Position numbers and translations under genes: made by a program. Of a DNA stretch of 64,000 bases, positions 1-64,000 are shown piece after piece (within the stretch, counting starts at the first letter, position 1; each line of letters opens with the position of its first letter). The notes beneath the pieces are model-generated. The model searched no databases. It saw nothing but the letters and a program-made list of their open reading frames with translations, and was not told the DNA's origin. The stretch covers positions 131,888 to 195,887 of the forward strand of contig CAZGIH010000017.1 in assembly GCA_964526195.1 (NCBI GenBank), given 5' to 3'. This stretch comes from an uncultured Chromatiales bacterium (lineage in GTDB: Bacteria > Pseudomonadota > Gammaproteobacteria > Poriferisulfidales > Poriferisulfidaceae).

Positions 1-306
1 GCCTGTGCGAGTGACCTGCAGTCCTCAGCCCTTCTGCGCGCCTACCTCCAACGGACCCAAACGGGCTGGCAGGCCGGAGAAACTCCCGGAAGCGGCAGTA
101 CGGACGATTTCGAGGAGGCCGCCATGTCAGCAGAAACAGCCGCTCAGATCTTGGGCGTGTCCCTTCAGGCTCCAGAATCCGAAATTCGCTCAGCGCACCG
201 CGCCCTTGCACAAAAGCTTCATCCTGACCGCGGTGGAAACGATTATTTAACTCGTAAAATCAATCAGGCAAGAGATATTCTTATTAAGAGATACCAGACA
301 CGCTGA
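1..306 (+). CDS. djlA: DjlA-like co-chaperone, C-terminal J-domain (5' partial, open to window start)
   Basis: Frame 1 has no stop from nt 1. The C-terminus carries a J-domain with the HPD motif (KLHPDRGGNDYLTRKINQARDIL). Stop TGA at 304-306. Confidence 0.6.
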   Translation, partial: ACASDLQSSALLRAYLQRTQTGWQAGETPGSGSTDDFEEAAMSAETAAQILGVSLQAPESEIRSAHRALAQKLHPDRGGNDYLTRKINQARDILIKRYQTR

Positions 307-889
307 CGGTGGAGGACTTGCGAATCCTCGCCAGCATGAGAGCGGCAAAGATCGACGCGTAGATGATTGGCTCCAGGTAATCCGCCTTGACCAGCCAGAA
401 ATAGTGCAGGAGCCCAGCAGTCGTCGCAACATAGATCAGACGGTGAAGACGATTCCAAGCGTTTCCGAGGGCCCGTTGGGCGCGCCGGGTCGAGGTCAAC
501 GCCAACGGCACCAGCAGGAGAAAAGCTGTCACGCCTGCCGTGATGAACAGGCGGTCCTGAATGTCCAGCCAGATTTCCTGCCAATCGAAGAATTTGTCGA
601 ACCAAAGATAGGTTCCCAAGTGGATCAAGGCGTAGAAGAAAGCAAATAATCCCAGCATCCGCCGGTAACGCAGTAGCGCGGGTGTCCTCGTGACACGGAT
701 CAAGGGCGTAATCAGCAAGGTCAGCAACAGGAACCGCAAGGTCCATGTTCCCGTAGATCGGGTCAGGGTTTCCAGCGGATTGACTCCCAAAGTGTTCGCC
801 CAGGCACCATGAGCCAAGTCAATCGCCGGCACAAGGCACAGCAGAAAAAGCGCAGGCTTGACCCACCCTGCGGCTGTGGGCGTACGCAT
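284..889 (-). CDS. msrQ: Sulfoxide reductase heme-binding membrane subunit MsrQ (YedZ)
   Basis: 201 aa polytopic membrane protein, collinear with E. coli YedZ. Lies immediately downstream of msrP. Confidence 0.85.
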   Translation of the reverse strand: MRTPTAAGWVKPALFLLCLVPAIDLAHGAWANTLGVNPLETLTRSTGTWTLRFLLLTLLITPLIRVTRTPALLRYRRMLGLFAFFYALIHLGTYLWFDKFFDWQEIWLDIQDRLFITAGVTAFLLLVPLALTSTRRAQRALGNAWNRLHRLIYVATTAGLLHYFWLVKADYLEPIIYASIFAALMLARIRKSSTVSVSGIS

Positions 890-891
890 AT

Positions 892-1842
892 CTAGAAGTA
901 CTTGTGCAGATCCATCCCGCTGTAGAGATGCGCAACTTCCTCGGCATAGCCGTTGAACATCAGCGTTTGCCGCTTCCGGAACTCCCCGATTCGCCGTTCA
1001 CGCCGTTGACTCCAGCGTGGATGGTTGACTTCAGGATTCACATTGGAGTAGAAGCCGTATTCGTGCGGGGTGGCCCGATTCCATGCCGTCGGAGGCTGGC
1101 CTTCGACAAACCGGATCCGCACGATGGACTTGATGCTCTTGAAACCGTATTTCCAAGGCACGATGATTCGGATCGGGGCACCATTCTGATTGGGCAGCAC
1201 CTGTCCGTACATGCCGACGGTCAGCAGCGTCAACGGATGCATCGCCTCGTCGATCCGCAAGCCTTCGACGTAGGGCCAGTCCAGTACGTCGCGGCGCTGT
1301 CCCGGCAGGTTCTCCGGATCCAGAATTGTCTGGAAAGCCACGTAGCGAGCCTGCGACGTCGGCCTCAACTTTTTCAACGCAGTCGCCAGCGGCACGCCCA
1401 CCCATGGAATCACCATCGACCAGGCCTCCACGCAGCGGAGCCGGTAGATTCGCTCCTCCAGTTGATCCATTGGCACCAGGTCTTCGACTGCATAGGTTCC
1501 CGGGTTCTCGCAGTATCCTTCTACCTCGACAGTCCAGGGCTCGGTGATCAAGGCCGCCGCGTTGCGCGAGGGGTCTTCCTTCTTGTAGCCCAGCTCGTAA
1601 AAGTTGTTGTAGTGGGTCGCCGCGTGCATCGGCGTCAGCTCTTCGTCGGTCGAATAAGGGCTGGACCGGGGCGTGCCGAGGGTCAGCCCGGCCTGAGCCT
1701 GCCCACCGACCAACAGACCACCTGCCAAGCCTGCCATTCCAGCCGCGCACTGCTGCATGAAGACGCGGCGCTGCCGATAGATCTCCGGATCCGTTACCGC
1801 GGATTCTTTCTCGTCCGAGCGCTTGGGAATTCGAATCAGCAT
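892..1842 (-). CDS. msrP: Periplasmic sulfoxide reductase catalytic subunit MsrP (YedY; Mo-molybdopterin, sulfite-oxidase fold)
   Basis: Sulfite-oxidase family similarity with a twin-arginine signal ([11 protein letters not shown]). The start is placed at MLIRIPKR (ATG 1842), which clears the moeB stop at 1853. The ORF-track start at 1896 is less likely. Confidence 0.85.
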
Positions 1843-1852
1843 GCCACTTCTC

Positions 1853-2617
1853 TCATCTGCGAATGGAACTACAAATCGGACACTTTTCATCCGCAATCAG
1901 TTCCACTACGCGCCATTGTGCCTCCCTCGCGTCATAAAGCAACAACCGGTTATACAAAGGTTTTCCTATGGACAACAGGCACTTGACCGCCTCGACTGCC
2001 TGCACACTAGCCACCGCTCCGGCAACCGGACCCAGCACGCCGGTTTCCGAACAGCCCTCCTCCGGCACGGGTTCGTCGCCAAACAGGCACTGGTAGCAAG
2101 CATCCCCTTCTTCTCGATTGCGAAACACCGCCACCTGGCCTTCCATCCGGATCACCGCGCCGGAGACCAAAGGCGTCGCAGATTCGACACAAGCCTGGTT
2201 AATCGCCAAGCGGGTCTCGAAATCATCCGTGGCATCCACGACCAAGTCTGCTGCCTGAACTTGCTCCCGCAGCAAATCGCCCTTCAGGTATTCGGCGACA
2301 GTATCGATGCGAATTTCAGGGTTCAGTTCCTCCACGACCCGCCGAGCTTCCTCGGCCTTGGCGCGGCCCAAGCTGGATGTCCCGTACAGGATCTGGCGCT
2401 GGAGGTTCGCCAACTCAACATGATCCGGGTCGGCCAGAGTCAGCCGGCCCACGCCACAAGTCGCCAGATACATGGCAAGCGGGGAGCCCAAGCCCCCCAG
2501 GCCGATCAACAGGACATGGGACTCGAGCAGGCGTTGCTGCCCCTCGATGCCAATCTCCGGCAAGACGATTTGCCGGTTGTAGCGTAAGAGTTGCGGGTCG
2601 CCCAGTTCCGCGCCCAT
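1853..2617 (-). CDS. moeB: Molybdopterin-synthase adenylyltransferase MoeB (ThiF/MoeB family)
   Basis: 254 aa, near-collinear with E. coli MoeB ([15 protein letters not shown]-terminal CxxC...CxxC). Confidence 0.85.
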
Positions 2618-2623
2618 GATGGA

Positions 2624-2938
2624 TCAAGACGCCTGTTTGGCCTTTTCCCTGGCTTCGAACGCCGCCATTTGCTCTGGAGTGGCCTCTTTCTGATACCGGG
2701 ACTTCCATTCGGCATATGGCATGCCGTAGACGATTTCCCGGGCTGCGTCATAATCCAGGGTCACGCCTCGCTCTTCTGCTGCGGCCACGTACCACTTGGA
2801 GAGACAGTTCCGGCAGAAGTCCGCCAAGTTCATCAAGTCGATATTCTGGACTTCGGGCTTGCTCCTCAGGTGCTCAACAAGACGCCGATAGACGGCCGCC
2901 TCGATCTCCTCGCGCTGATTCTCGGTTATTTCCGACAT
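2624..2938 (-). CDS. DUF1244 family protein
   Basis: 104 aa with the conserved DUF1244 pattern (NIDLMNLADFCRNCLSKWY...IVYGMPYAEWK). Confidence 0.6.
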   Translation of the reverse strand: MSEITENQREEIEAAVYRRLVEHLRSKPEVQNIDLMNLADFCRNCLSKWYVAAAEERGVTLDYDAAREIVYGMPYAEWKSRYQKEATPEQMAAFEAREKAKQAS

Positions 2939-3248
2939 TGCATTTGGATCCTTGAAAATTTCTTTGGGACTGTTTCAGTATACCCGCATACCAGTACCAC
3001 CCTATAAATTCGATATCCAATCAAATAAAGAAGTCAAGAATAGCCCCAATGGCATTGACTTATAGCGGCAAACCTTGCCGCAAGTAGGTTTCCGTCGCTA
3101 TTCAGGCATCGGCCCAACCCGTCGGAGATGCACTCTGTACCTCATTCGGCACCTTCCTTTACCAATAGGTTTATGCGGGGCTCGCGCACAGATGTGCCCG
3201 GATCGCCCCGAGTGCCAGAATGACAGTCAAGTACGAAGTTTAGATGAT

Positions 3249-3872
3249 GTTGCGGCACTCAATCTATGTGACTAAAATAGAATGAGCGGGTTATACTGGA
3301 ATCCCGTCGTTGCGGCTGGCCCTCAATCTCTAAGCGGCTAAAATTGCTCGCCATACACATGACGCCAAGGCACCGTTGCGGCTGGCCCTCAATCTCTAAG
3401 CGGCTAAAATTCGATTGTCCAGTTGATCGACCGCCAGGTGGTTGCGGCTGGCCCTCAATCTCTAAGCGGCTAAAATGATAAGGCTAATAAGCAACTAAAG
3501 CGGTTCGTTGCGGCTGGCCCTCAATCTCTAAGCGGCTAAAATGTGTGGAAGTTTGACATGACGCCCAAGCAAGTTGCGGCTGGCCCTCAATCTCTAAGCG
3601 GCTAAAATCCATGGGGATAATTACCATCCTCAATAATTGTTGCGGCTGGCCCTCAATCTCTAAGCGGCTAAAATAGGTTGACAAATAGACAGAAAGGTAT
3701 TTCAGTTGCGGCTGGCCCTCAATCTCTAAGCGGCTAAAATAAACGAAGGAGGAAGCAGTAATGGATCACCGTTGCGGCTGGCCCTCAATCTCTAAGCGGC
3801 TAAAATATTAGAAACCATGTTCCGTCAGTAGTCAATGTTGCGGCTGGCCCTCAATCTCTAAGCGGCTAAAAT
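3249..3872 (+). CRISPR. CRISPR array: 9 identical 36-bp repeats (GTTGCGGCTGGCCCTCAATCTCTAAGCGGCTAAAAT), 30-bp spacers, plus a degenerate 30-bp terminal repeat at 3249-3278
   Basis: Full repeats start at 3309, 3375, 3441, 3507, 3573, 3639, 3705, 3771 and 3837 (exact 66-bp period). A degenerate copy (gttgcggcactcaatctatgtgactaaaat) is followed by one more 30-bp spacer. The 36/30 geometry is typical of type II-C. Confidence 0.97.
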
Positions 3873-3881
3873 GCAACCACT

Positions 3882-3919
3882 GAAAGCCCTTGTTTTACAA
3901 GGGCTTTCCTTTTATCTTT
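3882..3919 (+). terminator. Rho-independent terminator between array and cas2 (10-bp stem gaaagccctt/aagggctttc, then T-rich tract)
   Basis: Perfect 10-bp inverted repeat with a 7-nt loop, followed on the + strand by cttttatcttt. It would stop array read-through into the convergent cas2. Confidence 0.6.
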
Positions 3920-3944
3920 ATCAGAATTATTCATACTGAAAGTC

Positions 3945-4289
3945 TCAAAAGAGGACTAGTTGGTCCAATTTTTTTTCACCACTTTCGCTTTTTCCGCCCA
4001 CGAAAGTGCGGGCATTAGCGTATTGTTTATCAGTAATTGTCATCATATGTACCTTGCCACGATTTGGCAAGGCTGAACACACCCTCTTCACTTGAGTTTC
4101 AACTGCCTCTTTGCTTTCGGCAAAACGTAAATAGACTGAAAATTGTGCCATCTCAAAGCCGTGGTCAAGCAAAAAATTTCGAAACTTCGTCGCTGCCTTA
4201 CGTTCAGCCTTTGTCCCTACGGGCAGATCAAACATGACATAAAGCCACATCATTCGATACCCGCTTAAAACTGGCCAATGTGTATTCAT
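3945..4289 (-). CDS. cas2: CRISPR-associated endoribonuclease Cas2 (type II)
   Basis: Motif MMWLYVMFDLP...ERKAATKFRNFLLDHGFEMAQFSVY matches type II Cas2. The start at MNTHW (4289) gives an ATGA overlap with the cas1 stop. The ORF-track upstream extension is rejected. Confidence 0.85.
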   Translation of the reverse strand: MNTHWPVLSGYRMMWLYVMFDLPVGTKAERKAATKFRNFLLDHGFEMAQFSVYLRFAESKEAVETQVKRVCSALPNRGKVHMMTITDKQYANARTFVGGKSESGEKKLDQLVLF

Positions 4290-5191
4290 TGTATTGTGCC
4301 TAACGGTCGCGTCCACCGGGGGAATTCTAATTTTTTGGCCTCTCCCGCATAGCAACGGGCAGCAGAAAGAGTCAAGTGGTGGAGGCATGTAGATATTGGG
4401 CTTGCACCAGTATCTGTATCCATGTCGTAAAAAAGAATCCGCGCAAGTTCTGGTTTTGTGTTTTTGTTTACACCAGTAGAACCCTCTTTCGCGAGATTGT
4501 AGACAAGCATATCTGCGGTTGGCCTGAATGGTTCCATTAGATCGTCGGCGAGGGCAAAGGAATTCCCACGTTGTCGGTGAGCTAAGCCCAAACTGGGGTG
4601 AAGTCCAGCACCCATAATTGCCCTAGCTACGCCCGCACGTAATACCGTATACGTGTAATTCAGCATTGCATTGACGCCCTCTGCATAGCGATCACGGCGA
4701 AAATCTTTGCCAAACAAAAGCGGCCAGTATCTACGTGCCGCTTGAGCCTCTATATTCTCTGGATCCCCGGAGCGTACGGAGCGAGCAAGACGATTGAATC
4801 CTTTATGCGTTGTTCCAACTGTTGCGAGAGTTATACCTTGTGCCTGGATTTTTGCAGAAACAATTTGAGCCCAAAGACGCTTACGCAGGGGCTTGGATGC
4901 TGACGCCTGGTCCGATATCCGCCCACCCTGTTCATAATGCCCGGACGCAGTCCAGAGAAAACCAGCCGGTCGATGATTCACACCACATACTACGAGAGGG
5001 ACACAGCGTTCGGTTAATGCAACTAAAAGACTGTTCGTATACGTAATGCCATGTGCACTTGCAATCACTGCTGCCACATCATCCAGTGGAACCCTCCCGA
5101 TCTCCTCGCCTTGTGATTCAATTGTAAGAAAGCCGCGAAACTTACTGATATGGTGGCCATCCTCGGCAATCTCTACAATTCGCCCGGTCAT
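4286..5191 (-). CDS. cas1: CRISPR-associated endonuclease Cas1 (type II)
   Basis: 301 aa Cas1-like protein. Its start overlaps the cas9 stop (TAATG). Confidence 0.9.
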   Translation of the reverse strand: MTGRIVEIAEDGHHISKFRGFLTIESQGEEIGRVPLDDVAAVIASAHGITYTNSLLVALTERCVPLVVCGVNHRPAGFLWTASGHYEQGGRISDQASASKPLRKRLWAQIVSAKIQAQGITLATVGTTHKGFNRLARSVRSGDPENIEAQAARRYWPLLFGKDFRRDRYAEGVNAMLNYTYTVLRAGVARAIMGAGLHPSLGLAHRQRGNSFALADDLMEPFRPTADMLVYNLAKEGSTGVNKNTKPELARILFYDMDTDTGASPISTCLHHLTLSAARCYAGEAKKLEFPRWTRPLGTIQ

Positions 5192-8100
5192 TAGCAGTGC
5201 TTTATCGGGAAAACTCGACCTATAGAATCAACACGTACAAGGCACGCACTTGCTGTCTTTAAGGTGGAATAACTTTTAATTTCGTAACGGAATAGATCGT
5301 CTGGGTCATTATGACGTTCGCCCAACGAACCTGCCTCGTAGTGAGGTGCGAGTTTCAGACGATTAGCCGAAGCATCCAAACTGCAAACTCTATAGATGGT
5401 TCGACCATTCCCAAAATCTGCCTCCACGAGATCGCCATTGTGTACCTTCATAACCAACTCGGCATTGGGATGTTTGTTGCGCCAGTTAGGTGTGAAGTTG
5501 GGTTGGTTGGCATCGAAGACAGTTACGCCTTCACCCAGCCATTTATCCTGCAATGAATAAATCTCAATGCGGTGATTGTCGCCAGCGGAATAGAGCTTAT
5601 AAAATCCATCGCCATGCTCAACTTTGTACACCGATTTTTCCGTTTTCAGTATTCGAATTCTGCGAATGCCGGAGCTTTCTCCAAATTCAGCTAATGCCTC
5701 CTTCAATTTATGACCAGCTCTTTTTGCGGCATCACGGATTTGTTGAAGATCCCGACGCAAAGAAGCATCATGTACGCGATCTATCTCACTATCTGTCAAC
5801 TCACTGATAGGTTTCCGGACAACAAGATTGTATTCTTTTCCTTCGATTGTCGCTTTAACCTCCCCGTAAGCTGTGCCTTCAAGTAGGGCTCCAGAAGTAA
5901 CGTGGATGTTGCTTTGTGCGTTAGGTGGAATTCCATGATCAGGCTTATGGCTAACAACCAATTTCTTCATTGAATTATCCAGTGCCTCCCAGTACCCCGA
6001 AAAAGGAATTGGGAAACTATTGTTGGGGAAAAGTCTCTCAAGATTCAATTCTTCGGAGCGACCTGATGCTTTTGATATCTGATCCAGCAACCCTATGTCA
6101 GTGCAGGCCAGAACAAACGCATCGACAGCGTGGTGTCTATGGTCTTTCCGATTTTTAATCTTTGTGCCACCTCCGGTTTGGATTGAAGGAATGGCACCAA
6201 GTCGCCACCGAGCTCGTAGCATCGCGGTAAGTCGTCCGGGAGAAGCATCGACACGTTTGCAGATATGCTCAAGATAAGTCTTTGCAAGGCGCGATACGTA
6301 CTGTGTGTCTGTTAGGTGTCGAGCTGCAAGGCCACCTTTCTCCTCAAAATCCTCCATGGCATCAGGAAAGAAGCGCCAAGCTTTTCTGGGAATAACCCGC
6401 TCAGCACGCTCAGCGATTTCAAGAAGTTTTTGGCCGTGCCATGCTTCAGCAGGTGCCTGGTTTAGTTTTTCCCGATTACTTTCACGTGTACACAACACCT
6501 TATTCATGAAACCGTCGTCAAGTGTGCGGGAATAAGGCAAAATATGATCTATTTCTATTTGATCACTGAACAGCGCGCACTTTGATATTTGTTCTCCCGT
6601 GTAGATGCACACTCGTTCATCTGGGGGGAGTTCGTGATACAGTCGCAGGCGAAGCCTGTTTGCATATGTGTCTTCTTCATTCAATGCATTGAGCTGGTCG
6701 CGGTTCCTGTCGTTCGCTTCTCTATTATCTTTGTTTTTCTTGTTTTCTTTTTGCTTACGCTCCTTACTCCACTTCAGTTCACGAGCTAGTTCAACCACAA
6801 TCCCATCTGGTGGGCCGTATGTCGCTATTAGCGCATTGATGATCTTGCGCAGTTGATTGAGTCCAATATGGACAGTCGGATTGGGCACTCTCCCTATCCG
6901 GTCCTGGCTCCCTTCTGGGGCAGATGGTCGAGAGATGACATGACGCGCAAGCACTTCACCATAGTATGGAAGTTTGGTCTGTTGATCGGGCCTCAGATCT
7001 GAGTGGTGTTCATCAATACGCTGGACAGCTTCGTCATAGGTTAAAGGTCGCTGATATATTTCTCCAGTCTCCGTATTCGTACATTCTTCCGATTCAGTTT
7101 CCATAACCCGGACAATATCACGCAACACTGAGCGGCCAAAGTTGCCGTGACCTTGAGGCAAACGCACATCAGAGATTTTCTCGGCCGCCTCCTGCTTCAG
7201 GTTAAATTTGTCTTGAAGCCACTGGTGAAGGCGTTCTTCATCCTCGTCAGACAAAAGACATTCTATAATCTCGTCTTTAGCCGTGCTGGTAAGTGAATCC
7301 CAAGCCTTTCCAAAAGAATTTTTTGCTCTTAGCTTGCTTGCAGTCTGATCCGATTGGAAGCCGTCGCGGCCTAAGCCCTCGTAGTTAAAACGTATGCCAT
7401 CCGGCAGTTGAAGTGCTTTCCTAAGAGCCTCGAATGCGACGACTCTTGATTGCCGCCGCTCCAGTACGGCCACAAGAGCATCGCGCTGGGGAAGAGTCAG
7501 GAAACGCTCCGGGGACCCGGGTCGAACAAGTCGTAGTTGGCACACGTCCTGAAGGATCCGGAATTTCTGAAAGAGCGGATGTGCCTTTGGCGTTCGCTCA
7601 CCCATATCAATTTCAATTCCCTGATACACAAAGACTTTGTTTTCGTCTGGACGCAATGTGCAACGTCCGACAATCTGTGGTTTAAGTGGCCTTTGCTCAA
7701 GGATCGTTTCCCTAATTTTTTCAAGCAATTGTTCAGTGAGAATATCTGGATAGTGAACTTTCTGCTCCGTCCAAATGCAATCAATCTCTTGCTCGACAAG
7801 TTCGCGTGTTGGATAAAAGTCATAGAGATTTTTGCTACCCTTAGATGTCGGCCGGAAGCGCACTGGCGATGGTGAGCCTCCGCCATTGTCATCCTTGCTT
7901 TTCTTGATTCGGTTTCCTTCTCTGTCGATGCGATACCCTTCCTTGTCTCTTCGGTGGCGATTAGCGAGAAATTCGCCAAGCGTCCGAAACTCTTGTTCCT
8001 CTACGATTTTCTCTTTGAGTGCTTGTGCTCCCTGCTTCATCGCACTTTTTTCATTATTATCTGCATCAGAGATCCGATTCGATTTAAATCCTCTTCGTTG

Positions 8101-8487
8101 ATTTATGTGGAACAAGGCACGACCGAGTTCAAACAAATCAAGCCGATGATCCAAAGCCCTGCAACGTAGCCAATAAGGATCAATTTTCTCAAGCTTTTTC
8201 CGCTCATCTTTATCACGAGGCATCAAGCCTGACTCGATCAAAATGGACATTAGACGATCTCGGCGGCGCAAAAAACGGTCCCGACGGCGGCGTGCACTGC
8301 GTGCGTCTCGACGATTTGCAGCCAAGGATGTCTTGGATTTCGGATCTTTTCCCGCTTCATCATTGGGGGTCAAAATGCGCACTCCCGCATCCAACACCCC
8401 CGAGGGGCGCTTATCCGCATCAAGCGTAACGGCACACCAACCAATAGAGTTGGTGCCCATATCCAAACCTAGTCGGTAAGGAGTCAT
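5191..8487 (-). CDS. cas9: Cas9 (type II-C, 1098 aa)
   Basis: RuvC-I at the N-terminus (GLDMGTNSIGWC), arginine-rich bridge helix (RRRRDRFLRRRDR), HNH (IDHILPYS...NKVLC), RuvC-III (HHAVDAFVLA). No csn2 or cas4 is adjacent. Lower GC than the flanking genes. Confidence 0.95.
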   Translation of the reverse strand: MTPYRLGLDMGTNSIGWCAVTLDADKRPSGVLDAGVRILTPNDEAGKDPKSKTSLAANRRDARSARRRRDRFLRRRDRLMSILIESGLMPRDKDERKKLEKIDPYWLRCRALDHRLDLFELGRALFHINQRRGFKSNRISDADNNEKSAMKQGAQALKEKIVEEQEFRTLGEFLANRHRRDKEGYRIDREGNRIKKSKDDNGGGSPSPVRFRPTSKGSKNLYDFYPTRELVEQEIDCIWTEQKVHYPDILTEQLLEKIRETILEQRPLKPQIVGRCTLRPDENKVFVYQGIEIDMGERTPKAHPLFQKFRILQDVCQLRLVRPGSPERFLTLPQRDALVAVLERRQSRVVAFEALRKALQLPDGIRFNYEGLGRDGFQSDQTASKLRAKNSFGKAWDSLTSTAKDEIIECLLSDEDEERLHQWLQDKFNLKQEAAEKISDVRLPQGHGNFGRSVLRDIVRVMETESEECTNTETGEIYQRPLTYDEAVQRIDEHHSDLRPDQQTKLPYYGEVLARHVISRPSAPEGSQDRIGRVPNPTVHIGLNQLRKIINALIATYGPPDGIVVELARELKWSKERKQKENKKNKDNREANDRNRDQLNALNEEDTYANRLRLRLYHELPPDERVCIYTGEQISKCALFSDQIEIDHILPYSRTLDDGFMNKVLCTRESNREKLNQAPAEAWHGQKLLEIAERAERVIPRKAWRFFPDAMEDFEEKGGLAARHLTDTQYVSRLAKTYLEHICKRVDASPGRLTAMLRARWRLGAIPSIQTGGGTKIKNRKDHRHHAVDAFVLACTDIGLLDQISKASGRSEELNLERLFPNNSFPIPFSGYWEALDNSMKKLVVSHKPDHGIPPNAQSNIHVTSGALLEGTAYGEVKATIEGKEYNLVVRKPISELTDSEIDRVHDASLRRDLQQIRDAAKRAGHKLKEALAEFGESSGIRRIRILKTEKSVYKVEHGDGFYKLYSAGDNHRIEIYSLQDKWLGEGVTVFDANQPNFTPNWRNKHPNAELVMKVHNGDLVEADFGNGRTIYRVCSLDASANRLKLAPHYEAGSLGERHNDPDDLFRYEIKSYSTLKTASACLVRVDSIGRVFPIKHC

Positions 8488-8537
8488 TGCGGAATTGGTC
8501 GCACAGCTATAGCGGAACCGGTTAGTGTAATATACAT

Positions 8538-8640
8538 AACTAAGGGTAGCCGCTTAGAGATTGAGGGTCACCCGTTAACAAGCCCTTCGGGGCATAAAAT
8601 TTGAGCCGGGTCGGGCAACTGATCCGGCTCACTTAATTTG
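8538..8640 (+). ncRNA. Predicted tracrRNA (anti-repeat plus two hairpins and a U-tract), divergent from cas9
   Basis: 8548-8567 AGCCGCTTAGAGATTGAGGG is a 20/20 complement of repeat positions 11-30. It is followed by a GCCC-UUCG-GGGC hairpin (8582-8593), a gagccgg...ccggctc hairpin (8603-8630) and uuaauuu. A possible extended -10 (tgTAATAT, about 8526-8533) lies upstream. Confidence 0.65.
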
Positions 8641-8759
8641 GGTAGGTGTTAGATGCGAACGGTGAAAGGTTTAACTTCGGTCATTGAAATCTCAAGCCTC
8701 GTACTCCGAACAGAGCCATAATGCGCCAAAATGAGCAGATTAGCTACTGCCGCGATCTC

Positions 8760-9344
8760 ATGCCCACGTCTCTCGTTCGACCTCCTCCGCTGACCGGCAT
8801 GATCCTTGCCGGCGGCATGGCACGCCGCATGGGCGGACAGGACAAGGGGCTGATCCCCTACCAAGGGCGCCCATTGATCGCCCATGTCCTTGAGCGCCTC
8901 GAACCGCAAGTTCAGGCCATTCTGATCAACGCCAACCGCAGTCACGACCAGTACGCGCAGTTCGGTCACCCCGTGATCGCGGATGCGGAAGACGGTTTTC
9001 TAGGGCCGCTTGCCGGCATTCTCGCCGGATTGCGCGCCGCTCGAACGGAACTGCTGCTCTGCGTCCCCTGCGACAGCCCGGAGGTCGGCCCGAACCTAGC
9101 GGCCAAGCTTGCCTCTCCTTTTGCGCAGGCAGGAACCCGGATCGCCGTTGCAAGTTGCGCCGGACGCCTGCAGCCGGTCTTTGCAGTGCTGCACACTGAT
9201 CTTTCGGATGCCCTGGACGATTTTCTTCGTCACGGCGGGCGTAAAATTGACGAATTCTATGGCGCGCAGGGCTTCGAGGAAGTCCCTTTCGAAAACCCCG
9301 ATGAATTTCGAAACATCAACACCCACGAGGAATTGACGCTCTGA
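8760..9344 (+). CDS. mobA: Molybdenum cofactor guanylyltransferase MobA
   Basis: LAGGMARRMGG...DKGL motif. The length from M14 matches E. coli MobA (194 aa). Confidence 0.85.
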   Translation: MPTSLVRPPPLTGMILAGGMARRMGGQDKGLIPYQGRPLIAHVLERLEPQVQAILINANRSHDQYAQFGHPVIADAEDGFLGPLAGILAGLRAARTELLLCVPCDSPEVGPNLAAKLASPFAQAGTRIAVASCAGRLQPVFAVLHTDLSDALDDFLRHGGRKIDEFYGAQGFEEVPFENPDEFRNINTHEELTL

Positions 9345-9859
9345 TGGACTCCCAATCTCCCACCCTTTTGGGTTTCGCAGCATTCAGTGGAACCGGGAAA
9401 ACCGAGTTACTGACCCGATTGGTGCCAATCCTGGTGGAACAGGGGCTGCGAATCGGCATGGTCAAACATGCCCACCACGCGTTCGACGTGGATCAACCGG
9501 GAAAGGACAGCTACCGGCTGCGCAAGGCGGGAGCCAAGGAAATGTTGATTTCTTCGGGCCGTCGCTGGGCTTTGATGCATGAACTGGGCGAGGATGAAGA
9601 GGAAATGACCCTAGCCGAACTTCTGCCGAAGCTGGATGCCGAATCACTTGATCTGATCCTGGTGGAAGGCTTCAAACGCGAAGCTTTCCCCAAAATCGAG
9701 CTGTGCCGACCGGATTTGGGGCATCCGTACCTGTATCCGGATGATTCCAACATCATCGCCTTGGCGACCGATGCACCCCCGCCATCCGGATTGACACTGC
9801 CGCATCTCGACCTGAACGATCCCCCTGCCATCGCGGCTTTTATCCGGACGCTGCTCTAA
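9344..9859 (+). CDS. mobB: Molybdopterin-guanine dinucleotide biosynthesis adapter protein MobB
   Basis: P-loop GTGKTEL, 171 aa. ATGA-type overlap with the mobA stop. Confidence 0.85.
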   Translation: MDSQSPTLLGFAAFSGTGKTELLTRLVPILVEQGLRIGMVKHAHHAFDVDQPGKDSYRLRKAGAKEMLISSGRRWALMHELGEDEEEMTLAELLPKLDAESLDLILVEGFKREAFPKIELCRPDLGHPYLYPDDSNIIALATDAPPPSGLTLPHLDLNDPPAIAAFIRTLL

Positions 9860-10025
9860 CAAAACGACCTGTCCCGACACCCCATTTCGTCCGGTTGAAC
9901 CCCCTCACGCAACCGGCATGCAACAAAACGGCCATTTCTTGCGTGTAAAATGTGTTATCCAAAAATCTGGTCCAGAAGTTCGCGCAACTTGAGGGGGCGC
10001 GAAAGGTGTTGGATTTGGAATATTT

Positions 10026-11312
10026 ATGCCCGAGCGAAAAATCAAATTGACCAACGGCGGGAAGGAAGTCGAATTATCGATCGCTGAGTCGACCGAAGGG
10101 CCGGCGGCGGTCAACATCAGCAATCTGTACAAGAAACGGGGCTATTTTTCGCTGGATCCCGGATTCGTCTCCACAGCCAGCTGCCGGAGCGAGATCACCT
10201 ACATCGACGGAGACCTCGGCCTTCTGCGCTACCGGGGCTATCCGATCGAACAACTCGCGGAATCCGGCAACCATATCGAAACGGCCTACCTGCTGCTCAA
10301 CGGTGAACTTCCGACACAGAATCAACTGGACACATTTGCTCAAGAAATCAAGTCAGAAACAAAGATTCCCAATGGTTCGTGGGAACTCATGCAGGCTTTC
10401 GAGAAAGATGCCCATCCAATGGCCATGCTGATGGCCGGGCTGGCTCATCTCGCTTCGATCTATCATTCTGAATTGGACGTGTTCGACGAGGCGTATCGCC
10501 AGCGCATGGCGCGGCGATTGATTGCACAGGTCCCGGTTCTGGCGGCGCTCGGGTACCGCTATCGAACCGGTCAAGATCCCGTCGACCCCGACCCGGAGCT
10601 CGACTTTACGTCCAATTTCCTCCACATGATGTTCGGCTCAGAGCCTGAGCCCCTCTTCTCGCACGCCATGGACATCCTGTTCCTCCTGCACGCCGACCAC
10701 GAGCAGAATGCCTCTACGTCCACGGTCCGGCTGTCCGGCAGTTCCGAGACCAGCCCGGTCGCGGCCGTCGCTGCAGGCGTAGCAACGCTTTGGGGACCGT
10801 CGCACGGCGGCGCCAACGAGGCCGTAATCCAGATGCTCGAAGAAATTCATGCTTCGGATGTCTCAGTTGAGGAATACGTCGAGCAGACCAAGAACAAGGA
10901 AAGCCATACCCGCTTGATGGGCTTTGGGCACCGGGTCTACAAGAATTACGATCCGCGCGCGAAGCTAATCCAAAAAATCTGCTACGACCTGCTGGAGAAA
11001 CACGGGGAAGGCAATCCGAACTGCCCGCTCCTGGAAACCGCCATGGCCCTGGAGCAGGCAGCCCTGAACGACGAATACTTCGTGGTTCGCAAGCTATATC
11101 CGAACGTTGATTTCTACTCCGGCATCATTCTCAGGACCATGGGGATTCCCTTGGACATGTTCACGGTAATCTTCGCTACCGCCCGAACATCGGGCTGGGT
11201 CGCACACTGGCTTGAGATGATGGCGGACAAGCAGTTCCGAATCGGCCGTCCTCGCCAACTGTATACCGGACATACCCAGCGAGACTACGTCGCGCTCGAC
11301 CAGCGCGGCTGA
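10026..11312 (+). CDS. gltA: Citrate synthase (type II)
   Basis: 428 aa carrying citrate synthase signature motifs (GFGHRVYKNYDPRA). Confidence 0.95.
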   Translation: MPERKIKLTNGGKEVELSIAESTEGPAAVNISNLYKKRGYFSLDPGFVSTASCRSEITYIDGDLGLLRYRGYPIEQLAESGNHIETAYLLLNGELPTQNQLDTFAQEIKSETKIPNGSWELMQAFEKDAHPMAMLMAGLAHLASIYHSELDVFDEAYRQRMARRLIAQVPVLAALGYRYRTGQDPVDPDPELDFTSNFLHMMFGSEPEPLFSHAMDILFLLHADHEQNASTSTVRLSGSSETSPVAAVAAGVATLWGPSHGGANEAVIQMLEEIHASDVSVEEYVEQTKNKESHTRLMGFGHRVYKNYDPRAKLIQKICYDLLEKHGEGNPNCPLLETAMALEQAALNDEYFVVRKLYPNVDFYSGIILRTMGIPLDMFTVIFATARTSGWVAHWLEMMADKQFRIGRPRQLYTGHTQRDYVALDQRG

Positions 11313-11319
11313 TCCCGGC

Positions 11320-12471
11320 TCAAATCCCGGCAAAAAATTCCTGCACGACGGGCGAGAAGCGTTCCGCGTCGACCAAGAACGAGTCGTGGCCCTGGATAGA
11401 CGGGAGCACGACCAGTTCGGCTTCGCGTCCAGCCTTTTGCAGGCCGGCTACGATTTCTTTCTGCTGCTCAAGCGGAAAGAGAATGTCGCTCTCCACGCCG
11501 ATCACCAGAGTCTTGCGCACATGGACCCGGGCCAGCCCGGCATTAACCGTGCCGCCATGCTCGGCGACATCGAACAGATCCATAGCCCGGGACAGGTATA
11601 AATAACTGTTGGCGTCGAACGTGCCGATAAATTTCTGCGCGTTGTATTCGAGGTAGGACTCCACTTCGAACTCGACACCGAACATGTCGTCCGAGGCACG
11701 GTGCTCCGGTACCCGAGCCCGGTTGAAGCGCTGCCGCCATTCCTGAGCCGCCCGATAGGACATCAGTCCAAGTTTGCGTGCCAGGCGCATGCCGCAGAGC
11801 GGTTCAGCATCCAGTTCATAGTTGCCGCCCTTCCATTCCGGGTCGCAGCGAATGATCTCCCGTTGCAGCGACCGCACCGCGATCGTGAATGGCAAGGCCC
11901 GGCAGGCCGCTGAAATCACCAGGAGATAGTCCAACTCATCCGGGTACTGCAGCGCATAGGCCAACGCAGACATGCCACCCATGGAGGGGCCGACGACGGT
12001 GTGGACATGGTCCACGCCCAGTTCGCACATGGCATGGTGCCCAGCCTTCGCAATGTCTTCGATCGATAGTTCCGGGAAGCTCCCGCCATAAGGCTGGCCA
12101 GTCACCGGATCGCAGGAAGAAGGTCCCGTCGAGCCAAAGCAGCTACCCAGAGAGTTGACGCAGACCACGAAAAAGCGATCCGTGTCGATCGCCTTGCCAG
12201 GCCCAACCATATACTCCCACCAGCCAGCCGTGTCGTCTTCTTCATTGGATGCGGCATGGGCGGTCGGAGACAGCCCGGTGAAGATCAGGACGGCGTTATC
12301 CTGATTTCGCGACAAAGTGCCCCAAGTCTCATAGCCGACCTGAACCTGGGCCAGACGGCCACCACGGCGCATTACGAAATCGGTTTGTCCGTAGTCCCCC
12401 GGCAGGTCGAGAATGCGGGTAGCCGGCGGCGTACGATTATGCGCGCAGGGCTGGAAATCGGGGTGAGTCAT
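11320..12471 (-). CDS. metX: Homoserine O-acetyltransferase MetX
   Basis: Alpha/beta-hydrolase MetX family (GPSMGGMSALA, catalytic D and H). The start at MTHPDF (12471) gives an ATGA overlap with the upstream gene. Confidence 0.85.
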   Translation of the reverse strand: MTHPDFQPCAHNRTPPATRILDLPGDYGQTDFVMRRGGRLAQVQVGYETWGTLSRNQDNAVLIFTGLSPTAHAASNEEDDTAGWWEYMVGPGKAIDTDRFFVVCVNSLGSCFGSTGPSSCDPVTGQPYGGSFPELSIEDIAKAGHHAMCELGVDHVHTVVGPSMGGMSALAYALQYPDELDYLLVISAACRALPFTIAVRSLQREIIRCDPEWKGGNYELDAEPLCGMRLARKLGLMSYRAAQEWRQRFNRARVPEHRASDDMFGVEFEVESYLEYNAQKFIGTFDANSYLYLSRAMDLFDVAEHGGTVNAGLARVHVRKTLVIGVESDILFPLEQQKEIVAGLQKAGREAELVVLPSIQGHDSFLVDAERFSPVVQEFFAGI

Positions 12472-12935
12472 GCAAGGCGTCCGGAATTCGGCGCTAAATG
12501 ATAGCCCCGTCGAAGGCAATCCCGCAACCAGTCGAACAGGAATCGGTTACCGGAATAGCGGTGAGACAACCATTCCGTCCGAGAACTCCCTTCCGGAATC
12601 CGACCCGGGAGTAGCGAAATCCCGTGATGAGCAAGTAGTTCGACCTGCCGGGAATCCCGGTACAGGCGCAACTGTACATCCGGTGGGAACTCCGTCCCCT
12701 CTCCGTCTCGACAACAGGCCAAACCAAGCGTGGCCGTATGCCGAGTATGCTCATAGAACACCAGTTGCAGCGGTGGTTGATCTGGCAGGGAGTCATCGAG
12801 ATACGAATCAGGTTGCATGGCAGGGTTGCGCAGCGATGGGCACAGGGCGAGCAGGCACTGGTAGTTGACGTCGTAGAGCGCCATCAACGTGGCAGGCTGC
12901 GGGGTGGTGGCCAGGGATGTGGAGAATTCAGTCAT
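12468..12935 (-). CDS. DUF1249 (YqiB-like) family protein
   Basis: Alignable to E. coli YqiB (LCPSLRNP / VRLYHD~LRLYRD / FLADWLRYCL~FLFDWLRDCL). Start is uncertain (12935 or 12887). Confidence 0.5.
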   Translation of the reverse strand: MTEFSTSLATTPQPATLMALYDVNYQCLLALCPSLRNPAMQPDSYLDDSLPDQPPLQLVFYEHTRHTATLGLACCRDGEGTEFPPDVQLRLYRDSRQVELLAHHGISLLPGRIPEGSSRTEWLSHRYSGNRFLFDWLRDCLRRGYHLAPNSGRLA

Positions 12936-13176
12936 GATCCGGCGTGCCTGTGCGTATCTTCCGGGCGACCGACTCCATCTCCGGGTCCGGGGCGGCTTGT
13001 GCCCCCAAGAACATTTCCTGGAGTTCGGGGTCCGGGCATTCCAGTAGCCGCGCGAATGCCGCACGCTCGGCGGTGGAAGCCTGAGGATATTCTTGTTCCA
13101 GATACCGCATCAGCATGAGATCCAACTCCCGAGTGCCACGCCGGCAGTGCCAGCGCAACCGGTCCTGCTCCGACAT
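12928..13176 (-). CDS. sdhE: Succinate dehydrogenase flavinylation factor SdhE (YgfY/DUF339)
   Basis: 82 aa with the RGTRELDLMLMRY...ECPDPELQEMF signature. Confidence 0.8.
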   Translation of the reverse strand: MSEQDRLRWHCRRGTRELDLMLMRYLEQEYPQASTAERAAFARLLECPDPELQEMFLGAQAAPDPEMESVARKIRTGTPDHD

Positions 13177-13177
13177 G

Positions 13178-13960
13178 TCAGGACTTGCGCAAGGCCACCA
13201 TTTTCTTGATTTCGGCGATGGCCCGCGCAGGATTCAGCCCTTTGGGACAGGTCTGGGTGCAATTCATGATCGTGTGGCAACGGTACAATTTGAAGGCATC
13301 CTCCAAAGATTCCAGCCGCTCGTCCGTCGCCTGGTCACGGCTGTCCGCGAGCCAGCGCCATGCCTGCAGCAAGGCCGCCGGCCCCAGGTACTTGTCCGGA
13401 TTCCACCAGTAGCTCGGGCAACTGGTGGAACAGCAGGCGCACAAGATGCACTCTTCCAGGCCGTCCAACCGGGCACGGTCCTCCTTCTGCTGCAAGCGTT
13501 CGCGTTCCGGTTCGTCCGCGCCATTCTTCAGCCATGGTTCCACGGCGGCATACTGCCGGTAGAACCCCGACAGATCCGTCACCAGGTCCCGAACCACCGG
13601 CATGTGAGGCAGCGGATAGATCCGGATGTCCCCCTTGAACTGGTCCACTCCGCAGGTGCACGCCAAGGTATTGCGTCCATTGATGTTCATGGAGCAGGAA
13701 CCGCAGATTCCCTCGCGGCAGGAACGGCGGAACGACAGGGTCGGGTCGACCTCGTTCTTGATTTTGATGAGTACGTCCAGGATCATCGGGCCGCACTGGT
13801 CCAGATCCACTTCGTAGTGGTCCAGTCTTGGATTCTCCCTTTCGTCCGGTTCGTAGCGGTAGACCTGGAACGACCGTACGTTTTCGGCATCCGTCGGCGC
13901 GGGATACCGGCGCCCGTCCTTGCGAACGACCGCATTGGCAGGAAGGGTGAATTGAGCCAT
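13178..13960 (-). CDS. sdhB: Succinate dehydrogenase iron-sulfur subunit
   Basis: 2Fe-2S, 4Fe-4S and 3Fe-4S cysteine clusters ([39 protein letters not shown]). Confidence 0.95.
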
Positions 13961-13979
13961 GGTCCGGTTCTTTCTCGTG

Positions 13980-15770
13980 TCAGTATACGCGGGCTTTCGG
14001 CGGAATCACTTCCACCTCATCATCCAAGGTATGCATGTGAACATCCCGGTATTCGATGCGGCATGATCCCTGTTCGCCGAACCAGCAAACCGTGTGCTTC
14101 ATCCATTCGTCGTCATTGCGTTCCGGGTAGTCTTCCCGGGCATGAGCGCCGCGGCTCTCCAGGCGATTCAACGCGGACTCCAGCGTCATCAGCCCCTGCG
14201 GCAGCAGGTTCTGCAGTTCCAAGGTCTCAACAAGGTCGGTATTCCATATCATGGATCGGTCGCTGACCTGAATGTCGCTGAAAGCCTGATTTGCGGCCCG
14301 GACCTGCTCCAAGCCGTCTTTCAGTGTTTCGCCGGTGCGGAACACTGCCGCGTGCTTCTGCATGACGCGTTGAAGCTGCAGACGGAGTTGCGCGGTCGGG
14401 GTGGCGCCATTGGCATGACGAACCTTGTCGAACTGATCCAGGATCCGTTCCACTGCCGAGGGCGGCGCTTCCGGATGAGCACCACCCGGCGTAATGAGTT
14501 CCGTTGCTCGCATGGCCGCTGCGCGACCGAAGACAACCAAGTCCAGCAAAGAGTTGGAGCCCAAGCGGTTCGCCCCGTGCACCGAAACGCAAGCCGCCTC
14601 CCCAATGGCCATCAATCCCGGCACCACTGCATCCGGGTCCCCATCTCGCACCGTCACCACTTCGCCCTTGTAGTTGGTCGGAATGCCGCCCATGGTGTAG
14701 TGCACCGTCGGCAAGACCGGGATCGGCTCACGAGTCACGTCGACCCCGGCGAAGATGCGTGCCGATTCCGCGATGCCGGGCAGACGCTCCTTGATGACGT
14801 CGGCACCGAGGTGTTCCAGGTGCAGGTGAATGTGATCCGCTTCAGGGCCGCAGCCCCGTCCTTCGTTGATCTCGATGGTCATCGAGCGGCTCACCACGTC
14901 GCGCGATGCCAAGTCTTTGGCATTCGGCGCGTACCGTTCCATGAAACGTTCACCCTTGCTGTTGGTCAAGTAGCCTCCTTCTCCCCGCACTCCCTCCGTG
15001 ATCAGGCAGCCGGCGCCGTAAATGCCGGTCGGATGGAACTGCACGAATTCCATGTCTTGCAGGGGCAACCCGGCACGTTGCACCATGCCGTTGCCGTCCC
15101 CGGTGCAGGTATGTGCCGAGGTGCAGGAGAAATAGGTGCGCCCGTATCCCCCCGTCGCCAACAACACCGTGTGGGCGTGAAAATGGTGCAATTCCCCGGT
15201 TGCGAGATCCCAAGCGACTACGCCACAGCACCGGCCGTCGTCGTCCATGACCAGATCCATGGCGAAGTATTCGATGAAAAATTGAGCCTGATGCTTGAGA
15301 GACTGCTGATACAGCGTATGCAGGATGGCGTGGCCGGTTCGGTCTGCGGCAGCGCAGGTACGTTGCGCGATCCCTTCGCCAAAATGCGTCGTCATGCCGC
15401 CGAAAGGACGCTGGTAGATCTTGCCTTCGTCCGTCCGTGAAAACGGAACCCCGTAATGCTCGAGTTCAATGATGGCCGGAATCGCCTCACGGCACATGTA
15501 CTGGATGGCGTCCTGATCGCCCAGCCAGTCGGAACCCTTGACCGTGTCATACATGTGCCAGCGCCAATCGTCCGGCCCCATGTTGCCGAGTGCCGCACTG
15601 ACTCCGCCTTGCGCGGCGACCGTGTGGCTGCGAGTCGGAAACACCTTTGTGATGCAGGCGGTCGACAAACCCTTCACGGCCATGCCTAAAGTCGCGCGAA
15701 GCCCGGCTCCACCGGCACCGACAACCACAACATCGTAATGATGCTCGATCAGTTTGTAGGCGTCAGTCAT
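13980..15770 (-). CDS. sdhA: Succinate dehydrogenase flavoprotein subunit
   Basis: FAD-binding [24 protein letters not shown]. Start at MTDAYKL (15770), ATGA overlap with the sdhD stop. The ORF-track 5' extension is rejected. Confidence 0.95.
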
Positions 15771-16105
15771 GTCAGGAAGTGCAGGAGCCCCGCAAAGGCA
15801 GCAACGAGGGCAAGGAGGAGGATCAGTTGGGCGATGCGGTGCATGATCCGGTTCCATCCCGGATTGCTGACATAGTCGTCGATGATGACTTCAAGGCCGA
15901 GTTTGGCGTGGTAGAGCGACGCCAGGAAGAACAGGCCCAGCCAAAGAGCTGTGTCGCCCTGCCCGACCCATTGCCCAAAATGGGCCAGATCCGCCAGGTT
16001 TCCGCTACCCAAGGAATAGATCAGCCAAACCGACAGGGGAATTAACGCGACCGAGGTGATCCGCTCCAACCACCAGTGCCGCCGTGCCGTGCCGGATCCG
16101 CTCAT
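15767..16105 (-). CDS. sdhD: Succinate dehydrogenase membrane anchor subunit SdhD
   Basis: About 112 aa, 3 TM helices. Start at [16 protein letters not shown] overlap with sdhC. Confidence 0.8.
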
Positions 16106-16479
16106 GTCCAGATCCAGGCCCAGACGGCGACCGTCAGCGTAGTGGACCCTGCCAAGACCAGCCAATTGCTTGCCTGCACGGCCGGCATGCTGAGTCCGAC
16201 GCAAGCATCCCAGATCAAGTGCCGGATTCCGGTGCACAAGTGAAATGCCAGCGCGAACGTCCAGGCGATCAACACGACCTGTCCCAGCGGATGCTGCAAC
16301 CCTGTCATGGCAATTTGCCAGAGGGCCGGCGCATAGGCCGCTGCCGCAATCAGGAAAGCCAACGCGACCGCAGCAGCCGTCAGCAACACGCCCGTAATGC
16401 GATGGCTGATCGATAAAACCGCTGCCAGCGGCAGGCGATAGATCTGCAGATGAGGCGATACAGGGTGCTCAGGCAACAT
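16102..16479 (-). CDS. sdhC: Succinate dehydrogenase cytochrome b556 subunit SdhC
   Basis: 125 aa, 3 TM helices, heme-ligand histidines. First gene of sdhCDAB. Confidence 0.85.
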   Translation of the reverse strand: MLPEHPVSPHLQIYRLPLAAVLSISHRITGVLLTAAAVALAFLIAAAAYAPALWQIAMTGLQHPLGQVVLIAWTFALAFHLCTGIRHLIWDACVGLSMPAVQASNWLVLAGSTTLTVAVWAWIWT

Positions 16480-16601
16480 CGTGCACGAGAAAACTTGGAG
16501 TGGTAGGCAGGGAAAAATTCAAGTTTATTATGCCAAAACCGGCCACAAGTGGAGTCAGTCCCGCGCTTTGGGGCGGCGGATCTGATTTATCCGGAGGGGG
16601 T

Positions 16602-16677
<76 letters not shown>

Positions 16678-16750
16678 GCCACTGTGGCGAGTTATTTTCC
16701 CTGTTCGGCAGGCGAGTGTCAATTCGCAATAAGGTAAAATCCCTGCAACC

Positions 16751-17296
16751 ATGCAGACACTTCCACGCAGGCAGCAAGGTGCATGGATCGCCATCGGGCT
16801 GATCCTCCTGATCGTCTTCTCCCGGCTTATTCCGCACCCTCCGAATTTCACCCCCGTGCTGGCGGCGGCGCTCTTCTGCGGCACTCTATACATGCGCCCT
16901 TCTCACGCCCTTGTGGTTCCGCTGCTCGGCATGGCCGCCGGAGACCTGGTGCTGGGATTCCATGACCAAGTCTGGGCCGTCTACCTGGCCGTCGCCCTGT
17001 GCGTAGGACTCGGTCGCTGGATGCTTAACCCTCCGGGCGTGCTGACCACTTTGGGGGCTGGCGTTTCCGGCTCTGCGCTGTTCTTCCTGCTGACCAACTT
17101 CGCAGTTTGGCTGCAGGGCGATTTTTATCCAATGACCACGGCTGGGTTGCTTGCTTGCTATGTGGCCGCAATTCCATTCTTTCACCACACGTTGATCGCC
17201 ACTCTGCTGTTCGGGCTTGCCTTGTTCGGCCTTTCACGGCTACTCCAAAGCGACCAACCTTCCGGCGGCCTGCTTCCCACTCAACATTACGGATGA
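16751..17296 (+). CDS. Uncharacterised polytopic membrane protein (HPPNFTP motif)
   Basis: 181 aa, about 5-6 TM helices. Its TGA overlaps the next gene's ATG. Confidence 0.5.
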   Translation: MQTLPRRQQGAWIAIGLILLIVFSRLIPHPPNFTPVLAAALFCGTLYMRPSHALVVPLLGMAAGDLVLGFHDQVWAVYLAVALCVGLGRWMLNPPGVLTTLGAGVSGSALFFLLTNFAVWLQGDFYPMTTAGLLACYVAAIPFFHHTLIATLLFGLALFGLSRLLQSDQPSGGLLPTQHYG

Positions 17297-18021
17297 CTAG
17301 AAAACCGATTGCCTGGCTCGGCGCCCTGCTGCTGGCCGCAAGTTTCTCCTCCCTTGCCACGGATGATTCCCCACCACAGGTCCTGGACGGGCTGTGGAGT
17401 GGTGAATTCGACATCAAAGGCCGGGGACCCTACGACTTTACCGCACTGTACGTGGGCGGAATTGTCTCGGCCTATAGTGTGAGTTCCAACGTGGTCTATC
17501 GTGGCACCGTGGTCGGCGATGAACAGACATACCAGTCCAACATGTCGATGTACATCCGCGACGGTTCCTTGTTCGGAACCGTGCAGCTAAACGGAGCGGT
17601 AAGTGAGCAGGCCTCCGTGATTACCGCTCAGTACTTGACCACGGGCGAGGACACCGGCACGCTGACCTTGAACTACGACCCGCTGTTCGAGCGCACGGTC
17701 GATGTCGCTGAACTTGCGGGGCTGTGGGAGTATATCTCGGATCAACTCAGCATCAGCATCAACGTGATGCCGACGGGCGAAATCAAGGGGACGGACAGTA
17801 CCGGGTGCAATTACTATGGGACTCTCAAGAAGATTCGCCCCAGCATCAATGCCCTGAACGCGAACTTGGAGCTTGCCTCCTGCAGTACCGCGGACGGTCA
17901 CTACGCCGGGATGGCTCATGTCGGGGACACCCAGGCCCAGAATGACACCCTGCATCTGCACATCACTGGCGATCACTTCGGCCTTTACTATCCCCTGCGG
18001 AAGATCGTCTCAGCGCAATAG
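17293..18021 (+). CDS. Secreted hypothetical protein (signal peptide MTRKPIAWLGALLLAASFSSLA)
   Basis: ATG at 17293 overlaps the upstream stop (ATGA). The N-terminal signal peptide supports this internal start rather than the ORF-track start at 17107. Confidence 0.5.
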   Translation: MTRKPIAWLGALLLAASFSSLATDDSPPQVLDGLWSGEFDIKGRGPYDFTALYVGGIVSAYSVSSNVVYRGTVVGDEQTYQSNMSMYIRDGSLFGTVQLNGAVSEQASVITAQYLTTGEDTGTLTLNYDPLFERTVDVAELAGLWEYISDQLSISINVMPTGEIKGTDSTGCNYYGTLKKIRPSINALNANLELASCSTADGHYAGMAHVGDTQAQNDTLHLHITGDHFGLYYPLRKIVSAQ

Positions 18022-18822
18022 TTCTCCCCGGCGCAGATGCGCCCCCACCCGCTCCCTGAGAAACTCCCGCGCTTGATTCATCGCGTCTTGGGTGACCTGG
18101 GCATCGTAGGCCACCCGTTGTCCTAAGTAAATGCTGTCGACACCTGGTGCGTCGAAGCTGTGATAAGCATCTTCATAGATCACCAGTTCGACCCGTTCAG
18201 GGCGAACCGAGATCATCACCTTGCAACGTTGCGCCGGCGTCCACTGATCCTGCCCGCCGATCAGGATCAGCAGGTCCGTGTGCGAGTTTCCGAACTGATC
18301 CAGGCACCAGGGTGCAACTGCGATCGCTCCCACAAACGGCTGTTTTGAATTCAGATCATCGTGCAAAGCGAGTAGGACCGTCGTCGCGCCATGTGAGAAC
18401 CCGGTCAGGTAGACTTCCTGAGCGGCCACCCAAGACTGCTCCATCAGCCAGCGCTTCGCCGCATGCGCATCCCGAGCCCGCTGCCAGGTTGGAATGGCGA
18501 ACAAACTGCCACAGATGTTGTCTTGTCCGCGAGGCCCGAAGCTGTCGACCTGCAGGACTGCGAAGCCCCAGTCAAGATAGCTTTCGAACCAGGGTTTCGA
18601 ACGCACCGGCCAGATCCCGTTGCAACCATGCAAATCCACGATAGCCGGATGCGGACCCTGCCCCTCCGGCCGATACAGGTAGGCGGTCAGTTCGATTGTG
18701 TCCTCGGATTGATAGACCGGTGCGGTAAAGATGATTTCCTGCGGCGGGGGCAAGGTCTCGGCCGAAGCTGCAGAAAGCCACAAGATCGCAACAAGAGCGT
18801 ATTTGGATTTACACATTGACAT
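18010..18822 (-). CDS. Dienelactone hydrolase family protein (secreted)
   Basis: Alpha/beta hydrolase with DLHGCNG and GFSHG nucleophile elbow. Signal peptide after M30/M32. Confidence 0.65.
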   Translation of the reverse strand: MSMCKSKYALVAILWLSAASAETLPPPQEIIFTAPVYQSEDTIELTAYLYRPEGQGPHPAIVDLHGCNGIWPVRSKPWFESYLDWGFAVLQVDSFGPRGQDNICGSLFAIPTWQRARDAHAAKRWLMEQSWVAAQEVYLTGFSHGATTVLLALHDDLNSKQPFVGAIAVAPWCLDQFGNSHTDLLILIGGQDQWTPAQRCKVMISVRPERVELVIYEDAYHSFDAPGVDSIYLGQRVAYDAQVTQDAMNQAREFLRERVGAHLRRGELLR

Positions 18823-19354
18823 GGCTTGCCAAGCGGCGATAGCGACGTCGGAGGTCGGCCAGCGAATAAGCGGCATTGGCCGGACTTGGATTGGGTGTGA
18901 CATATACACGCGCCTCTCCGATTATTCGCGACTGCAACCCCCAGCGGATTTCCCTCGGAGACAGGTCAAGAGCGTGTTTCAAGAAATGGCGATACGCCTG
19001 CTTGCCGTGAAACCAAGCCCAGACTGGTCGGATTTCTTCGATCAACTGTAACAGGCGCGGCGCATCGCGCCGGAAATCTCCGGCCCGTAATTCATGCCCC
19101 TGCCGGCTGGGTCGCTTGACCACATCGGTAAACCCGATCCGATCCTGCTCCAACAGCACTTGATGGCGCAACCGCGAGGGTTCGCCTTGGGATTCGGCCA
19201 AGCCTGATTCATCGAAGGCTCGCCAGAAACGATTCCGAGGATTGGCGAAATAGAAGCCTTCGCGGATCGAGATGAGAGAAGGATTAAGCCCTACCGACAG
19301 GACGCGTAAACCGGAATCGACATAATCCGGAAGCATCGCGCGCGACGGAGTCAT
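18809..19354 (-). CDS. mug: G/U mismatch-specific DNA glycosylase (Mug/TDG, UDG family 2)
   Basis: GLNPS, NPRNRFW, TDVVKRPS and VTPNPSPAN motifs of Mug. Confidence 0.75.
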   Translation of the reverse strand: MTPSRAMLPDYVDSGLRVLSVGLNPSLISIREGFYFANPRNRFWRAFDESGLAESQGEPSRLRHQVLLEQDRIGFTDVVKRPSRQGHELRAGDFRRDAPRLLQLIEEIRPVWAWFHGKQAYRHFLKHALDLSPREIRWGLQSRIIGEARVYVTPNPSPANAAYSLADLRRRYRRLASHVNV

Positions 19355-19368
19355 AATTGAGATCCCCT

Positions 19369-20469
19369 CTATTCGAACAGGTTCGCCTGGTCGGACGGCA
19401 CACGAAACCGATCCGTCCGCAGCGAGCGGCGCTGCCCGTTCAATCCATGCTGTTTACAGGCCAGCGTGAAACGCTGACGAAGCAGACGAGCAAATTCTCC
19501 CTGCCCGCTCAAGCGGCGTCCGAATTCGGGATTGTAGTCAACCCCTCCATGGAGACTCCGAACTGTATTCATGATTCTTTCGGCCCGCTCCGGAACGTGT
19601 TGCTGAAGCCATTCCCGAAACAGTTGCTTCAATTCATGTGGTAGACGCAGGACTACGTACCCGGCACAGTAAGCGCCCTCTTCTGCCACGACCTTGACGA
19701 TGTCCTCCAGTTCGCCGTCGTTCAGGAATGGAATCATTGGAGCCGCCAAGACGCCAACCGGGATCCCCGCCTGCGACAACGCCCCCACCAGCGCAATCCG
19801 CGAATGAGGCGCCCCGGCGCGAGGTTCGAGAGTTCGGCTGAGTTTTGCATCCAGCGTCGTGACGGAGACAACCACTTCTGCGAGACCATCCTGGGCCATG
19901 TCCTGCAGGATGTCCATATCCCGCTCAAGCAGGGGGGACTTGGTAATAACCGAGACTGGATGGCGAAATTCCCGCAGAACTTCGAGGATGGATCGGGTGA
20001 TCTTGAGTTGACGTTCGACCGGCTGGTAGGCATCCGTGTTGTAGCCGAGACCAATCGTCCCACATCGATAGTGGGGAGCCCGAAGTTCACGTTCCAGGAT
20101 TTCCGCTGCATTCGTCTTACAGAAAATCTGGGTTTCGAAGTCCAAACCAGGCGACAGCCCTAAGTAAGCGTGATTGGGCCGCGCGAAGCAGTATGCACAG
20201 CCATGCTCACAGCCGCGGTAGGGATTGATAGAGCGGTCCAGCGCAATGTCAGGTGATTTGTTGTAATTGATCAGGCTTTTTGCCGGAGCGTCGAAGTAGC
20301 GTGTCGCAAGGGTTCCTTCCTCGTATTCGCGGCCATCATGCTGGAATTCGATTTGTTCCAGCTCATAGCGTCCCGGCGGGTTGCTGATCGCACCACGGCC
20401 TTTTCGGTAGGTCCACTGGACAGGGCTTTCGGTTGGATCCACGGTTAAGCCATTCCCTATTTCTGACAC
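19369..20469 (-). CDS. Radical SAM protein, PA0069 / spore-photoproduct-lyase-like DNA repair family
   Basis: CEHGCAYCF radical-SAM cysteine triad; 366 aa. Confidence 0.7.
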   Translation of the reverse strand: MSEIGNGLTVDPTESPVQWTYRKGRGAISNPPGRYELEQIEFQHDGREYEEGTLATRYFDAPAKSLINYNKSPDIALDRSINPYRGCEHGCAYCFARPNHAYLGLSPGLDFETQIFCKTNAAEILERELRAPHYRCGTIGLGYNTDAYQPVERQLKITRSILEVLREFRHPVSVITKSPLLERDMDILQDMAQDGLAEVVVSVTTLDAKLSRTLEPRAGAPHSRIALVGALSQAGIPVGVLAAPMIPFLNDGELEDIVKVVAEEGAYCAGYVVLRLPHELKQLFREWLQQHVPERAERIMNTVRSLHGGVDYNPEFGRRLSGQGEFARLLRQRFTLACKQHGLNGQRRSLRTDRFRVPSDQANLFE

Positions 20470-20674
20470 ATTTCAATCGTAATCAATCTCTATCCCGACA
20501 GGGATTAATATACGATCTTACCCAAGGAGAGATATGAGTATTTGTTCTGGTTTGCTTTTTTCTCTAACTCCATTGCCAGCAGCTATGTTTAGAATTTTCC
20601 TCTATATGGTTAGAACCCTTTCTCTCTCCCAGAAAAAACCATACATTCCTACGAAAACCACGTGGCGAATTATG

Positions 20675-21076
20675 TTAACCCCACCATTTGGCTAAATGTC
20701 CTATGCCCCAGACAAGAAGGCTTATGAACAAGACAATTGGGAGCATCCGAACCACAATGTAAAAGGTAAAGTCGAAAGGCTCCCATGCGTCCTCTAAAAT
20801 TTCTTTTAAAGGCTCCGGCAGTCGATCCCACCAAGCCTTTATTCTGCCTATGACGGAAGCAAGCGTCGGCAGTGGCTTCTTGAGCTTCGGGTATATAGCC
20901 CACAATAAAATCAGGGCACCAATACTGACACCGAGGTAATTCCACCAGTGCCACTCCGGTCCTATCATGCCAAGATTGCCCAGCGTGTTTTGCAGAGAGT
21001 TCACCACCTCTGGCCAACTTAAAGTAATCCATAAGGCTCCGAAGAGGATAGAGCCAAGCGTTGCTCGCGGGCGCAT
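20675..21076 (-). CDS. Small hypothetical membrane protein (low-GC island)
   Basis: 133 aa with TM helices and Trp-rich loops. Preferred over the overlapping 20670..21080 frame because of its hydrophobicity pattern. Confidence 0.45.
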   Translation of the reverse strand: MRPRATLGSILFGALWITLSWPEVVNSLQNTLGNLGMIGPEWHWWNYLGVSIGALILLWAIYPKLKKPLPTLASVIGRIKAWWDRLPEPLKEILEDAWEPFDFTFYIVVRMLPIVLFISLLVWGIGHLAKWWG

Positions 21077-21146
21077 ACAATTATTTTACTTCCCTACAAT
21101 AATTAAAGAAAAATTTTGGGAATTATGTAGCAAAATCTGCAAGGGC

Positions 21147-21175
21147 TTGACTTTTCCCAGAAAATAAGATATAAT
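21147..21175 (+). promoter_or_regulatory. Consensus sigma70 promoter for the transposase (TTGACT-17-TATAAT), followed by a 9-bp perfect palindrome at 21178-21204
   Basis: TTGACT 21147-21152 and TATAAT 21170-21175 with a 17-bp spacer. tctgcaaat-N9-atttgcaga lies between the -10 and the ATG and repeats the inner IR sequence (atctgcaa). Confidence 0.6.
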
Positions 21176-21213
21176 AATCTGCAAATAAGGAAATCATTTG
21201 CAGAGAATAAGAA

Positions 21214-22137
21214 ATGAGCAAGAGAAAAGCAGAAACCATCAGCGTCACCCAGTTGCTGAAAATGTTTTCAACCGAGCGCAAGGCCGTGGAATGGCTGGAA
21301 CAGGCTCGATGGGGTGGCACTCCGGTTTGCCCGCATTGCGGTGGCATCGAGAACATTAGCAAGCCGAAGAGCAAGCCGTTCACCTACTGGTGCAAGCCTT
21401 GCCGTAAGAACTTCACGGTCAAGACCGGCACCATCATGCACGCATCCAAGACTTCCACGCAGAACTGGGTGGTTGCCATCTATTCGGTGCTGACTGCCCG
21501 CAAGAGCGTGAGCAGTCTCCAGTTGAGCAAGGAACTGGGCGTACAGCAACGCACTGCTTGGTACATGCTTCACCGGATCCGCGAAGCTTGCCAGCAGGGA
21601 GACTTCAAACTGTTCGGTTCGGTTGAAGTGGATGAGACTTACATCGGCGGCCTGGAAGACAATAAGCATGAGAGCAAGAAACTTCATGTCGGCGGCGGCG
21701 GGGGCGGCAAGCAGGCCGTCTTGGGTATGCGTGAACGCGGTGGCAAGGTGAAGGCCATGCCGATTGCCGACACCACCAAGTCCACCTTGCAGGGCAAGGT
21801 GCATGAGAATGTCCGACCGGGTTCCACGATATACACGGACGAGAATTCGTCTTACACGGGTATCGCGCACCGGCATTACACCGTCAATCATTCAGCGAAG
21901 GAATACGTGAACGACATGGCGCACACCAATGGCGTGGAATCAGTTTGGGCAGTCCTCAAGCGCGGCGTGAATGGAACCTTCCACCATGTCAGCAAGAAGC
22001 ACCTGCATCGTTACCTGAACGAGTTCACCTTCCGTCTCAATGAGGGGAATTGCGAGATTGATACAATCGACCGCATGGATTCCCTGGTCAAGGGAATGGG
22101 CGGTAGGCGCATTCCCTACAAGGAACTGACAGCGTAA
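21214..22137 (+). CDS. IS1595-family transposase (N-terminal zinc ribbon + DDE domain)
   Basis: 307 aa: CPHCGG...CKPCRK zinc ribbon followed by a DDE-type core. Confidence 0.85.
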   Translation: MSKRKAETISVTQLLKMFSTERKAVEWLEQARWGGTPVCPHCGGIENISKPKSKPFTYWCKPCRKNFTVKTGTIMHASKTSTQNWVVAIYSVLTARKSVSSLQLSKELGVQQRTAWYMLHRIREACQQGDFKLFGSVEVDETYIGGLEDNKHESKKLHVGGGGGGKQAVLGMRERGGKVKAMPIADTTKSTLQGKVHENVRPGSTIYTDENSSYTGIAHRHYTVNHSAKEYVNDMAHTNGVESVWAVLKRGVNGTFHHVSKKHLHRYLNEFTFRLNEGNCEIDTIDRMDSLVKGMGGRRIPYKELTA

Positions 22138-22176
22138 GGGTGAATCATGCAAATTGTATAACTATGGGGATTGCCT

Positions 22177-22497
22177 ATGAAAACACTAATAACTACAACA
22201 ATTTCAGTCATGGCCTTGGCCACTCTCTTAATTTCTGGGCATGCCATGTCATATGATGAATTTGAGGGGAATATTCTTCATGAACGTTGCAAGAAAGGAG
22301 ACACGATAGGTCACAGGCGGATGGATATTTTGTTAGGGAAAGAAGATGAAATGTATCAGGCGCTAAAAATGGAGAGTGACCCGAAACAGATAAAAGCCTA
22401 TCTGGAAGCGATCATTGCACTTGACAAAAAAGGTATAGTTCTCGCTGAGGGGACGGATCGGTTTTGTGCATTAACTAATCCCCCGGCGAATAAGTGA
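22177..22497 (+). CDS. Small secreted hypothetical protein (IS passenger)
   Basis: Signal peptide MKTLITTTISVMALATLLISGHA. AT-rich. Confidence 0.4.
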   Translation: MKTLITTTISVMALATLLISGHAMSYDEFEGNILHERCKKGDTIGHRRMDILLGKEDEMYQALKMESDPKQIKAYLEAIIALDKKGIVLAEGTDRFCALTNPPANK

Positions 22498-22604
22498 AAG
22501 ACCGGTCACAATGACTGGCCTTTCTTTAGGGAATTATACGGAAGAATCCGAAAAACCCACCTGTTTCTAGGGATTTATGTAGGTAACTTGACAGGAGAAG
22601 CTTC

Positions 22605-23015
22605 ATGAACAACAAAGCTCAACGCATACTCGAAAATGTTCGACAAATCTTTGCGGTAACGTTGGGGTGGATTGCTTGGCTCCTTATTTTGGTTTGGATA
22701 GGAGCGATAACCATAACTGCCGAACAACACGGCATTTCTTTATTCGGGCCACTCCTTTTAACTACAGTTATTTTGGGCGGGATTTTGGGTGGAATATTAT
22801 TTGTCGGTCTGGCATATTATGCTTTCCCAAAAACAAAAAGAAAATTTCCATTCATTACTGCTTCTATCTGGGCCACGCTCGCTATGATTGTAGGCATAAA
22901 TAATATGGTGATTGATAATAGTAGCGGGCCTGATTACTTTACCTATGGGGCAAGCACGATAATTACATTATTAATTTTTTATGTCTTAAATAGATACCAC
23001 ACCGCCCGGTCCTAA
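22605..23015 (+). CDS. Hypothetical 4-TM membrane protein (IS passenger)
   Basis: 136 aa hydrophobic protein with GGILGGILF repeats. AT-rich. Confidence 0.4.
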   Translation: MNNKAQRILENVRQIFAVTLGWIAWLLILVWIGAITITAEQHGISLFGPLLLTTVILGGILGGILFVGLAYYAFPKTKRKFPFITASIWATLAMIVGINNMVIDNSSGPDYFTYGASTIITLLIFYVLNRYHTARS

Positions 23016-23151
23016 ATCGAACGTCTTTATCTGTCAGCCACGCCTGTCAAATTATCTATATAGTTCCCGGCCTTTCTCTATTGACAAAGGTACAAGATGG
23101 TGTTTAGCATATTGCAATAGGCTGTGCCAGCATAAACAGGTCTAGGGTGAT

Positions 23152-23388
23152 ATGCCAAGAGACATGGAATTAATTAGGATGATTCTGATCTATGTTCGGA
23201 ATCATGCAAAATCTGGTTCACTTGTTTTCCCTTCATTCGCTGGTTATGAAAAGGGGATGGTTGATTATCACGTCATGCTGTGCGAACAAGCCGGGTATCT
23301 CCAGTTGAATGAGGAAACGCTGGACGAAGAACGTCTAATCCTGAACTTGACTTGGGCTGGACACGAATTTCTATCGAAGGGGAAATAA
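23152..23388 (+). CDS. DUF2513 family protein (IS passenger)
   Basis: The N-terminus MPRDMELIRMILIYV matches the DUF2513 consensus (MKRDMDLIRKILL). Confidence 0.5.
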   Translation: MPRDMELIRMILIYVRNHAKSGSLVFPSFAGYEKGMVDYHVMLCEQAGYLQLNEETLDEERLILNLTWAGHEFLSKGK

Positions 23389-23776
23389 TCCCCCTCTTCA
23401 ATGTAATTCCCCTTCCATGGTCAAGAAACTAGACCCCGCCAACCATGAGCCGGTTTCACTGAAAGACTTTCAGGATGCGCTGAAGAGCATCCTGCTGAAA
23501 CCGATAGAGAAAAAGACCCGTTGGGAGAACCGGGAGCCGACCATGAAGGAGTTGTCTGTGAGATTCAAGTTGAAGCGGCGGAAATGACTTTTGCAGATTT
23601 TGCTACATAATTCCCAAAATTTTTAAATTCCATCAAGAAATAATATAGAAGAAAGTGCATGAAATCTACGCTTTTATCTAGTTAAAAGTGTATCATTAAT
23701 ACAGTAATATCTAGGATAAATTGCCGTAAATAAAAATTTATGATAAAATATTTTTGGTAATTCAACATTTTCATTC

Positions 23777-25084
23777 ATGGAAAGACTCGCATACAAAGAG
23801 CTTGTTAAATGGAAAAATCAAGCTCAGCGCAAGCCCGTTTTGATTGACGGGGCGCGCCAAACTGGAAAAACTTATCTTGTCGAAGATCTTTTTGGTGCTC
23901 AAGAATTTCGTCGCGTCCATAAACTTGATTTTCGTGCCAATCCAGAACTAGCCCGCATTTTCGAAGATGGCCTCTCCCCTGCCCAAATTATTGCTAATGC
24001 GGAAATAATGTTAGGCGAACGTATCGCTCCAGAACATGATTTACTGTTCTTCGACGAAGTTGGAGACTGCCAACAGGCAGTAGACTCACTTAAATATTTT
24101 GCTGAGGATATGCCGACCGGCTATATCTGTGCTACTGGATCAAATATCGGGTTGTTAGATTCTTTTCCTGTCGGAAAGGTTGAAAGTCTCGAGTTGTTTC
24201 CGTTATGTTTCGAGGAATTTTTACGAGAATTGGCATCCGAACCAGTACTAGACGCATTCATCCAGAACCGTAGAGGAGCCGCAATTCACCAAAAACTTTG
24301 GCAATACCTATGCGATTATTACTTTGTTGGGGGTATGCCAGAGGCAGTGAGTGCTTGGTCTCATGAAGTTCTCAGCATCCATGATCGAATTGGAATGGTC
24401 GAGGCAACCCACAAAAATATCGTTAGAGGATTTTGCCGTGATTTCGGGAAATATTCCGGTGGCGTACAGGCAATGCACATCGAAGCTGTGTTCCGAAACA
24501 TCCCAATGCAATTGTCTAAAACTATGGATGAATCCGTCAAACGCTATCGCTTTGGTGATGTGATTTCTCGGAAAAAACGTTATCAGGACCTGCGTGGGCC
24601 TATAGACTGGCTCGAAAAAACGCGCCTAGCGTGGAAATCACATCCCATTAGGTCAAGCCCAACGATTCCTCTAGCTCCTTTATGCAAAGAGAATGACTTC
24701 AAACTTTATTTATTCGATGTTGGAATTCTCGGCCATCTCCTAGGACTCAGATATGCCGACCACAAAGGTCAGATGATAGATTACAAGGGATTCATCGCCG
24801 AGAACTTTTTTTTGGTTGAATATCGCTCGCGCATCGGGTATCCGGTCTACAGTTGGGCGCAGAGAGACGCTGAAATCGAATTTCTGCACCGGGATAAGAA
24901 AGGTGTCATTATTCCCGTGGAAGTAAAGAGCGGTAAGCGCACACGGGCGCGAAGCCTTGGATCATATATCGGACGATACCAACCACAGCATGCGGTCAAA
25001 TTCGCCAATATTCAAAGATCGACACAAAGTGGGATTATTTCTACCTGGCCTTTGTACGATGTGCAGTTTTTGCGAAATCTTTAG
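23777..25084 (+). CDS. AAA+ ATPase, COG1373 (AAA_14 + DUF4143)
   Basis: Walker A GARQTGKT and Walker B LLFFDEV; 435 aa. Low-GC gene with an AT-rich upstream region. Confidence 0.75.
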   Translation: MERLAYKELVKWKNQAQRKPVLIDGARQTGKTYLVEDLFGAQEFRRVHKLDFRANPELARIFEDGLSPAQIIANAEIMLGERIAPEHDLLFFDEVGDCQQAVDSLKYFAEDMPTGYICATGSNIGLLDSFPVGKVESLELFPLCFEEFLRELASEPVLDAFIQNRRGAAIHQKLWQYLCDYYFVGGMPEAVSAWSHEVLSIHDRIGMVEATHKNIVRGFCRDFGKYSGGVQAMHIEAVFRNIPMQLSKTMDESVKRYRFGDVISRKKRYQDLRGPIDWLEKTRLAWKSHPIRSSPTIPLAPLCKENDFKLYLFDVGILGHLLGLRYADHKGQMIDYKGFIAENFFLVEYRSRIGYPVYSWAQRDAEIEFLHRDKKGVIIPVEVKSGKRTRARSLGSYIGRYQPQHAVKFANIQRSTQSGIISTWPLYDVQFLRNL

Positions 25085-25099
25085 AACGCGCCCTACAGA

Positions 25100-25570
25100 T
25101 CAGATAAATCCCAGCGTCCACTCGGCCACACCGAGCACAAGCAACGTCAGGATTCCCGCGAATAGGTCGTCCAGCATGATGCCGACCCCTCCACTGAACC
25201 GACGGTCTGCCCAACCTATGGGCCCCGGCTTGACAATGTCGAATATGCGGAAAAGCACGAACCCTGCAACCGCCCAAGCCAAGCTACGCGGTGCCGCCGC
25301 CATGGCGACTAGATAACCGGTCATCTCATCCCACACGACTTCTTTGGGATCAGGGTCTCCGAAAGTCTCCACCGCCTGCTCGCACAACCAGACCCCGATT
25401 ACCAGCATGATTCCCAGTACCAGCACGTAGAGAGACCAAGGATGTGCAGACAATCCGAAGTAGAGCACCGCCCCCAAGAGGGTTCCGACGGTGCCCGGAA
25501 TTTTCGGGCAATAGCCCACCCCGAAGCCAGTTGCCAGAAAAACGGTCAAGCCCTGCCAAGTGATACGCAT
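25100..25570 (-). CDS. pgpA: Phosphatidylglycerophosphatase A
   Basis: 156 aa membrane protein with the PGTVGTL and MLDDLFAG motifs. Confidence 0.85.
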   Translation of the reverse strand: MRITWQGLTVFLATGFGVGYCPKIPGTVGTLLGAVLYFGLSAHPWSLYVLVLGIMLVIGVWLCEQAVETFGDPDPKEVVWDEMTGYLVAMAAAPRSLAWAVAGFVLFRIFDIVKPGPIGWADRRFSGGVGIMLDDLFAGILTLLVLGVAEWTLGFI

Positions 25571-25576
25571 GCTTCG

Positions 25577-26524
25577 TCAGGCACCGCCGAAATGGTCGTA
25601 GCCGAGCTGCGATGGTAGTGGAACCGATTCACCCTTCTCGGTCAATCTCAATCCGTCATCGCCATCCACTATCCCGATACTGCTAATTGGCACACCGAGC
25701 CGGTGCCCGATTTCCTGGATGTTTTCCCACTCGGACTCCAGTGCCGTAAATACCAATTCGTAATCTTCGCCTCCCCCCAGAATCGAGAACCAGTCCCCGC
25801 TCTTTGCCCGTTCCTCGGTGACCGGCTTGGATAGCGGAATCCCCGTCAATTCCACCGAAGCACCCTTTTCGCTCACCTTGAGCAATCTCCCCAAGTCTTT
25901 CAAGACACCGTCCGAGATGTCTATCGCCGCATGCGCATGCCCACGGATGGTGCAACCGAATTCCACCCTCGGCTGCGGGCGATACAGTCGCTCGCGGCAA
26001 CTCTCCAGCCCAGACCGGTCTGGATATAGACGGGCCAAGGCAGCATCTCCGACGGTTCCGGTCACTCCGATCTTGTCTCCGACCATCGCTGCATCGCGCC
26101 GTAGGGCCGGCGCATCTCCTTCCAGCGTCCCGATGACCGTGATGCAAACCCCAAGTTCTCCTCGCGACAGATCGCCTCCGGCCAACGCAACCCCATATTC
26201 CCGCGCAAGGCCTTTGATTCCTTCACTGAAGCCGGCGATCCAGTCTTCGTCGATGCGCGGCATGACGAGACCGAGCGTGAAGCACACCGGAGTGGCACCC
26301 ATCGCTGCTAGATCGCTGAGATTGACTGCTAGCGCCTTATGTCCGAGATCGGCGGGATCATCTCCCGGGTCGAAATGCGCTCCCTGCAGGAACAAGTCAG
26401 TACTGATCGCGCAAGCTTCCGGTGGCAACGTCAACAACGCCGCATCATCTCCAGGCCCTTGGATCAAACCCGGAGAATCCGCATCAAAGCTGAAATACCG
26501 CTGGATCAGCGTATCTTCGTCCAT
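25577..26524 (-). CDS. thiL: Thiamine-monophosphate kinase
   Basis: AIR-synthase-related fold, GDDAALL motif, 315 aa. Confidence 0.85.
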   Translation of the reverse strand: MDEDTLIQRYFSFDADSPGLIQGPGDDAALLTLPPEACAISTDLFLQGAHFDPGDDPADLGHKALAVNLSDLAAMGATPVCFTLGLVMPRIDEDWIAGFSEGIKGLAREYGVALAGGDLSRGELGVCITVIGTLEGDAPALRRDAAMVGDKIGVTGTVGDAALARLYPDRSGLESCRERLYRPQPRVEFGCTIRGHAHAAIDISDGVLKDLGRLLKVSEKGASVELTGIPLSKPVTEERAKSGDWFSILGGGEDYELVFTALESEWENIQEIGHRLGVPISSIGIVDGDDGLRLTEKGESVPLPSQLGYDHFGGA

Positions 26525-26579
26525 GCCAAAATCCCATCTGGCGTAGCGGAGAGCCGATTAGGCCGAACCGGACCTGAAT

Positions 26580-27041
26580 TCAGGCGGCACAGGCTTTGCG
26601 CAGGTCGACCGCCACCCGATCCAGTACCGCATTGACATACTTGCTCCCCTTGTCCGTTCCGAACTTCCCGGCCAGCCGGGTCGCCTCGGACAGGATTACG
26701 GCAGTCGGTACTTCCCGGCAGTGTGCCAGTTCGTAGCAAGCGAAACGAAGGACTGTCCGTTCCACTGGGTCAAGGCGCTTGATTGGCCGGTCTAGAATCG
26801 GAGTCAACTGCTTGCACAGGTCCGCTTCATGCGCCACGACCCCTCGCACCAACTGCTCGAAATACTGGGTGTTGGCCCTCAGGATGTCATCCTTCCGGGA
26901 GAACTGGTCAAGCAACCCGGAGATCTCTTCTCCCGACATGTCCCACTGGTAGAGGGCCTGCAGCGCCAAACGGCGGGCCCAATGTCGGCCGCGATATTCG
27001 GCCCGGTCAGTTTCCGACGATGAGGGAGACTCAGTCATCAT
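26580..27041 (-). CDS. nusB: Transcription antitermination factor NusB
   Basis: ARRLALQALYQWDMSG motif. The start is placed at MM (27041/27038), overlapping the ribH stop. Confidence 0.85.
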   Translation of the reverse strand: MMTESPSSSETDRAEYRGRHWARRLALQALYQWDMSGEEISGLLDQFSRKDDILRANTQYFEQLVRGVVAHEADLCKQLTPILDRPIKRLDPVERTVLRFACYELAHCREVPTAVILSEATRLAGKFGTDKGSKYVNAVLDRVAVDLRKACAA

Positions 27042-27609
27042 CGTCGTCATCGTCGTCGATATCCTCCATGATCTCGGCAAACACTTCAATCATTTCCAGT
27101 GCCGCCACCGCCGCCTCGGCTCCCTTGTTGCTGACTTTCCGCCCGCCTTCCATCCTGGGCGACGGATCCTGCCAATCGTCGAACAGGGCCGAGCGCTGAT
27201 CGGCCTGTTCCCGGGTGTCGGTCGTCAGCACGCCGAACAGGATCGGCACGTCTTCCTGTCGAGCAAGGTGCGCGAGGTTCCGCGCGCATTCGGAGGCCAC
27301 GTAGTCGAAGTGAGGGGTCTCCCCCCGGATAACACAGCCCAGCGCAATGATGGCGTCATACAGTCCCGTATCCGCGCACAGCCGTGCCGTGCCTGGCAAT
27401 TCGAACGAACCAGAGACTCGAATCAGGTCGACATTCTTGATGTCAGCCCCACGCGCCACCAGCGTGGCAGCCGCACCTTCGATCAGCCGGTTGACGGTCG
27501 GCTCGTTGAAGCGAGAAGCAACCAGCGCGAAATCCATCCCCGGGTCGGCCAGCGCCCGCTTCTCGTCCGGGTCGCGAATCTGATCGTAATGCGGCAAGGA
27601 ATCTGTCAT
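27031..27609 (-). CDS. ribH: 6,7-dimethyl-8-ribityllumazine synthase with C-terminal poly-Asp extension
   Basis: Lumazine synthase core (VASRFNEPTVNRL...GCVIRGETPHFDYV...NKGAEAA). The C-terminus ends EDIDDDDDDDD. ATGA overlap with ribBA. Confidence 0.85.
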   Translation of the reverse strand: MTDSLPHYDQIRDPDEKRALADPGMDFALVASRFNEPTVNRLIEGAAATLVARGADIKNVDLIRVSGSFELPGTARLCADTGLYDAIIALGCVIRGETPHFDYVASECARNLAHLARQEDVPILFGVLTTDTREQADQRSALFDDWQDPSPRMEGGRKVSNKGAEAAVAALEMIEVFAEIMEDIDDDDDDDD

Positions 27610-28709
27610 CGCTCAATATGTTCCACAACTTCAAGTCCGAACCCGCCCAGGCCGTGGAACACCTGAGGCGCGCTCATCAAGCGCATCTGGCGGACTCCAA
27701 GGTCAGCCAGAATCTGCGAACCAGCCCCCAGCACTCGTCGATCCGTTGGGACGACTCGGGTGCGAGCCGGCTCAGGACTATTGTGCAACATCCGGACGCG
27801 TTCCAGCAAACGCGGGGGAGATTCGGGCCAGCGCAGAATCACCGCCACCCCTTGACCCTCGGAAGCAATCCGCTGCAGTGCGTCACGAAGCGGCCAGCCC
27901 AGGTCCGGCACTGAAGCCAGAGTCACGTCACTGAGCGTGTTCTGCACATGTACGCGCACCAGCGTTGCTTTCTGCGGGTCCAGCGGCCCGGCAACCAATG
28001 CCAGGTGCACCGTGTCAACCGTAAGGTCCTCGTAGGCGATCAATTCGAATTCTCCGTAATCGGTCGGCAAGTGGCAACTGGCACCGCGCCGCACGGTCGG
28101 TTCGCGCTCGACCCGGTAGCGAATCAGGTTCTCGATCGTGCCGATCTTGAGGCCGTGTTCCTCGGCCAACGCTTCCAGTTGCGGACGTCGTGCCATCGTG
28201 CCATCCTCATTCAGGATTTCCACGATGACGGCGGCCGGCTCCAGACCGGCCAACCGCGCCAGATCGCACCCGCCTTCCGTATGTCCGGCACGAGTCAGAA
28301 CACCCCCAGGCTGTTGCATCAGGCATTGCAAATGTCCAGGCTGCAGGATGTCGCCCGGTCGGGCATCTGCCGTGACGGCGGCCTGGATCGTGGTGGCCCG
28401 GTCATGCGCCGATACACCCGTGGTAATGCCCTCGTGCGCGTCGATGGTGAACGTGAAATTAGTTCGGTGCGCCTCGTCCGTGGTCGGATCCATCAGCGGC
28501 AAATTCAGTTGCTGGCAGCGTTCCCGAGTCATCGCGAGGCACAGCAGGCCGCGTCCATGCCGGGTCATAAAATTGATGTGCTCCGGCGTCACCAGCGAAG
28601 CCGCCACGACCAAGTCTCCTTCATTCTCTCGTGCCTCGTCGTCGGCCAGCACGATCATCCGCCCGGCTCTCAGTTCCTGGATTAGTTCCTCGATCGTATT
28701 GAAGTTCAT
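27606..28709 (-). CDS. ribBA: Bifunctional-type RibBA (DHBP synthase + GTP cyclohydrolase II-like domain lacking zinc cysteines, RibBX-like)
   Basis: N-terminal DHBP synthase domain (DDEARENEGDLV). The C-terminal domain aligns to RibA, but the Cys ligands are replaced (RVHVQNTLSD...VPDLG versus RVHSECLTGD...RCDCG). Confidence 0.8.
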   Translation of the reverse strand: MNFNTIEELIQELRAGRMIVLADDEARENEGDLVVAASLVTPEHINFMTRHGRGLLCLAMTRERCQQLNLPLMDPTTDEAHRTNFTFTIDAHEGITTGVSAHDRATTIQAAVTADARPGDILQPGHLQCLMQQPGGVLTRAGHTEGGCDLARLAGLEPAAVIVEILNEDGTMARRPQLEALAEEHGLKIGTIENLIRYRVEREPTVRRGASCHLPTDYGEFELIAYEDLTVDTVHLALVAGPLDPQKATLVRVHVQNTLSDVTLASVPDLGWPLRDALQRIASEGQGVAVILRWPESPPRLLERVRMLHNSPEPARTRVVPTDRRVLGAGSQILADLGVRQMRLMSAPQVFHGLGGFGLEVVEHIER

Positions 28710-29311
28710 GACCTGCCGCGCTCCTCAAGAAGGCGTTCCAGATATCTCGCCAGCATATCAACTTCCAGGTTGACCCGCATGCTGGCGCGGTAATCGCCCG
28801 CCAAACTGACGACACGAGTGTGCGGAACCAGCGTGACGCTGAATGCATTCGCCCCAACATCGGTGACGGTCAGGCTGACGCCATCCACACAGATCGAACC
28901 GCGCGGGACCAGATAACGGTGGACTTCCGCCGGGGCCTCCACCTCTACCCGACTGCAATCACCCTCTGCCTCGATCGCCGTAATCGTACCCACCGCATCG
29001 ACATGCCCACTCACAAGATGCCCGCCCATCGGCTCGCCGACGCGCAAGGCCGGCTCCAGGTTGACTTCATCCCCAACTTTCAGAGTGCCCAGCGTTGTAC
29101 GCGCAAGCGTCGTCTCACTCAAATCCGCTTCAAAGATCTCCGTTTCCACCACGCAAGCGGTCAGGCAGACTCCGCTGACGGCAATGCTATCGCCCGTTCG
29201 GATTCCCTGCAGACGGCCCTGCCCCGGATGCCGGATGCGTATGGAACTCCCTGACTCCGTGTCTCCCACAGTTTCTACCCGGCCCCGCGCCTCGACGATG
29301 CCCGTGAACAC
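28706..29311 (-). CDS. ribE: Riboflavin synthase alpha subunit
   Basis: A GTG start at 29311 gives the conserved N-terminus (M)FTGIVEARG, with GGAG 8 nt upstream and 1 nt after the ribD stop. The alternative ATG at 29344 would overlap ribD by 32 nt. Confidence 0.8.
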   Translation of the reverse strand: MFTGIVEARGRVETVGDTESGSSIRIRHPGQGRLQGIRTGDSIAVSGVCLTACVVETEIFEADLSETTLARTTLGTLKVGDEVNLEPALRVGEPMGGHLVSGHVDAVGTITAIEAEGDCSRVEVEAPAEVHRYLVPRGSICVDGVSLTVTDVGANAFSVTLVPHTRVVSLAGDYRASMRVNLEVDMLARYLERLLEERGRS

Positions 29312-29312
29312 T

Positions 29313-30428
29313 TCAGTGGCTCCGATGGTAGGTAATGCGGACATCGGGGCCCAGCGCACGGACGTCCTGCAGCGTCCAACCCAAGCGTTCCGGAAGGCCT
29401 TCGGCCGGTGGCAATTCCGCCAGGGGCGCGGCATCCGCACCCAGCAAGCGGGGCGCAATGTAGACCACCATCTCATCGACCAGGTCTTCCTGAATCAGTG
29501 CGCCGACGAACTTCGCGCCCGCCTCGACCAGAATGTCATTAATTTCGTAATCCATGGCCAACCCCGAGAGCACCGCTGCCAAGTCCAGCCCTTTCCCGCC
29601 AGCCTGCACTGTTTGGATTTCCGCTTCGGACGGAATGACCGTCCGGAGTTTTTCGGCATGCTCATCCAAGGTGTAGACCACGCAGGGCCCCGGCACCGAC
29701 CACAGGGAAAGATCGCTCGACAGTTCCCCTTTCCGATCCATGATCACCCGCAATGGTTGGCGAACCTGGCTGACGCCCAATACCTGTGCTTTCAGGCGAA
29801 CGTTGAGCCGGGCATCGTCCCGGCCTACGGTCGCAGCCGTCGACAGCACCGCTCCGCTTCGAGCCCGTTGCCACTGCACATCGGCGCGTGCCTCCAGACT
29901 TGTAATCCACTGGCTGTGTCCGTCGGCCAGCGCCGTCCCGCCATCCAGGCTCATCGCCTGCTTGACGCAGACCCAAGGCCGCCCGGTCGTCATACGTTTC
30001 CAGAACCCCCGGTTCAATGCATGCGTTCGTTCGGCCCCAATTCCTACCTCGCATTCAATGCCCGCTTCCTTCAGCATCCCGTGGCCGCGTCCAGCCACTT
30101 GGGGATTGGGATCTTCGCAGGCGGATACAACTCGCACGATGCCAGCGGCAATGATCTCCGACACGCACGGAGCTGTGCGCCCTTGGTGCGCACAAGGTTC
30201 GAGCGTCACGTACATCGTGGCTCCGCGCGCCCGGTCTCCTGCCTCCATCAAGGCTTGCGGTTCGGCGTGAAGTTCCCCGGTACGGCGATGAAATCCCCGC
30301 CCGACCACGGTACCATCGGCCACCACCAGGCACCCGACGCAGGGATTGGGGGATGCGGTATAGCGGCCTTGCTCCGCCAGTTCCAGCGCTTCTTCCATGA
30401 AGCGTGCGTCCGTCTCCTGCACCGTCAT
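29313..30428 (-). CDS. ribD: Bifunctional diaminohydroxyphosphoribosylaminopyrimidine deaminase / 5-amino-6-(5-phosphoribosylamino)uracil reductase
   Basis: Deaminase motifs HAE...PCxxC. Start at MTVQETDARFMEEAL (30428), ATGA overlap with the nrdR stop. The 585-aa ORF-track extension through nrdR is an antisense artefact. Confidence 0.9.
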   Translation of the reverse strand: MTVQETDARFMEEALELAEQGRYTASPNPCVGCLVVADGTVVGRGFHRRTGELHAEPQALMEAGDRARGATMYVTLEPCAHQGRTAPCVSEIIAAGIVRVVSACEDPNPQVAGRGHGMLKEAGIECEVGIGAERTHALNRGFWKRMTTGRPWVCVKQAMSLDGGTALADGHSQWITSLEARADVQWQRARSGAVLSTAATVGRDDARLNVRLKAQVLGVSQVRQPLRVIMDRKGELSSDLSLWSVPGPCVVYTLDEHAEKLRTVIPSEAEIQTVQAGGKGLDLAAVLSGLAMDYEINDILVEAGAKFVGALIQEDLVDEMVVYIAPRLLGADAAPLAELPPAEGLPERLGWTLQDVRALGPDVRITYHRSH

Positions 30429-30964
30429 GGCGGTGGAAGGTCGCCCGGAGTCTCTTCCCTGCTCAACAAGTCCAACTGTTTGCGCCTGGCCGATTCCGGC
30501 AGCGCATTGGCCTCGCGTTCCAGCAACTGCCGCCACTGTTCGATCGTGGTGATTTCCTCGAACACCGAGGCATACAGGATGCAGGCGATCTGATCCCGTT
30601 CGCGCAACTCGTCGATCACCCATAGCCCGATCGTCCGGCTCGAGATGCTCCTGCTCGGATAAGAGCGCGCCCGGTCGCAGACGTTCTGGACCATCTCTTC
30701 GATCACGTCCAAACTGACGGGCCGGTTGCGCGATGCCATCTCGATGCTCCATGTCAATTTTTCGGTATCGAAAGCCTGTGGGACCGATTGCCCTTTCTTC
30801 ACGACATCCGGGAGCTTCAGCTTCGCCCGCTCGTAAGTCGTGAAACGTTTCTGCTCGCAGTTCGGATTCAGGCATTGCCGGCGGCGGCGCACTTGATCGC
30901 CCCCACCCACCGGTCGGGAATCCAGGACCTGGGTATCGCCGTGTTTGCAGAACGGGCAGCGCAC
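30425..30964 (-). CDS. nrdR: Transcriptional repressor NrdR
   Basis: MRCPFCKHGDTQVLDSR zinc ribbon plus an ATP-cone domain. Confidence 0.9.
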   Translation of the reverse strand: MRCPFCKHGDTQVLDSRPVGGGDQVRRRRQCLNPNCEQKRFTTYERAKLKLPDVVKKGQSVPQAFDTEKLTWSIEMASRNRPVSLDVIEEMVQNVCDRARSYPSRSISSRTIGLWVIDELRERDQIACILYASVFEEITTIEQWRQLLEREANALPESARRKQLDLLSREETPGDLPPP

Positions 30965-31005
30965 GATCTCCTCGGCAGTGCTCCCGCTCCCTGGCCCGAG
31001 GCCGG

Positions 31006-32265
31006 TTAGTCGGCCTCGTACACCGGATAGCGCGCGCAGATTTCCTGCACCTGCCCACGCACGCGGTCAATTACGGATTCGTCGCCCAAGTTGTCGATGA
31101 TGTCGCACATCCAGCCGGCCAGCGTACGGCATTCATCTTCCTGGAAGCCTCGAGTCGTGACCGCGGGTGTGCCGACCCGGATGCCGCTGGTGACGAACGG
31201 AGACTTCGGGTCGTTGGGAACGGTGTTCTTGTTCACCGTGATGTGGGCCTGTCCCAGCGCAGCATCAACTTCCTTGCCGGTCAGTTCCTGGGCGATAAAG
31301 TCGACCAAGAACAGGTGGTCATCAGTCCCGCCGGAGACGACCTTGTAGTTGCGCTCGATGAATACTTCGGCCATAGCCTTGGCGTTGGCCAATACCTGGC
31401 ACTGGTATTCCTTGAACTCGGGCTGGGCAGCCTCGCGGAACGCCACCGCCTTCGCCGCGATGACATGCATCAGCGGGCCACCCTGCATCCCGGGGAACAC
31501 CATGGAGTTGATCTTCTTGGTGATCTCCTCGTTCTCGCGGGCAATAATGAAACCACTGCGGGGTCCGCGCAGTGTCTTGTGGGTGGTGGAAGTCACCACG
31601 TCGGCAACCGGAACCGGGCTCGGGTAGAGATCTGTGGCAATCAGCCCCGAGACGTGTGCCATGTCGACCATCAGCAAAGCTCCAACGGAATCGGAGATGT
31701 CGCGGAAGCGCTGCCAGTCCATGACCCGCGAATAAGCGGAAAATCCGGCCACGATCATCTTGGGACGGTGCTCGGCAGCCAATTGCTCTACCTGCTCGTA
31801 GTCCACTTCCCCTGTCTCCGGGTTCAACCCGTACTGAACCGCGTTGTAGTTCTGCCCGGAAAAGTTGACATGGGAGCCATGCGTCAGGTGTCCGCCGTGA
31901 GCCAAGGCCATGCCAAGCAGAGTGTCGCCCGGTTGCAGCAGCGCGGTGTACACCGCCGCATTCGCCTGGGACCCGGCGTGTGGCTGCACATTGGCGTAAT
32001 CCGCCTTGTACAACTCGCAGGCACGGTCGATCGCCAGTTGCTCGACCACGTCCACATGCTCACATCCCCCATAGTAACGCTTGGAGGGATAACCTTCCGC
32101 ATACTTGTTGGTCAGCACCGACCCCTGGGCTTCCAGGATTCGCGGACTGGTGTAGTTCTCGGAGGCGATCAGTTCGATATGTTCTTCCTGGCGGCGACGT
32201 TCCGCCTCCATCGCAGCAGCGACTTCCGGGTCGAATCCGGCAATGGTCAGATCTTTTTTAAACAT
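31006..32265 (-). CDS. glyA: Serine hydroxymethyltransferase
   Basis: 419 aa; PLP-lysine region [12 protein letters not shown]. Confidence 0.95.
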
Positions 32266-32318
32266 GGCAATCCTTGCAAAGGGTCGGACGCGGCATTATA
32301 CGGGGTCGCATGCCATTT

Positions 32319-32702
32319 TCAGGCGGAACGACCCCCGGCCAGTTGCAACAGCAGCTCGGGCAGACTGGCCTCCGCGCCCAGATGCGTGCACAGGTTTATG
32401 AGTACGTCGGGATGCCGCTCACGCGCCTGATCCAGCAAGGCCGGAACGTCGTCGCGGACATGACGGCCCGCGGCCAGGAAATACGGCAGAACCCACAACT
32501 GTGCCGCACCCTGTGCGACACAGACGTCAATTCCCGTCGGAATATCCGGTTCGGCAATTTCGAGGAAAGCATGCGCCACGATCTCATACCGGTCACCGGA
32601 TGCCTCGCGCAGCCGGTCGGTGAGCTCGGCCACCTCGGTATTGGCCTCCGGCAGGCGCGAACCGTGCGCGACCAGCAGTAATGCACGTTTGCCGGCATTC
32701 AT
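32319..32702 (-). CDS. cbiX: Sirohydrochlorin chelatase, short CbiX(S)/SirB type
   Basis: 127 aa; LLLVAHGSR...H motif. Confidence 0.7.
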   Translation of the reverse strand: MNAGKRALLLVAHGSRLPEANTEVAELTDRLREASGDRYEIVAHAFLEIAEPDIPTGIDVCVAQGAAQLWVLPYFLAAGRHVRDDVPALLDQARERHPDVLINLCTHLGAEASLPELLLQLAGGRSA

Positions 32703-33433
32703 GCCAAAGCCTCCATCGCGGCGCGCACCCGCGCCAGATCCTCGGGCGTATCCACGCCCGGCGCTGTCGCTTCGACGCCCGGCTCAACATGGACGCGAAG
32801 GCCATGGTGAAGCATTCGGCATTGTTCCAGCGATTCCTCCAGTTCTTGCGGCGCCGGGGGCAACTTGACATACCGGGCAAGCCCGCCCGCGCGATAGGCG
32901 TAGATCCCCAAGTGGCGCTGGCAGCGTGCCTCTTCGATTTGCCGGGGCGCCCGGCTGAATCCTTCGGCGTATCCTTCCTCGTCCCGCCAGACTTTGACGA
33001 CCTGGGCGCGATCCCAATCCCCTTCACCGAGGGGTTCGCATAAAGTCGCCGCGAAAGCTTCGTCCCGCGCGGCCAAATTCCCGCCCACCTGAGCGATCAG
33101 GGCGGGCGGGAGCATCGGCTCGTCTGCCTGCACATTGACCACGATCGCATCCGCGTCCCAGTCCAGATATTCCAGCAATTCGCCCAAGCGGGCTGTCCCG
33201 TTCGGATGATCCGGGCGTGTCATCCAGACCGGCGCACCAATCGAACGGGCGCAGTCAGCCACCGCTTCGTCGCCCGCCGCAATCACGACCGAAGCGGCTC
33301 CGCTCTGCTGGGCGTGCTCAAAAACCCATTGCAGCATCGGCTTTCCGGCAATCTCGAGTAGTGGCTTGTTCGGCAGTCGCGTCGACGCGCTTCGCGCCGG
33401 AATCGCCACATGGAAGGGTCGGTCATGAATCAT
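32699..33433 (-). CDS. kdsB: 3-deoxy-manno-octulosonate cytidylyltransferase
   Basis: [19 protein letters not shown]-terminus; 244 aa. Confidence 0.9.
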
Positions 33434-33641
33434 GCCGGTAGCGCTGGTATTCCTCTTCCGACAGTCCGCGCGCCTCTTCTTCCAGCAAGACCGGAATGTC
33501 GTCGCGCACCGGGTAAGCCAGGCGCGCCGACAATGAAATCAATTCCTGCTGCTCACGGTCGTACAGCAGCGGGCCCTTGGTGACCGGGCAGACAAGGATA
33601 TCCAATAGTCTTTTGTCCATCTGTTCCTGACTCCTGCTCAT
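33423..33641 (-). CDS. ycaR: Trm112/YcaR family protein
   Basis: [14 protein letters not shown]...L...DIPVLL motif. The start ATG at 33641 overlaps the lpxK stop (ATGA). Confidence 0.7.
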
Positions 33642-36490
33642 GTCCTCGCTTCGGCATCCAAGGAATCCAGTGCCTTCGCCTTTCGATTCTCCTCGACGAC
33701 ACGTTGCGCGCTGCCGATGATTTCCTCGGCAACAACCGGTTCCAGCGCTACGTCGACCTCCAAAGAATACCACCGTTCACGGGCAAAACGCTCGCACTTG
33801 ACCGCATCCTTGGGCGTCATGATTACCGCGTGACCATCCGCAAAGTCGAGTTGTCCGGCCCGGAAAGCGTGGTGATCCTCGTAGAGGTGCGGAATCGCGT
33901 CGATCCCGGCGCTGGCCAAGGATTCCAGGAACCGGTGTGGATTCCCGATCCCGCAGACCGCATGCACGGTCTGCCCCGCAAAGCTGGACAGCGGGGTCGT
34001 GCTGCCGTCAAGCAAAGAGCGCAGGTGTTTCACCTGCAAGTCAAACCGGTGTTCTCCTGGCTCCGGATCTCCTCCGTGCACCAAGATCCAATCGGCCAAA
34101 CGTGCACGCCCGAGCGGCTCTCTCAACGGCCCGGCAGGCAGGCACAAGCCGTTGCCGTGCCGGCGTTTGCCGTCCACCACCAGGATCTCGATCTCCCGCG
34201 ACAAGCCCAAATGCTGCAACCCGTCATCCGACAAGATGATGCTGACGGTATGCCGCTCGCAAAGCGCCTGCGCGGCAGCAACCCGGTCCGGGCCTGCAAA
34301 CACGGGACAGCCCGTCTGTGCCGCAATCAGAACCGCTTCCTCCCCGACCTCATCGGGGCTGGTCGCGGCATCAACCTCTCGGGGCCAGGTTGGACTGTCG
34401 CCCCGGTAGCCCCGGCACACGATTCCGACCGACACCCCCAAGCTTCGAAGCCGGAGCGCAAGCCAGACCACCAGAGGGGTTTTCCCGGTGCCTCCGACGC
34501 TCAGGTTGCCGATGACTGCCACAGGCACGGGCAAGGCGGCCGGCCGATTCAGCCAACGACGCCAGAGCCGTCGCAGGAACACGCCGGTGCGATACAGCCA
34601 ACTCAGCGGTCGCAAGGCCCACACCCAGCGGCTATCCTCGTACCAGACAGTCTCAGCAAAACGCGTCACCCAGGACTGATGCCGGGTGCTCTCTTCCTCC
34701 AGCAGTTCCCCGCGGCGGGGCGGGCGTTCTTCGACATCTCCCGTATCCTGGAATTGATGCTGATAGAGCTTTCTGTAGACCTGATTCCTCTGAATCAACT
34801 CTTCATGCGTGCCCTGTTCGACGACCTCGCCTTGATCCAGGACGACGATCCGGTCTGCACGTTCCACCGTCGACAATCGATGCGCGATGATCAGGGTGGT
34901 GGAAACTTCCATGATCTTGTCTAAGGCCTCCTGCACATACCGCTCGGACTCGCTGTCCAGCGATGAGGTCGCTTCGTCCAGGATCAGGATCGGTGCTCGC
35001 TTGTACAGGGCTCGGGCCAAGGCCAGGCGCTGTCGCTGACCCCCAGAGAGCTGTACACCCCCTTCCCCGATGATGGTCTCCAGGCCTTGTGGCAGGTGAG
35101 CCACAAATTCGTCGACGTGCGCACTGCGCAGCGCCAACTCCAGGTCATGCTGCTGATCCGGATCCACTCCATAGGTGATGTTGTTGCGCACCGTGTCGTT
35201 GAACAGCACCACGTTCTGTCCCACATAGCTGATCAGCCCCCGCAGATTGGACAACTGCAGGTCGTTGATCGGAATGTCGTCGATCCGGATTTCTCCACTC
35301 TGCGGGGCGTAAAAACGCGGCAACAGGTTGGCGAGGGAAGACTTGCCGGAACCGGAACGCCCGACCAAGGCCACGGTCTCGCCACGTCGGATCGTCAGCG
35401 AGACATTGCGAAGCGCTTCGCGATCCGTGTTGCGGTAACGCAAACTGATCCGGTCATAGACGATCGAATGCTGCAGATCCTGCTTGGAATGTTCGCCCTG
35501 ATCCTGTTCCACCGGGGTATCCAGCATCTGGAAAACCTGTTGTCCGGCGGCGATGCTCTGTTGCAGCCGGGTGTTGACCTGCACCAGATTGCGTGCCGGA
35601 GCCAGCAGCATCAGCATGGCGAACATGAACGATACGAACCCACCGACCGTAATGGTGCTGAGCACTCCTTCCAGCGTCACCAGGTAGACGATGCCGGCCC
35701 AGGCCAGCCCGACCAGCAGCATGATGATCGAAGAGACCAAGGCCGCCATCTGTTGCGTGCGAACCTGTCGCTTCCGGAAATGCTCGGTCGTCTCATCGAA
35801 ACGTGTTTTTTCCATCGTCTCGGCCTGGAACACCTTCACGACCCGGTAACCTTGAATTACCTCCTGGGCGTTCTGCACGGTCGCAGTAAGCGCCTCCATC
35901 ATGCGGTGGCTAAGCTTCCGGACTCTTCGGTTGCTGCTTGGAATCAGCCAGGCAAACACCGGCACGGCCGCCAGGAAGGCAACCGTCAGGATCCAACTCA
36001 CGTACAGCATCCAGCCGACCAGGCCGATCACCATCAGGCTGTCCCGGATCAGGATAGTGAGGCTTTTCGACGCCGCCGTTGTCACGCCCTCGACGTGGCT
36101 GGTGATGCGCGCCAGGAAATCGCTGGAAGCCGTATGGTCGTGGGTTTCCGCTGGAAATTCGAGCAGGCGTGCAAACATTTTCCGCCGCAGGTCCCGGACC
36201 AGGCGCGCACCAATCTGCGCCATGCAGGAGGCGCTGAGGTACGAGCCGACCGCTCGCAGCACGAAAATCCCGATCAACGCCAGCGGTACCCAGCGGATGA
36301 CGTCCGGCTGCTGCTCGACGATCGCGCCATCCAGGATCGGTTTCATCAGCGCCGACAATGCGGGGCCTGTTGCAGCCTCCATCGCCATGCCGAGCACCGC
36401 CAATGTCAGGATGCCGCTCTGACCTTGCAGGGCAAGCCGCAGCAACTGCCGATAAATGTCCATGCCGGAACGGCGCGTAATCTCGTTCAT
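33638..36490 (-). CDS. msbA-lpxK: Fused lipid A ABC exporter MsbA (N-terminal, about 590 aa) + tetraacyldisaccharide 4'-kinase LpxK (C-terminal, about 330 aa), single 950-aa ORF
   Basis: ABC transmembrane and ATPase motifs ([23 protein letters not shown]). These run through a roughly 30-aa linker with no stop and no Met into the LpxK N-terminus (LRPLSWLY...[13 protein letters not shown]). Confidence 0.85.
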
Positions 36491-36900
36491 GGCAAGCGCT
36501 CGCCCAATGTTGCAACCCGGATTTGCTGCACACCCTGCCCCCGGGCTTGCGCCATCAGGTACACGACCGACTGGTGCGGCGTCAACGCATGGGCGTAAAC
36601 GTAGACCACCGCGTCTGGTTGATCCGCGAGCGCGAGGTGCAACTGTGCCGCCAAGGCCTCGGGTTCGTCTGGAAGAAGCTGCCCGTTCAGGTAATAGTCC
36701 CCCATTGCATCAATGGCCAGGTTGATGCGCACCTCGGTGCCGGCCGTTTCCGCTTCACCACGCGGCAGTTGGATTTTCAGAAAATCGAGTTGGCTGAACG
36801 TCGTGGTCAGCATGAAAAACAACAGCAACAAGAACACGACATCGATCAGCGGCGTCAGCGGGATCGAAAAAGCATCTCCTTGGCGAACCTGAAATTTCAC
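36487..36900 (-). CDS. exbD: ExbD/TolR family biopolymer transport protein
   Basis: 137 aa, single TM helix, ExbD fold. ATGA overlaps on both sides. Confidence 0.8.
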   Translation of the reverse strand: MKFQVRQGDAFSIPLTPLIDVVFLLLLFFMLTTTFSQLDFLKIQLPRGEAETAGTEVRINLAIDAMGDYYLNGQLLPDEPEALAAQLHLALADQPDAVVYVYAHALTPHQSVVYLMAQARGQGVQQIRVATLGERLP

Positions 36901-37514
36901 GGTGTCCCCTGCTCGCGTTGCTGCAATACATCCATCAGCTGGTGCGCCACTGACTCCATTTGAGAAATCAGTACGGAAACCTTGCGTTGAAAAAAGCGGT
37001 GAAAGATTACGGCCGGAATCGCCACAGCCAAGCCAGCCGCGGTAGTAATCAGCGCCTGTGCAATACCCCCAGCCAGATCCGATGGCTGCCCCAGCCCCGT
37101 CGTCATAATCTGATCGAACACGACGATGAGCCCCCAGACCGTCCCCAGAAGGCCCAGCAAGGGAGAAATCATCGCAATGGTGCCGAGTGCCGCCAAGAAG
37201 CGTTCCAGCTCGACCGCACCCCGACGGCCCGCATCCTCGATCGCCGTCTTGCGTTCCTCCAGCGTCTGCTGGTGGAGATTCAAGCCGGCCGCCAATACGC
37301 GCCCTAATTGCGAACTGTTGCGCAGCGCGTCAAGGCGATCCCCATCCAGCGCATCCTGCTGCAACCAAGCTCGTACCTGTGCCAGCAGGCCATCCGGCAT
37401 GACTTGGCCCTGCCGCAGAGCCCAACTACGCTCCAAAATGATGGCCAACGCCAGGATGGAGCACAGCAGAATCGGCACCATTACCCAGCCTCCGGCCTGT
37501 ACTAAATCCAGCAT
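36897..37514 (-). CDS. exbB: MotA/TolQ/ExbB proton channel family protein
   Basis: 205 aa, 3 TM helices, TolQ/ExbB signature. Confidence 0.8.
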   Translation of the reverse strand: MLDLVQAGGWVMVPILLCSILALAIILERSWALRQGQVMPDGLLAQVRAWLQQDALDGDRLDALRNSSQLGRVLAAGLNLHQQTLEERKTAIEDAGRRGAVELERFLAALGTIAMISPLLGLLGTVWGLIVVFDQIMTTGLGQPSDLAGGIAQALITTAAGLAVAIPAVIFHRFFQRKVSVLISQMESVAHQLMDVLQQREQGTP

Positions 37515-37591
37515 CAGCAGGCGGTAAAACAGCGAAAGTAAACAATTTATTGTAGAGTATTAGGTGTTCCTCAATTACCCTGTAACCACCG

Positions 37592-38137
37592 ATGGCACGC
37601 AAGGTTCTACAGAAATATCTTCCGCACTTCCATCGGGTCAGGGAGCATCAGACGCTTCGCCTGTTCGGCTCAGTGGCATTGAAGGACAACTTGTGGCACC
37701 TCAACCGCCGTTCGGTAGCCCGGGCATTCGCGATCGGAGTGTTCTGCGCATTCCTTCCCATCCCGGGACAGATGGTCGCGGCGGCCGCATTGGCCATCGT
37801 GTTTGCCTCGAATCTGCCTCTTGCCGTGCTGTTGGTCTGGATCACCAACCCCGTCACCATCCCTCCGATCTTTCTCACCGGCTATTTGGTCGGCAGTTGG
37901 GTGCTCAACATTCCTCCTCAGCATTTCGCGTTCGAGTGGTCCTGGGCCTGGTTTACCGAGGAGTTATATGTCATTGGTTTGCCTTTGCTCGTCGGATCCC
38001 TGATCTGCGGTGCCATCGGTGCAGCTATTAGCTACTGGACTATCCTTTTGTACTGGCGGTGGTACGTGGTCCGCATCTGGCAGACCCGGCACAAGCGCAG
38101 GGTCGAAAAAGTCCTGCACGACATCCTGGAGAAATAG
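37592..38137 (+). CDS. DUF2062 family membrane protein
   Basis: 181 aa membrane protein with the FAIGVFCAFLPIPGQM motif. Confidence 0.55.
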   Translation: MARKVLQKYLPHFHRVREHQTLRLFGSVALKDNLWHLNRRSVARAFAIGVFCAFLPIPGQMVAAAALAIVFASNLPLAVLLVWITNPVTIPPIFLTGYLVGSWVLNIPPQHFAFEWSWAWFTEELYVIGLPLLVGSLICGAIGAAISYWTILLYWRWYVVRIWQTRHKRRVEKVLHDILEK

Positions 38138-38142
38138 GCGAA

Positions 38143-38793
38143 ATGACTTCCACGTGCCCCACCGGGGTGCATGTGGCCCCTGGAACAGCCTCGGCGCCGC
38201 GTAACCGCCTGCTGCGCCTCGCCCGGTCGCTTCGCCAGTGTTCAACGTGCGCAGAAGACTTCAAACTGCATGGACATTCGCCGAGACCGGTAGCAAGGCT
38301 GTCTACCACGGCACGGGTCTGCGTGTGCGGCCAGGCGCCCGGCACGCATGTTCACCGGAGCGGGCTGCCATTCGACGACCCTTCCGGAAAGCGCCTGCGC
38401 GAGTGGATGGGCGTGGATCGGGACCAGTTCTATGATGCCAAGCGCATCGTCACCATGCCGATGGCGTTCTGCTTTCCCGGGCAGGACCGCCGCGGGGCGG
38501 ATTTGCCGCCTCCGAGGATTTGCAGCGAGCAATGGCACGAGCGCCTGTTCTCCGCCATGCCGCAATTGAAGCTTTTCCTGCTTATCGGCTACCACGCGCA
38601 ACGCTGGCACTTGGGCACGCAGTGCCGCAATTCCCTGACCGCCAACGTGGCCGCTTGGGAAGAATTCCTGCCCTCGGGGAAGATTCCCCTGCCGCATCCG
38701 TCCTGGCGAAACAACGGCTGGTTAAAGAAAAATCCTTGGTTTGAGAAAGAATTACTTCCAGTTCTTAAGAAACAAATCCGAGTTTACCTTTGA
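38143..38793 (+). CDS. Uracil-DNA glycosylase superfamily protein (family 4/5-like; GQAPG and HPSWRN motifs)
   Basis: CVCGQAPG resembles UDG motif A (GEAPG). A C-terminal HPS motif is also present. Start at MTSTC, 5 nt after the upstream stop. Confidence 0.6.
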   Translation: MTSTCPTGVHVAPGTASAPRNRLLRLARSLRQCSTCAEDFKLHGHSPRPVARLSTTARVCVCGQAPGTHVHRSGLPFDDPSGKRLREWMGVDRDQFYDAKRIVTMPMAFCFPGQDRRGADLPPPRICSEQWHERLFSAMPQLKLFLLIGYHAQRWHLGTQCRNSLTANVAAWEEFLPSGKIPLPHPSWRNNGWLKKNPWFEKELLPVLKKQIRVYL

Positions 38794-38846
38794 ATGTTCG
38801 AACGCAGAGTGAAAAACAGATCACACCTTATTCCTAAGGCAAGCCG

Positions 38847-39551
38847 TTACCACTCCCTGACCACCTGCCCCTCCGACAAGCGGTAACCTGTCTGCATCGT
38901 TTTCGCCAAGGTTTCGTCGTGTGTCACTAGAACCAGCGCAATTCCTCGCTCGGCATTCAACTGCTTCATCAGGTCGAAGACCTCGTGCGCCGTGTGAGGG
39001 TCAAGATTCCCGGTCGGCTCATCGGCCAGAACAACATCCGGGTCCATGACCAGCGCGCGGCAGACCGCCACCCGTTGCCTCTCCCCTCCCGACAATTCTC
39101 CTGGGCGATGCTGCAGGCGATCACTCATATCCACCCGTTTCAGCAGTTCCACGGCTTTCTCGCAGGCTTGTTCGACCGACATCCCCCCGATCAACGGCGG
39201 CATGGTGACATTCTCCAATGCCGAAAATTCCGGCAGAAGGTGATGCATCTGATATACGAAGCCTAGGCTACGGTTGCGCAATCTCGCCTGTTCCGAGTCA
39301 GCCAGCGTATCAATTCGACGGCCGCCAACCTCGACAATGCCCGCGTCAGGCCGGTCTAGGCCCGCGAGCAGGTGCAACAGAGTGCTTTTCCCGCACCCGG
39401 AAGCACCAACAATCGCCATACTCTCACCCCGAGCGACCTCCAATTCCAGGTCACGCAGGACATCAACCTGCACCTCTCCAGAACCAAACGACTTGGTCAG
39501 TCCAGAGCAACGCAGCACAGAATCACTCCAACGCAGTTCGGAATCACTCAT
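38847..39551 (-). CDS. lolD: Lipoprotein-releasing system ATP-binding protein LolD
   Basis: ABC ATPase motifs (GASGCGKST, LSGGERQR). Confidence 0.85.
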   Translation of the reverse strand: MSDSELRWSDSVLRCSGLTKSFGSGEVQVDVLRDLELEVARGESMAIVGASGCGKSTLLHLLAGLDRPDAGIVEVGGRRIDTLADSEQARLRNRSLGFVYQMHHLLPEFSALENVTMPPLIGGMSVEQACEKAVELLKRVDMSDRLQHRPGELSGGERQRVAVCRALVMDPDVVLADEPTGNLDPHTAHEVFDLMKQLNAERGIALVLVTHDETLAKTMQTGYRLSEGQVVREW

Positions 39552-40794
39552 AGCGCAACACCTCGGCCGGCATGACCTGCAACGCCTTACGCGCCGGGTA
39601 AACGGCAGCGATCACAGACAGGAGAATCGAAGCTACCGATGCAATCACCACGTCTCCCCAAAGCAATTGTGACGGAATCTCACTAATGTAATAAACTTCC
39701 GGCGAAAAGACCTTGAAACTAAAGGCTTTTTCTATCATTCCAACGACCACCTGAAGGTTGTAGGACAAGGCCACCCCCCCGCCGACTCCCAGCGCCGTCC
39801 CCCCAAGACCGATCGTCAAGCCTTGCAACAGGAAGACTTGGAGTGTCCCGCGCTGGGTCATGCCTAAAGTGCGCAGTACGGCGATATCGGAGCGCTTTTC
39901 CAGCACCGTCATCAATAGCGCAGAAATAATGTTGAACGCCGCCACCAGCACGATCAGCATCAGAAGGAGAAACAGCATGGTTTTTTCCATCTGGATCGCT
40001 TTGAAGAAGCCGTTGTCCAGATCCGACCAGTCCAGCACCCAGTAACGCCCGTCCAACTCTTCGCGGAACCGGTCAGCCAACCACGGTGCCTTGAACAAGT
40101 CCTGGAGACGGACTTTCAGGCCGCCGACCTCCCCTTCGCCCAGCGCCAGCGCCTGGCGGGCATCCTCCAGGTGCACCAAGGCTAGGTGCCGGTCGTAGCT
40201 CCGCATGTCGAGATCAAAGATCCCGACTACCTCGAAACGGCGGAATTTGGGGAGAAGTCCGGCGATCGTACTGGCTGCCCGCGGCACGATCAGGGTCACC
40301 TGATCACCCACCCGGACATTCAAATGTCGAGCCAGTTCATCGCCCAGCACGATCCGGTATGCGCCTGGTTCCAGCCGATCCAGAGTGCCTCGGGTCATAT
40401 GCTGTGCAATTCGGGAAGCTTCCGCCTCCAGCGTCGGCAGCATGCCTCGCAGCCCGACTCCGCTGACACGATCCTGGTAAAGCAGCATTCCCTGGCCTTC
40501 GATGAACGGCGCGCTCGCGACCACTTCCGGGTACTGCGTTAATTGCTCCGCCAGCCCGCGCCAGTCCTGCAACTTCCGGTCCGGCTCGCTGATGCTGATG
40601 TGGGACACCATGCCCAGCAATCGATCCCGAATCTCGGTGTGAAACCCGTTCATGACCGACATCACGGCGATCACCGCGGTCAATCCCAGCGCAATGCCCA
40701 GCGTTGAAACCAACGAGATGAAAGAGATAAAACGATGCCGGTGGCGTGCCCGAAGGTAACGCAAGCCGATGTACAGAGGGACTGGGAGATTCAC
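39544..40794 (-). CDS. lolE: Lipoprotein-releasing system permease LolC/LolE
   Basis: 416 aa FtsX-like permease paired with lolD. Confidence 0.8.
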   Translation of the reverse strand: MNLPVPLYIGLRYLRARHRHRFISFISLVSTLGIALGLTAVIAVMSVMNGFHTEIRDRLLGMVSHISISEPDRKLQDWRGLAEQLTQYPEVVASAPFIEGQGMLLYQDRVSGVGLRGMLPTLEAEASRIAQHMTRGTLDRLEPGAYRIVLGDELARHLNVRVGDQVTLIVPRAASTIAGLLPKFRRFEVVGIFDLDMRSYDRHLALVHLEDARQALALGEGEVGGLKVRLQDLFKAPWLADRFREELDGRYWVLDWSDLDNGFFKAIQMEKTMLFLLLMLIVLVAAFNIISALLMTVLEKRSDIAVLRTLGMTQRGTLQVFLLQGLTIGLGGTALGVGGGVALSYNLQVVVGMIEKAFSFKVFSPEVYYISEIPSQLLWGDVVIASVASILLSVIAAVYPARKALQVMPAEVLRYE

Positions 40795-41978
40795 GGGATG
40801 CGCTGGTCGATTGTCACTTGGGTCGTCGCGTTGGGGGTAACAGCCACCGGCCCGACTTCCCCGATCAGGTCGCCGCTTTGCCGCTCTGCCTGTCCGCTTT
40901 CGCTAATGCGTGCCACCACCATGACTTCGCGGGCCTTGGACAAGTTCATCTCCGGCATCATTGCCAAGGTGTCGTCCAGCACCACCTGTACCGGGAACTC
41001 ACCGGCCGCGCCGCGCCAGATCGCGAGCGGCATGGGCGGGCCGTCAATGCGGCGCGCGTATACGAACAGGGTCGCGTCCGGATTGTAGGCTTCCACAAAT
41101 GCCGGGTCCAGCGTCACTTCCACCTGCAGGGATGGGCCGATCTCGGGTTCGCCAGCTTCACGCCTAGCTTCGTCCAGCCAATTCTCGACCATCGCGCGGA
41201 CGCCATCCTCTTCTACCGGCAGGACCATGAGCAGCCGCTCCCAAGACTGAACCGCCGCATCTGCATTCCCTCTCTGCCAGGACGCCCAGCCGAACAGCCA
41301 CAAGGCTTTCTGGTGAGCCGGGTCCAGGTCCAGCGCCCGCGACAGGTATTCCATGGCCTCGTCCGAGAACCAGTCTCCGCCCGCCATCGCCATGGCGTCC
41401 GCCAGCGCCACCAGTGCCGAGGGGTCCGAATATTCCAGCAAGGCGTTGGCATGCATCCATGCGCTCACTGCCTCCGGCCCGCGCCCCTGCTCCCGGTAAA
41501 AATCTCCAAGTTCCGCCCAGGCATTCGCTTCCTGAGGGTTCTCGTCGACCTGCTGCAGCAGGCGTTCATGCAGTGTCTCTACCTGTTCAGTCTCGTCCGG
41601 CGCACCACCGAATATTGCGAAACGCGTCAGTTCGCTGGACGCCAGCATGAGGCCAACGCTGACGATCACCACGCCGAGCGCAAGCCAGATCGCGGTTCGC
41701 CCTTCCTGTCTCGCAGGTTCGGCGGCACCCTCACCGACTTCTTCTACATCTTCGAGGAGGCTGCGGTCCAGTTCCGCCTCGGCCTCGCCGAACAACTCCG
41801 GCGAAAGCCAGCCGATCTCGACGTCCTGCTGCAATTCGTCCCGACGGAGGTTGTAAGCGTGAGTCAGGATGTCGCGCATGGACTCGGAGCGCGGCCGCCG
41901 CTTCGCCCACCAGGGATAGAGCACGAAGATCAGCGCCAGCACCAGCAGCGCAAGGCAACCTGCGAAAAAGCCCCACAT
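40791..41978 (-). CDS. ccmI: c-type cytochrome biogenesis protein CcmI (CycH), TPR
   Basis: N-terminal TM helices plus TPR repeats. Last gene of the ccm operon. Confidence 0.75.
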   Translation of the reverse strand: MWGFFAGCLALLVLALIFVLYPWWAKRRPRSESMRDILTHAYNLRRDELQQDVEIGWLSPELFGEAEAELDRSLLEDVEEVGEGAAEPARQEGRTAIWLALGVVIVSVGLMLASSELTRFAIFGGAPDETEQVETLHERLLQQVDENPQEANAWAELGDFYREQGRGPEAVSAWMHANALLEYSDPSALVALADAMAMAGGDWFSDEAMEYLSRALDLDPAHQKALWLFGWASWQRGNADAAVQSWERLLMVLPVEEDGVRAMVENWLDEARREAGEPEIGPSLQVEVTLDPAFVEAYNPDATLFVYARRIDGPPMPLAIWRGAAGEFPVQVVLDDTLAMMPEMNLSKAREVMVVARISESGQAERQSGDLIGEVGPVAVTPNATTQVTIDQRIP

Positions 41979-42418
41979 CAGTCGTCACCCCGCTTCAGGA
42001 CTTTCGCGAGCCGTTCACGTTCTACATCCGACAAACCGCCGGATGCCCGTGCGTGCCTGCGGCGGATGCGGCGCAGCAATAACCAGGCAGTAAGAGCCAG
42101 CAATACGAATGGGCCTGTCCACAGGGCCACCGTGCGCCAAGCAAACGGGGGTCGGTACAGGATAAAGTCGCCATAGCGCGCCTGCAGATGTTCAATGATC
42201 TGCTTATCAGTCATACCCTGGTCGATCAGGTCCCGGACGCGCTTGCGCAGGTCGCCCGCCAGCTCCGCATCGGAGTCGGCCAGCGACTGGTTCTGGCAGA
42301 CCAGGCAACGCAGTTCGTACAAGAGCGCCTGGTATCGCTCGTCGCTCGTTTCGTCGGCAGCCAGGCATGCGCTGCCCATGAAGAGCAGGCAGAACCCCCA
42401 AGTCGTTATCCGCTTCAT
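41978..42418 (-). CDS. ccmH: Cytochrome c-type biogenesis protein CcmH
   Basis: LRCLVCQNQSL (LRCxxC) motif. Confidence 0.85.
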   Translation of the reverse strand: MKRITTWGFCLLFMGSACLAADETSDERYQALLYELRCLVCQNQSLADSDAELAGDLRKRVRDLIDQGMTDKQIIEHLQARYGDFILYRPPFAWRTVALWTGPFVLLALTAWLLLRRIRRRHARASGGLSDVERERLAKVLKRGDD

Positions 42419-42933
42419 GACCTCTCTCCGCGGATGCGCGCCAGGATCTCTTCCCGGTAGGCTTTCTCGTCCAGTGCGCCGATGTGCTTGTAGCGGATTA
42501 CGCCATCCGGGTCCAGCAGGAATGTTTCCGGGACCTTGTACACGCCCAGTTCGATTCCCACCTCGCCATACTCGTCGAAGGCGCTGGAACGATACGGATT
42601 GCCATAGACCTGCAGCCAGTTCCGGGCTTCATCACGCGTGTCCCGGTGATTAATCCCGTACAGTGCCAACTGCTGCGACAAGCGCATTAGCAGTTCGTGC
42701 TCTTCCAGGCAAGTGGTGCACCAACTGGCCCAGACATTGAGCAGGCTCCATTCGCCACGAAGCACTGCGGAATCGAATTTCTCTTCGGCCGAGCTCAGAC
42801 GTTCCGCCTGAAAGGCTGGAACCGGCAAGCCAACCAGTGGAGAACTAACCCGCGACGGGTCGCGGGTCAGGCCGATCGCCAGCATGACGACCAGTCCCGC
42901 AAACACGACTACCACCAGCCAACCACGCATCAT
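42415..42933 (-). CDS. ccmG: Thiol:disulfide interchange protein CcmG/DsbE
   Basis: WASWCTTC thioredoxin motif. The start at MMRGW (42933) gives an ATGA overlap with ccmF. Confidence 0.85.
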   Translation of the reverse strand: MMRGWLVVVVFAGLVVMLAIGLTRDPSRVSSPLVGLPVPAFQAERLSSAEEKFDSAVLRGEWSLLNVWASWCTTCLEEHELLMRLSQQLALYGINHRDTRDEARNWLQVYGNPYRSSAFDEYGEVGIELGVYKVPETFLLDPDGVIRYKHIGALDEKAYREEILARIRGERS

Positions 42934-44885
42934 GCCCGTACCCTCCCGCGCCGATAACGGTAACGACGATCCGACAGCGCCAGCAATCCGCCGAACGCCA
43001 TCAGCAACGCGCCGCCCCACAACCATTGGATAAACGGTTTGACATACAGCCGGACACCCCAGCCTCCGCCGGGCTGGGCCACCCCGAGCGCCGCATACAC
43101 GTCGCGCCAGACTGTCGAGTGGATGGCAGCCTCGGTCATCGGCGAGGACTGCACCAGATAGGTACGTTTCTCCGGCCGCAATTCCGCCACCAACCCTCCC
43201 TCCCGATAGACGGAAAGGTGTCCCTGCTGGGCCTGGTAGTTCGGCCCGTCCACTTCGCGCACGCCGTGGAACACGAATTCATGTTCCGCGAACACAACCC
43301 TGTCGCCTTCGTTCATCACCAGTTCCCGCTCCACCGAAAACGCCGTCGTGAACGCGATGCCAAGCGCAATCACGCCAAGTCCGGCATGCGCACAGGTCAT
43401 GCCGATCATGTGCCGGGGCAAGCGCCGCAGGCTATAGCCAGTGCTGGTGCCGCGCCGCATGCGGGAGAACTGCCGCCACAACGCCGTTAGCGTCCCGGAA
43501 ATGCACCAGACCCCGAGCATGGTCCCCACCAGTACCAAGGGCGACGTGGAGCCGAAAACCGCCCACGGGACGGCGGTGCCTAGCGCAAGCGCCAGTATCA
43601 GCGGCACCTGAAGCCGGCGCAGCAGTTCGCGGGCCCGGGTCTTTTTCCAACGTGAGATCGGTCCGATCGCGGCGAGGAACAACAGCGGCAGCATCAACGG
43701 CAGGAACACGAGGTTGAAGTACGGCGGCCCGACCGACATGGACGGCAGCCCGAGAACGTCCACGATCAACGGGTACAGGGTTCCAAGCAGGATGGCAAAC
43801 GTGGCGATCAACAGGAACACGTTGTTGAACAAAAGCAGGGTTTCCCGGGAAAGCAATTCGAAGTGGCCCGGGCTCTCGATGTGGTGGGCGCGCGTCGCGT
43901 ACAGGGTCAGCCCTCCTCCAACGACCACCGCCAGGAATCCCAGAATGTAAACCCCGCGGGCGGGATCGTTCGCAAACGCATGCACCGACACCAGCACTCC
44001 GGAACGCACCAGGAAGGTCCCGAGCAGGCTCAGGGAAAACGCCAGCAGTGCCAACAGCACGGTCCAGCGCTTGAAGGTATTGCGCTTTTCGGTGACCGCC
44101 AGGGAATGAATCAATGCGGTCCCGACCAACCATGGCATGAACGAGGCGTTCTCTACTGGATCCCAGAACCACCAACCGCCCCAGCCGAGTTCATGGTAGG
44201 CCCACCAACTACCAAGGCCGATGCCGAGAGTCAAAAACATCCAGGCGGCCGTTACCCAAGGCCGCGTCCAACGCGCCCAGGCCGCATGTAGGTGGCCGCC
44301 CCACAATGCTGCGATGGCAAAAGCGAAGGCCACCGCGAATCCGACATAGCCCATGTACAACATCGGCGGATGGATCACCAAGCCCGGATCCTGCAGTAAC
44401 GGATTGAGGTCGCGCCCCTGCATGGCCGGGGGAATCAAGCGGTCAAATGGATTGGAAGTCGCCAGCATGAAAGCGAGGAATCCGAGACTGACAAACCCCA
44501 GCACGGCCAGCACGCGCGCCCGGAACAGCATGGGGAGCCGACGACTCAGCGCAACCACCGCAACGGTCCAAGCCGACAGGACCAGGGACCACAGCAACAG
44601 GGAGCCTTCATGCCCGCCCCAAACGCCAGAAATCCGGTAGGCCAGCGGCAGCTCCGTGTTGGAGTTGTTGGCAACGTAGCGAACAGAGAAATCGTGTTCG
44701 ATGAACGCCCAGGTCAACGCAAGGTAGGCGAGCAACACCAGGAACCCTTGTCCCAGCGCCAGCGAAGAGGCGCTGCGCATCCAGGTCGGGTTGCCCCGTT
44801 GGGTTCCCAGGCCCGGCAGAAACGCCTGCAGTGCCGCCAGCACACAGGCCAGGACCAGGGCGAAATGGCCGAGTTCGGGAATCAC
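42930..44885 (-). CDS. ccmF: Cytochrome c heme lyase subunit CcmF
   Basis: 651 aa polytopic protein with a WWxD-like region (GWGGWWFWD). GTG start. Confidence 0.9.
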   Translation of the reverse strand: MIPELGHFALVLACVLAALQAFLPGLGTQRGNPTWMRSASSLALGQGFLVLLAYLALTWAFIEHDFSVRYVANNSNTELPLAYRISGVWGGHEGSLLLWSLVLSAWTVAVVALSRRLPMLFRARVLAVLGFVSLGFLAFMLATSNPFDRLIPPAMQGRDLNPLLQDPGLVIHPPMLYMGYVGFAVAFAFAIAALWGGHLHAAWARWTRPWVTAAWMFLTLGIGLGSWWAYHELGWGGWWFWDPVENASFMPWLVGTALIHSLAVTEKRNTFKRWTVLLALLAFSLSLLGTFLVRSGVLVSVHAFANDPARGVYILGFLAVVVGGGLTLYATRAHHIESPGHFELLSRETLLLFNNVFLLIATFAILLGTLYPLIVDVLGLPSMSVGPPYFNLVFLPLMLPLLFLAAIGPISRWKKTRARELLRRLQVPLILALALGTAVPWAVFGSTSPLVLVGTMLGVWCISGTLTALWRQFSRMRRGTSTGYSLRRLPRHMIGMTCAHAGLGVIALGIAFTTAFSVERELVMNEGDRVVFAEHEFVFHGVREVDGPNYQAQQGHLSVYREGGLVAELRPEKRTYLVQSSPMTEAAIHSTVWRDVYAALGVAQPGGGWGVRLYVKPFIQWLWGGALLMAFGGLLALSDRRYRYRRGRVRA

Positions 44886-45331
44886 CAGGAGATCCCGACC
44901 GGGGCCTGCCCCGCTTCGGTCAAAGCCTCCGCCACTTCCGGCGGCATATAGTTCTCATCGTGCTTGGCCAACACCTCTTGGGCCACGAACACGCCGGCTT
45001 CGTTCAACTTGCCCAAGGTGACGATGCCCTGCCCTTCGCGGAACAGGTCCGGCAGCAGGCCACGGTAGTGCACCGGCAGGCTATGTGCCCCGTCGGTCAA
45101 CGCAAAGCGAACTTCCATCGAGCCGGTCTCCTGCTGCACACTGTCCCGAGCCACCAAGCCTCCGAGGCGGAAGGTTGTCTGTGGCTCTACCAGACCGGCG
45201 GCGACCTGCGAAGGGCTGTAGAAATACAACAGGTTCTGCTGGAAGGCGTACAGCATCAGCGCCACTCCGGCGGCAACCCCGACGGAAACGGCCACGGCCA
45301 AGCCAAGACGGCGTTTCTGGCGGGCATTCAT
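44882..45331 (-). CDS. ccmE: Heme chaperone CcmE
   Basis: 149 aa, N-terminal TM helix, OB-fold core. Confidence 0.9.
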   Translation of the reverse strand: MNARQKRRLGLAVAVSVGVAAGVALMLYAFQQNLLYFYSPSQVAAGLVEPQTTFRLGGLVARDSVQQETGSMEVRFALTDGAHSLPVHYRGLLPDLFREGQGIVTLGKLNEAGVFVAQEVLAKHDENYMPPEVAEALTEAGQAPVGISW

Positions 45332-45380
45332 GACGCCATTTTAACGAAGGTTGTAGTTCCGGGGGGCCGGATGCCGTCGC

Positions 45381-45533
45381 TCAGTGGGCTTTCCCCTGCC
45401 CGCTGCCCTTGCCCCTGAGCCGCCGGTGCCGCCACCACGGCACAGCGGCGTTGCCGACCAGCACAACCGCCACCAGTCCGTAGGCGCTCCATACGAAGAA
45501 CGCATAGCCTCCCATCGCCAGGAATTCAACCAC
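45381..45533 (-). CDS. ccmD: Heme exporter protein CcmD (50 aa; absent from the ORF track)
   Basis: The frame reads (GTG)VEFLAMGGYAFFVWSAYGLVAVVLVGNAAVPWWRHRRLRGKGSGQGKAH. MGGYAFFVW is identical to the E. coli CcmD core. AGGAGG lies 6 nt upstream of the GTG, and the 5' end overlaps the ccmC stop. Confidence 0.75.
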   Translation of the reverse strand: MVEFLAMGGYAFFVWSAYGLVAVVLVGNAAVPWWRHRRLRGKGSGQGKAH

Positions 45534-46284
45534 GCCGCACCTCCTCAACCCACTGCCGGTCCGCTTCCTGTTCCAGGATGCGCACCCGGATACGCGCCAG
45601 CAGGACCGTCGAGAAATAAAGGATGAACATCGTGCCCATGAACAACAGCGGCCAAAGCATGCTGGGATGTGCCGCCGGCTTGTCGAAGCGGGTCACTGTG
45701 GCCCCTTGGTGCAAGGTGTTCCACCACTCCACGGAGTAATGGATGATCGGGATGTTGACGATTCCGGCCAAGGCAAGCACGGCTGCCACCCGCGCGCCCT
45801 TGCGGGAGTCCGCGAAAGCGTTGTGCAGTCCCAGTACGCCGATGTAGAGGAACAGCAGGATCAACTCCGACAGCATGCGGGCATCCCCCCACTGCCACCA
45901 AGTGCCCCACATCGGCTTGCCCCACAGCATGCCGGTACCGAGTGCCAGTGCCGTGAACCAGGCGCCAAGCACCGCGCACTCGTAGACCGCAATCTCGGCC
46001 AGTTTCACGTGCCAGACCAAGGCCACCAGACCGGCTCCCGCCATCACCGTGTAAACCATCAGTGACAACCAGGCCGACGGGACATGGACGTAGATGATGC
46101 GGTACGCCTCGCCTTGCTGGTAGTCGGGCGGCGCGACGACCAACCCCCAATACAGACCCACGGCGAAACCGAGCACGGTCAGCACGGAAAGCCATGGCAA
46201 CCAGGCACTGGCAACCGCATAGAAGTGCCGGGGTGAAGAAAGTACTGTAAATCTATGAAACATAATGTTATTCCTGGCTGACAC
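45526..46284 (-). CDS. ccmC: Heme exporter protein CcmC
   Basis: 252 aa, WGxxWxWD tryptophan-rich motif (WGKPMWGTWWQWGD). Confidence 0.9.
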   Translation of the reverse strand: MSARNNIMFHRFTVLSSPRHFYAVASAWLPWLSVLTVLGFAVGLYWGLVVAPPDYQQGEAYRIIYVHVPSAWLSLMVYTVMAGAGLVALVWHVKLAEIAVYECAVLGAWFTALALGTGMLWGKPMWGTWWQWGDARMLSELILLFLYIGVLGLHNAFADSRKGARVAAVLALAGIVNIPIIHYSVEWWNTLHQGATVTRFDKPAAHPSMLWPLLFMGTMFILYFSTVLLARIRVRILEQEADRQWVEEVRRG

Positions 46285-46939
46285 GCAATGCGGCCGCGGT
46301 TGCGAGCGGAGCCAGGCTCACGCCCAGGAACAGCAAACCCGCCAGCAGCAGCAAGGCTCCGTCGGCAGGCCGCCCTTCCACCGCCGCATGCACGGCCCCG
46401 GCGCCGAACATCAGCACCGGGATGTAAAGCGGCAGCACGATCAACGCCAGCAGAATCCCACCGCGCGGCAGGCCCAAGGTCAGCGCCGCGCCCAGCGCGC
46501 CGATCCAGCACAGCACGGGCATGCCCAAGGCCATCGAGGCGGCCAGCACCCAAAGCGCCTCGCCGCGGAGGCCCAGCCATCCAGCCAACACCGGACCGAC
46601 CAGGATGAGCGGCAACGAAACGATCATCGCATGCGCGATGAGTTTCGCCAGCGCCAGCCAGCCCAATGATACCCCACTGGTTACCCACAACTCGATGCCG
46701 CCCTCCTCGAGGTCGGCCGAAAAAAGCGTTCCCTGGGCCAGCAGAACCGCCAGCAGGGCGGCGACCCAAAGCAAGGACGGCGCAGCCTGCCCCAACAATG
46801 CCAGATCCGCTCCCGCCCCAAGCGGAAACAGCAACATCACCAGGGCATAAAACACAAGCGGCTGCAACAACTGGCCACGTCGCCGCCATGCCAGCCGGAG
46901 CTCGCGCCGGAAAACGGCAGCAAACGCCCGGCCCATCAT
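46268..46939 (-). CDS. ccmB: Heme exporter permease CcmB
   Basis: The start at MMGRAFAAVFRRELRLAWRR aligns with the E. coli CcmB N-terminus. ATGA overlap with ccmA. Confidence 0.85.
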   Translation of the reverse strand: MMGRAFAAVFRRELRLAWRRRGQLLQPLVFYALVMLLFPLGAGADLALLGQAAPSLLWVAALLAVLLAQGTLFSADLEEGGIELWVTSGVSLGWLALAKLIAHAMIVSLPLILVGPVLAGWLGLRGEALWVLAASMALGMPVLCWIGALGAALTLGLPRGGILLALIVLPLYIPVLMFGAGAVHAAVEGRPADGALLLLAGLLFLGVSLAPLATAAALRVSQE

Positions 46940-47517
46940 GCACCGAGCTGCAGGGTCCAGCCCTGCAGGGAGTCCGAAATTTCCCGATGCGTCGCCATCA
47001 CGACCGCCCCGCCCCGGTCCAGTTGCCGGTGCACTTGGGTTTCGAACCATTTCACCGAGGTCTCGTCCAATGAGGTCAGGGGTTCATCCAGCAACCAAAG
47101 CCGACGGGTACTGAACGCCAGCCGGGCCAGCGCAACGCGCCGGGCCTGTCCCTCTGACAGGCGTCCCGCGCGCGTTTCGAAGAAGGCACCAAGCCCCACC
47201 GCTTCGAGCGCTGCAGCCGAGGCTCCGGCCTCGTCTCCCTCCAGAGCCGCCATGAACTCCAGGTTCTCGCGGGCCGTCAGGCCAGCACTGACCGCCACCC
47301 GGTGGCCGACCCACAGCACCGGCTCACGCTCCCCTTGCCAGACCAGTTCCCCTTGTTCAGCCGGCGACAAGTCCGCCAGGATCCTCAGCAGCGAAGTCTT
47401 GCCGCTGCCGTTGGCACCGCGCACCAGCCACAGTTGCCCGGCATCGACCTTGAACGAGAGGTTCTCGAACAGGGATCGTCCGTCGCGACGACAGCCGAGT
47501 CCGCGCGCCTCAAGCAT
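46936..47517 (-). CDS. ccmA: Heme exporter ATP-binding protein CcmA
   Basis: The start at MLEARGLGCRR aligns with E. coli CcmA. Walker A GANGSGKTS. Confidence 0.85.
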   Translation of the reverse strand: MLEARGLGCRRDGRSLFENLSFKVDAGQLWLVRGANGSGKTSLLRILADLSPAEQGELVWQGEREPVLWVGHRVAVSAGLTARENLEFMAALEGDEAGASAAALEAVGLGAFFETRAGRLSEGQARRVALARLAFSTRRLWLLDEPLTSLDETSVKWFETQVHRQLDRGGAVVMATHREISDSLQGWTLQLGA

Positions 47518-47567
47518 GTGCTCTCCCGGTTTTGACAGGCAAAGCGGTTGCCAGTAAAGTGAGTCGT

Positions 47568-48104
47568 ATGTGGAAAACGGTCTCAGCGGCAGCGGCAATC
47601 ATACTGGTCGCGGTCGGGTTCGCAGGTTCCATGGGTGCCTCTATGGTACTGGATGCGACCAACACCACGGAATTCTGCACCTCCTGCCACTCCATGCAGT
47701 GGAACGAGGCCGAGTGGATGGACTCCATCCATTTCAAAAATGTATCGGGAGTCCGCGCCAGTTGCGCCGACTGCCATGTTCCGCAATCGCTTATACCCAA
47801 GCTCGGCGCCAAGCTGATCGCAGCGCATGATGTCTGGGGCGAATTGATGGGAACCATCGACACGGCCGAGAAATTCGAGGCACACCGCTGGCACATGGCC
47901 AGCCGGGTCTGGGACCGGATGAAGGCCAACGACTCCCGAGAATGCCAAAGCTGCCATACCTACGAGGCCATGGATCTTGACGAGCAGGACCGCAGCGCAC
48001 GCAAGAAGCATCACAGGGCCCCGATGCGCGGCAAGACCTGCATCGAGTGCCACAAAGGCGTCGCACACAAGATGCCGAGACGCCCGGTCGCGGCGAAGGA
48101 CTGA
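47568..48104 (+). CDS. NapC/NirT/CymA-family membrane-anchored tetraheme cytochrome c
   Basis: N-terminal TM helix plus four CxxCH motifs (CTSCH, CADCH, CQSCH, CIECH). Confidence 0.85.
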   Translation: MWKTVSAAAAIILVAVGFAGSMGASMVLDATNTTEFCTSCHSMQWNEAEWMDSIHFKNVSGVRASCADCHVPQSLIPKLGAKLIAAHDVWGELMGTIDTAEKFEAHRWHMASRVWDRMKANDSRECQSCHTYEAMDLDEQDRSARKKHHRAPMRGKTCIECHKGVAHKMPRRPVAAKD

Positions 48105-48301
48105 TTTTTAAGGCGATCGCCTGCGAAAAACCAGCAAAAAATTTGCAGATACGAGTCCTTTTCCAGGCAGAAAATCTCCAGACCCCAACCTTATCCGGTC
48201 GGGATTCATCCTGTATCTTCGACTGCCTTTCTCTTGTGTTACGATACCGCCCCGATAATGCATCATTGGGGTGTTCCCGGACCTTTGCAGGAGGAGATTC
48301 A

Positions 48302-48979
48302 ATGCATTCGCAATTCCTTTCTCGATCTATTCTTGCCAGCGCCCTTATGCTGCCGCTTGCGTTGCACGCGGATCAGCCCGGAGATGGGGCGTCAATGGCA
48401 TCGGTTGAGATGCTGACCGGCGCATGCGTGGCCTGCCATGGCCCGGCCGGAGCCAGCGTCGGCCCGGCGATACCTTCCCTGGCGGGACTTCCGGCGGTTT
48501 ACTTCATCGGCGCCATGCTTTCCTACAAGCACGGCCAGGACTTGGACGCGGCCGAAGCAGAAGCCGCATCCGACCCCGAACTTGAAGACGTGGAGATCTT
48601 CGCCCGTCACGGCACGATCATGGACCGGCTCGCCTCCGGCTACACCTTGGCTGAAATCAAGGTCATGGCCCACTATTTCGCCGACAAGTCCATCGCCTTG
48701 GCAACTCAGGAATTCGACGCGGAACTTGCGAGCAAGGGTGAGGCCCTGCATTCGGACAATTGCGAGAAATGTCACGAAGAAGGCGGACGATCCACTGTCG
48801 ACGACATGGTCCCGCTCGCAGGGCAATGGAAGCATTACCTGCACTACAGCCTCGCCGACTTCCACGGCGGTGCACGGGGAATGCCGAAGAAGATGAAATC
48901 CCGACTTGAAGAAGTCATGGAGACCGAGGGCGAAGACGGCCTTGCGGCCCTCATCAACTACTACGCCAGCCAGCAGTAA
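48302..48979 (+). CDS. fccA: Flavocytochrome c sulfide dehydrogenase, diheme cytochrome c subunit
   Basis: Signal peptide, two CxxCH motifs (CVACH, CEKCH), strong SD (GGAGGAGattcaATG). Lies immediately upstream of fccB. Confidence 0.8.
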
Positions 48980-48998
48980 TCGCGGAGGAGTAAAGATC

Positions 48999-50285
48999 AT
49001 GACAACCCTGACAAGACGCGGCTTCCTGAAAGCGACCGGCGGCATTGCGGCCGTAGGCACGATCGGGATGAGTTTCCCCCAGCTTGCCCTCGGCGGCAAC
49101 AAGAATGTGGTGGTGATTGGCGGTGGCGCTGCTGGCGCGGTTGCAGCCAAGCACATCAAACTGGCGGATTCCGGAATTAACGTCACCCTAATCGAAGCCA
49201 ACAATCACTATTACACCTGCTTCATGAGCAACGAGGTCATCGGAGGCGACCGGGACATCTCGACCATCCGTCACGGATACGAGGGCTTGGCAAACCACGG
49301 CATCCAGGTGGTGCACTCCAAGGCCACGGGAGTGGACACCGATGCGCGCACCGTCACGACCGAGGGCGGAGACAGCTTTCCGTACGACCGGCTCGTCGTC
49401 AGCCCCGGCATCGACCTAAAGTGGAATGCGATCGAAGGTTACGACATGGCGGCAGCCAAAGCCATGCCCCACGCCTGGAAGGCCGGTCCCCAGACTGCAC
49501 TGCTACGCAGCCAACTCGAAGCCATGGACGACGGCGGCACGTTCATCATCTGCCCGCCCGGCAACCCATTCCGCTGCCCGCCCGGGCCCTACGAACGAGT
49601 CTGCCAGGTTGCCCATTACTTCAAGGAGAACAAACCAAATTCAAAAATCCTGGTGCTTGACGCCAAGGACAAGTTCTCGAAGATGGGCCTGTTCACGCAG
49701 GGATGGGAGCGTCGCTACGACGGCATGATCGAATGGATCTCCGGCACTGACACTGCCGGGGGCATCGCCGAGGTTAATACCGCCGACATGACGGTAACCA
49801 CCGAATTCGGCGACACTCACAAGGGTGCGGTAATCAACGTCATCCCACCGCAAAGCGCCGGACAGATCGCGCTGGCGGCCGGATTGGCCGACGACTCCGG
49901 CTGGTGCCCGGTCCATCTTGATACCTTCGAGTCGAAACTGGTGCCGGGCGTGCACGTCATCGGCGATGCCAGCATCGCCACTGGACTGCCGAAATCCGGA
50001 TATGCGGCCAATTCCGAAGGGAAGGTCTGCGCGGCGGCGGTCGTCGCCATGCTGGCCGATGAGGAACCCGGCACGCCATCCTATGTCAATACCTGCTACA
50101 GCCTGATTGCACCGGATTACGGCATTTCGGTTGCGGCGGTCTACCGCCTGGCGGAAGACAAGAGCAAGGTCGCCAAGGTGGCCGGAGGCCTGACGCCCTC
50201 GGACGCCTCGGACGAGATGCTGGCCCGCGAGGTTCAGTATGCGTACAGTTGGTACAACAACATCGTGGCGGACATGTTCGCCTGA
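48999..50285 (+). CDS. fccB: Flavocytochrome c sulfide dehydrogenase, FAD-binding subunit (Tat-exported)
   Basis: Tat signal [13 protein letters not shown]-binding [16 protein letters not shown]-fold flavoprotein. SD GGAGGAG upstream. Confidence 0.85.
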
Positions 50286-50317
50286 CACCGTCAGGGCGGA
50301 ACCCGCCAAACCCCAAA

Positions 50318-50348
50318 ACGCGGGGGCCTTAGTGGCCCCCGTTTTTGT
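50318..50348 (+). terminator. Rho-independent terminator after fccB (cgggggcc-ttagt-ggcccccg + TTTTTG)
   Basis: 8-bp GC stem and 5-nt loop followed by a T tract. An A-tract upstream suggests bidirectionality. Confidence 0.7.
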
Positions 50349-53300
50349 CTTTCCCCTTTCTCGTGCTTGAATTCCCTCCGCTTCCCTCCGCCGGCTCTCG
50401 CCTAGGCTGCGGACAACTGTATGGCGCGGCCCATGCCTTGGCCATTTCCGAGCTCGCCTGCCGGAACTCTGGCCTCACTCTAGTTGTTGCCCCCGACATC
50501 GCCGCCCAAGTCGCGCTGGAAGTCGAATGCCGATTTTTCCTCGGCCCGCAGACAGACCTCCTGTTGTCGTTCCCTGACTGGGAGACCCTGCCCTATGACC
50601 TGACCTCGCCGCATAGCGAGATCATCTCTCAACGCCTGCGGACACTCCATTGTCTCCAAACCCGAAAGGCAAACAGCCTGCTGATCACATCCGCCCCCAC
50701 CTTGCTGCAACGCCTGTGTCCGCCTGATCATGTCCACCGCCAAACGACCATCCTTTCCACCGGCGGCAAAATCGAAATCGAACAACTGCGCCAGCGACTG
50801 GACCTGGCTGGTTACCAGAACTGCTCCCAGGTCGTGGCTCCGGGAGAATTCGCCGTGCGCGGGTCGTTGCTTGATCTCTTTCCAATGGGATCCGAGTCTC
50901 CATGCCGACTCGACTTCCTCGACGACTGCATCGACTCCATCCGCATGTTCGATCCCGAACGCCAAATCTCGACCGAACGAATCGAACGCCTGGACATCCT
51001 GCCGGCACGAGAATTTCCGCTCGATCCGGAAACCATCGAGCGGTTTCGGAAGAATTTCCGCAGGGCGTTTGACATTGACCCGTCGCAAAGTCCCATCTAC
51101 CGGGATATCAGCGACGCGATCGTCCCTGTCGGCATCGAATACTACCTGCCCCTGTTCTTCGAGGGAACAGCCAGCCTTTTCGATTACCTGCCCGCTGAAA
51201 CCACCATCGTGTGCTGGAAAGACGTGGACGATGCCGCAGCCCAAACCCTGAGCGAGATCGAGACCCGTTGCGAAAGTCGGCTCCACGACGTTGAGCACCC
51301 GCCTTTGCCGGTTCCGATGTTGTATCTGAGCGAATCCAAATTGCAGGAAGCCCTAGCAGACTATCCGCGACTGGATCTCAACCGTTTTGAACACGAGAAG
51401 CAGTCGGAGGAAACTGCCTTCAACTACGCCTCACGCGCGCTCCCGGAACTCAAGGTGCGGCCACAGGACAAAGCCCCCGCCCGTGCCCTGCGCCAATTTT
51501 TGTCCTCTTCTTCACGGAGAATCCTGTTCACGACCCACTCTCCGGGACGGCGCGAGCAGTTGAAGGAGCGCCTGGGAGCCCTGAATATCCAAGTCAAGCC
51601 CGTGGAAAGTTGGGAAGACTTCCTTCGGCAGGGGCCGGACCTGGCGCTGGCGGTCGCGGACATTGAAGAGGGTTTCGAGCTTCCCAAGGCCGGGATTGCG
51701 ATCATCCCCGAGTCTCATCTGTTCCCGGACCGCACCCCCCAGCAACACCGTCAGCGGAGCCGAAGGGATCCCAAGGCCATCCTGTCCGAGCTTGCCAACC
51801 TCAAGCACAACAGTCCAGTGGTTCATGAAGACTATGGCGTCGGCCGCTACCAGGGGTTGCGCAAGTTGGAAATCGACGGGATCGAGCAGGAGTTTCTGCT
51901 CATTCAGTACGCCGACACGGACCGGCTGTATGTGCCGATCATGGAGTTGCATCGGATTACCCGTTACAGCGGCGCGGACCCGGAAGACGCGCCCCTGCAT
52001 TCTCTGGGCGGGGATCAATGGCAGAAAATCAAGCACCGGGCTGCGAAACGCGCCTACGATGCGGCGGCCAAGCTTCTGGAGGTCCAAGCCCGTCGCAATG
52101 CGCAGGGTGGGTGCACACTCAAAATCCCGTCGGATTATCCGAAATTCGAGGCGGCCTTCCCTTTCGATGAAACCCCGGACCAAGCGCAAGCCATCCGCGA
52201 AGTCTTGGAAGGTCTGGAAAGCGATTCACCCATGGACCGGATTGTCTGCGGCGATGTCGGCTTCGGAAAAACCGAAGTCGGGATGCGGGCCGCTTTCGTC
52301 GCTGCCTTCAACGGCTTCCAAGTCGCCATTCTGACTCCGACCACCCTGCTTGCCCAACAGCACGGCAAGACTTTTCGTGATCGGTTTGCCGATTGGCCTG
52401 TTCGGATCGAGGCAATCTCCCGCTTCCGGACTGCCCGAGAACAAGCCGGCATTCTGGCTGATCTCGCCGAGGGGAAACTGGACATCATCATCGGCACACA
52501 CCGGCTGCTACAGGATGACGTGAAATTCCACAATCTCGGACTGGTCATCATTGACGAAGAGCAGCGCTTCGGCGTGCGCCACAAGGAGAAATTGAAGGCG
52601 CTGCGGGCCCGGACCAACCTGCTGACCCTGACCGCCACCCCGATTCCCCGCACCTTGAACATGTCGCTGTCCGGTCTTCGAGACCTCTCGATCATCGCTA
52701 CCGCGCCTGCCCATCGACATGCGATCAAGACTTACGTCACCCAGTGGAACCAGCAGCAGATCCGAGAGGCCTGCCTGCGCGAGCTGAAACGGGGCGGGCA
52801 GATCTATATCCTGCACAACCGAACTGCTTCGATCGATCAAGCCGCCGAAACCATGCAGCAAATCGTTCCGGAGGCCGAAGTGCGGGTTGCGCACGGGCAG
52901 ATGCGGGAACGTGAACTGGAAGCCGTCATGCGTGACTTCTATCGTCAGCGGTTCAATATCCTGGTTTGCACCACGATTATCGAGAACGGCATTGACATCC
53001 CGACTGCCAATACCATCATCATCAATCGCGCGGACCATTTCGGACTGGCCCAGTTGCACCAACTGCGCGGCCGGGTCGGGCGTTCGCACCACCTCGCCTA
53101 CGCCTACCTGACTTGCCCGCCCCTGCAAACCATGACGCCCGATGCGAAGAAGCGGATCGAAGCCATCGAAGCCATGGAGGAACTTGGCTCCGGCTTCATG
53201 CTGGCGACCCAAGATCTTGAAATTCGCGGCGCTGGCGAACTGCTGGGCGAAGAACAGAGCGGCCAGATCCAGCAAATCGGGTTCGCGTTATATCACCGCC

Positions 53301-53815
53301 TGCTGCAGCGCGCGGTGGACACCCTGAAGAAAGGGGTGCTGCCGGAACTCGACAAGCCGCTCGAGCACGGGCCTGAGATCGACCTAGGCCTGCAGGCGTT
53401 GATCCCGGATGACTACCTCCCCGACGTCTACCTTCGGCTCACGCTGTACAAGCGGATTGCCGGTGCGACTTCCGACGCGGAACTCGACGACCTGCAAGTC
53501 GAGATGGTCGACCGTTTCGGGGCGCTGCCGCAGGCGGTCGCCAACCTGTTCGCCATCACCCGCCTGAAGCTGGAGATTACGACATTTGAATTTCTCCGTA
53601 AAATACAGTTGACCCGGCACGAAGGCCGAATCACGTTCGGCGATCCCGGCCCGGAGCCGGAATCCGTCGTCCGGATCATCGAGGACTCGTCCCACCGCTA
53701 CCGCCTAGACAACAAGATGCGCCTTCACTTCGAACTGGACATGCCGACTCTAGAGGACCGGATCCATGCCATCCGCGGCCTGACGCACCGCATCGGGACC
53801 CGGGAGGCTGCATGA
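50345..53815 (+). CDS. mfd: Transcription-repair coupling factor Mfd
   Basis: 1156 aa, collinear with E. coli Mfd (UvrB-homology, CarD/TRCF domain, superfamily-2 helicase motifs GDVGFGKTEV, DEEQRFGV). The start is uncertain (TTG 50345 or GTG 50363). Confidence 0.9.
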   Translation: MSFPFLVLEFPPLPSAGSRLGCGQLYGAAHALAISELACRNSGLTLVVAPDIAAQVALEVECRFFLGPQTDLLLSFPDWETLPYDLTSPHSEIISQRLRTLHCLQTRKANSLLITSAPTLLQRLCPPDHVHRQTTILSTGGKIEIEQLRQRLDLAGYQNCSQVVAPGEFAVRGSLLDLFPMGSESPCRLDFLDDCIDSIRMFDPERQISTERIERLDILPAREFPLDPETIERFRKNFRRAFDIDPSQSPIYRDISDAIVPVGIEYYLPLFFEGTASLFDYLPAETTIVCWKDVDDAAAQTLSEIETRCESRLHDVEHPPLPVPMLYLSESKLQEALADYPRLDLNRFEHEKQSEETAFNYASRALPELKVRPQDKAPARALRQFLSSSSRRILFTTHSPGRREQLKERLGALNIQVKPVESWEDFLRQGPDLALAVADIEEGFELPKAGIAIIPESHLFPDRTPQQHRQRSRRDPKAILSELANLKHNSPVVHEDYGVGRYQGLRKLEIDGIEQEFLLIQYADTDRLYVPIMELHRITRYSGADPEDAPLHSLGGDQWQKIKHRAAKRAYDAAAKLLEVQARRNAQGGCTLKIPSDYPKFEAAFPFDETPDQAQAIREVLEGLESDSPMDRIVCGDVGFGKTEVGMRAAFVAAFNGFQVAILTPTTLLAQQHGKTFRDRFADWPVRIEAISRFRTAREQAGILADLAEGKLDIIIGTHRLLQDDVKFHNLGLVIIDEEQRFGVRHKEKLKALRARTNLLTLTATPIPRTLNMSLSGLRDLSIIATAPAHRHAIKTYVTQWNQQQIREACLRELKRGGQIYILHNRTASIDQAAETMQQIVPEAEVRVAHGQMRERELEAVMRDFYRQRFNILVCTTIIENGIDIPTANTIIINRADHFGLAQLHQLRGRVGRSHHLAYAYLTCPPLQTMTPDAKKRIEAIEAMEELGSGFMLATQDLEIRGAGELLGEEQSGQIQQIGFALYHRLLQRAVDTLKKGVLPELDKPLEHGPEIDLGLQALIPDDYLPDVYLRLTLYKRIAGATSDAELDDLQVEMVDRFGALPQAVANLFAITRLKLEITTFEFLRKIQLTRHEGRITFGDPGPEPESVVRIIEDSSHRYRLDNKMRLHFELDMPTLEDRIHAIRGLTHRIGTREAA

Positions 53816-54534
53816 GGAAGGTTTCCGCTTGGCTCCTAGCTTTCGCGCTCCTGCCTGCCGCGGGCTGGGCTGAGGACCTTTATCGCGTGGAAATCCTCAT
53901 ATTTGTGCAACCCACAGAATCTTCGAGCCAGGTTCGGCATTTCGAATCGACTCCCGACCTGGAGCTGGACCAGGCGGTGGATTTCTGCCAGTATTTTTGC
54001 CTCCCTGCACGGTCGGGGGCCGAATTTATACGACGCTTCCTGTCTGAAGAAGAAGTTGCGGAATGCCTGAGCGGATACCTGCGCCTCAATGAACTCCGGC
54101 AGCCCATGGTAGGGGAACGGATCCGGCTGGAAAAATCCGGGCAATACCAGATCCTCCTCCACGCCGCCTGGCAGCAGCCGGCCTCGCTCCCGGATGAAGC
54201 CCACCCGGTCCGCCTGACCAATGGAAAAGCGTTTTCAGAGGCATCCCCGGATGCTCCGGTGCTGGACGGAAGCCTGCGACTGTCCAGGGAACAGTTTTTG
54301 CAAATCGATCTGAATCTGCTGTATCACTACCCTGCTGCAACCTCGGACCCCGACGGAGAACCCACTGGATCAGACGGTCTGCTACTCCAGGTCAACCGCA
54401 AGCTCCGTCCCGGCGACCTCAACTACATGGATCACCCCTTGCTCGGGGTTCTTGCACAGGTCACGCCAGTCGAAGAGGATCCGCTCGATCTCGAGGCGAG
54501 CCGAACTCTCCGCGCCATCAGCTCGGCGCGCTGA
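53812..54534 (+). CDS. csiV: CsiV-like periplasmic peptidoglycan-associated protein (DUF2803)
   Basis: Signal peptide and N-terminal LYRVEILIFVQ motif. Downstream of mfd with an ATGA overlap, the same synteny as Vibrio csiV. Confidence 0.55.
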   Translation: MRKVSAWLLAFALLPAAGWAEDLYRVEILIFVQPTESSSQVRHFESTPDLELDQAVDFCQYFCLPARSGAEFIRRFLSEEEVAECLSGYLRLNELRQPMVGERIRLEKSGQYQILLHAAWQQPASLPDEAHPVRLTNGKAFSEASPDAPVLDGSLRLSREQFLQIDLNLLYHYPAATSDPDGEPTGSDGLLLQVNRKLRPGDLNYMDHPLLGVLAQVTPVEEDPLDLEASRTLRAISSAR

Positions 54535-54545
54535 TTCTTCCGGCC

Positions 54546-55619
54546 TCAGCCGGGCTGCGACTGCACGTGCAGCGTTCTCGTTGGGAACGCAATCTCGGCG
54601 CCGTGCCGTTCCACGATTTCTGCTGCCGCGAGCAGGAGGTTCTGCTTGATCCGGGTGTACTCCGCGCGATGGACCTCGGGGGTGTAGCACTGGATGAAGA
54701 AATCCACCGAGGATTCGTTGAACATGTCGAAACGGACCAACACCGGCATTTCTTGGTCGACGTCCGGCGATCCCTCTAACAACGCCTGCACTTCGTCGAC
54801 GATCGTCTTCATCTTCCCCAAGTCGTCGTAGCGGAGCCCGATGACTTCCTTGATCATCCGGTGGGACATCCGGCTCGGATTTTCGATCACGATGGTCAGG
54901 AACATCCCGTTCGGGATGTACAGGGCATTTCTTGAATGTGTCCGGATCAGGGTCTGGCGCCATCCGATTCTTTCGACAGTCCCCTCGATATCGCGGTCCG
55001 GGGAGCGAATCCAGTCACCGGTCTTGAACGGACGATCCATGTGCAGCATCAAACCGCCGAAGAAATTCCCCAGCATGTCCTTGGCTGCCAACCCTACGAC
55101 CAAGCCTCCGACCCCGCTGAACGTGAGGAGGCCCACGATGCTCACGCCGAAAGTCTGAAGGAGGCCCATGCCGACAAGCACGACGATGGCGGCCTGCAGG
55201 GTCCGGGCGACTGCCAGATGCAGATCCTCGTCCAGTTCTTTGCCTTCGGCTCGGGCTCGCTGGCGCGCTTCGGCGCTGTAGTCACGGATGAGCGAAAACA
55301 GGAACCATCCCAGAATCAGAAAGACTCCTGCTCTCTGGATCTTCGGCAGCCAGGACGCGAAAGAGGACTCTCCCAGCAACAATTGAATGATCAGCGTCAG
55401 CGCGATGAACCAGATCAGAGCCTGCACGGGCTTGGATGCTGAACTCAGCACGGCGTCATCCATGAAGTTGGTCGTGCGTTGCGCGCCACGTTGCAGAATG
55501 CGCAGAAGCCAGCGTCCGATAAAGCTGGCCACCAGCGCCCCGGCCAGCAACAGGAGCACTTGAGACAGCCCTTCTTGTCCCAGGTGTGTCTGGCCAATCT
55601 CAAGCCACTGTTCGATCAT
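54546..55619 (-). CDS. Mechanosensitive ion channel, MscS family
   Basis: 357 aa with N-terminal TM helices and an MscS-like pore/beta domain. Confidence 0.75.
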   Translation of the reverse strand: MIEQWLEIGQTHLGQEGLSQVLLLLAGALVASFIGRWLLRILQRGAQRTTNFMDDAVLSSASKPVQALIWFIALTLIIQLLLGESSFASWLPKIQRAGVFLILGWFLFSLIRDYSAEARQRARAEGKELDEDLHLAVARTLQAAIVVLVGMGLLQTFGVSIVGLLTFSGVGGLVVGLAAKDMLGNFFGGLMLHMDRPFKTGDWIRSPDRDIEGTVERIGWRQTLIRTHSRNALYIPNGMFLTIVIENPSRMSHRMIKEVIGLRYDDLGKMKTIVDEVQALLEGSPDVDQEMPVLVRFDMFNESSVDFFIQCYTPEVHRAEYTRIKQNLLLAAAEIVERHGAEIAFPTRTLHVQSQPG

Positions 55620-56686
55620 AGATTCAACTCCAATTCGTCCTCTTCAGCATAACGAGCCGCCAATTCCACCGCTTCTTTCCACATCGGCAATTGGTGCAAA
55701 CCCTCAAGCGATTCGGCTTCCGGGGCACCGCGCATTCGGAACAGACGCAGGCTGGCCACCGGATTATGGTATTCCTTTAAGTGATCCAGCACCTCGTTGA
55801 CTGCCGGGCGATTATTGCACAGCAGCGCCACATCGCAGCCCGCCTGAAACGCCGCCCGTACCCGGGACTCGATATCTTCGTGCAAGTGGGCCGCATGCAT
55901 GTTCAGGTCGTCGCTGAACACCACCCCGGAAAAACTCATCTGGCCGCGCAAGATGCGCTGCAGCCATTTGTGCGAGAAAGTAACCGGAACCTCGTCCACC
56001 CCCGGGAAGATGATGTGGGCCGTCATCACTCCTTCGCCGTAGGCCGACCCCAAGTGTTCGAATGGAACCAGATCTTCGCCCTGGATTTCCTGAAAACTAC
56101 GCTTGTCAACCGGCATATCCTTATGAGAATCCTCGTGCACGTGCCCATGCCCCGGGAAATGCTTGATTACCGATTTCATCCCGGCCTGATGCATGCCGGC
56201 AATGTAACGGGAAGCCAGTTCGGAGACGGTGTACGGATTCCGATGGAAGGCTCGCCCACCGATGACCTCACTGGTCCCCCAGTTCAGGTCCACCACAGGG
56301 GCAAACGAGATGTCCACGCCGACCGCCCTTAATTCAGCTGCCATCAGCCAGCCCATCAGCGTACAGGCCCGGTAGGCATGCTCCCGGTCCCGGCGGTACA
56401 GCTTGCCGAGTGCCTGGGCAGCCGGCAAGCGCGTAAATCCTTTCCGGAAACGCTGGACTGTCCCGCCTTCCTGATCCACGCAGACCGCCAGACCCGGCGT
56501 CCGGATCTGATGGACCTGCCGGATTAATTCCTCGAGTTGCTCGGGAGACTCGTAGTTCCGCGTGAACAGGATCAGACCCCCCACCAAAGGATGGGCAAGA
56601 ATCTCTCGATCCTCGGGCTCCAACTCCTTCCCTGACACGTCCACGATCAATGAACCCAAGGGAAGTTCCAAAGGACTGGTCCCCAT
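55616..56686 (-). CDS. nagZ: Beta-N-acetylhexosaminidase NagZ (GH3)
   Basis: The KHFPGHGHVHEDSH motif and an N-terminus aligned to NagZ. The start is moved to M7. Confidence 0.85.
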   Translation of the reverse strand: MGTSPLELPLGSLIVDVSGKELEPEDREILAHPLVGGLILFTRNYESPEQLEELIRQVHQIRTPGLAVCVDQEGGTVQRFRKGFTRLPAAQALGKLYRRDREHAYRACTLMGWLMAAELRAVGVDISFAPVVDLNWGTSEVIGGRAFHRNPYTVSELASRYIAGMHQAGMKSVIKHFPGHGHVHEDSHKDMPVDKRSFQEIQGEDLVPFEHLGSAYGEGVMTAHIIFPGVDEVPVTFSHKWLQRILRGQMSFSGVVFSDDLNMHAAHLHEDIESRVRAAFQAGCDVALLCNNRPAVNEVLDHLKEYHNPVASLRLFRMRGAPEAESLEGLHQLPMWKEAVELAARYAEEDELELNL

Positions 56687-56751
56687 CAAACTCTCCTGCC
56701 GCATGATGCGTTACGATAGTTTGCACGACATTTGGCTTGGGAGGACATACC

Positions 56752-57165
56752 ATGCCTGTACAAATCAAGAGAGGATTCAAGGAAATGCTGTCCGAGGCCG
56801 CTGGTCAGGTCGACGAAGTCTCTGTCGCGACTGTCGCTCAGGCCCTGAACGAGCCTGGCGTAGTCGTCGTCGACGTGCGCGACCAGAATGAACTGGTCCA
56901 AAGCGGCACGGTGCCCGGTGCGTACCACGCCTCGCGCGGCATGCTGGAATTCTACGCCGACCCGTCTTCGCCGAAGCATCTGCCGATCTTCGCTCAAGCC
57001 GAGAACCTGATCCTGTATTGCGGGACCAGCGGCCGCTCGGCACTGGCCGCCAACACGCTCAAGCAGATGGGCTTCGAAAACGTCAAACATATGGCTGGGG
57101 GATTCAGAGCCTGGGTTGAAGCCGGCAATCCCGTGGATCCTTTCCCGCCAGAAACCAGCGACTAA
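56752..57165 (+). CDS. Single-domain rhodanese sulfurtransferase
   Basis: Active-site loop YCGTSGRS. Start at MPVQIKRG. Confidence 0.75.
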   Translation: MPVQIKRGFKEMLSEAAGQVDEVSVATVAQALNEPGVVVVDVRDQNELVQSGTVPGAYHASRGMLEFYADPSSPKHLPIFAQAENLILYCGTSGRSALAANTLKQMGFENVKHMAGGFRAWVEAGNPVDPFPPETSD

Positions 57166-57210
57166 TCTCGATTCTACCAAGGCCCGGATGCTTCCGCTTC
57201 CGGGCCGCCC

Positions 57211-58539
57211 TCAATTAGCCGAACGTCTGCGCGCACTTTCCCGGATCTTCTGCAACCACTCCCCGATTGCCTTCTCGTGGCCTCGGTCGACGGGGAAATA
57301 GAACGACGTGCCTTGCAAGGATTCGGGCAGGTAGACTTCATCGGCCACGTACCCGCTCTCGTGGTCATGTGCGTATTGATAGTCTTTCCCGTAGCCCAGA
57401 TCCTTCATCAACTGGGTCGGGGCATTGCGCAAATGCATCGGGACCTCCAAAGTGCCCGATTTCTTGGCCTGCTCCATCGCCGCCTTGTAAGCCATGTACA
57501 CCGCGTTGCTTTTGGGTGAACAAGCCAGATAGGCGACTGCCGATGCGATGGCCAATTCCCCTTCGGGGGAACCCAGTCGCTCATAGGCCTGCCAAGCGGA
57601 CAGGCACAGGTTGAGTGCCTGTGGGGCGGCATTTCCAATGTCCTCGCTTGCCATCCGCACCACGCGCCGGGCAATGTATCGGGGGTCGCAGCCCCCGTCC
57701 AGCATGCGGCATAACCAGTACAAGGCGGCATCCGGGTCGGACCCTCGCACCGATTTGTGAAGCGCGGATATCTGGTCGTAAAAATACTCTCCCCCCTTGT
57801 CGAAACGCCGAGTGCCCTGCCCTGCAACTTGCTGCATGATCGCCGCATCGATGACTTTCTTTCCCTCCTGCTCCGGCGCAAGGTCCAAGCCGATCTCCAG
57901 CAGATTCAGCAAAACACGTGCGTCGCCATCCGCCACCTGAATCATCAAGTCGCGCGCATCGTCTTCCAACGTAGCCGGGCGTGCACCCGCGCCCCGCTCT
58001 TCGTCCGTCAGCGCCCACTCAAGCAATTGCGCCAAATCCTCTTTCTCGAGCATTTTCAGGACATAGACACGGACACGGGACAGCAATGCATTGTTGAGTT
58101 CGAACGAAGGATTCTCCGTTGTCGCGCCGAGCAGGTAAATCGTCCCATCCTCGACATGCGGCAAAAACACGTCTTGTTGCGCCTTGTTGAGGCGATGAAC
58201 CTCATCGATGAACAGAGCAGTGGCCTGCTGGTCGCGATCCTGAGCTAGCCGGGCTTCCGTGATCGCCTCACGGATTTCCTTGACTCCGGCCAGTACGGCC
58301 GAAAGGCTAATGAACCGGGCCTCAGCGTACCGGCTGATCAGTTTCGCCAGCGTGGTCTTGCCCGTGCCCGGAGGCCCCCAAAACACCATGGAGTGGAGTT
58401 TCCCGGCCTCGACTGCCTGCCGCAGAGGCAGCCCTTCTGCAAGCAGGTGCTGCTGCCCAACAAATTCTTCCAGGCTCCGTGGGCGCATCCGATCCGCCAG
58501 TGGACGGAATTCTTTTCTCGAATCGAATAGTTCGCTCAT
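57211..58539 (-). CDS. rarA: Replication-associated recombination protein A
   Basis: AAA+ GPPGTGKTT motif; 442 aa. Confidence 0.9.
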   Translation of the reverse strand: MSELFDSRKEFRPLADRMRPRSLEEFVGQQHLLAEGLPLRQAVEAGKLHSMVFWGPPGTGKTTLAKLISRYAEARFISLSAVLAGVKEIREAITEARLAQDRDQQATALFIDEVHRLNKAQQDVFLPHVEDGTIYLLGATTENPSFELNNALLSRVRVYVLKMLEKEDLAQLLEWALTDEERGAGARPATLEDDARDLMIQVADGDARVLLNLLEIGLDLAPEQEGKKVIDAAIMQQVAGQGTRRFDKGGEYFYDQISALHKSVRGSDPDAALYWLCRMLDGGCDPRYIARRVVRMASEDIGNAAPQALNLCLSAWQAYERLGSPEGELAIASAVAYLACSPKSNAVYMAYKAAMEQAKKSGTLEVPMHLRNAPTQLMKDLGYGKDYQYAHDHESGYVADEVYLPESLQGTSFYFPVDRGHEKAIGEWLQKIRESARRRSAN

Positions 58540-59177
58540 TGGGTCGGCGTGCCAAGAATATCCGTGCCTCGTGGCGGTTGGTAGGAAAAGAATTCCGGTT
58601 GCAGGGGAGGATTTACTTGCACCTGCTCGAACCGGATCTGCACTTCCTGCCCGAACTGATCGATGAAATGCAAGCGTTCCAGCGTGCCCGAACGCAAGCC
58701 AATCAAAAGTTCAACCGGTCGTGCAGCACCTGCCCGAGACTGCAACATAATCCAATCGATCCCGTCCTGGTGCTGGGTGCGCTCGACCGCAAACAGATCT
58801 TCCAAGACCCGCGAGCCCAACAAAGCTGAAAGCGGCGTATCGTTTAGAGCGTCTTCCACCCGCGCGACGGTAGCCTGCTCAAGAATCGGATCATAAGACC
58901 AGAAATTGACACCATCGGAAACTAGAATCAGGGGTTCGGGCTCCCGGTAATTCCAGCGCATGAAATTTGGACGCAATAGGCTCATGTCGCCATGTCCGGA
59001 TGACAGGAGTTCCCCGTCTGCCGACCAGACTTCCTGCTGGAAAAACGCCGTCAGGGATTGAGTCTGTTCGAAAAACTGCTCAAGCTCACTTTCCGGAGTC
59101 GCTGGCACATCCTGAATTGCGACCAGTCCGAACAGACCGACAAAAACCAAGGATCGGATCGCCGGAGACGCCATCAC
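58536..59177 (-). CDS. lolA: Outer-membrane lipoprotein carrier protein LolA
   Basis: 213 aa with a signal peptide. Conserved ftsK-lolA-rarA synteny. Confidence 0.85.
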   Translation of the reverse strand: MMASPAIRSLVFVGLFGLVAIQDVPATPESELEQFFEQTQSLTAFFQQEVWSADGELLSSGHGDMSLLRPNFMRWNYREPEPLILVSDGVNFWSYDPILEQATVARVEDALNDTPLSALLGSRVLEDLFAVERTQHQDGIDWIMLQSRAGAARPVELLIGLRSGTLERLHFIDQFGQEVQIRFEQVQVNPPLQPEFFSYQPPRGTDILGTPTQ

Positions 59178-61477
59178 GATTCATCAGGTGGAGGCAGAAG
59201 CACCTCGCGGGCACCCCCTGGCTGCACCGCACCGACAATCTCCGCTTCCTCCATTTCCTCGATCATCCGGGCCGCACGGTTGTAGCCGACCTTGAGACGT
59301 CGCTGCAGGTACGAGACGGAGGCTTTCCGATCTCGGCGCACAATCTCCACTGCCGCTTGATACAGCGGATCTTCTGCGCCCTCTTCATCGTCTCCCTCGG
59401 TCAGCCCGGGAATTGAGACGGTAGCTTCTTTTTGCGTTACTTCTTCCAGATAGTCGGGCTCGCCGCCATGTTCCCGCAGGTGCTTGACGACTTGGCGAAC
59501 CTCGTCATCCGAGATGAATGCGCCATGAATCCGTTTGGGCAACGTCTCGCCCGAATCCAGGAACAGCATGTCCCCATGCCCCAGCAATTGTTCCGCCCCT
59601 CCCTGATCCAGAATCGTGCGCGAGTCGATCTGCGAGGCAACCCGGAAAGAGATACGGGCGGGGATATTCGATTTGATCAGGCCGGTGATTACTTCTCGCG
59701 TCGGGCGCTGTGTGGCGAGAATCAGATGGATGCCGGCAGCACGGGCCTTTTGTGCCAGACGGATGATGTAATCCTCGACCTTTTTCCCGGCAACCATCAT
59801 CATGTCCGCGAATTCATCGATCACGACCACGATATGAGGCAGGTGTTCCAACGGTGGCACCTCGTCCTCCTCGCCAAGGCTTTCGTACGTTGGATCCGGG
59901 ATGGTTTCCTTGTTCTTGGCCGCTTCTTCGATCTTCCGGTTGTAGCCGTTCAAGTTGCGCACGCCCAGCCTCGACATAACCGTATAGCGTCGCTCCATCT
60001 GGCTCACGCACCACAACAGGGCCTGAGCCGCCTGTCCCATGTTGGTGACCACCGGGGTCAGCAAATGGGGAATCCCTTCATAAATGGCGAGTTCCAACAT
60101 CTTCGGATCGATCAAGATCAACTTCAGGTCCTTTGGCAGGGCCTTGTACAGCAGGCTCATGATCATGGCGTTGATCGCCACCGACTTGCCGGAACCGGTC
60201 GTCCCGGCTACCAAGAGATGCGGCATTCTCGCCAGATCGCAGACCACCGGCTCACCACTGATACTCTTGCCAAGCGCCAGCGTCAGCAAGGATGGAGACT
60301 GGCTGAATGCAACCGACCGCAGGATCTCGCTGGCCATCACCATTTCACGATCCTCGTTCGGCACTTCCAGACCGATCACCGATTTCCCCTCGACCACCTC
60401 CTCCACGCGGACGCTGACCACCGACAGCGAGCGTGCCAAATCCTTCGCATAACTGCTGATCTTGCTGCCCCGCACTCCCGGGGCCGGTTCCAAGTCGAAA
60501 CGAGTCACGATCGGGCCGGGTGTCACGGCCACTACCGCGACATCAACTTTGAATTCTTCCATTTTAATTTCAATCTGTTTCGACATATTGCTGAGAGCTT
60601 CCTCAGAATAACCCATGCTCCCTTCCATGGGCTCGTCCAACAGGTCGAGCGGCGGCAATTCCTTGGTGCCGCTAGCGGGTAACAAGGAAATCTGTTTTTC
60701 TTTCGCCTGCCTTTGGGCATCGGCTTGGATCTGGATCTTGGGTTCGATCCGGGTGGGGCTCTTGGACGCCCTTTTCTCCTTTGTCCGCTTCCGTTTTTCT
60801 TCCCGTTGCTGACGATCTCGCCGCCCGGAGAAATATTCCTGAATACGCCGAATCCCTGCAATGATGGCAGACCCCGCGTCCCAAGCGAATTTGCCGGTCA
60901 GATCCACGACTTTCAGCCACGAAAAACTTGTCCACAGGGTGGTGCCAACGAACAGCAGCGCCAGCAGTAACACCGTTGCGCCCACCTCACTAAACGCCGC
61001 AACAAATCCACCCGCAACTCCCTTTCCAACCAATCCGCCACTTCCGGTCGGCAAGGCCGGTGCCAGCAGGTAGATGCCGATTAGGGAACAGGCCGCCATC
61101 AACGTCATGAGAAATCCGCCCCAACGCAACGCGGCCAAACCCCAACCGGGCCTCTTCGCATCCCCTGGGATGGCCCTCTGGCTGTATAGAAGCCAGCCGT
61201 GGTACCCCAGCATGAACGGAACCAGATACGCGATGTAACCCAGCAAATACAGCAATAAGTCGGCCACGGTTGCACCTACCTTTCCGGCCGCGTTCCGGAT
61301 GTCCCCGTCCCCGGTGTCAAACCAGCTCGGGTCATCCGGGTGATAGGTGATCAGTGCGACCAGCAGGTAGACGGCCAAGGCCGTGAAGACGAGCAACGCG
61401 CCCTCGCGGAACACCGGAGACATGCGGGGCGGCTGCGAATCCTGTTGCTTGGGACGCTTGGGGGGTTTTTTCTTCAA
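59174..61477 (-). CDS. ftsK: DNA translocase FtsK
   Basis: N-terminal TM domain, Pro/Gln-rich linker, RecA-like motor (GTTGSGKS), C-terminal gamma winged helix. Confidence 0.95.
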   Translation of the reverse strand: MKKKPPKRPKQQDSQPPRMSPVFREGALLVFTALAVYLLVALITYHPDDPSWFDTGDGDIRNAAGKVGATVADLLLYLLGYIAYLVPFMLGYHGWLLYSQRAIPGDAKRPGWGLAALRWGGFLMTLMAACSLIGIYLLAPALPTGSGGLVGKGVAGGFVAAFSEVGATVLLLALLFVGTTLWTSFSWLKVVDLTGKFAWDAGSAIIAGIRRIQEYFSGRRDRQQREEKRKRTKEKRASKSPTRIEPKIQIQADAQRQAKEKQISLLPASGTKELPPLDLLDEPMEGSMGYSEEALSNMSKQIEIKMEEFKVDVAVVAVTPGPIVTRFDLEPAPGVRGSKISSYAKDLARSLSVVSVRVEEVVEGKSVIGLEVPNEDREMVMASEILRSVAFSQSPSLLTLALGKSISGEPVVCDLARMPHLLVAGTTGSGKSVAINAMIMSLLYKALPKDLKLILIDPKMLELAIYEGIPHLLTPVVTNMGQAAQALLWCVSQMERRYTVMSRLGVRNLNGYNRKIEEAAKNKETIPDPTYESLGEEDEVPPLEHLPHIVVVIDEFADMMMVAGKKVEDYIIRLAQKARAAGIHLILATQRPTREVITGLIKSNIPARISFRVASQIDSRTILDQGGAEQLLGHGDMLFLDSGETLPKRIHGAFISDDEVRQVVKHLREHGGEPDYLEEVTQKEATVSIPGLTEGDDEEGAEDPLYQAAVEIVRRDRKASVSYLQRRLKVGYNRAARMIEEMEEAEIVGAVQPGGAREVLLPPPDES

Positions 61478-61507
61478 AACGGAAGTACGTGTCTGTGTGA
61501 ATTATAG

Positions 61508-62494
<987 letters not shown>

Positions 62495-62522
62495 ATAGCA
62501 GGTATAGCCCCGCCCGAGCTCT

Positions 62523-62723
62523 TCAGCATTGACGGTTAGGGGCGACTCGCGGGAGCTTCTGCATGGGGCATTCCCCGTTTGCGTATTTGTCATGGCAGTC
62601 CTTGCAGAATTTTCCGCGCTCCGGCATACCTGCGTACTCGATGAAGCCACCGATCATCGGCCAGTGCCGGCAATTCGTGCAGAAATGCCAAACAGAATCA
62701 TTTTTCCTTCTTCGGTAGATCAT
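62523..62723 (-). CDS. Small Cys-rich hypothetical protein (possible zinc ribbon: CTNC...CKDC...C...C)
   Basis: 66 aa ORF with 8 Cys and 3 His. Weak SD; uncertain. Confidence 0.3.
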   Translation of the reverse strand: MIYRRRKNDSVWHFCTNCRHWPMIGGFIEYAGMPERGKFCKDCHDKYANGECPMQKLPRVAPNRQC

Positions 62724-63089
62724 TTCCAGCCGAACAGGCGGCAGAGCACGAGGACGAAGGTCGCGGACCCGCCGAGGTGTTTTGCACTAGGAAGACTGGA
62801 GAACTGTTGCCCCGTCACGCCGGCCCAGCACAAACTCACTTTCGGAAGGAAAGTGATTGAGACAAAATTTTTTCAGCGCCACGAATCAGAGAAGCGATTC
62901 GCGATATAGAGTTGTGTTCCCTTGGAAGAAAGCGAAGGGAGGCAGGCCTAAATAAGGTGGCAGGTGGGCCCGTTTGCAGTATGCCCGTCCGTGACATTGT
63001 CCATTCCTCCGAATGGCTCCATCAGGGAACTGGGCACCGAAAAATTTAACACGGGAAACAGTCCGGGCTCCACGGCAACGCCCGCAGTT

Positions 63090-63926
63090 TTATTCCTCCA
63101 GGATGTCAACCCAACGCAGTGCCATGCTGTCATGGGCGAAAGACGGGATTCGGAATGCCCAGCCCTCAAGGTGCCGGGCAAGCATGCCCACCCGGGTACG
63201 GTCTTCGTCGCTCATGTCCTCTCCCAAGTGCACCGTAAAGCGTGCATACCGTTCCACATCCACTGGGAACAAGCGCGCTTCCAAACTGTAGCCCTGATAG
63301 AACTCGTACCGGGCCCGGGCCGCGTCTTCCAGGTAAACCTTGGTTTGGGATGCCGGCATGACATCCTCTAGCGACAGGCTGGTAATGGCGCTGGCCATCC
63401 GACTAAGAGCGTACTCGTTTTTCAGCGTCGCACCTTCGGGGAGATTGAGTACAGTGAATTTCACGTCCGCGGCTTCTTCCGCACGCTGCCCCTCGATCCT
63501 TTCCCCATCCGGATGCACGACTTCCATCCGGCGTATCTGCTCCATTCCGATATCCAGCAGCTCTGGGTCAAGCCAGCGTCGTGGTTCGCTTGGAATCGTG
63601 AATGTCCGATCCACAAGCCAGCCCTGATCGTCGTCGGCATTTCGTACATAGGTGGCGCTACGCCCATCCGGGGTCGCGCCAATGCGAACCGACCGAGCAC
63701 CTTCCGCTGAATGAAGCGTGACCTGCTGCCCTTTTGCCTCGAGCCGTTCGATTCCCCCCAAGCCCAACTGGGCATGTTGCGCCGGATCACGGGTCTTGCG
63801 CTCAAGCAGTTTCGCTTCCGCCAAATCCAGTAACAGGCTGCGGATGGTGCCTACATTCGCAGGATAGTGCTGACGCTGCACCACACCCCACCCTTCCGGG
63901 CGACGCTCCAAGGTGACCTGCGGCAT
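63090..63926 (-). CDS. Hypothetical protein (possibly a DUF4340-like periplasmic protein; may extend past the window end)
   Basis: At least 278 aa with protein-like composition. The reading frame remains open beyond 63926 towards the window end. Confidence 0.4.
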   Translation of the reverse strand: MPQVTLERRPEGWGVVQRQHYPANVGTIRSLLLDLAEAKLLERKTRDPAQHAQLGLGGIERLEAKGQQVTLHSAEGARSVRIGATPDGRSATYVRNADDDQGWLVDRTFTIPSEPRRWLDPELLDIGMEQIRRMEVVHPDGERIEGQRAEEAADVKFTVLNLPEGATLKNEYALSRMASAITSLSLEDVMPASQTKVYLEDAARARYEFYQGYSLEARLFPVDVERYARFTVHLGEDMSDEDRTRVGMLARHLEGWAFRIPSFAHDSMALRWVDILEE

Positions 63927-64000
63927 ATTCCCCGGCCCAGTTACGTCGATACGGGTTACGGAGTTGATATCGAGATTCTCAAGCCACGAGTTCCCGATGT

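Follow-up and report, generated by a model that had tools for sequence, protein, structure and literature searches.

The locus described here raises the question of how a complete CRISPR-Cas9 system came to lie among molybdenum-cofactor genes of an uncultured Chromatiales bacterium, and whether the system itself or its position is unusual. A first-pass annotation of the window, that is, the whole 64,000-nt stretch of DNA analysed, had proposed a minimal type II-C system with a compact Cas9, horizontally acquired and inserted between genes that adjoin each other in relatives.

A type II-C locus of ordinary make-up

The type II-C CRISPR-Cas9 locus spans 3249-8640; the minus strand carries cas9, cas1 and cas2, and the plus strand the array and tracrRNA. 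Its parts are as follows.

8487..5191, minus strand: cas9, 1098 aa; Pfam HNH_4, RuvC_III and Cas9_a; TIGR01865 (NCBIfam), 603 bits, cut-off 100
5191..4286, minus strand: cas1, 301 aa; Pfam Cas_Cas1; TIGR03639 (cas1_NMENI), 236 bits, cut-off 120
4289..3945, minus strand: cas2, 114 aa; Pfam CRISPR_Cas2; TIGR01573, 67 bits; gene call in Logan contig L001
3873..3944, no strand assigned: region between cas2 and array, leader side; AT-rich (36% GC), with a hairpin terminator at 3882-3908
3309..3872, plus strand: CRISPR array, nine identical 36-nt repeats (GTTGCGGCTGGCCCTCAATCTCTAAGCGGCTAAAAT) and eight 30-nt spacers (s1-s8), antisense to the cas operon
3279..3308, plus strand: spacer 0 (oldest), AGAATGAGCGGGTTATACTGGAATCCCGTC, flanked by the degenerate repeat
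3249..3278, plus strand: degenerate terminal repeat, 30 nt, with internal deletions and the 3' CTAAAAT retained; read from sequence
8538..8640 (5' end approximate), plus strand: tracrRNA, read away from cas9; anti-repeat at ~8547-8578, small hairpin GCCCUUCGGGGC, terminator hairpin at 8602-8631, then a U-rich tail

The raw cas2 ORF extends to 4388, and the called gene shares 4 nt with cas1. Between 3006 and 8759, only cas9, cas1 and cas2 gave a family match among the ORFs; csn2 and cas4 are absent, and the locus was therefore assigned to type II-C. All parts listed in the first-pass annotation were recovered at the positions given there, and no other cas-matching ORF was found, so its description of a complete minimal system holds. 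As a CRISPR system the locus is ordinary; its Cas9 is divergent, but typical of type II-C.

The system of Neisseria meningitidis (Nme1Cas9) likewise has a cas9-cas1-cas2 operon without csn2 or cas4, 36-nt repeats, 30-nt spacers, a tracrRNA, an array apparently antisense to cas and repeats whose 3' end resembles a -10 hexamer (precedent in PMC5965381), and the Cas1 of the present locus fits the NMENI model. However, the two Cas9 proteins are only distantly related, and the tracrRNA here is located upstream of cas9 and points away from it.

Residues D9, E566, H648, N671, H785/H786 and D789 of Cas9 are invariant in 12 homologues, and the RuvC-I, RuvC-II, RuvC-III and HNH catalytic residues are intact. 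The nearest database Cas9 is 68% identical. The best match of solved structure (9ar4_A, 1082 aa) shows ~35% identity across 587 alignable residues, about half of the protein, and thus Cas9 is not more than 90% identical to a characterised enzyme. The best solved-structure matches, which we take to be Geobacillus- and Neisseria-type type II-C enzymes, are 1055-1154 aa long; 1098 aa is therefore the usual type II-C size, and the epithet "compact" is not especially apt. Chains that are presumably Nme-type match at E 1e-46 to 1e-48, chiefly over residues 533-807, and those we assume to be SpCas9-type reach only E 1e-10. In comparison with 9ar4_A, taken as Geobacillus-type, domain order and size are similar and the GLDxGxxSIGW, ELAREL, DHxxPYS...NKVL...N and HHAxDA motifs align, whereas the REC lobe and the C-terminal PAM-interacting region barely align. 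The peptide KSKDDNGGGSPSPVRF, previously described as a low-complexity insert, falls in a loop whose length varies across the family: it is an extension of 8-13 residues, and homologue P0010 has ~60 extra residues at the same position.

By sequence similarity, this Cas9 appears to belong to a clade of uncharacterised type II-C enzymes; the few members with a named host come from Alphaproteobacteria (Microbaculum marinisediminis, Hyphobacterium sp., Algihabitans albus), and many others are metagenomic. Clade members share a Cas9 55-68% identical over its full length, the cas9-cas1-cas2 order, 34 of 36 repeat nucleotides, a tracrRNA and the hairpin between cas2 and array. In contrast to them, the host here is a gammaproteobacterial relative of sponge symbionts, a compensated change specific to this lineage is present in repeat and anti-repeat, and the REC loop is 8-13 residues longer. 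One homologous locus (L088) has two integrase genes beside cas9.

Array, tracrRNA and predicted expression

Perfect repeats begin at 3309 and recur every 66 nt, the last starting at 3837; with spacer 0 the locus holds nine spacers of 30 nt each. The array was read on the plus strand because of the strand of the tracrRNA. Spacer acquisition is expected at the cas2-proximal end, which would make the degenerate repeat and spacer 0 the oldest part. The interval at 3900-3960, earlier taken for an insertion junction, proved to be the internal region between cas2 and array with its terminator hairpin, and this hairpin is also kept in the homologous loci L085 and L086.

In their duplex, crRNA and tracrRNA pair over 24 contiguous positions (-55.7 kcal/mol), and the fold of the tracrRNA has a z-score of -4.2. 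Six homologous loci keep the tracrRNA upstream of their cas9, and among them its 13-bp terminator stem shows five compensatory pairs and zero broken ones. Moreover, repeat and anti-repeat covary (GATTGAG/CTCAATC here versus GATCGAG/CTCGATC elsewhere), and this compensating change indicates that pairing has been under selection since divergence from the homologues. No Rfam family matched the tracrRNA, which was therefore identified by its structure and by comparison.

Read in the crRNA sense, the repeat ends in a -10-like hexamer (TAAAAT; homologous arrays have TATAAT or TATACT), which survives in the degenerate repeat. Neisseria repeats carry a -10 with a TG extension, which the hexamer here lacks. 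A σ70 consensus scan that required both hexamers found only two weak sites in 2900-4000, both by the degenerate repeat and none in the nine perfect repeats; in 8400-8800 it found no promoter-like site. Promoters inside type II-C repeats have precedent in N. meningitidis and Campylobacter jejuni (review PMC5965381). In the proposed mechanism, cas9-cas1-cas2 would be transcribed from the minus strand and the array and tracrRNA from the plus strand. Short crRNAs would probably begin at the -10-like hexamer of each repeat 3' end, as in the type II-C systems of these two species, and the crRNA:tracrRNA duplex would be loaded into Cas9, leading to cleavage of PAM-flanked DNA.

These data also bear on whether the locus is a recently inactivated relic, intact in sequence and no longer expressed or no longer interfering. 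Such a state would agree with the lack of any match for s1-s8 in IMG/VR or INPHARED, the shortness of the array (nine spacers), the lack of a strong consensus promoter for cas9 or tracrRNA and the small chromosomes of the sister species (1.57-1.85 Mb). However, 4.5 kb of cas genes are free of frameshifts and stops, every catalytic residue is kept, the nine repeats are identical, and the compensated anti-repeat change argues for selection on pairing. Phages of sponge symbionts are, moreover, probably sparse in the collections searched. We consider recent inactivation unlikely.

A lineage-specific insertion between DUF1244 and mobA

The host, a sulfur bacterium resembling sponge symbionts, lies near MAGs labelled "uncultured candidatus Porisulfidus", which are sponge-associated Gammaproteobacteria near SUP05. 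Its closest relatives are six 'Candidatus Porisulfidus' MAGs with flank genes 83-92% identical in DNA. Pairwise flank identity is 0.91 between the window and each of L005 and L007, and 0.934 between L005 and L007, which places the window as sister to these two. The neighbours on both sides of the block are housekeeping genes, and the earlier identification of msrPQ, moeB/DUF1244 and mobAB was borne out. The site is made up as follows.

Left flank: msrQ, msrP, a ThiF/MoeB-family gene and DUF1244
2939..3005, no strand assigned: remnant of the original intergenic region between DUF1244 and mobA; aligns with the intergenic regions of L005-L009, with the core CAGTAT(A)ACCCGC invariant
3006..3248, no strand assigned: left end of the block, 243 nt past the far end of the array
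8641..8759, no strand assigned: right end of the block, reaching the probable true mobA start; homology to the relatives restarts at ~8745-8781
8760..9344, plus strand: mobA, probable true start ATG 8760 and not 8721
Right flank: mobA, mobB and gltA

In all six of the closest genomes, examined over ~10 kb either side of moeB, DUF1244 and mobA are directly adjacent with no cas genes between them; the locus is absent from every relative examined. The block has 48.0% GC versus 58.7% in the rest of the window, and GC3 is 0.42-0.44 in the cas genes versus 0.65-0.74 in flank genes, which confirms the lower GC previously noted. The nearest Cas9 homologues (65-68% identical) lie in unrelated gene neighbourhoods of 61-67% GC. 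This cas9 has 48% GC and a GC3 of 0.44, and the six closest homologues examined have 63-67% and 0.77-0.84; GC of the cas genes is thus below that of the host and of every close homologue. The direct donor is not among the sequences sampled.

The cas-free adjacency in six of six relatives and the GC3 contrast therefore point to a lineage-specific horizontal insertion of the block at ~3006-8759, as the first-pass annotation had supposed. From these comparisons we judge, with a probability of roughly 85%, that an intact type II-C locus entered the DUF1244|mobA gap as a single block of ~5.7 kb after the split from the two closest sampled sister species. The opposite history, in which the locus is ancestral to the clade, vertically inherited and precisely deleted in every sampled relative, is very improbable. 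CRISPR loci are often lost and the sample comprises six relatives, but their uninterrupted sites are collinear and conserved in six of six, with an invariant core and no deletion scar. By the flank identities, at least three independent precise losses would be needed as against one gain, and long residence would be expected to have drifted the cas genes towards host composition, whereas their GC3 lies ~0.27 under that of the flanking genes.

An artefact of assembly or binning, with the cas block drawn from another organism of the metagenome, would also yield foreign composition; the assembly is metagenomic, and short-read contigs break inside the array. However, both junctions recur in Logan contigs, which were assembled independently from three sequencing runs. 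Contig L001 links mobB-mobA with cas9-cas1-cas2 and the array, and L002-L004 (three runs) link DUF1244-moeB-msrPQ to the 243-nt flank, the degenerate repeat and spacer 0, in each case 100% identical to the window; only continuity through the array depends on the assembly of the window alone, and both halves end in the same repeat. A chimera is therefore extremely improbable.

The junctions of the insertion lie at ~3005/3006 and ~8745-8760. The left end (3006..3248), which is 100% identical in the three independent contigs, showed no homology to any relative or homologous cas locus, no Rfam match and no repeat remnants above shuffled controls. Terminal inverted repeats and a target-site duplication were not found, the best end-to-end inverted or direct matches being 14-17 nt, mismatched and gapped, and no recombinase or integrase ORF lies within the block. 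A transposon-, IS- or integrase-borne island was rejected on the absence of these features.

In the 207-aa mobA ORF, alignment with MobA of the relatives begins no earlier than residue 12 or 21, and TIGR02665 fits the 194-aa version from residue 12 onwards. A TACAAT box located ~35 nt upstream of mobA in relatives is found here at ~2998-3005: the insertion parted mobA from its native upstream region.

Spacer 0 matches the uninterrupted insertion site

Over positions 8-30, the 23 nt beside the repeat, spacer 0 agrees exactly with the intergenic sequence that separates DUF1244 from mobA at the uninterrupted site of L005 and L007 (blastn 26/27, E 3e-5; blastn-short 23/23, E 3.7e-7), and mismatches are confined to positions 1-4 and 7. 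The remnant at 2939..3005 carries the host's own diverged copy of this target, with an indel and a match at only 4 of 10 PAM-proximal positions. The remnant as a whole is just 57-62% identical to the regions of the relatives, whereas relatives ~85% identical in flank genes retain 74-82% here. Since the host's own target has diverged, the guide of spacer 0 no longer matches its own genome. Regulation by a scaRNA or natural guide of the Francisella type was rejected: the window's own copy of the target lacks the PAM-proximal complementarity, and spacer 0 matches the DUF1244 upstream region of the sister species.

Most likely, to judge from these alignments, spacer 0 is a relic self-derived spacer. 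Its source would most probably be the host chromosome ~300 nt from the array, or a sibling strain. The stretch upstream of the CRISPR array is among the chromosomal protospacer hotspots of E. coli (review PMC10011333), and a mutated flanking repeat and a diverged target are listed among the features of tolerated self-targeting spacers (review PMC6990116). Spacer 0 resembles the latter in matching the chromosome of its own lineage, with a mutated repeat alongside and a diverged target. It differs from them in that the target is the uninterrupted allele of the block's own insertion site, matched exactly over the 23 nt expected as mature guide. Our literature search found no description of a spacer with such a target.

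We also considered that spacer 0 is a maintained guide against the uninterrupted DUF1244|mobA allele, and regard this as decidedly doubtful. It would tie together three observations: the cassette sits in that very site, the cassette-linked target has diverged and would be uncuttable, and the 23 nt that the mature crRNA should contain still agree fully with the allele of the two CRISPR-less sister species. Four to five of the seven upstream positions of spacer 0, which are probably untranscribed, differ from the L005/L007 allele.

Discussion

The locus extends a large uncharacterised clade by a divergent type II-C Cas9, with 68% identity to its closest database match, and it provides a clean, datable case of the gain of a defence locus in a lineage with sister genomes of 1.6-1.9 Mb. 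Moreover, the separation of mobAB from its native upstream region may alter the expression of the genes for the guanine-dinucleotide molybdenum cofactor.

The wider interest lies in the oldest spacer and its match to the locus's insertion site in uninterrupted form. We prefer to see spacer 0 as a self-derived relic. If it were instead a maintained guide, incoming DNA of CRISPR-less siblings, which could displace the cassette through homologous recombination, would be cut as it entered, and the locus would resist its own loss. If, instead, the cassette reached a naive cell, cleavage of the uninterrupted site by this guide could promote copying of the cassette into it, like a homing gene drive. 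A spacer-0 guide active against sibling alleles would represent a natural case of CRISPR-Cas protecting or propagating its own chromosomal position.

Gene content of the locus

The inserted block (about 3006-8759, between DUF1244 and mobA) carries the following features.

8487..5191, minus strand: cas9, 1098 aa; Pfam HNH_4, RuvC_III and Cas9_a; TIGR01865 at 603 bits
5191..4286, minus strand: cas1, 301 aa; cas1_NMENI at 236 bits
4289..3945, minus strand: cas2, 114 aa; from the ORF list and Pfam/NCBIfam scans
From 3309 with a 66-nt period, plus strand: CRISPR array of nine identical 36-nt repeats GTTGCGGCTGGCCCTCAATCTCTAAGCGGCTAAAAT, downstream of cas2
3249-3278: degenerate repeat, 30 nt
3279-3308: spacer 0, between the degenerate and the first perfect repeat; AGAATGAGCGGGTTATACTGGAATCCCGTC
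About 8538-8640, plus strand: tracrRNA just upstream of cas9, comprising an anti-repeat, a small hairpin and a terminator hairpin

The ORF list and the Pfam/NCBIfam scans revealed no csn2, cas4 or any further cas gene in or beside the block, and the architecture is therefore that of a minimal type II-C system. This bears out the first-pass annotation, which had proposed a complete system of this kind with cas9, cas1, cas2, an array and a tracrRNA. Alignment of Cas9 with 11 homologues showed that the catalytic residues D9, E566, H648, N671, H785/H786 and D789 are invariant. The annotation had also described the protein as compact and as carrying a low-complexity insert. Neither description held, since 1098 aa is the usual type II-C size and the insert is a family-wide length-variable loop (about residues 190-207 in the homologue alignment), which is 8-13 residues longer here than in most homologues and has about 60 additional residues in the database protein P0010.

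More than 4000 proteins matched this Cas9 at E ≤ 1e-20; the best match besides an identical entry is 68% identical, and the few that bear a genus name come from Alphaproteobacteria. The top solved structure was 9ar4_A (E 1e-56, about 35% identity across 587 aligning residues). In the identical public protein (P0001, 1089 aa), the annotated start is Met10, which leaves out 9 residues, among them the RuvC-I catalytic Asp9. Regarding the cas9 start (window 8461-8487), homologues favour the 1098-aa version.

Acquisition of the block

A search with the MoeB-like protein identified six close genomes with 87-95% protein identity, the next best match being 55% identical. Four of them are complete chromosomes of 1.57-1.85 Mb (OZ241993, OZ220694, OY288106 and OZ243950) labelled 'uncultured candidatus Porisulfidus'; Porisulfidus served as the outgroup in a SUP05 genome tree (PMC9123188). 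All six share the gene order msrQ-msrP-moeB-DUF1244 followed by mobA-mobB(-gltA), with a DUF1244-mobA gap of about 70-130 nt (about 320 nt in L010, one of these loci), and none carries cas genes between DUF1244 and mobA. Flank DNA identity is 0.91 between the window and each of two sister-species loci, L005 and L007, 0.934 between L005 and L007, and 0.83-0.85 for the other four genomes, which places the window as sister to L005 and L007. On these sequence comparisons, the parsimonious history is a single gain on the window's branch.

The GC content of the block is 48.0% versus 58.7% in the remaining window, and GC at third codon positions (GC3) drops from 0.65-0.74 in the flank genes to 0.42-0.44 in cas9, cas1 and cas2. 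The proposal of horizontal insertion is thus upheld by a site that is uninterrupted in all six close genomes and by a block lower in GC and GC3 than its flanks. The six closest Cas9 homologues examined occupy unrelated gene neighbourhoods with a GC content of 61-67%, and GC3 in their cas9 genes amounts to 0.77-0.84. Because the cas genes here fall below these values, the immediate donor is an unsampled one of lower GC. Logan contigs assembled independently from three runs on sponge samples (SRR16090825-27) confirm both junctions. In these runs, exact-protein searches for DUF1244 and MobB hit cassette-bearing contigs only, and the uninterrupted-site allele was not found.

On the left, homology to the relatives stops near 3005, where the window reads ccctataaat and the counterpart in the relatives is CCCGTACAAT; on the right, it restarts at about 8745-8781. 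The junction that the first-pass annotation placed at 3900-3960 is actually the AT-rich spacer region between cas2 and the array, which has a conserved hairpin. No terminal inverted repeats, target-site duplication or recombinase was found at the block ends, and the TCGAT/CGAT common to both junctions was dismissed as too short for meaning.

Beyond the degenerate repeat, a 243-nt stretch (3006-3248) arrived with the block. None of the loci compared contains a homologue of it, Rfam gave no match, and a search of it for decayed repeat remnants scored no better than shuffled sequence.

The insertion parted mobAB from the upstream region present in the relatives (window 8641-8780), including a TACAAT box that is mobA-proximal in the relatives and now lies at the other end of the block, beside DUF1244. 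With the insertion in place, mobA follows the tracrRNA terminator in the same orientation, and the promoter scan gave no hit between the two. For mobA itself, the ATG at 8760 fits the relatives and is probably the true start, in which case the ORF start at 8721 is wrong.

tracrRNA and crRNA production

The anti-repeat and repeat form a duplex of 24 contiguous pairs (-55.7 kcal/mol), followed by the small hairpin GCCCUUCGGGGC and, as the third element, a 13-bp hairpin (8602-8631) with a U-rich tail. The region has a fold z-score of -4.2 and no match in Rfam. The element is also found upstream of cas9 in six homologous type II-C loci (L085-L090), across which the terminator stem shows compensatory changes in 5 of 13 pairs and none broken. 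Moreover, the anti-repeat tracks the repeat, with GATTGAG/CTCAATC here and GATCGAG/CTCGATC in the homologues.

The tracrRNA terminator lies on the plus strand, and therefore crRNAs would be read from the plus strand too, antisense to the cas operon. In the plus sense, the last six bases of every repeat resemble a -10 box (TAAAAT here; TATAAT or TATACT in the homologues), and the degenerate repeat retains them. The type II-C arrays of Neisseria meningitidis and Campylobacter jejuni have promoters inside their repeats (PMC5965381); the hexamer, as a putative promoter element, fits this arrangement.

Between cas2 and the first repeat, a hairpin at 3882-3908 (GAAAGCCCTTG...CAAGGGCTTTC) is kept in L086 (10560-10586) and L085 (about 10558-10591), whose Cas9 is just 65-68% identical or thereabouts. 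Possible roles for it are those of a leader element or of a terminator acting in both directions.

Spacer 0 matches the uninterrupted insertion site

Positions 8-30 of spacer 0, the oldest spacer, are the 23 nt next to the repeat, and in inverted orientation they match the DUF1244-mobA intergenic region of L005 and L007 without a difference (blastn-short 23/23, E 3.7e-7; blastn 26/27). The matched sequence is the unoccupied form of the block's own insertion site. The protospacer (L005 1365-1394; L007 9620-9649) is found upstream of DUF1244, 21 nt from its start codon; the target in L005 is CCGGTGCGCGGGTTATACTGGAATCCCGTC, then the PAM-side flank GAGAACAAAC, and the corresponding flank in L007 is GAGAGCAAAC. 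Neither IMG/VR nor the JGI metagenome contigs contain the 23-mer, so its target is no known mobile element. One reading of this match is that spacer 0 was captured from sibling DNA.

Mismatches to the sister alleles are confined to positions 1-7, and five mismatches all falling within the first seven of 30 positions has a chance probability of 1.5e-4. If transcription began a few nt past the -10, as in Neisseria, where guides are 24 nt long, positions 1-7 would be expected to be the part missing from the mature crRNA. A guide of this kind might be maintained against the uninterrupted allele, guarding the cassette from replacement or aiding its spread, which we consider improbable.

The window's own copy of the site (2939-3005) reaches no more than 57-62% identity with any relative and carries an indel as well as several mismatches in the PAM-proximal half. 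This divergence is unusual, as relatives whose flank genes are about 85% identical retain 74-82% identity in the intergenic region. We rejected the idea that spacer 0 regulates the DUF1244 operon of its own host, since its PAM-proximal half mismatches this copy. We favour a self-derived spacer 0, taken from DNA beside the array, whose own target was lost later. Protospacers taken from the E. coli chromosome cluster at hotspots, one of which lies upstream of the CRISPR array (PMC10011333), and where self-targeting spacers are tolerated, the target or an adjacent repeat is typically mutated (PMC6990116). The evidence fits each of the three readings, namely self-derivation, capture from a sibling and a maintained guide.

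Other spacers

The nine spacers (numbered toward cas2) are each 30 nt. Their GC content is 50-60% in s0-s2, with s1 and s2 host-like, and falls to 33-47% in s5-s8. For s1-s4 and s6-s8, the 3' 20-mers found no exact match in IMG/VR, and the whole array gave only chance-level matches to INPHARED phages (E 7). The repeat core had no match in JGI metagenome contigs, and the repeat sequence was not found in the literature searched. In a search for a family-level PAM, the 47-spacer array of L086 was compared with plasmids and matched only other CRISPR arrays. Spacer s4 has a 17/18 match within cas9 (6936-6953), which we attribute to chance (E 0.09).

Both s1 (3345-3374) and s4 (3543-3572) contain the core ACATGACGCC, then AAG after 0 or 1 nt, and each encodes M-T-P-(K/R) in one reading frame. 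Their targets may be homologous sites in related elements.

Mobile elements and significance

A second low-GC island (about 20500-25100, down to 42% GC) lies between a radical-SAM gene and pgpA. Besides several ORFs without a family match, it contains:

21214-22137: IS1595-family transposase
23152-23388: DUF2513 protein
23777-25084: AAA_14/DUF4143 ATPase

A tRNA gene (16605-16677, minus strand) is the sole Rfam match at the gathering threshold in the 64-kb window.

Among the homologous loci, DDE transposases cut or split the arrays of L086 (13660-14000) and L087 (11900-14900), and cas9 adjoins two tyrosine-integrase genes in L088 (537-2774). This type II-C clade is often linked with mobile elements.

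Taken together, the locus is a genuine type II-C CRISPR-Cas9 system that was acquired horizontally and appears to be functional, and it belongs to a large, already known family. It is of modest interest in itself; the feature worth an experiment is the spacer that matches the system's own uninterrupted insertion site.

Follow-up and report, generated by a model that had tools for sequence, protein, structure and literature searches.

The locus analysed here raises the question of how the crRNAs of a compact CRISPR-Cas9 array are made: from one promoter ahead of the array or from promoters carried by the repeats, in which direction relative to the cas genes, and with what stop where array and cas operon meet. 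The original prediction proposed Neisseria-style promoters within the repeats, transcription towards cas2, and a terminator between the last repeat and cas2. Taking the evidence below together, we consider it fairly likely that the array is read on the plus strand from -10 elements borne by its repeats, with starts inside the spacers and a stop before cas2.

By its gene content, the locus is a complete type II-C CRISPR-Cas9 system. The minus strand carries cas2 (3945-4289, 114 aa; TIGR01573 and PF09827; stop codon at 3945-3947), a cas1 of the type II (NMENI) class (4286-5191, 301 aa; TIGR03639, 236 bits) and cas9 (5191-8487, 1098 aa), whose product matches TIGR01865 over residues 4-1090 with 603 bits and further matches the profiles PF13395 (HNH), PF18541 (RuvC_III) and PF18470. 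With cas9 taken to begin at 8487, in line with the consensus N-terminus, the RuvC-I motif MTPYRLGLDMGTNSIGW is recovered. The exact Cas9 sequence is also found in the Logan assembly of SRR16090827. Neither csn2 nor cas4 is present, and cas9 is separated from the array by cas1 and cas2 only. The locus is flanked by a DUF1244 gene and by mobA/mobB and forms an island of 47-48% G+C within the window (the whole 64,000-nt stretch of DNA that was analysed), the rest of which is mostly at about 57-63%. The nearest Cas9 relatives are 55-68% identical, and the few named ones come from Alphaproteobacteria or from Pseudomonadota MAGs; the named related loci are mostly alphaproteobacterial. The housekeeping genes for Mfd, MsbA, FtsK, SdhA and GltA point to an uncultured gammaproteobacterium as the host. 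The low-GC island, the mostly alphaproteobacterial named kin of Cas9 and the gammaproteobacterial housekeeping genes together suggest that the locus was probably acquired horizontally.

The array lies downstream of cas2 and on the strand opposite to the cas operon. It was delimited by an array search and oriented by the tracrRNA, and it comprises nine identical 36-nt repeats and eight spacers of 30 nt (3309-3872, plus strand in the crRNA sense). The repeat, GTTGCGGCTGGCCCTCAATCTCTAAGCGGCTAAAAT, recurs nine times with no mismatch and a period of 66 nt, where none was expected in shuffled sequences. At the cas-distal, oldest end of the array, alignment to the consensus repeat revealed a degenerate extra repeat, R0 (3249-3278, plus strand; GTTGCGGCACTCAATCTATGTGACTAAAAT), of 30 nt. 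R0 begins 60 nt upstream of repeat 1 and differs from the consensus by an internal deletion of 6 nt and several substitutions. Between R0 and repeat 1 lies the oldest spacer (3279-3308, plus strand), likewise 30 nt long, with the 66-nt register maintained, which brings the array to ten repeats and nine spacers. No further decayed repeat was found 66 nt upstream of R0. A comparison of the spacers with phage and plasmid collections returned no match, so that neither a PAM nor an independent check of orientation could be derived from them.

The direction of the array was deduced from the polarity of the tracrRNA and the direction of the terminator. Rfam searches at gathering thresholds matched a tRNA only, with no tracrRNA or CRISPR family match. 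An anti-repeat, folding (z = -4.4) and homologous tails in 43 loci define a tracrRNA at 8540-8641 (5' end approximate), on the plus strand and divergent from cas9. Its anti-repeat (8547-8579, plus strand) pairs with repeat positions 1-32 and is followed on the same strand by a small hairpin (8582-8593) and by a terminator hairpin of 13 bp (8602-8631) with a T-rich tail that extends to 8641. The duplex of repeat and anti-repeat has a predicted energy of -55.7 kcal/mol and contains a continuous run of 24 bp. In 43 related loci, the anti-repeat agrees in its relative strand and in almost every case sits directly upstream of cas9, and the homologous tail reads GTTAACAAG ... GCAC(A/C)AAATG ... followed by a G+C hairpin and a T run. 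No promoter emerged from a scan of the surroundings of the tracrRNA and of the start of cas9. To our knowledge, the layout of type II tracrRNAs is universal, with the anti-repeat 5' and the hairpins and terminator 3'. Here this layout is valid only if the tracrRNA is read on the plus strand, which places the crRNA on the plus strand as well, running from GTTGC to AAAAT and towards cas2. When read antisense to cas9, each of the 57 distinct related repeats has the form GTTGC.... On these structural grounds, we assign transcription of the array to the plus strand, where it runs towards cas2 and converges with that of cas9-cas1-cas2. The direction originally predicted is thus borne out by the polarity of the tracrRNA and by its layout in the 43 loci, and published transcription of II-C arrays is likewise opposite to the cas genes.

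With the strand settled in this way, the 3' end of the repeat becomes the candidate promoter element. As predicted, every repeat ends in the -10-like hexamer TAAAAT: on the plus strand, it lies at 3339-3344 in repeat 1, at 3405-3410, 3471-3476, 3537-3542, 3603-3608, 3669-3674, 3735-3740 and 3801-3806 in repeats 2-8, and at 3867-3872 in the last, cas2-proximal repeat; R0 carries it at 3273-3278, as judged from its sequence. For the nine repeats, the assignment draws on the repeat copies themselves, on the TAnnnT kept in the family and on the precedent of C. jejuni. The placement had to be corrected, however. The hexamer had been put 7-10 nt before each spacer and the transcription start inside the repeat, whereas TAAAAT forms the final 6 nt of each repeat and abuts the spacer, so that the predicted starts fall about 5-9 nt inside each spacer and outside the repeats.

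TAAAAT agrees with TATAAT at five of six positions, including the A at -11 and the T at -7. A match of at least 5/6 with A2 and T6 has a chance of p ~0.003 at one fixed position, and the nine hexamers count as one observation because the repeats are identical. The three bases ahead of the hexamer are GGC (GGCTAAAAT), so that the G at -14 is present and the T at -15 absent, which leaves half of an extended -10 TG. Within the repeat, the best -35 at a distance of 16-17 bp reaches 3/6. The sequence TTGCGG at repeat positions 2-7 was rejected as a -35 because its spacer of 23 bp is too long. A generic sigma-70 scan did not call the repeats, since it demands a -35. Upstream of the array, no convincing candidate for a leader promoter was found: the plus-strand hits at 3220-3248 and 3268-3297 score only 9/12, and their hexamers overlap the degenerate repeat R0 or a spacer in part, which excludes them as conserved features.

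Stronger evidence than this single observation comes from the family of related repeats, which shows which bases are retained. We collected 80 related loci, which yielded 57 distinct 36-nt repeats, and counted bases per position; as these repeats share ancestry, the counts overstate independence. The 3' end follows the pattern G-C-T-A-n-n-n-T, with G29 in 53/57, C30 in 52/57 and both T31 and A32 in 57/57 repeats. Position 36 is T in 51 repeats and C in the other six, and positions 33, 34 and 35 are nearly free (0.09, 0.37 and 0.59 bits). TAnnnT stands at this offset in 51/57 repeats, whereas every other offset yields it in 0-2. In promoter coordinates, the conserved bases are -14, -12, -11 and -7 and the free ones -10 to -8. 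The information of the sigma-70 -10 element is greatest at -12, -11 and -7, and the observed distribution matches that profile. Repeat positions 1-7 are likewise near-invariant.

Pairing with the tracrRNA fails to explain the 3'-most bases. Although nearly all loci pair positions 12-28 with the tracrRNA, the sequence of this stretch varies freely. The tracrRNA also pairs with the conserved GCTA. For positions 33-36, the paired fraction of the loci is 0.33-0.60, compared with about 0.375 for random sequence when G-U pairs are allowed, with position 35 alone falling at the random level; the sequence conservation of T36 clearly exceeds what pairing would require. The quality of the hexamer is uneven across the family: only 18/57 relatives agree with TATAAT at five or more of its six positions, 15/57 reach 3/6 at most, and TG precedes the hexamer in 23/57. 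Promoter strength, if any, would therefore vary widely among these loci. We conclude that the TAAAAT at the repeat end probably acts as the -10 element of a promoter. What stands of the proposed Neisseria-style promoter is the conserved -10 pattern and the hexamer known from C. jejuni; the TGn extension is half present in the window (GGC), and the -35 match is 3/6.

R0 adds a further observation to this argument. Despite its decay, its 3' end, CTAAAAT, is intact, while its duplex with the tracrRNA amounts to -20.1 kcal/mol versus -55.7 kcal/mol for the consensus repeat. Extra cas-distal repeats with a degenerate 5' part and an intact 3' part occur in the window and in the related loci L005, L009, L015, L036, L056 and L068. 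Decay of the 5' part with retention of the 3' part fits the published finding that mutations in extra repeats concentrate in the first 15 nt (Feussner et al. 2025, PMC12080349). Since the cas-distal repeat is no integration site and needs no tracrRNA binding, the retention of its 3' end leans to the promoter reading; it is supportive only, as a neutral boundary effect could give the same picture.

On the other side of the array, the leader between the last repeat and cas2 (3873-3944, plus strand), on whose side II-C arrays gain their new spacers, was assigned from the literature on II-C polarity and from family motifs at fixed positions. It contains a putative intrinsic terminator in the crRNA sense (3882-3919, plus strand), which was recognised by a terminator scan, by folding and by conservation in the family. 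Its hairpin GAAAGCCCTTGTTTTACAAGGGCTTTC (3882-3908) starts 9 nt after the last repeat and has 12 pairs, six of them G-C, and a loop of 3 nt; the T tract CTTTTATCTTT follows at 3909-3919, directly 3' of the stem. On the transcribed strand there is thus a G+C-rich stem-loop with a T tract, the stem being followed by CTTTTATCTT. The hairpin folds at -18.5 kcal/mol with z = -5.4. A stable hairpin likewise forms within the 52 nt that follow the last repeat in 54 of the 57 related loci (median z = -5.2 versus shuffles), whereas a control segment inside cas2 gives a stable fold in only 6/57. The stem sequences differ among loci, and CG/GC exchanges preserve the pairs among 16 close relatives. Strict terminator-like sites were counted in 25/57 loci in the crRNA sense and in 6/57 in the cas sense, compared with 2.5 in shuffles, and this excess lends independent support to the direction of the array and to a stop ahead of cas2. 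The strong hairpin that had been predicted between the last repeat and cas2 is therefore real, and it is conserved in the family.

Some features of this leader point beyond termination. In distant relatives, the hairpin is longer and the T tract often missing, and several leader bases occupy fixed positions relative to the repeat, namely GAT (+2-4), an A (+13, in 54/57) and YTG (about +19-21). The missing T tracts and the fixed bases suggest that the hairpin may do more than terminate, for example mark the integration end. A kinship of the leader hairpin with the tracrRNA tail, with which it shares AAGCCCTT in the window, was considered and rejected, as the mean similarity within loci is 5.8 versus 5.9 between loci. 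We found no description of the leader hairpin in the literature searched, the scope of which did not extend to the primary Neisseria paper. It is conceivable, though in our view unlikely, that the conserved hairpin belongs to the II-C leader of this Cas9 clade as an element not described before, which both stops convergent transcription and marks the integration end for Cas1-Cas2, with GCTAnnnT serving sigma-70 as well as the integrase. If this dual-role reading were true, the junction of array and leader would encode promoter and adaptation signals together.

The conservation of the repeat end may also be read in another way. The array might be transcribed as one long pre-crRNA from a cas-distal promoter and cut by tracrRNA and RNase III, with GCTAnnnT marking the leader-proximal repeat boundary for recognition or cleavage by the Cas1-Cas2 integrase and its likeness to a -10 element incidental; we regard this as possible, if doubtful. 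II-C spacers are acquired at the last repeat, beside position 36 (PMC12080349), so that Cas1-Cas2 could impose the same conservation on the repeat end. Repeat ends are in general the most conserved parts, and here both ends are, as the near-invariant positions 1-7 illustrate. The absence in the window of the T of the TG motif and of a good -35 fits this explanation, as do the poor hexamers of the 15 relatives at 3/6 or below, and a long pre-crRNA could draw on the two weak promoter-like sites at 3220-3248 and 3268-3297 and on the 24-bp duplex with the tracrRNA, a good substrate for RNase III. Against an integrase signal stand, however, the conservation at exactly -14, -12, -11 and -7 with freedom at exactly -10 to -8 and the experimental precedent with the identical hexamer in C. 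jejuni (PMC3656092), and in at least seven loci the extra cas-distal repeat keeps its 3' end although it is no integration site. The upstream sites, in turn, reach only 9/12, with hexamers partly in R0 or a spacer. Integrase recognition and promoter function are compatible and not mutually exclusive.

Two other explanations concern the locus as a whole. If the array were a 3' extension of cas9-cas1-cas2 on the minus strand, TAAAAT would have no role, and the hairpin would terminate the cas operon. The array does lie directly downstream of cas2, and the hairpin at 3882-3908 is nearly symmetrical (AAAGCCC...GGGCTTT) and forms on both strands; in the cas sense, however, it is followed by AGTGGTTGC, which is no T tract, and the terminator-like sites of the family favour the crRNA sense by 25 to 6. 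Such an array would need a minus-strand tracrRNA with its hairpins 5' and its anti-repeat 3', running into cas9, against the type II layout, whereas the window and the 43 homologous tracrRNAs show the anti-repeat 5' and a T-tailed terminator, divergent from cas9. With published II-C arrays also running opposite to the cas genes, we consider the minus-strand explanation extremely improbable. It is likewise improbable, if less extremely so, that the locus is an inactive relic whose repeat promoters and terminator are unused. The lack of any protospacer match in phage and plasmid collections and the position of a low-GC island in a foreign host would fit a relic; missing protospacers, however, are expected for an uncultured lineage, the nine repeats are identical, cas9, cas1 and cas2 are full-length, intact open reading frames with strong family scores, and tracrRNA and terminator are intact.

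Based on the plus-strand, repeat-borne promoter model, for which we infer promoter activity, start positions and termination in vivo from the anatomy, pairing and conservation described above, we propose the following hypothetical sequence of events: (i) TAAAAT, with the G at -14, would most likely serve as the -10 element for a housekeeping sigma factor, and RNA polymerase would start about 5-9 nt inside every 30-nt spacer; (ii) the products would be spacer-repeat units with a 5'-triphosphate and a guide of some 22-25 nt; (iii) the tracrRNA would pair with repeat positions 1-32, and RNase III would probably trim the 3' side; (iv) transcripts reaching the array end would stop at 3882-3919, together with those started by the last repeat, whose TAAAAT would fire into the leader just ahead of the hairpin, and this stop would shield cas2 from antisense transcription. 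Given the continuous 24-bp run of repeat and anti-repeat, the 3' ends of the crRNAs are probably still produced by RNase III. For C. cellulolyticum, II-C crRNAs with 23-26 nt of spacer sequence have been reported, and a 30-nt spacer shortened by 5-9 nt would give a guide of about 21-25 nt, close to this length. According to this scenario, R0 would yield no useless crRNA, as it is unable to pair with the tracrRNA, and it could still drive the oldest spacer together with repeat 1, as it retains TAAAAT.

The locus is thus a new example of a known arrangement, that of the Neisseria/Campylobacter type, and no new mechanism. Repeat-borne promoters are the textbook expectation for a II-C array, and the only contradiction was the error in spacing of the original prediction. 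If confirmed, the model would add an uncultured gammaproteobacterial host and a Cas9 clade with mostly alphaproteobacterial named members to the II-C systems with one promoter per spacer, and it would favour an ancestral origin and general occurrence of this arrangement in II-C, beyond Neisseria and Campylobacter. For users of the 1098-aa Cas9, it sets in practical terms the crRNA strand, the likely guide length (about 22-25 of the 30 nt in a spacer) and the tracrRNA. Of the elements described, the hairpin conserved family-wide between array and cas2 alone may be new, and it bears on how convergent transcription of array and cas genes is kept separate.

Several published systems can be compared with this arrangement. 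The housekeeping -10 consensus of Caulobacter sigma-73, given as GCtANAWC where it is cited in PMC13004042, shares a GC-TA core with the repeat end of the family, GCTAnnn(T/C), found in 48/57 repeats. Among the six repeats that end in C, two match the consensus, as quoted there, exactly, one of them from a Novosphingobium MAG. In contrast, only 13/57 repeats fit GCTANAW[CT], and the host of the window is no alphaproteobacterium, so that the comparison with the consensus in this quoted form is one of resemblance and not a test. A closer framework is provided by Feussner et al. (2025, PMC12080349), who describe each II-C repeat as having its own promoter and spacers as being acquired at the last repeat. 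R0 corresponds to one of three published strategies of ecrRNA avoidance, in which a mutated first repeat weakens tracrRNA pairing; that study, however, analysed the region upstream of the array and reported no hairpin or terminator downstream (PMC12080349). Repeat-internal promoters have also been noted for C. cellulolyticum and are now regarded as a general feature of II-C.

The two established cases are those of N. meningitidis and C. jejuni. In N. meningitidis, the repeat reportedly ends in TGCTACAAT, with the full TG, and RNase III is said to be dispensable. According to the passages of PMC5965381 and PMC7038990 that refer to Zhang et al. 2013, each repeat carries a promoter, and its terminal nine nt resemble an extended -10 element. 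As far as these passages describe it, the N. meningitidis system shares with the window an array transcribed opposite to the cas operon, a cas1 of the NMENI class, and a repeat that starts with GTTG and ends in ...GCTAnAAT, whereas the clade of the window's Cas9 has mostly Alphaproteobacteria among its named members. For C. jejuni NCTC11168, dRNA-seq and primer extension located primary starts at spacer position 5 (Dugar et al. 2013, PMC3656092), driven by a -10 box in the repeat that precedes each spacer, and tracrRNA and RNase III make the 3' end of the crRNA (PMC3656092). This bacterium is an AT-rich epsilonproteobacterium, whereas the host of the window is a gammaproteobacterium of about 60% GC; the C. 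jejuni hexamer is preceded by TGG, which completes the TGn of an extended -10, in contrast to the GGC of the window, and the two loci differ in that the window's tracrRNA lies upstream of and divergent from cas9. Nevertheless, the likeness extends to the minimal set of cas9, cas1 and cas2 and to a 36-nt repeat, GGTAAAAT, in which the same TAAAAT abuts a 30-nt spacer (PMC3656092).

When the leader (window 3873–3944) was compared with the first ~50 nt past the last repeat, in the crRNA sense, of the 80 related type II-C loci (L001–L080), a stable hairpin beginning no more than about 13 nt past the repeat was found in 54 of 57 related loci, with a median z of -5.2. Compensatory changes are present in the stems, and a T tract accompanies about half of the hairpins. 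Several leader bases also keep a constant distance from the last repeat, namely GAT at +2–4, A at +13 (54/57) and YTG at +19–21. The hairpin could serve as a terminator, as a leader/integration signal, or as both.

The opposite, cas-distal end of the array carries the oldest ('extra') repeat (3249–3308 region), whose 5' part is degenerate or truncated and whose 3' part is retained, including the -10-like end, and its duplex with the tracrRNA amounts to -20.1 kcal/mol, down from -55.7 kcal/mol. Extra repeats with the same 5' decay and 3' retention lie at the cas-distal array ends of six related loci (L005, L009, L015, L036, L056 and L068). Read-in transcription from this side is unlikely, because the adjoining gene, which encodes a DUF1244 protein of 104 aa (2624–2938, minus strand), is divergent from the array and points away from it. 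As a separate observation, the Ancylobacter locus L017 contains a second, unrelated CRISPR array (6836–7330, ~0.7 kb upstream of cas9) with a 32-nt repeat, GTTTCGATCCACGCCCCCGCGAAGGGGGCGAC, and a period of 67 nt.

The cas island (~2940–8700) has a G+C content of 47–48%, against mostly ~57–63% in the rest of the window. Named members of the nearest clade of its Cas9 are mostly Alphaproteobacteria, whereas the housekeeping genes in the window are gammaproteobacterial, and the island lies between the molybdenum-cofactor biosynthesis genes moeB (1853–2617) and mobA/mobB (8721–9859). Together, these features point to horizontal acquisition. A second low-G+C patch at 20000–25000 (0.42 at 22001–24000, flanks 0.51) may be a further acquired island. 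Elsewhere in the window, a single 950-aa ORF (33638–36490, minus strand) matches MsbA over residues 22–582 and LpxK over residues 630–916; it appears to be a fusion of the lipid A exporter with tetraacyldisaccharide 4'-kinase.

Public gene calls for the window's Cas9 (P0001, L081; start region at window 8460–8487, minus strand) place its start at an internal Met, giving 1089 aa, which costs the protein the Asp of its RuvC-I motif. Read from the ATG at 8487 (minus strand), Cas9 begins MTPYRLGLDMGTNSIGW, in agreement with the family consensus. In six related loci (L017, L021, L051, L056, L062 and L064), the best anti-repeat match is on the cas9 strand rather than divergent, ~200–350 nt upstream of cas9. 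This points to a tracrRNA gene that is inverted in these loci, or else to an anti-repeat match that was wrongly chosen.

Follow-up and report, generated by a model that had tools for sequence, protein, structure and literature searches.

A predicted tracrRNA gene upstream of and divergent from cas9 in a type II-C CRISPR-Cas locus of an uncultured Chromatiales bacterium

In Neisseria meningitidis and Campylobacter jejuni, the tracrRNA, the small RNA that base-pairs with crRNAs and brings them into Cas9, is encoded in the interval separating cas2 from the CRISPR array. Type II-C arrays are read in the direction opposite to the cas operon, from promoters borne by the repeats, and their first repeat is often mutated (PMC3737331, PMC12080349); mutated extra repeats are common in this subtype (PMC12080349). 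An anti-repeat located upstream of cas9 was reported by Chylinski et al. as the common type II-C arrangement (PMC3737331). A characterized Cas9 of clade IX, Ghh1 (1094 aa), came from a hot-lake mat metagenome and is accompanied by the repeat GUUGCGGUUGGCCCCUGAUCUCCAAGCGGCUAUGGU and a tracrRNA that reads AGCUUAGCCGCUUGGAGAUCAGGGGCCACCCGUUAACAAGCACCUUGAGUGCAAAAAAUUUC... (Gasiunas 2020, PMC7606464, Supplementary Data 2). Purified Ghh1 cut DNA in vitro with its own sgRNA and needed spacers longer than 20 nt (PMC7606464).

Ghh1 Cas9 is 55% identical, over the first 399 aa (the residues available), to the Cas9 encoded in the 64-kb stretch of DNA that we analyzed (the window). The repeats of the two systems share 28 of 36 positions, and the Ghh1 tracrRNA matches the putative tracrRNA of the window at 49 of 61 aligned positions over the first 60 nt (~80%). 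An identical CACCCGUUAACAAGC motif, a small hairpin, and an A-rich linker are common to both RNAs. They differ after the linker, where the window RNA has one terminal hairpin and Ghh1 has two, and at the 5′ end of the anti-repeat, which is AGGGU in the window and AGCUU in Ghh1. The features of the Ghh1/Sdo-type guide class (clade IX), namely CCGUUAACAAG, a short hairpin, and an A-rich linker after the anti-repeat, together with a Cas9 of the same clade, were all found here. Because both the Cas9 and the tracrRNA match those of Ghh1, the window element is, judged by its sequence, a new member of a guide-RNA class already validated in vitro for Ghh1. A full-text search with the repeat and tracrRNA motifs found no CRISPR paper in main texts and returned a match only in the Gasiunas 2020 supplement.

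The cas operon and the array

Profile searches of the window identified a complete minimal type II locus on the − strand, consisting of cas9 (5191 to 8487; 1098 aa; TIGR01865, 603 bits), cas1 (4286 to 5191; type II, NMENI subtype; TIGR03639, 236 bits), and cas2 (3945 to 4388; TIGR01573, 66 bits, residues 47 to 138 matched). The listed cas2 ORF probably extends too far in the 5′ direction, and its true start probably lies later. We assign the locus to type II-C because neither csn2 nor cas4 was seen there. Beyond cas2 lies a CRISPR array (3309 to 3872, + strand) of nine identical 36-nt repeats, GTTGCGGCTGGCCCTCAATCTCTAAGCGGCTAAAAT, and eight spacers of 30 nt; its crRNAs correspond to the + strand, and the three cas genes and the nine-repeat array all fall within 5.3 kb.

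Each array repeat ends in GGCTAAAAT, which contains a −10-like TAAAAT box without a TG extension (for example, 3339 to 3344). The same position in the repeats of relatives is occupied by TATAAT, TACAAT, or TAAACT, with TATAAT or TACAAT in close relatives, which suggests, by analogy with Neisseria and Campylobacter, that crRNA promoters may be borne by the repeats; in arrays of the Neisseria and Campylobacter type, the −10 box is usually extended (TGnTAnnnT) and drives one crRNA per repeat. Directly 3′ of the last repeat is a terminator-like hairpin followed by CTTTTATCTT (3882 to 3908, + strand), which supports transcription of the array from the + strand. A degenerate extra repeat of 30 nt (3249 to 3278, + strand), whose first half carries an internal deletion, occupies the cas-distal end, 30 nt before repeat 1, and is thus first in the direction of transcription; it fits the tendency of type II-C systems to carry extra repeats with disabling mutations (PMC12080349). 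When the spacers were searched against phage and plasmid collections, only chance-level matches were retrieved (E ≥ 2), and spacers without a known target are a weak point for the activity of the system.

The Cas9 of the window has thousands of relatives, the nearest of which are 53 to 68% identical, plus one database protein that is 100% identical. The cas9 ORF is intact with conserved catalytic motifs, and its ATG at 8487, which retains the YRLGLD RuvC motif, is backed by an alignment of 31 orthologues. With 1089 aa, the identical database protein (P0001) falls 9 residues short of the window ORF, suggesting a start at the second ATG. That start drops MTPYRLGLD (window 8461 to 8487, − strand), including the conserved RuvC aspartate, and places the beginning of the database protein model of this cas9 9 codons too late. 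On the other side of the intergenic region, the mobA ORF has a listed start at 8721, and the MobA profile matches only from residue 25; an ATG near 8799 yields the usual MILAGG start (window 8721 to 8800). For these reasons, the intergenic region between cas9 and mobA, 233 nt by the listed start, may in fact measure ~310 nt.

The locus invites comparison with better-known systems. Its predicted tracrRNA gene, upstream of cas9 and divergent from it, is placed unlike those of N. meningitidis and C. jejuni; given the report of Chylinski et al., the position is the usual one. The extended −10 TG of Neisseria is missing from the window repeat, and the similarity of the window Cas9 to Nme-type Cas9 structures is low (~170 to 195 bits). 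In other respects the window resembles N. meningitidis and C. jejuni, which have the same minimal cas9-cas1-cas2 operon, an array running opposite to the cas genes, GUUG-starting repeats that end in a −10-like box (TAAAAT in the window), and a degenerate oldest repeat (PMC3737331, PMC12080349). The type II-A tracrRNA of Streptococcus pyogenes likewise has its gene upstream of cas9 and on the other strand, and it begins with a 5′ anti-repeat followed by a nexus, hairpins, and a terminator, but it belongs to another subtype and has no sequence or model similarity to the window RNA; unlike that of the window, the S. pyogenes array is codirectional with the cas genes.

Anti-repeat, fold, and promoter of the predicted RNA

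We are confident in the view that positions 8539 to 8640 of the + strand are the tracrRNA of this type II-C CRISPR-Cas9 system, a prediction made from sequence comparison and folding. The gene was delimited by its fold, by the covariance model R1 described below, and by homologous elements in relatives, which put the predicted 5′ end at ~8539 to 8544 and the 3′ end at ~8636 to 8642. We infer the expression of this RNA, its exact ends, and the route of crRNA maturation.

The anti-repeat (8547 to 8579, + strand) lies in the cas9-mobA intergenic region, 56 nt upstream of the cas9 ATG and on the opposite strand. An initial annotation of this DNA described a 20-nt perfect complement to the core of the repeat; AGCCGCTTAGAGATTGAGGG at 8548 to 8567 (+ strand) is exactly such a complement, and the perfect run in fact amounts to 21 nt (8547 to 8567). 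The imperfect complementarity that it noted in the flank is also present, in that UCACCCGUUAAC (8568 to 8579) pairs with the 5′ end of the repeat, GUUGCGGCUGG, through G.U pairs, with one mismatch and a 1-nt bulge. Cofolding with the repeat, a check that had been suggested, gave a duplex of −55.7 kcal/mol for the + strand. When up to three mismatches were allowed, the only sites in the 64-kb window were the nine array repeats and 8548 to 8567, with 0.01 expected by chance. A better anti-repeat elsewhere would speak against the assignment, and none was found in the 64 kb by the mismatch scan, by a duplex scan, or by model R1. The duplex scan gave a second repeat-complementary site at 36410 to 36445 (+ strand; −45 kcal/mol), which is probably due to chance because it falls inside a 950-aa ORF on the − strand and has no R1 match.

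Downstream of the anti-repeat, the RNA is predicted to be highly structured. The + strand interval from 8538 to 8645, essentially the segment that the initial annotation proposed to fold, reaches −45.9 kcal/mol (z = −5.0 versus shuffles), and the region 3′ of the anti-repeat folded alone has a z of −6.1. The GCCC-UUCG-GGGC hairpin named in that annotation is found in both the sequence and the fold at 8582 to 8593 (+ strand); this nexus-like hairpin is preceded by an invariant GUUAACAAG and shows covariation among relatives. It is followed by a conserved single-stranded linker, AUAAAAU (8594 to 8600, + strand), which reads ACAAAAU in relatives (alignment A2). The second, GC-rich hairpin that had been described is there as well (8602 to 8631), although its stem is 13 bp, including two G.U pairs, rather than 7 to 10 bp. 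With its tail, CUUAAUUU (8632 to 8639), it forms a terminator-like end (8602 to 8639, + strand). That much of the proposed terminator stands; the U-rich tail is interrupted, is weaker than the U tract that had been implied, and barely passes a terminator scan. The nexus-like hairpin, the terminal hairpin, and the terminator-like end thus form a structured tail on the same strand as the anti-repeat.

The promoter given in the original description is wrong in its register. A TGn-TAATAT extended −10 had been proposed; the −10-like TAATAT is present at 8528 to 8533 (+ strand), but the bases before it are GTG, which places the TG at −14/−13, one base out of the TGn register. No −35 box with at least four of six matches was found for the tracrRNA gene, the best −35/−10 pair scored 6 of 12, and the promoter scan listed nothing at 8528 to 8533. 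Relatives have TTGACA-type −35 boxes at the corresponding position and a predicted start at a run of G residues 10 to 13 nt before the anti-repeat. The window RNA is shorter than theirs by ~10 nt of 5′ anti-repeat and leader, and for this reason the window tracrRNA could be a weakened copy. A similarity between window positions 8492 to 8505 and the 5′ leader of one relative (L001) was dropped as an 8-mer coincidence.

The 52 nt that separate cas9 from the tracrRNA gene in the window contain no recognizable cas9 promoter, and consequently the cas9 transcript may begin within the tracrRNA gene or on its far side and cross the element. In three relatives, a candidate −10 box of cas9 overlaps the tracrRNA −35 box, a weak signal.

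Related loci and a possible cas9-repressing circuit

To place the element in an evolutionary context, we scanned relatives of the window Cas9, taking one genome per species, which yielded 80 loci with Cas9 identities of 38 to 65%. Arrays were present in 57 of the 80, all of them downstream of cas2 and with the repeats oriented as in the window. In 49 of the array-bearing loci, as in the window, the best match to the repeat outside the array was found on the strand opposite to cas9, 56 to 640 nt upstream of that gene; the same arrangement is common to ~68 of the 80 loci. The spacing between cas9 and the tracrRNA gene in the window (56 nt) is the shortest among all loci.

Anti-repeats and repeats have changed together in these genomes. 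Across 44 loci with 31 distinct repeat cores, the repeat of the same locus was, with few exceptions, the best partner of the anti-repeat. Duplex position 33 was never complementary across the 44 loci, which marks a conserved bulge. In every locus the anti-repeat is followed by CGUUAACAAG, a 4-bp hairpin with a variable loop, and then (A/G)CAAAAU. The 3′ part consists of one or two hairpins, the last of which is a GC-rich stem with a U tail. In alignment A2, 98.8% of cells for the 4-bp hairpin were paired, and 36 cells carried double changes, compared with 7.6 in shuffles; none of 500 shuffles reached the observed number of double changes, and controls in which the hairpin was slid along the alignment were at most 47% paired. 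The terminal GC-rich hairpin is present in all relatives, and in the subgroup with one hairpin, which includes the window, its pairing is kept through some double changes in an alignment that is imperfect.

Covariance model R1 was built from 41 relatives (clade members), with the window left out. It matched the window at 8538 to 8608 (+ strand) with 58.4 bits (E, ~9e−15). The array repeats scored 27 to 31 bits on the − strand, matching the anti-repeat part only, and R1 found nothing else above noise over the 64-kb window. Among 31 loci outside the training set, 18 had full-length matches upstream of cas9 and on the opposite strand; in three exceptional loci, the element was beside the array (two loci) or on the other strand (one locus). 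The Rfam tracrRNA models gave no match at the gathering score over the whole window or at E values up to 10 for positions 8450 to 8750, a result to be expected, since the conservation of tracrRNAs does not extend from one subtype to another (PMC3737331). Taken together, the conserved position and strand, the coevolution of the anti-repeat with the repeat, the covariation of the hairpin, and the R1 match (E, ~1e−14) agree with the initial annotation in its central claim, that of a tracrRNA upstream of cas9 and divergent from it.

Several loci had additional features. L025 (5530 to 5670) and L034 (4420 to 4455) contain near-full-length solitary repeats that lie between cas9 and the tracrRNA gene and are oriented as in the array; that of L025 matches at 33 of 36 positions and is accompanied by a second partial copy, and these solitary repeats may form a mini-array. 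L015 carries a second full-length tracrRNA-like copy (12924 to 12995; 78 bits) beyond the array, besides the one upstream of cas9.

The long form of the S. pyogenes tracrRNA, tracr-L, represses the cas9 promoter. Workman et al. (2021) recognized tracr-L in type II-A by three properties: a match of at least 11 bp to the cas9 promoter, a mimic of the lower stem, and a PAM by the target. The published descriptions of tracr-L that we found concern type II-A only, and a 2025 paper remarked that no homologue of tracr-L had been observed in Neisseria.

In the closer relatives of the window (L010, L019, L034, L007, L041, and others), the predicted tracrRNA opens with (UU)GGGUGACC, a segment that can pair with GGCCACCC in the 3′ part of its own anti-repeat and therefore mimics the 5′ end of the repeat. 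This duplex has a mean of −12.8 kcal/mol, versus −7.7 kcal/mol for shuffles, and includes compensatory cases such as GGAUGG:CCAUCC. Of this mimic, the window keeps just GGGU:ACCC (8544 to 8547 with 8571 to 8574).

Six sphingomonad-type loci with long cas9-tracrRNA spacing (L052, L054, L066, L072, L073, and L076) carry, on the tracrRNA strand, a longer repeat-like lower stem 36 to 97 nt before the anti-repeat; the tracr-L-like regions in three of them lie at L052:5705-5945, L076:5690-5925, and L054:5735-5970, all on the tracrRNA strand. In all six loci, the 10 to 13 nt before the repeat-like stem recur exactly once more, 4 to 133 nt upstream of cas9, and hardly any other repeats of 10 nt or more occur in the regions concerned. 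In L052 and L076, the second copy occupies the whole spacer of the cas9 promoter, which has good −35 and −10 boxes on either side of it. The 3′ flanks of the matches are alike and GG-rich, reading NGG and then NRTW. By their sequences, the six loci appear to possess all three tracr-L properties, and Cas9 self-repression of the tracr-L type is possible in these type II-C relatives.

Alternative readings and proposed mode of action

The weakness of the promoter, which lacks a −35 box, the truncation of the 5′ part relative to relatives, the interrupted U tract, and the failure to find protospacers in the phage and plasmid collections would also be seen if the element were a solitary repeat, inverted and decayed, that was left over from array rearrangement and yields no functional RNA, with a Cas9 that is inactive or served by another tracrRNA outside the window. 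We consider this improbable: the modules that follow the anti-repeat are preserved intact and score 58 bits against a model made from other genomes, the 1098-aa cas9 has kept its reading frame and catalytic motifs, the nine array repeats are identical, and the 64 kb holds no other tracrRNA-like site. The choice of strand requires separate consideration. Pairing with the repeat is nearly symmetric between the strands (−55.7 versus −50.3 kcal/mol), and therefore pairing alone cannot decide which of them is transcribed; since transcription of cas9 may cross the element, its mRNA leader, starting to the right of 8640 and so including a repeat-like sequence, might act as a cr-like or antisense regulator on the − strand, instead of or besides a tracrRNA. 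An antisense leader would be compatible with the tracrRNA, but a functional − strand transcript seems very improbable to us. The RNA 3′ of the repeat-like part is without significant structure when read towards cas9 (z = −0.8), for which reason a − strand tracrRNA was dropped; the fold of the + strand is 13 kcal/mol better than that of its reverse complement because of G.U pairs; the structured tail and U-rich end 3′ of the anti-repeat exist on the + strand only; and the promoter boxes and U tails of relatives sit on the tracrRNA strand. The initial annotation had the array and the tracrRNA transcribed rightwards and the cas genes leftwards, an orientation that fits the array terminator, the structureless − strand, and the behavior of type II-C systems (PMC3737331, PMC12080349). 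The repeat itself starts with GUUG and ends in the TAAAAT box on the + strand, with the degenerate repeat cas distal.

The relatives that carry a repeat-like lower stem and a guide-like segment of 10 to 13 nt matching the cas9 promoter, together with the 4-bp remnant of the mimic in the window, raise the question of whether the window RNA is mainly a natural single guide that, like S. pyogenes tracr-L, directs Cas9 to repress its own promoter. We regard this as hardly credible, given that no seed of at least 7 nt beside the remnant matches within 8380 to 8900, no repeat of at least 10 nt occurs in the intergenic region, and the inferred start site is too close to leave room for a guide; the window shows no sign of tracr-L repression. 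The same remnant and the shortest cas9-tracrRNA spacing are the basis of a different, evolutionary suggestion, which we think unlikely, that the window tracrRNA is the stripped-down end state of the Cas9 self-repression module of its relatives, with the brake lost and cas9 expressed unrepressed.

The preferred reading, that 8539 to 8640 is a conventional tracrRNA, leads to the following proposed mode of action. A + strand RNA would be made divergently from cas9; its transcription would start a few bases past TAATAT and terminate at the 13-bp hairpin and U-rich tail. Its 5′ anti-repeat (8547 to 8579) would pair with the repeat part of the + strand crRNAs transcribed from the array (3309 to 3872), forming a duplex of 21 Watson-Crick pairs followed by an imperfect lower stem with a 1-nt bulge. 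Cas9 would be expected to bind this duplex along with the module of GUUAACAAG, the 4-bp hairpin, and AUAAAAU, and the terminal hairpin, and the loaded complex would then cut DNA that matches a spacer and is flanked by a PAM. Maturation of the crRNAs might proceed by RNase III cutting of the long duplex, by transcription from the −10-like TAAAAT boxes of the repeats as in Neisseria and Campylobacter, or by both.

This arrangement is typical of type II-C and ordinary, and it entails no new biological principle. The annotation supplies the missing RNA partner of an uncharacterized 1098-aa Cas9 that is distant from solved structures, and it fixes the reading direction of the array. An sgRNA can be designed directly from it by joining a spacer (22 to 24 nt), GUUGCGGCUGGCCCUC, GAAA, and window positions 8563 to 8640 as RNA. 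The possible tracr-L-like circuit in the type II-C relatives is a more interesting lead than the window tracrRNA itself.

Follow-up and report, generated by a model that had tools for sequence, protein, structure and literature searches.

The low-GC region between a PA0069-type radical SAM gene and pgpA in the window, the 64,000-nucleotide stretch of DNA analysed here, raises the question of whether its genes arrived together as one island of mobile or defence cargo, as a preliminary description had it, or in separate steps. The host genome is that of a Candidatus Porisulfidus-like sponge symbiont. The sharp GC drop reported in that description was borne out, with GC at 0.452 over positions 20445-25090 versus 0.587 for the remaining window; in 500-bp segments, the mean was 0.457 inside the region (minimum 0.366) and 0.587 outside it (sd 0.044). 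The transposase gene was the only stretch of the region close to genome GC. All of the genes previously called here were recovered on re-analysis (Table 1). The conserved start of the radical SAM gene is probably a GTG at 20442 (VDPTE...), and the stop codons of pgpA and the ATPase gene are 15 bp apart, an adjacency found identically in a sister locus (L031). A second low-GC region in the window, at about 2800-8500, is a CRISPR-Cas9 locus.

Table 1. Features of the interval between the radical SAM gene and pgpA and of its flanks (window coordinates).
Feature	Position	Strand	Basis
PA0069-family radical SAM gene, left flank	19369-20469	-	Pfam Radical_SAM; NCBIfam NF033668, 470 bits
Window-specific spacer replacement, left part	20445-21117	.	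blastn vs L029; spacer alignment; GC
Orphan membrane protein memb133, 133 aa	20675-21076	-	Hydropathy: 2-3 hydrophobic helices
Target site duplication (TSD) AAAATTTT, left copy	21110-21117	.	Sequence; abuts IRL
IS1595-family transporter IS, 2,498 bp	21118-23615	+	Perfect 25-bp IRs, 8-bp TSD
IS1595 transposase, 307 aa (Zn ribbon + DDE)	21214-22137	+	PF12762 E 8e-44, PF12760, NCBIfam transpos_IS1595
Cargo slot, 1,279 bp, GC 0.42	22138-23416	+	blastn vs L034 and L032; junction sequences
Passenger 1 (sec108), 108 aa, N-terminal signal-peptide-like helix	22171-22497	+	Hydropathy
Cassette-like segment bounded by IS-type ends	22529-23068	+	Repeats D1, D4, I2
Passenger 2 (tm136), 136 aa, 3-4 TM	22605-23015	+	Inside cassette-like segment
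Passenger 3, DUF2513 protein, 78 aa, C-terminally short	23152-23388	+	Pfam PF10711 E 5e-16, profile 2-80 of 100; phrog_585
orfB of the IS, 56 aa	23417-23587	+	Homologs beside IRR in other copies
TSD AAAATTTT, right copy	23616-23623	.	Sequence; directly after IRR
AT-rich ATPase upstream region	23624-23776	+	blastn vs L029, promoter scan, GC
AAA_14+DUF4143 ATPase, 435 aa	23777-25084	+	Pfam; PADLOC PDLC04786, E 3e-105
pgpA, right flank	25100-25570	-	Pfam PgpA, E 1e-41

We compared the interval between pgpA and the radical SAM gene across sister genomes, whose loci fell into four groups, and found it to be a variable accessory site. The ATPase gene occupied the same position and orientation in at least eight sisters (L002, L003, L004, L007, L012, L029, L030 and L031). 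The empty site that had been proposed as a check in sister genomes was found, as the interval lacked the ATPase in six sister species (L001, L006, L009, L010, L011 and L013) and held other cargo elsewhere; three of these six sites look like secondary losses. At one sister locus, a 2,155-aa Fn3 protein stood in place of the ATPase. The neighbours of the ATPase also varied, with HigB/HigA adjoining it in L002, a RelE-like toxin and an HTH protein in L003, and HigA with a degraded HigB in L012. In L004 it adjoined a cas operon of type I-C together with an array of 12 repeats, and pgpA lay beyond the 10 kb examined.

The ATPase itself matched the PADLOC model for the defence candidate PDC-S01 over residues 1-433 of 435. 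Its Walker A (G25..K31) and Walker B (D93-E94) motifs and a nuclease motif (E342/E348, E368, E382-V-K384) were identified, and the Walker A/B and E..ExK columns were invariant across 42 homologs. An AF2 model showed an AAA+ fold, for which Foldseek returned matches to RuvB, RFC and ClpA. The C-terminal domain is predicted to be PD-(D/E)XK nuclease-like from a model of medium confidence (pLDDT 68) whose best PDB matches, VRR-NUC, AvaII, NucS and Bax1, were weak (Foldseek E 0.05-0.3); DUF4143 has been placed in the PD-(D/E)XK class (PMC3424549). The AT-rich, promoter-like DNA described ahead of this gene was also present: the spacer between the IS and the ATPase (23616-23776) has a GC of 0.22, its portion at 23672-23776 is conserved with L029 and L031, and a promoter-like sequence with an upstream TG, TTGCCG-17-TAAAAT, occupies 23721-23749.

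Selection and allele divergence at this gene were then compared with those of its flanks. The ATPase dN/dS was 0.04-0.11, similar to that of the neighbouring radical SAM gene, showing that the ATPase is kept intact by purifying selection. Among the window copy, L029, L001-L004 and L007, flanks were 7-12% apart at the nucleotide level, whereas ATPases were 29-35% apart, and the ATPase clades (window, L029, L031) and (L002, L007, L012) cut across the flank tree. At least four deeply diverged alleles of the gene occur, which are out of step with the genome tree and may have been swapped by recombination through the conserved flanks. GC3 was 0.42-0.64 in the ATPase versus 0.62-0.74 in the flanks, and this compositional disequilibrium could partly inflate synonymous divergence between alleles.

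What the ATPase does can be approached from its family and its neighbourhood. The link between this family and defence islands, noted previously, held up in that the ATPase is itself a PADLOC defence candidate and is adjoined in sisters by toxin-antitoxin pairs or type I-C CRISPR-Cas. We infer a conflict gene with phages or mobile elements as its target, in which ATP-dependent assembly on foreign nucleic acid would license the C-terminal nuclease. Its long retention at a fixed site, strong purifying selection and repair-type neighbours (a Mug-like glycosylase and the radical SAM gene) also fit a housekeeping role in DNA transactions, and it could instead be a host accessory factor for DNA repair, recombination or replication restart that would owe its position to the repair genes beside it. 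Consistent with such a role, its dN/dS is in line with that of a housekeeping neighbour, it is retained in at least eight lineages with reduced genomes of 1.5-2 Mb, and the family is very uniform in length (435-436 aa), with 55-59% identity across many genomes. One of the two family members checked outside the genus (L077) lies amid metabolic genes, near imuB/dnaE2-like genes. Our literature search found no experimental support for PDC-S01 defence; in the one heterologous test found, four of eight candidates gave protection against T4, T5 and T7, and a cold-seep PDC-S01 expressed in E. coli B was not one of them (bioRxiv 10.1101/2024.09.26.614923). Against a repair factor stand the absence of the gene, without replacement at the site, from six sister species, and alleles three to four times more divergent than the flanks, with an incongruent tree. 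Moreover, the genes neighbouring it at this site in sisters are toxin-antitoxin pairs and CRISPR-Cas rather than repair genes, and the ATPase gene points away from the repair genes and is not inherited together with them. We therefore regard the repair role as unlikely and favour the conflict gene.

The DNA to the left of the ATPase has a different history. Homology to the closest relative, L029, ended at 20444 and restarted at 23672 (blastn), and between these points, leaving the IS aside, 721 bp with a GC of 0.44 (20445-21117 plus 23624-23671) stand in place of a native 180-bp spacer, which in several sisters holds the palindrome GGTGATACCATCACC. This non-homologous replacement would have brought in the orphan gene memb133 and taken away the native sequence upstream of the radical SAM gene. 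memb133 had no match in Pfam, NCBIfam, PHROG or PADLOC and was absent from every sister locus compared. An exhaustive HMMER search returned itself and nine weak matches (E 3e-6 or worse), mostly to the hydrophobic N-terminal half, and the exact protein was found only in reads from the same organism.

The IS lies between perfect 25-bp inverted repeats GGGAATTATGTAGCAAAATCTGCAA (IRL 21118-21142, IRR 23591-23615), for which a search gave two matches versus zero expected, and a promoter-like site at 21147-21175 (promoter scan 11/12) precedes its transposase gene. A 2,508-bp contig (L028) was 100% identical to the IS, and identical inverted repeats with other 8-bp TSDs were found in L032, L034 and L035. 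The 56-aa ORF next to IRR was considered as a passenger and rejected, since homologs of 52-63 aa adjoin IRR in L032, L034, L038 and L082, making it a conserved backbone gene of the IS (orfB). Comparison of copies revealed a cargo slot in this IS lineage, which runs from the transposase stop to the orfB start and, in the window, takes the place of about 40 bp of a basic, cargo-free IS of 1,266 bp (L034 and L035). By copy, the slot held nothing, a DNA methyltransferase (N6/N4 type, in a 3,055-bp copy, L032, which apparently belongs to the sister genome of L007), a GT8 glycosyltransferase (L082) or, in the window, three small genes, so the earlier claim that the IS carries passengers was correct, all of them lying inside the inverted repeats. 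Three further elements of 1,296 bp (L083-L085) had the inverted repeats of the window IS and an 8-bp TSD, lacked a DDE transposase, and were of a type with a TnpB-family gene inside.

Within the cargo, we observed five IR-like ends versus 0.5 expected (P<0.001). The cassette-like segment around tm136 has IRL-like copies at 22529-22553 and 22570-22594 and an IRR-like copy at 23044-23068; a 12-bp near-repeat, GGCCTTTCT[T/C]TA, abuts its two outer ends, and no canonical 8-bp TSD was found at this inner cassette. Upstream of it, sec108, which is followed by a terminator-like hairpin (22502-22518, terminator scan), had no family match in Pfam, NCBIfam, PHROG or PADLOC, and a search for viral relatives found none. 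tm136 has relatives (60-62%) carried by an IS1595-family element in L074 and adjoining IRR in L071-73, and L075 has an IRL-like end and 40 codons in common with the tm136 region at 90% nucleotide identity. The DUF2513 gene has a promoter-like site at 23081-23110 and a weaker IRR-like end at 23395-23411, and its 27 viral relatives (29-47% identity) are mostly 116-125 aa long versus 78 aa here. The nested IR-like ends suggest piecemeal accretion of the cargo, partly by way of a transposase-less cassette bounded by IS-type ends. The cargo would not be a dedicated defence module.

The passengers had instead been proposed to form one module for abortive infection or for a secreted toxin with membrane immunity. 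They are indeed compact and on the same strand, and there are promoter-like sites at 21147 and 23081. IS1595-family elements repeatedly carry relatives of tm136, which in L074 and L072 are again preceded by a signal-peptide protein of ~115 aa, and contigs of phages and prophages often contain DUF2513. The trio, however, did not recur: only tm136 had relatives in other IS1595-family elements, with different partners; no similarity was detectable between sec108 and the L072 and L074 signal-peptide proteins; and the other tm136-type loci lacked DUF2513. In PADLOC, a check proposed in the preliminary description, none of the three passengers matched any model. The DUF2513 protein falls short of its viral relatives by about 40 aa, 26 viral DUF2513 loci had no conserved membrane partner adjoining, and IR-like ends separate the passenger genes. 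A module is accordingly quite improbable, and we retain piecemeal accretion.

Delivery of the whole 4.6 kb as a single recent genomic island, which would account for the low GC throughout except at the transposase gene and for the mobile element within, is considered refuted, since the ATPase is an old resident of exactly this site in eight relatives without memb133 or the IS, the IS has its own TSD within the region, the memb133 segment has its own homology breakpoints, and the 4.6 kb are not delimited by an integrase, a tRNA or flanking repeats. Both the memb133 segment and the IS were added separately and are specific to this lineage. From the proposal of mobile or defence cargo we thus keep a variable accessory site, an IS with passengers and a PDC-S01 candidate, and drop the one island and the passenger module. 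On balance, we judge this intergenic hotspot to be a three-layer accessory locus, in which the old layer would be the single-gene AAA+ ATPase with its PD-(D/E)XK nuclease-like domain (PDC-S01/COG1373), the second the 721-bp spacer replacement, and the third the IS, a recent insertion in the AT-rich spacer 161 bp ahead of the ATPase gene.

The locus is an informative example, but a precedented one. Transporter ISs (tIS) of the IS1595 family were described by Siguier, Gagnevin & Chandler (2009), as cited in PMC3129680. Like these, the window IS has a Zn ribbon with DDE_Tnp_IS1595, inverted repeats starting GGG, an 8-bp TSD and passenger genes within its ends. It differs from them in that its lineage has a conserved orfB at IRR and a single defined cargo slot, that copies with identical inverted repeats hold nothing, a methyltransferase, a GT8 glycosyltransferase or three small genes, and that the window copy contains nested IR-like ends. 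Mobile insertion cassettes of the MIC231 type, in which non-transposase genes lie between IS-derived inverted repeats (De Palmenaer et al., 2004, cited in PMC3129680), resemble both window positions 22570-23068, where IS-type inverted ends (33 nt, 76% complementary) surround a single non-transposase gene, and the L083-L085 elements. They differ from the inner cassette, which lacks a canonical 8-bp TSD and is nested in another IS, and from the L083-type cassette in the TnpB-family gene that the latter carries.

As in defence islands and hotspots, the window site lies between two conserved core genes, has atypical composition, and varies in content among toxin-antitoxin pairs, CRISPR-Cas (L004, with pgpA beyond the sequence examined), a defence candidate and an IS. 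Unlike them, it is very small, with one to three genes in most genomes, the window site has no integrase or att-like repeats, and the ATPase occupies it almost constantly instead of being one of many alternatives. With PDC-S01 (COG1373), the ATPase shares a full-length HMM match, the same fusion of an ATPase to a PD-(D/E)XK-superfamily domain and a stand-alone gene (PMC12988326), with no difference in architecture, as well as adjoining known defence or toxin-antitoxin genes in sister genomes. What this locus newly adds for PDC-S01 is a view at population level: the syntenic site is fixed, species differ in having or lacking the gene, and its alleles form at least four deep lineages in conflict with the flank tree.

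The stretch between pgpA and the PA0069-family radical SAM gene (20445-25090) has a GC content of 0.452, against 0.587 in the remainder of the window. In 500-bp windows the mean outside is 0.587 (sd 0.044) and the minimum inside is 0.366; within the stretch, the transposase gene alone lies near genome GC. The 4.6-kb drop in GC noted in the preliminary description is real, and every one of its gene calls was reproduced. Its view of the region as a mobile or defence island was partly right in flavour but wrong as to a single island: a search for tRNAs, integrases and bounding repeats was negative, the parts have separate histories in sister genomes, and the stretch is a composite. We distinguish three layers, namely the ATPase gene, a spacer replacement carrying a 133-aa membrane protein (memb133), and an IS1595-family element with cargo. 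An Rfam scan of 20300-25300 returned one chance-level miRNA match and nothing else. Separately, a second low-GC region of the window (3308-8487) is a type II CRISPR-Cas locus.

Features of the pgpA-radical SAM interval and of the second low-GC region (window positions)
Feature	Coordinates	Strand
CRISPR array, 9 copies of 36-nt repeat, 30-nt spacers	around 3309-3872	
Cas2	3945-4388	-
Cas1	4286-5191	-
Cas9, 1,098 aa (HNH_4, RuvC_III, Cas9_a)	5191-8487	-
PA0069-family radical SAM gene	19369-20469	-
memb133, 133-aa membrane protein	20675-21076	-
IS1595 transposase	21214-22137	+
sec108, 108-aa signal-peptide protein	22171-22497	
tm136, 136-aa protein with 3-4 TM segments	22605-23015	
DUF2513 protein	23152-23388	
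AAA_14+DUF4143 protein (ATPase), 435 aa	23777-25084	
pgpA	25100-25570	-

To place the site in its relatives, species-representative genomes were scanned with the radical SAM protein, giving 13 close loci (73-93% at the amino acid level), most of them labelled Candidatus Porisulfidus or sponge-associated Gammaproteobacteria and with chromosomes of 1.5-2.0 Mb; the content of each site was then read by tblastn with the window's proteins. Four sister loci (L002, L003, L007 and L012) have the ATPase between pgpA and the radical SAM gene, oriented as in the window; in L004 it adjoins the radical SAM gene. The empty site that the preliminary description proposed to look for in sister genomes was also found, pgpA standing directly beside the radical SAM gene with no ATPase in L001, L006, L009, L010, L011 and L013. 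Closer relatives recovered through the protein database carry the ATPase alone beside the radical SAM gene (L029/L030, 91% identical; L031, 80%); L031 has 18 bp between the ATPase stop and pgpA, an arrangement like that of the window. No sister locus holds memb133, the transposase or the passenger genes.

What accompanies the ATPase varies. In L002, genes for a HigB-like toxin and an HTH antitoxin separate pgpA from the ATPase, a RelE-like toxin gene overlaps an HTH/MqsA-like antitoxin gene in L003, and L012 has kept an HTH gene beside a decayed toxin. L004 holds a complete type I-C cas operon (Cas3, Cas5d, Csd1, Cas7, Cas4, Cas1, Cas2) with a 12-repeat array, which ends 25 bp from the ATPase stop and may lie in the same pgpA-radical SAM interval, the 10 kb covered there stopping short of pgpA. 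Spacers of this array and of the window's array had no match in any of the fetched loci or in the window. The picture is thus of a small accessory site whose content varies and in which conflict genes are enriched. L008 has a 7.4-kb insert of GC 0.75 at the site and no ATPase. This insert includes a gene for a 2,155-aa Fn3-repeat protein (L008:2865-9332; GC about 0.75 versus 0.62 for the genome). Cargo of a very different type occupies the hotspot in this one Porisulfidus species.

The ATPase-free sites are of two kinds. In L001, L006 and L009 the two genes are separated by an AT-rich spacer of ~230 bp that is homologous among all three, and 60 nt of the L009 spacer resemble DNA just upstream of the L029 ATPase (72%, E 3e-6); in the distant L010, L011 and L013 the spacer is only 20-50 bp. 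With moderate support, this suggests that the ATPase was secondarily lost in the former three and that the site is naive in the latter three.

The PADLOC comparison separated the ATPase from its neighbours. The ATPase matches PDLC04786 (PDC-S01) with E 2.9e-105, residues 1-433 aligning to positions 3-433 of the 439-position profile, and two more PDC-S01 models match it (E 6e-80 and 3e-73). In contrast, PADLOC-DB v2 models gave no family for memb133, sec108, tm136, the DUF2513 protein, the small IS ORF (orfB) or the transposase. PHROGs and NCBIfam held nothing informative for the ATPase, memb133, sec108 or tm136. Pfam places AAA_14 (PF13173, residues 18-149) and DUF4143 (PF13635, 221-386) on one polypeptide, and in L007, L029 and L031 the gene stands alone, as a single-gene system. 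PDC-S01, described as an ATPase with a fused PD-(D/E)XK-superfamily domain, was found by guilt-by-embedding and is reported as the fourth most common "defence" call across prokaryotes, with validation pending (PMC12988326). A representative assayed in E. coli B was not among the 4/8 candidates that protected against T4, T5 and T7 (bioRxiv 10.1101/2024.09.26.614923), and PMC3424549 counts DUF4143/COG1373 among the PD-(D/E)XK families of unknown function.

The ATPase has more than 6,000 homologs; among the top 120, nearly all are 435-436 aa long, and those outside the genus are 54-59% identical. Across 42 homologs the Walker A (G25..G30-K31-T, pattern GxxxxGK[ST]) and Walker B (D93-E94, hhhhDE) motifs are invariant, as is the PD-(D/E)XK motif, formed by E342/E348 on a helix, E368 on a strand and E382-V-K384 on a further strand. 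An AlphaFold model (pLDDT 73 overall, 86-96 in the N-terminal half) shows a confident AAA+ core and lid, with ClpA, RuvB, RFC, MgsA and ORC as top Foldseek matches. Residues 313-435, modelled separately (pLDDT 68), show a helix-strand-strand-helix-strand topology, and the best PDB matches of this model, weak at E 0.05-0.3, are VRR-NUC 4qbn, AvaII, NucS, Bax1 and EcoO109I, almost all PD-(D/E)XK nucleases. Searches by sequence found no solved-structure relative, either for the full ATPase or for the C-terminal profile against the PDB. The nuclease motif is thus present in the ATPase, and the modelled PD-(D/E)XK fold is supportive rather than proof. An ATPase-nuclease of this kind would act against phages or other mobile DNA, with ATP-dependent assembly licensing the nuclease.

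We next compared the evolution of the ATPase with that of its surroundings. Between orthologs its dN/dS is 0.04-0.11, equal to that of the radical SAM gene next to it, indicating from sequence comparison a functional gene constrained by purifying selection. Over 2.4 kb of flank, the window, L029, L001, L002, L003, L004 and L007 are only 7-12% apart at the nucleotide level, while their ATPase genes are 29-35% apart. L031 has a flank 24-25% away, but its ATPase is just 26% from those of the window and L029; L012 has a flank 16-19% away, and its ATPase groups with those of L002 and L007 at 20-21%. These distances define at least four deep allelic lineages at one locus, with a tree in conflict with that of the flanks. 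Compositional disequilibrium may inflate the ATPase distances somewhat (GC3 0.42-0.64 versus 0.62-0.74), but it cannot produce the incongruent grouping. Most simply, alleles would have been replaced by recombination via the conserved flanks, or else the polymorphism would be a long-lived one.

The second layer is best delimited against L029, the closest relative. Homology to L029 reaches 20444, where the radical SAM gene has its conserved start, and picks up again at 23672, 105 bp 5' of the ATPase start. Between these breakpoints L029 has 180 bp, while the window, not counting the IS, has 721 bp of unrelated DNA (GC 0.44) encoding memb133, which an exhaustive search of 1.8 billion representatives showed to be effectively an orphan. 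An IRL-like 13-mer at 20665 beside memb133 was considered as a trace of an old cassette and set aside as consistent with chance, there being 3 such matches in 61 kb. A conserved, operator-like palindrome, GGTGATACCATCACC, lies ~60 bp upstream of the radical SAM start in L001, L002, L006, L009 and L012; L029 has a related, imperfect copy, and none is present at 20445-20500 of the window. Since the palindrome was replaced together with the spacer, regulation of the radical SAM and Mug-like glycosylase genes may differ in the window.

The third layer is an IS of 2,498 bp (21118-23615) with 25/25 inverted repeats GGGAATTATGTAGCAAAATCTGCAA at 21118-21142 and 23591-23615, flanked by an 8-bp target-site duplication (TSD), AAAATTTT. 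Because this TSD is palindromic, the repeat finder stretched the arms to 34 nt. The transposase matches a Zn ribbon (PF12760, E 1e-9), a DDE domain (PF12762, E 8e-44) and NCBIfam transpos_IS1595 (204 bits; cutoff 75). The same inverted repeats occur elsewhere with other TSDs (TAACAAGA, GAATTCAA, TCAGCATG and ATGGTTTG). A Logan contig, L028, is 100% identical to the IS; its IS-sized length was discounted as evidence of multiple copies, since a k=31 graph would be broken by the 34-nt perfect inverted ends alone, which take in the palindromic TSD. Presumably the IS inserted into the ATPase spacer because that spacer is AT-rich and tolerates insertion. AT-rich, promoter-like DNA had been reported 5' of the ATPase, and we found a spacer GC of 0.22 and a promoter-like site at 23721-23749; as the conserved 105 bp 5' of the gene is intact, the predicted promoter has probably remained active. 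Transcription may also read through from the IS, as the DNA between orfB and the ATPase contains no terminator-like site.

Comparison with other copies exposed a cargo slot. Two basic copies of 1,266 bp (L034 and L035) have identical inverted repeats, TSDs GAATTCAA and TCAGCATG, and only the transposase gene and an overlapping 52-aa ORF. A 3,055-bp copy in L032 (transposase 95% identical, inverted repeats identical, TSD TAACAAGA) carries a 523-aa N6/N4 DNA methyltransferase between the transposase gene and a 57-aa ORF, and a metagenome scan with the inverted repeat found a GT8 glycosyltransferase in the same slot (L082). The window's 56-aa ORF is homologous to the small ORFs of the L032/L034 type (conserved ...PVS.KDFQDALKSILLKPI.K..RWENREPT.KEL...FKLKR) which makes it a backbone gene, orfB. 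Homology in the backbone extends over IS positions 1-1010 and 2303-2498, and 1,279 bp of cargo (22138-23416) lie between the transposase gene and orfB in place of ~40 bp of basic IS. With non-transposition genes inside the inverted repeats of an otherwise IS-like element, it has the makeup of a transporter IS (tIS). Just after the transposase stop, the slot starts at a C-homopolymer (L032:5945, TGACCCCCCCCCCC; basic IS L034:5920, GCGCCCCCCCGATCC), a possible hotspot for cargo-loading recombination.

In six loci, the P0124 branch of the IS family has restriction-modification, SIR2, KAP-NTPase and SocA genes as neighbours, which fits ISs accumulating in AT-rich accessory DNA. In ERZ25070530, six copies of a related 1,260-bp IS (L037-L042; transposase 72% identical, 8-bp TSDs) neighbour an SNF2/PLD helicase with a methyltransferase, HNH-methyltransferases, SIR2_2, EcoRII-C with a cytosine methylase, SocA_Panacea and a KAP NTPase, suggesting a preference for, or tolerance in, defence islands.

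Extra copies of the IS terminus were found only in the window's cargo, two resembling IRL (at 22529 and 22570) and two resembling IRR (23044-23068 and 23395-23411). Allowing 3 mismatches to the terminus, the 1,279 bp contain five matching 13-mers where 0.5 would be expected (P<0.001), and the other 61 kb of the window hold none within 2 mismatches. One pair, 22570-22602 and 23036-23068 (33 nt, 76% complementary), brackets tm136, and the terminal 13-mers of the segment so enclosed (22570-23068) match the IS end at 12/13 and 11/13 positions. Considered as a candidate mobile insertion cassette, this inner segment has no 8-bp TSD, and its further copies are partial only (L075, 90% over 181 nt). 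A near-identical 12-bp direct repeat, GGCCTTTCTTTA at 22517-22528 and GGCCTTTCTCTA at 23069-23080 (that is, GGCCTTTCT[T/C]TA), abuts the IRL-like end at 22529 and the IRR-like end at 23068. It resembles a duplication but was rejected as a TSD, since those made by the IS are 8 bp long and the first copy doubles as the T-tail of a terminator-like hairpin.

Database searches gave four relatives of tm136. The one in L074, at 60%, is encoded last in a 2,881-bp IS1595-family element (inverted repeat GGGAATTATATACTTGACTCC, TSD ATTGGAGT) whose other genes include those for a P63C protein and a 120-aa signal-peptide protein. A relative at 62% is found in L071-L073, where hflX and hflK enclose a transposase-less remnant; there it has a degenerate IRR on one side and an L074-type IRR on the other. 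L075 and the window have the IRL-like end and the first 40 codons in common, at 90% nucleotide identity. DUF2513 is not among the neighbours of these relatives, whose partners differ, and the signal-peptide proteins of L072 and L074 do not resemble sec108. Scans of viral contigs found no relatives of tm136 or sec108. The DUF2513 ORF aligns to positions 2-80 of a 100-position profile and falls ~40 aa short of most of its 27 relatives on viral contigs, and no constant neighbour of DUF2513 was evident in 26 viral loci. The suggestion that DUF2513 and the membrane/secreted pair form an abortive-infection or toxin-immunity module thus found no backing, as the genes do not recur together elsewhere. 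We conclude that the cargo was probably assembled piecemeal, partly through a cassette with IS-type ends, and that the tm136 type appears to be a recurrent IS1595 passenger, the trio not being an established module.

The same inverted repeats also bound three 1,296-bp elements in assembly LXNI01 (L083:1461-2756, L084:5061-6356 and L085:3517-4812). Their ends match the IS1595-type repeats of the window IS at 25/25 and 23/25 positions, L083 has the 8-bp TSD ATGGTTTG, and the three copies are 83-87% alike. No DDE transposase lies inside; their gene encodes a 416-aa TnpB-family protein (HTH_OrfB_IS605, OrfB_IS605, Cas12f1-like TNB) and its 3' end runs into the inverted repeat. Titles and abstracts of papers matching both terms in a full-text search indicated no association of TnpB with IS1595.

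Taken together, we tentatively propose two non-exclusive ideas, to which as a pair we give rather less than an even chance: that PDC-S01 alleles form a long-lived polymorphism at the pgpA-radical SAM site, exchanged between Porisulfidus species by flank-mediated recombination, and that this IS1595 lineage serves sponge symbionts as a modular platform for shuttling genes. Under the first, the ATPase alleles would differ in target specificity. Under the second, the cargo slot would be fixed and the inverted repeats would also mobilise transposase-less cassettes, one of them with a gene for a TnpB-family RNA-guided nuclease. The shuttling series offers a defined example of a simple IS turning into a gene carrier, copies with identical ends being either empty or loaded with a methyltransferase, a glycosyltransferase or small membrane proteins, and it bears on gene flow in reduced symbiont genomes. 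The allelic polymorphism, if true, would be natural-population evidence that the abundant, unvalidated PDC-S01 is a conflict gene. Incongruence between allele and flank is the signature expected of such a gene and so strengthens the case for testing PDC-S01 (COG1373), which is reported to be among the most frequent "defence" calls in prokaryotic genomes yet has no demonstrated function; with its fixed site, conserved flanks, gene-free relatives and several deep alleles, the locus is a clean natural experiment on this family. Set against known systems, the ATPase is, as judged by its profile matches, a member of a known but unvalidated candidate family, PDC-S01, and the element is a predicted new transporter IS of a known family, IS1595; the useful additions of this locus are the pattern of allele turnover and the cargo-slot series.
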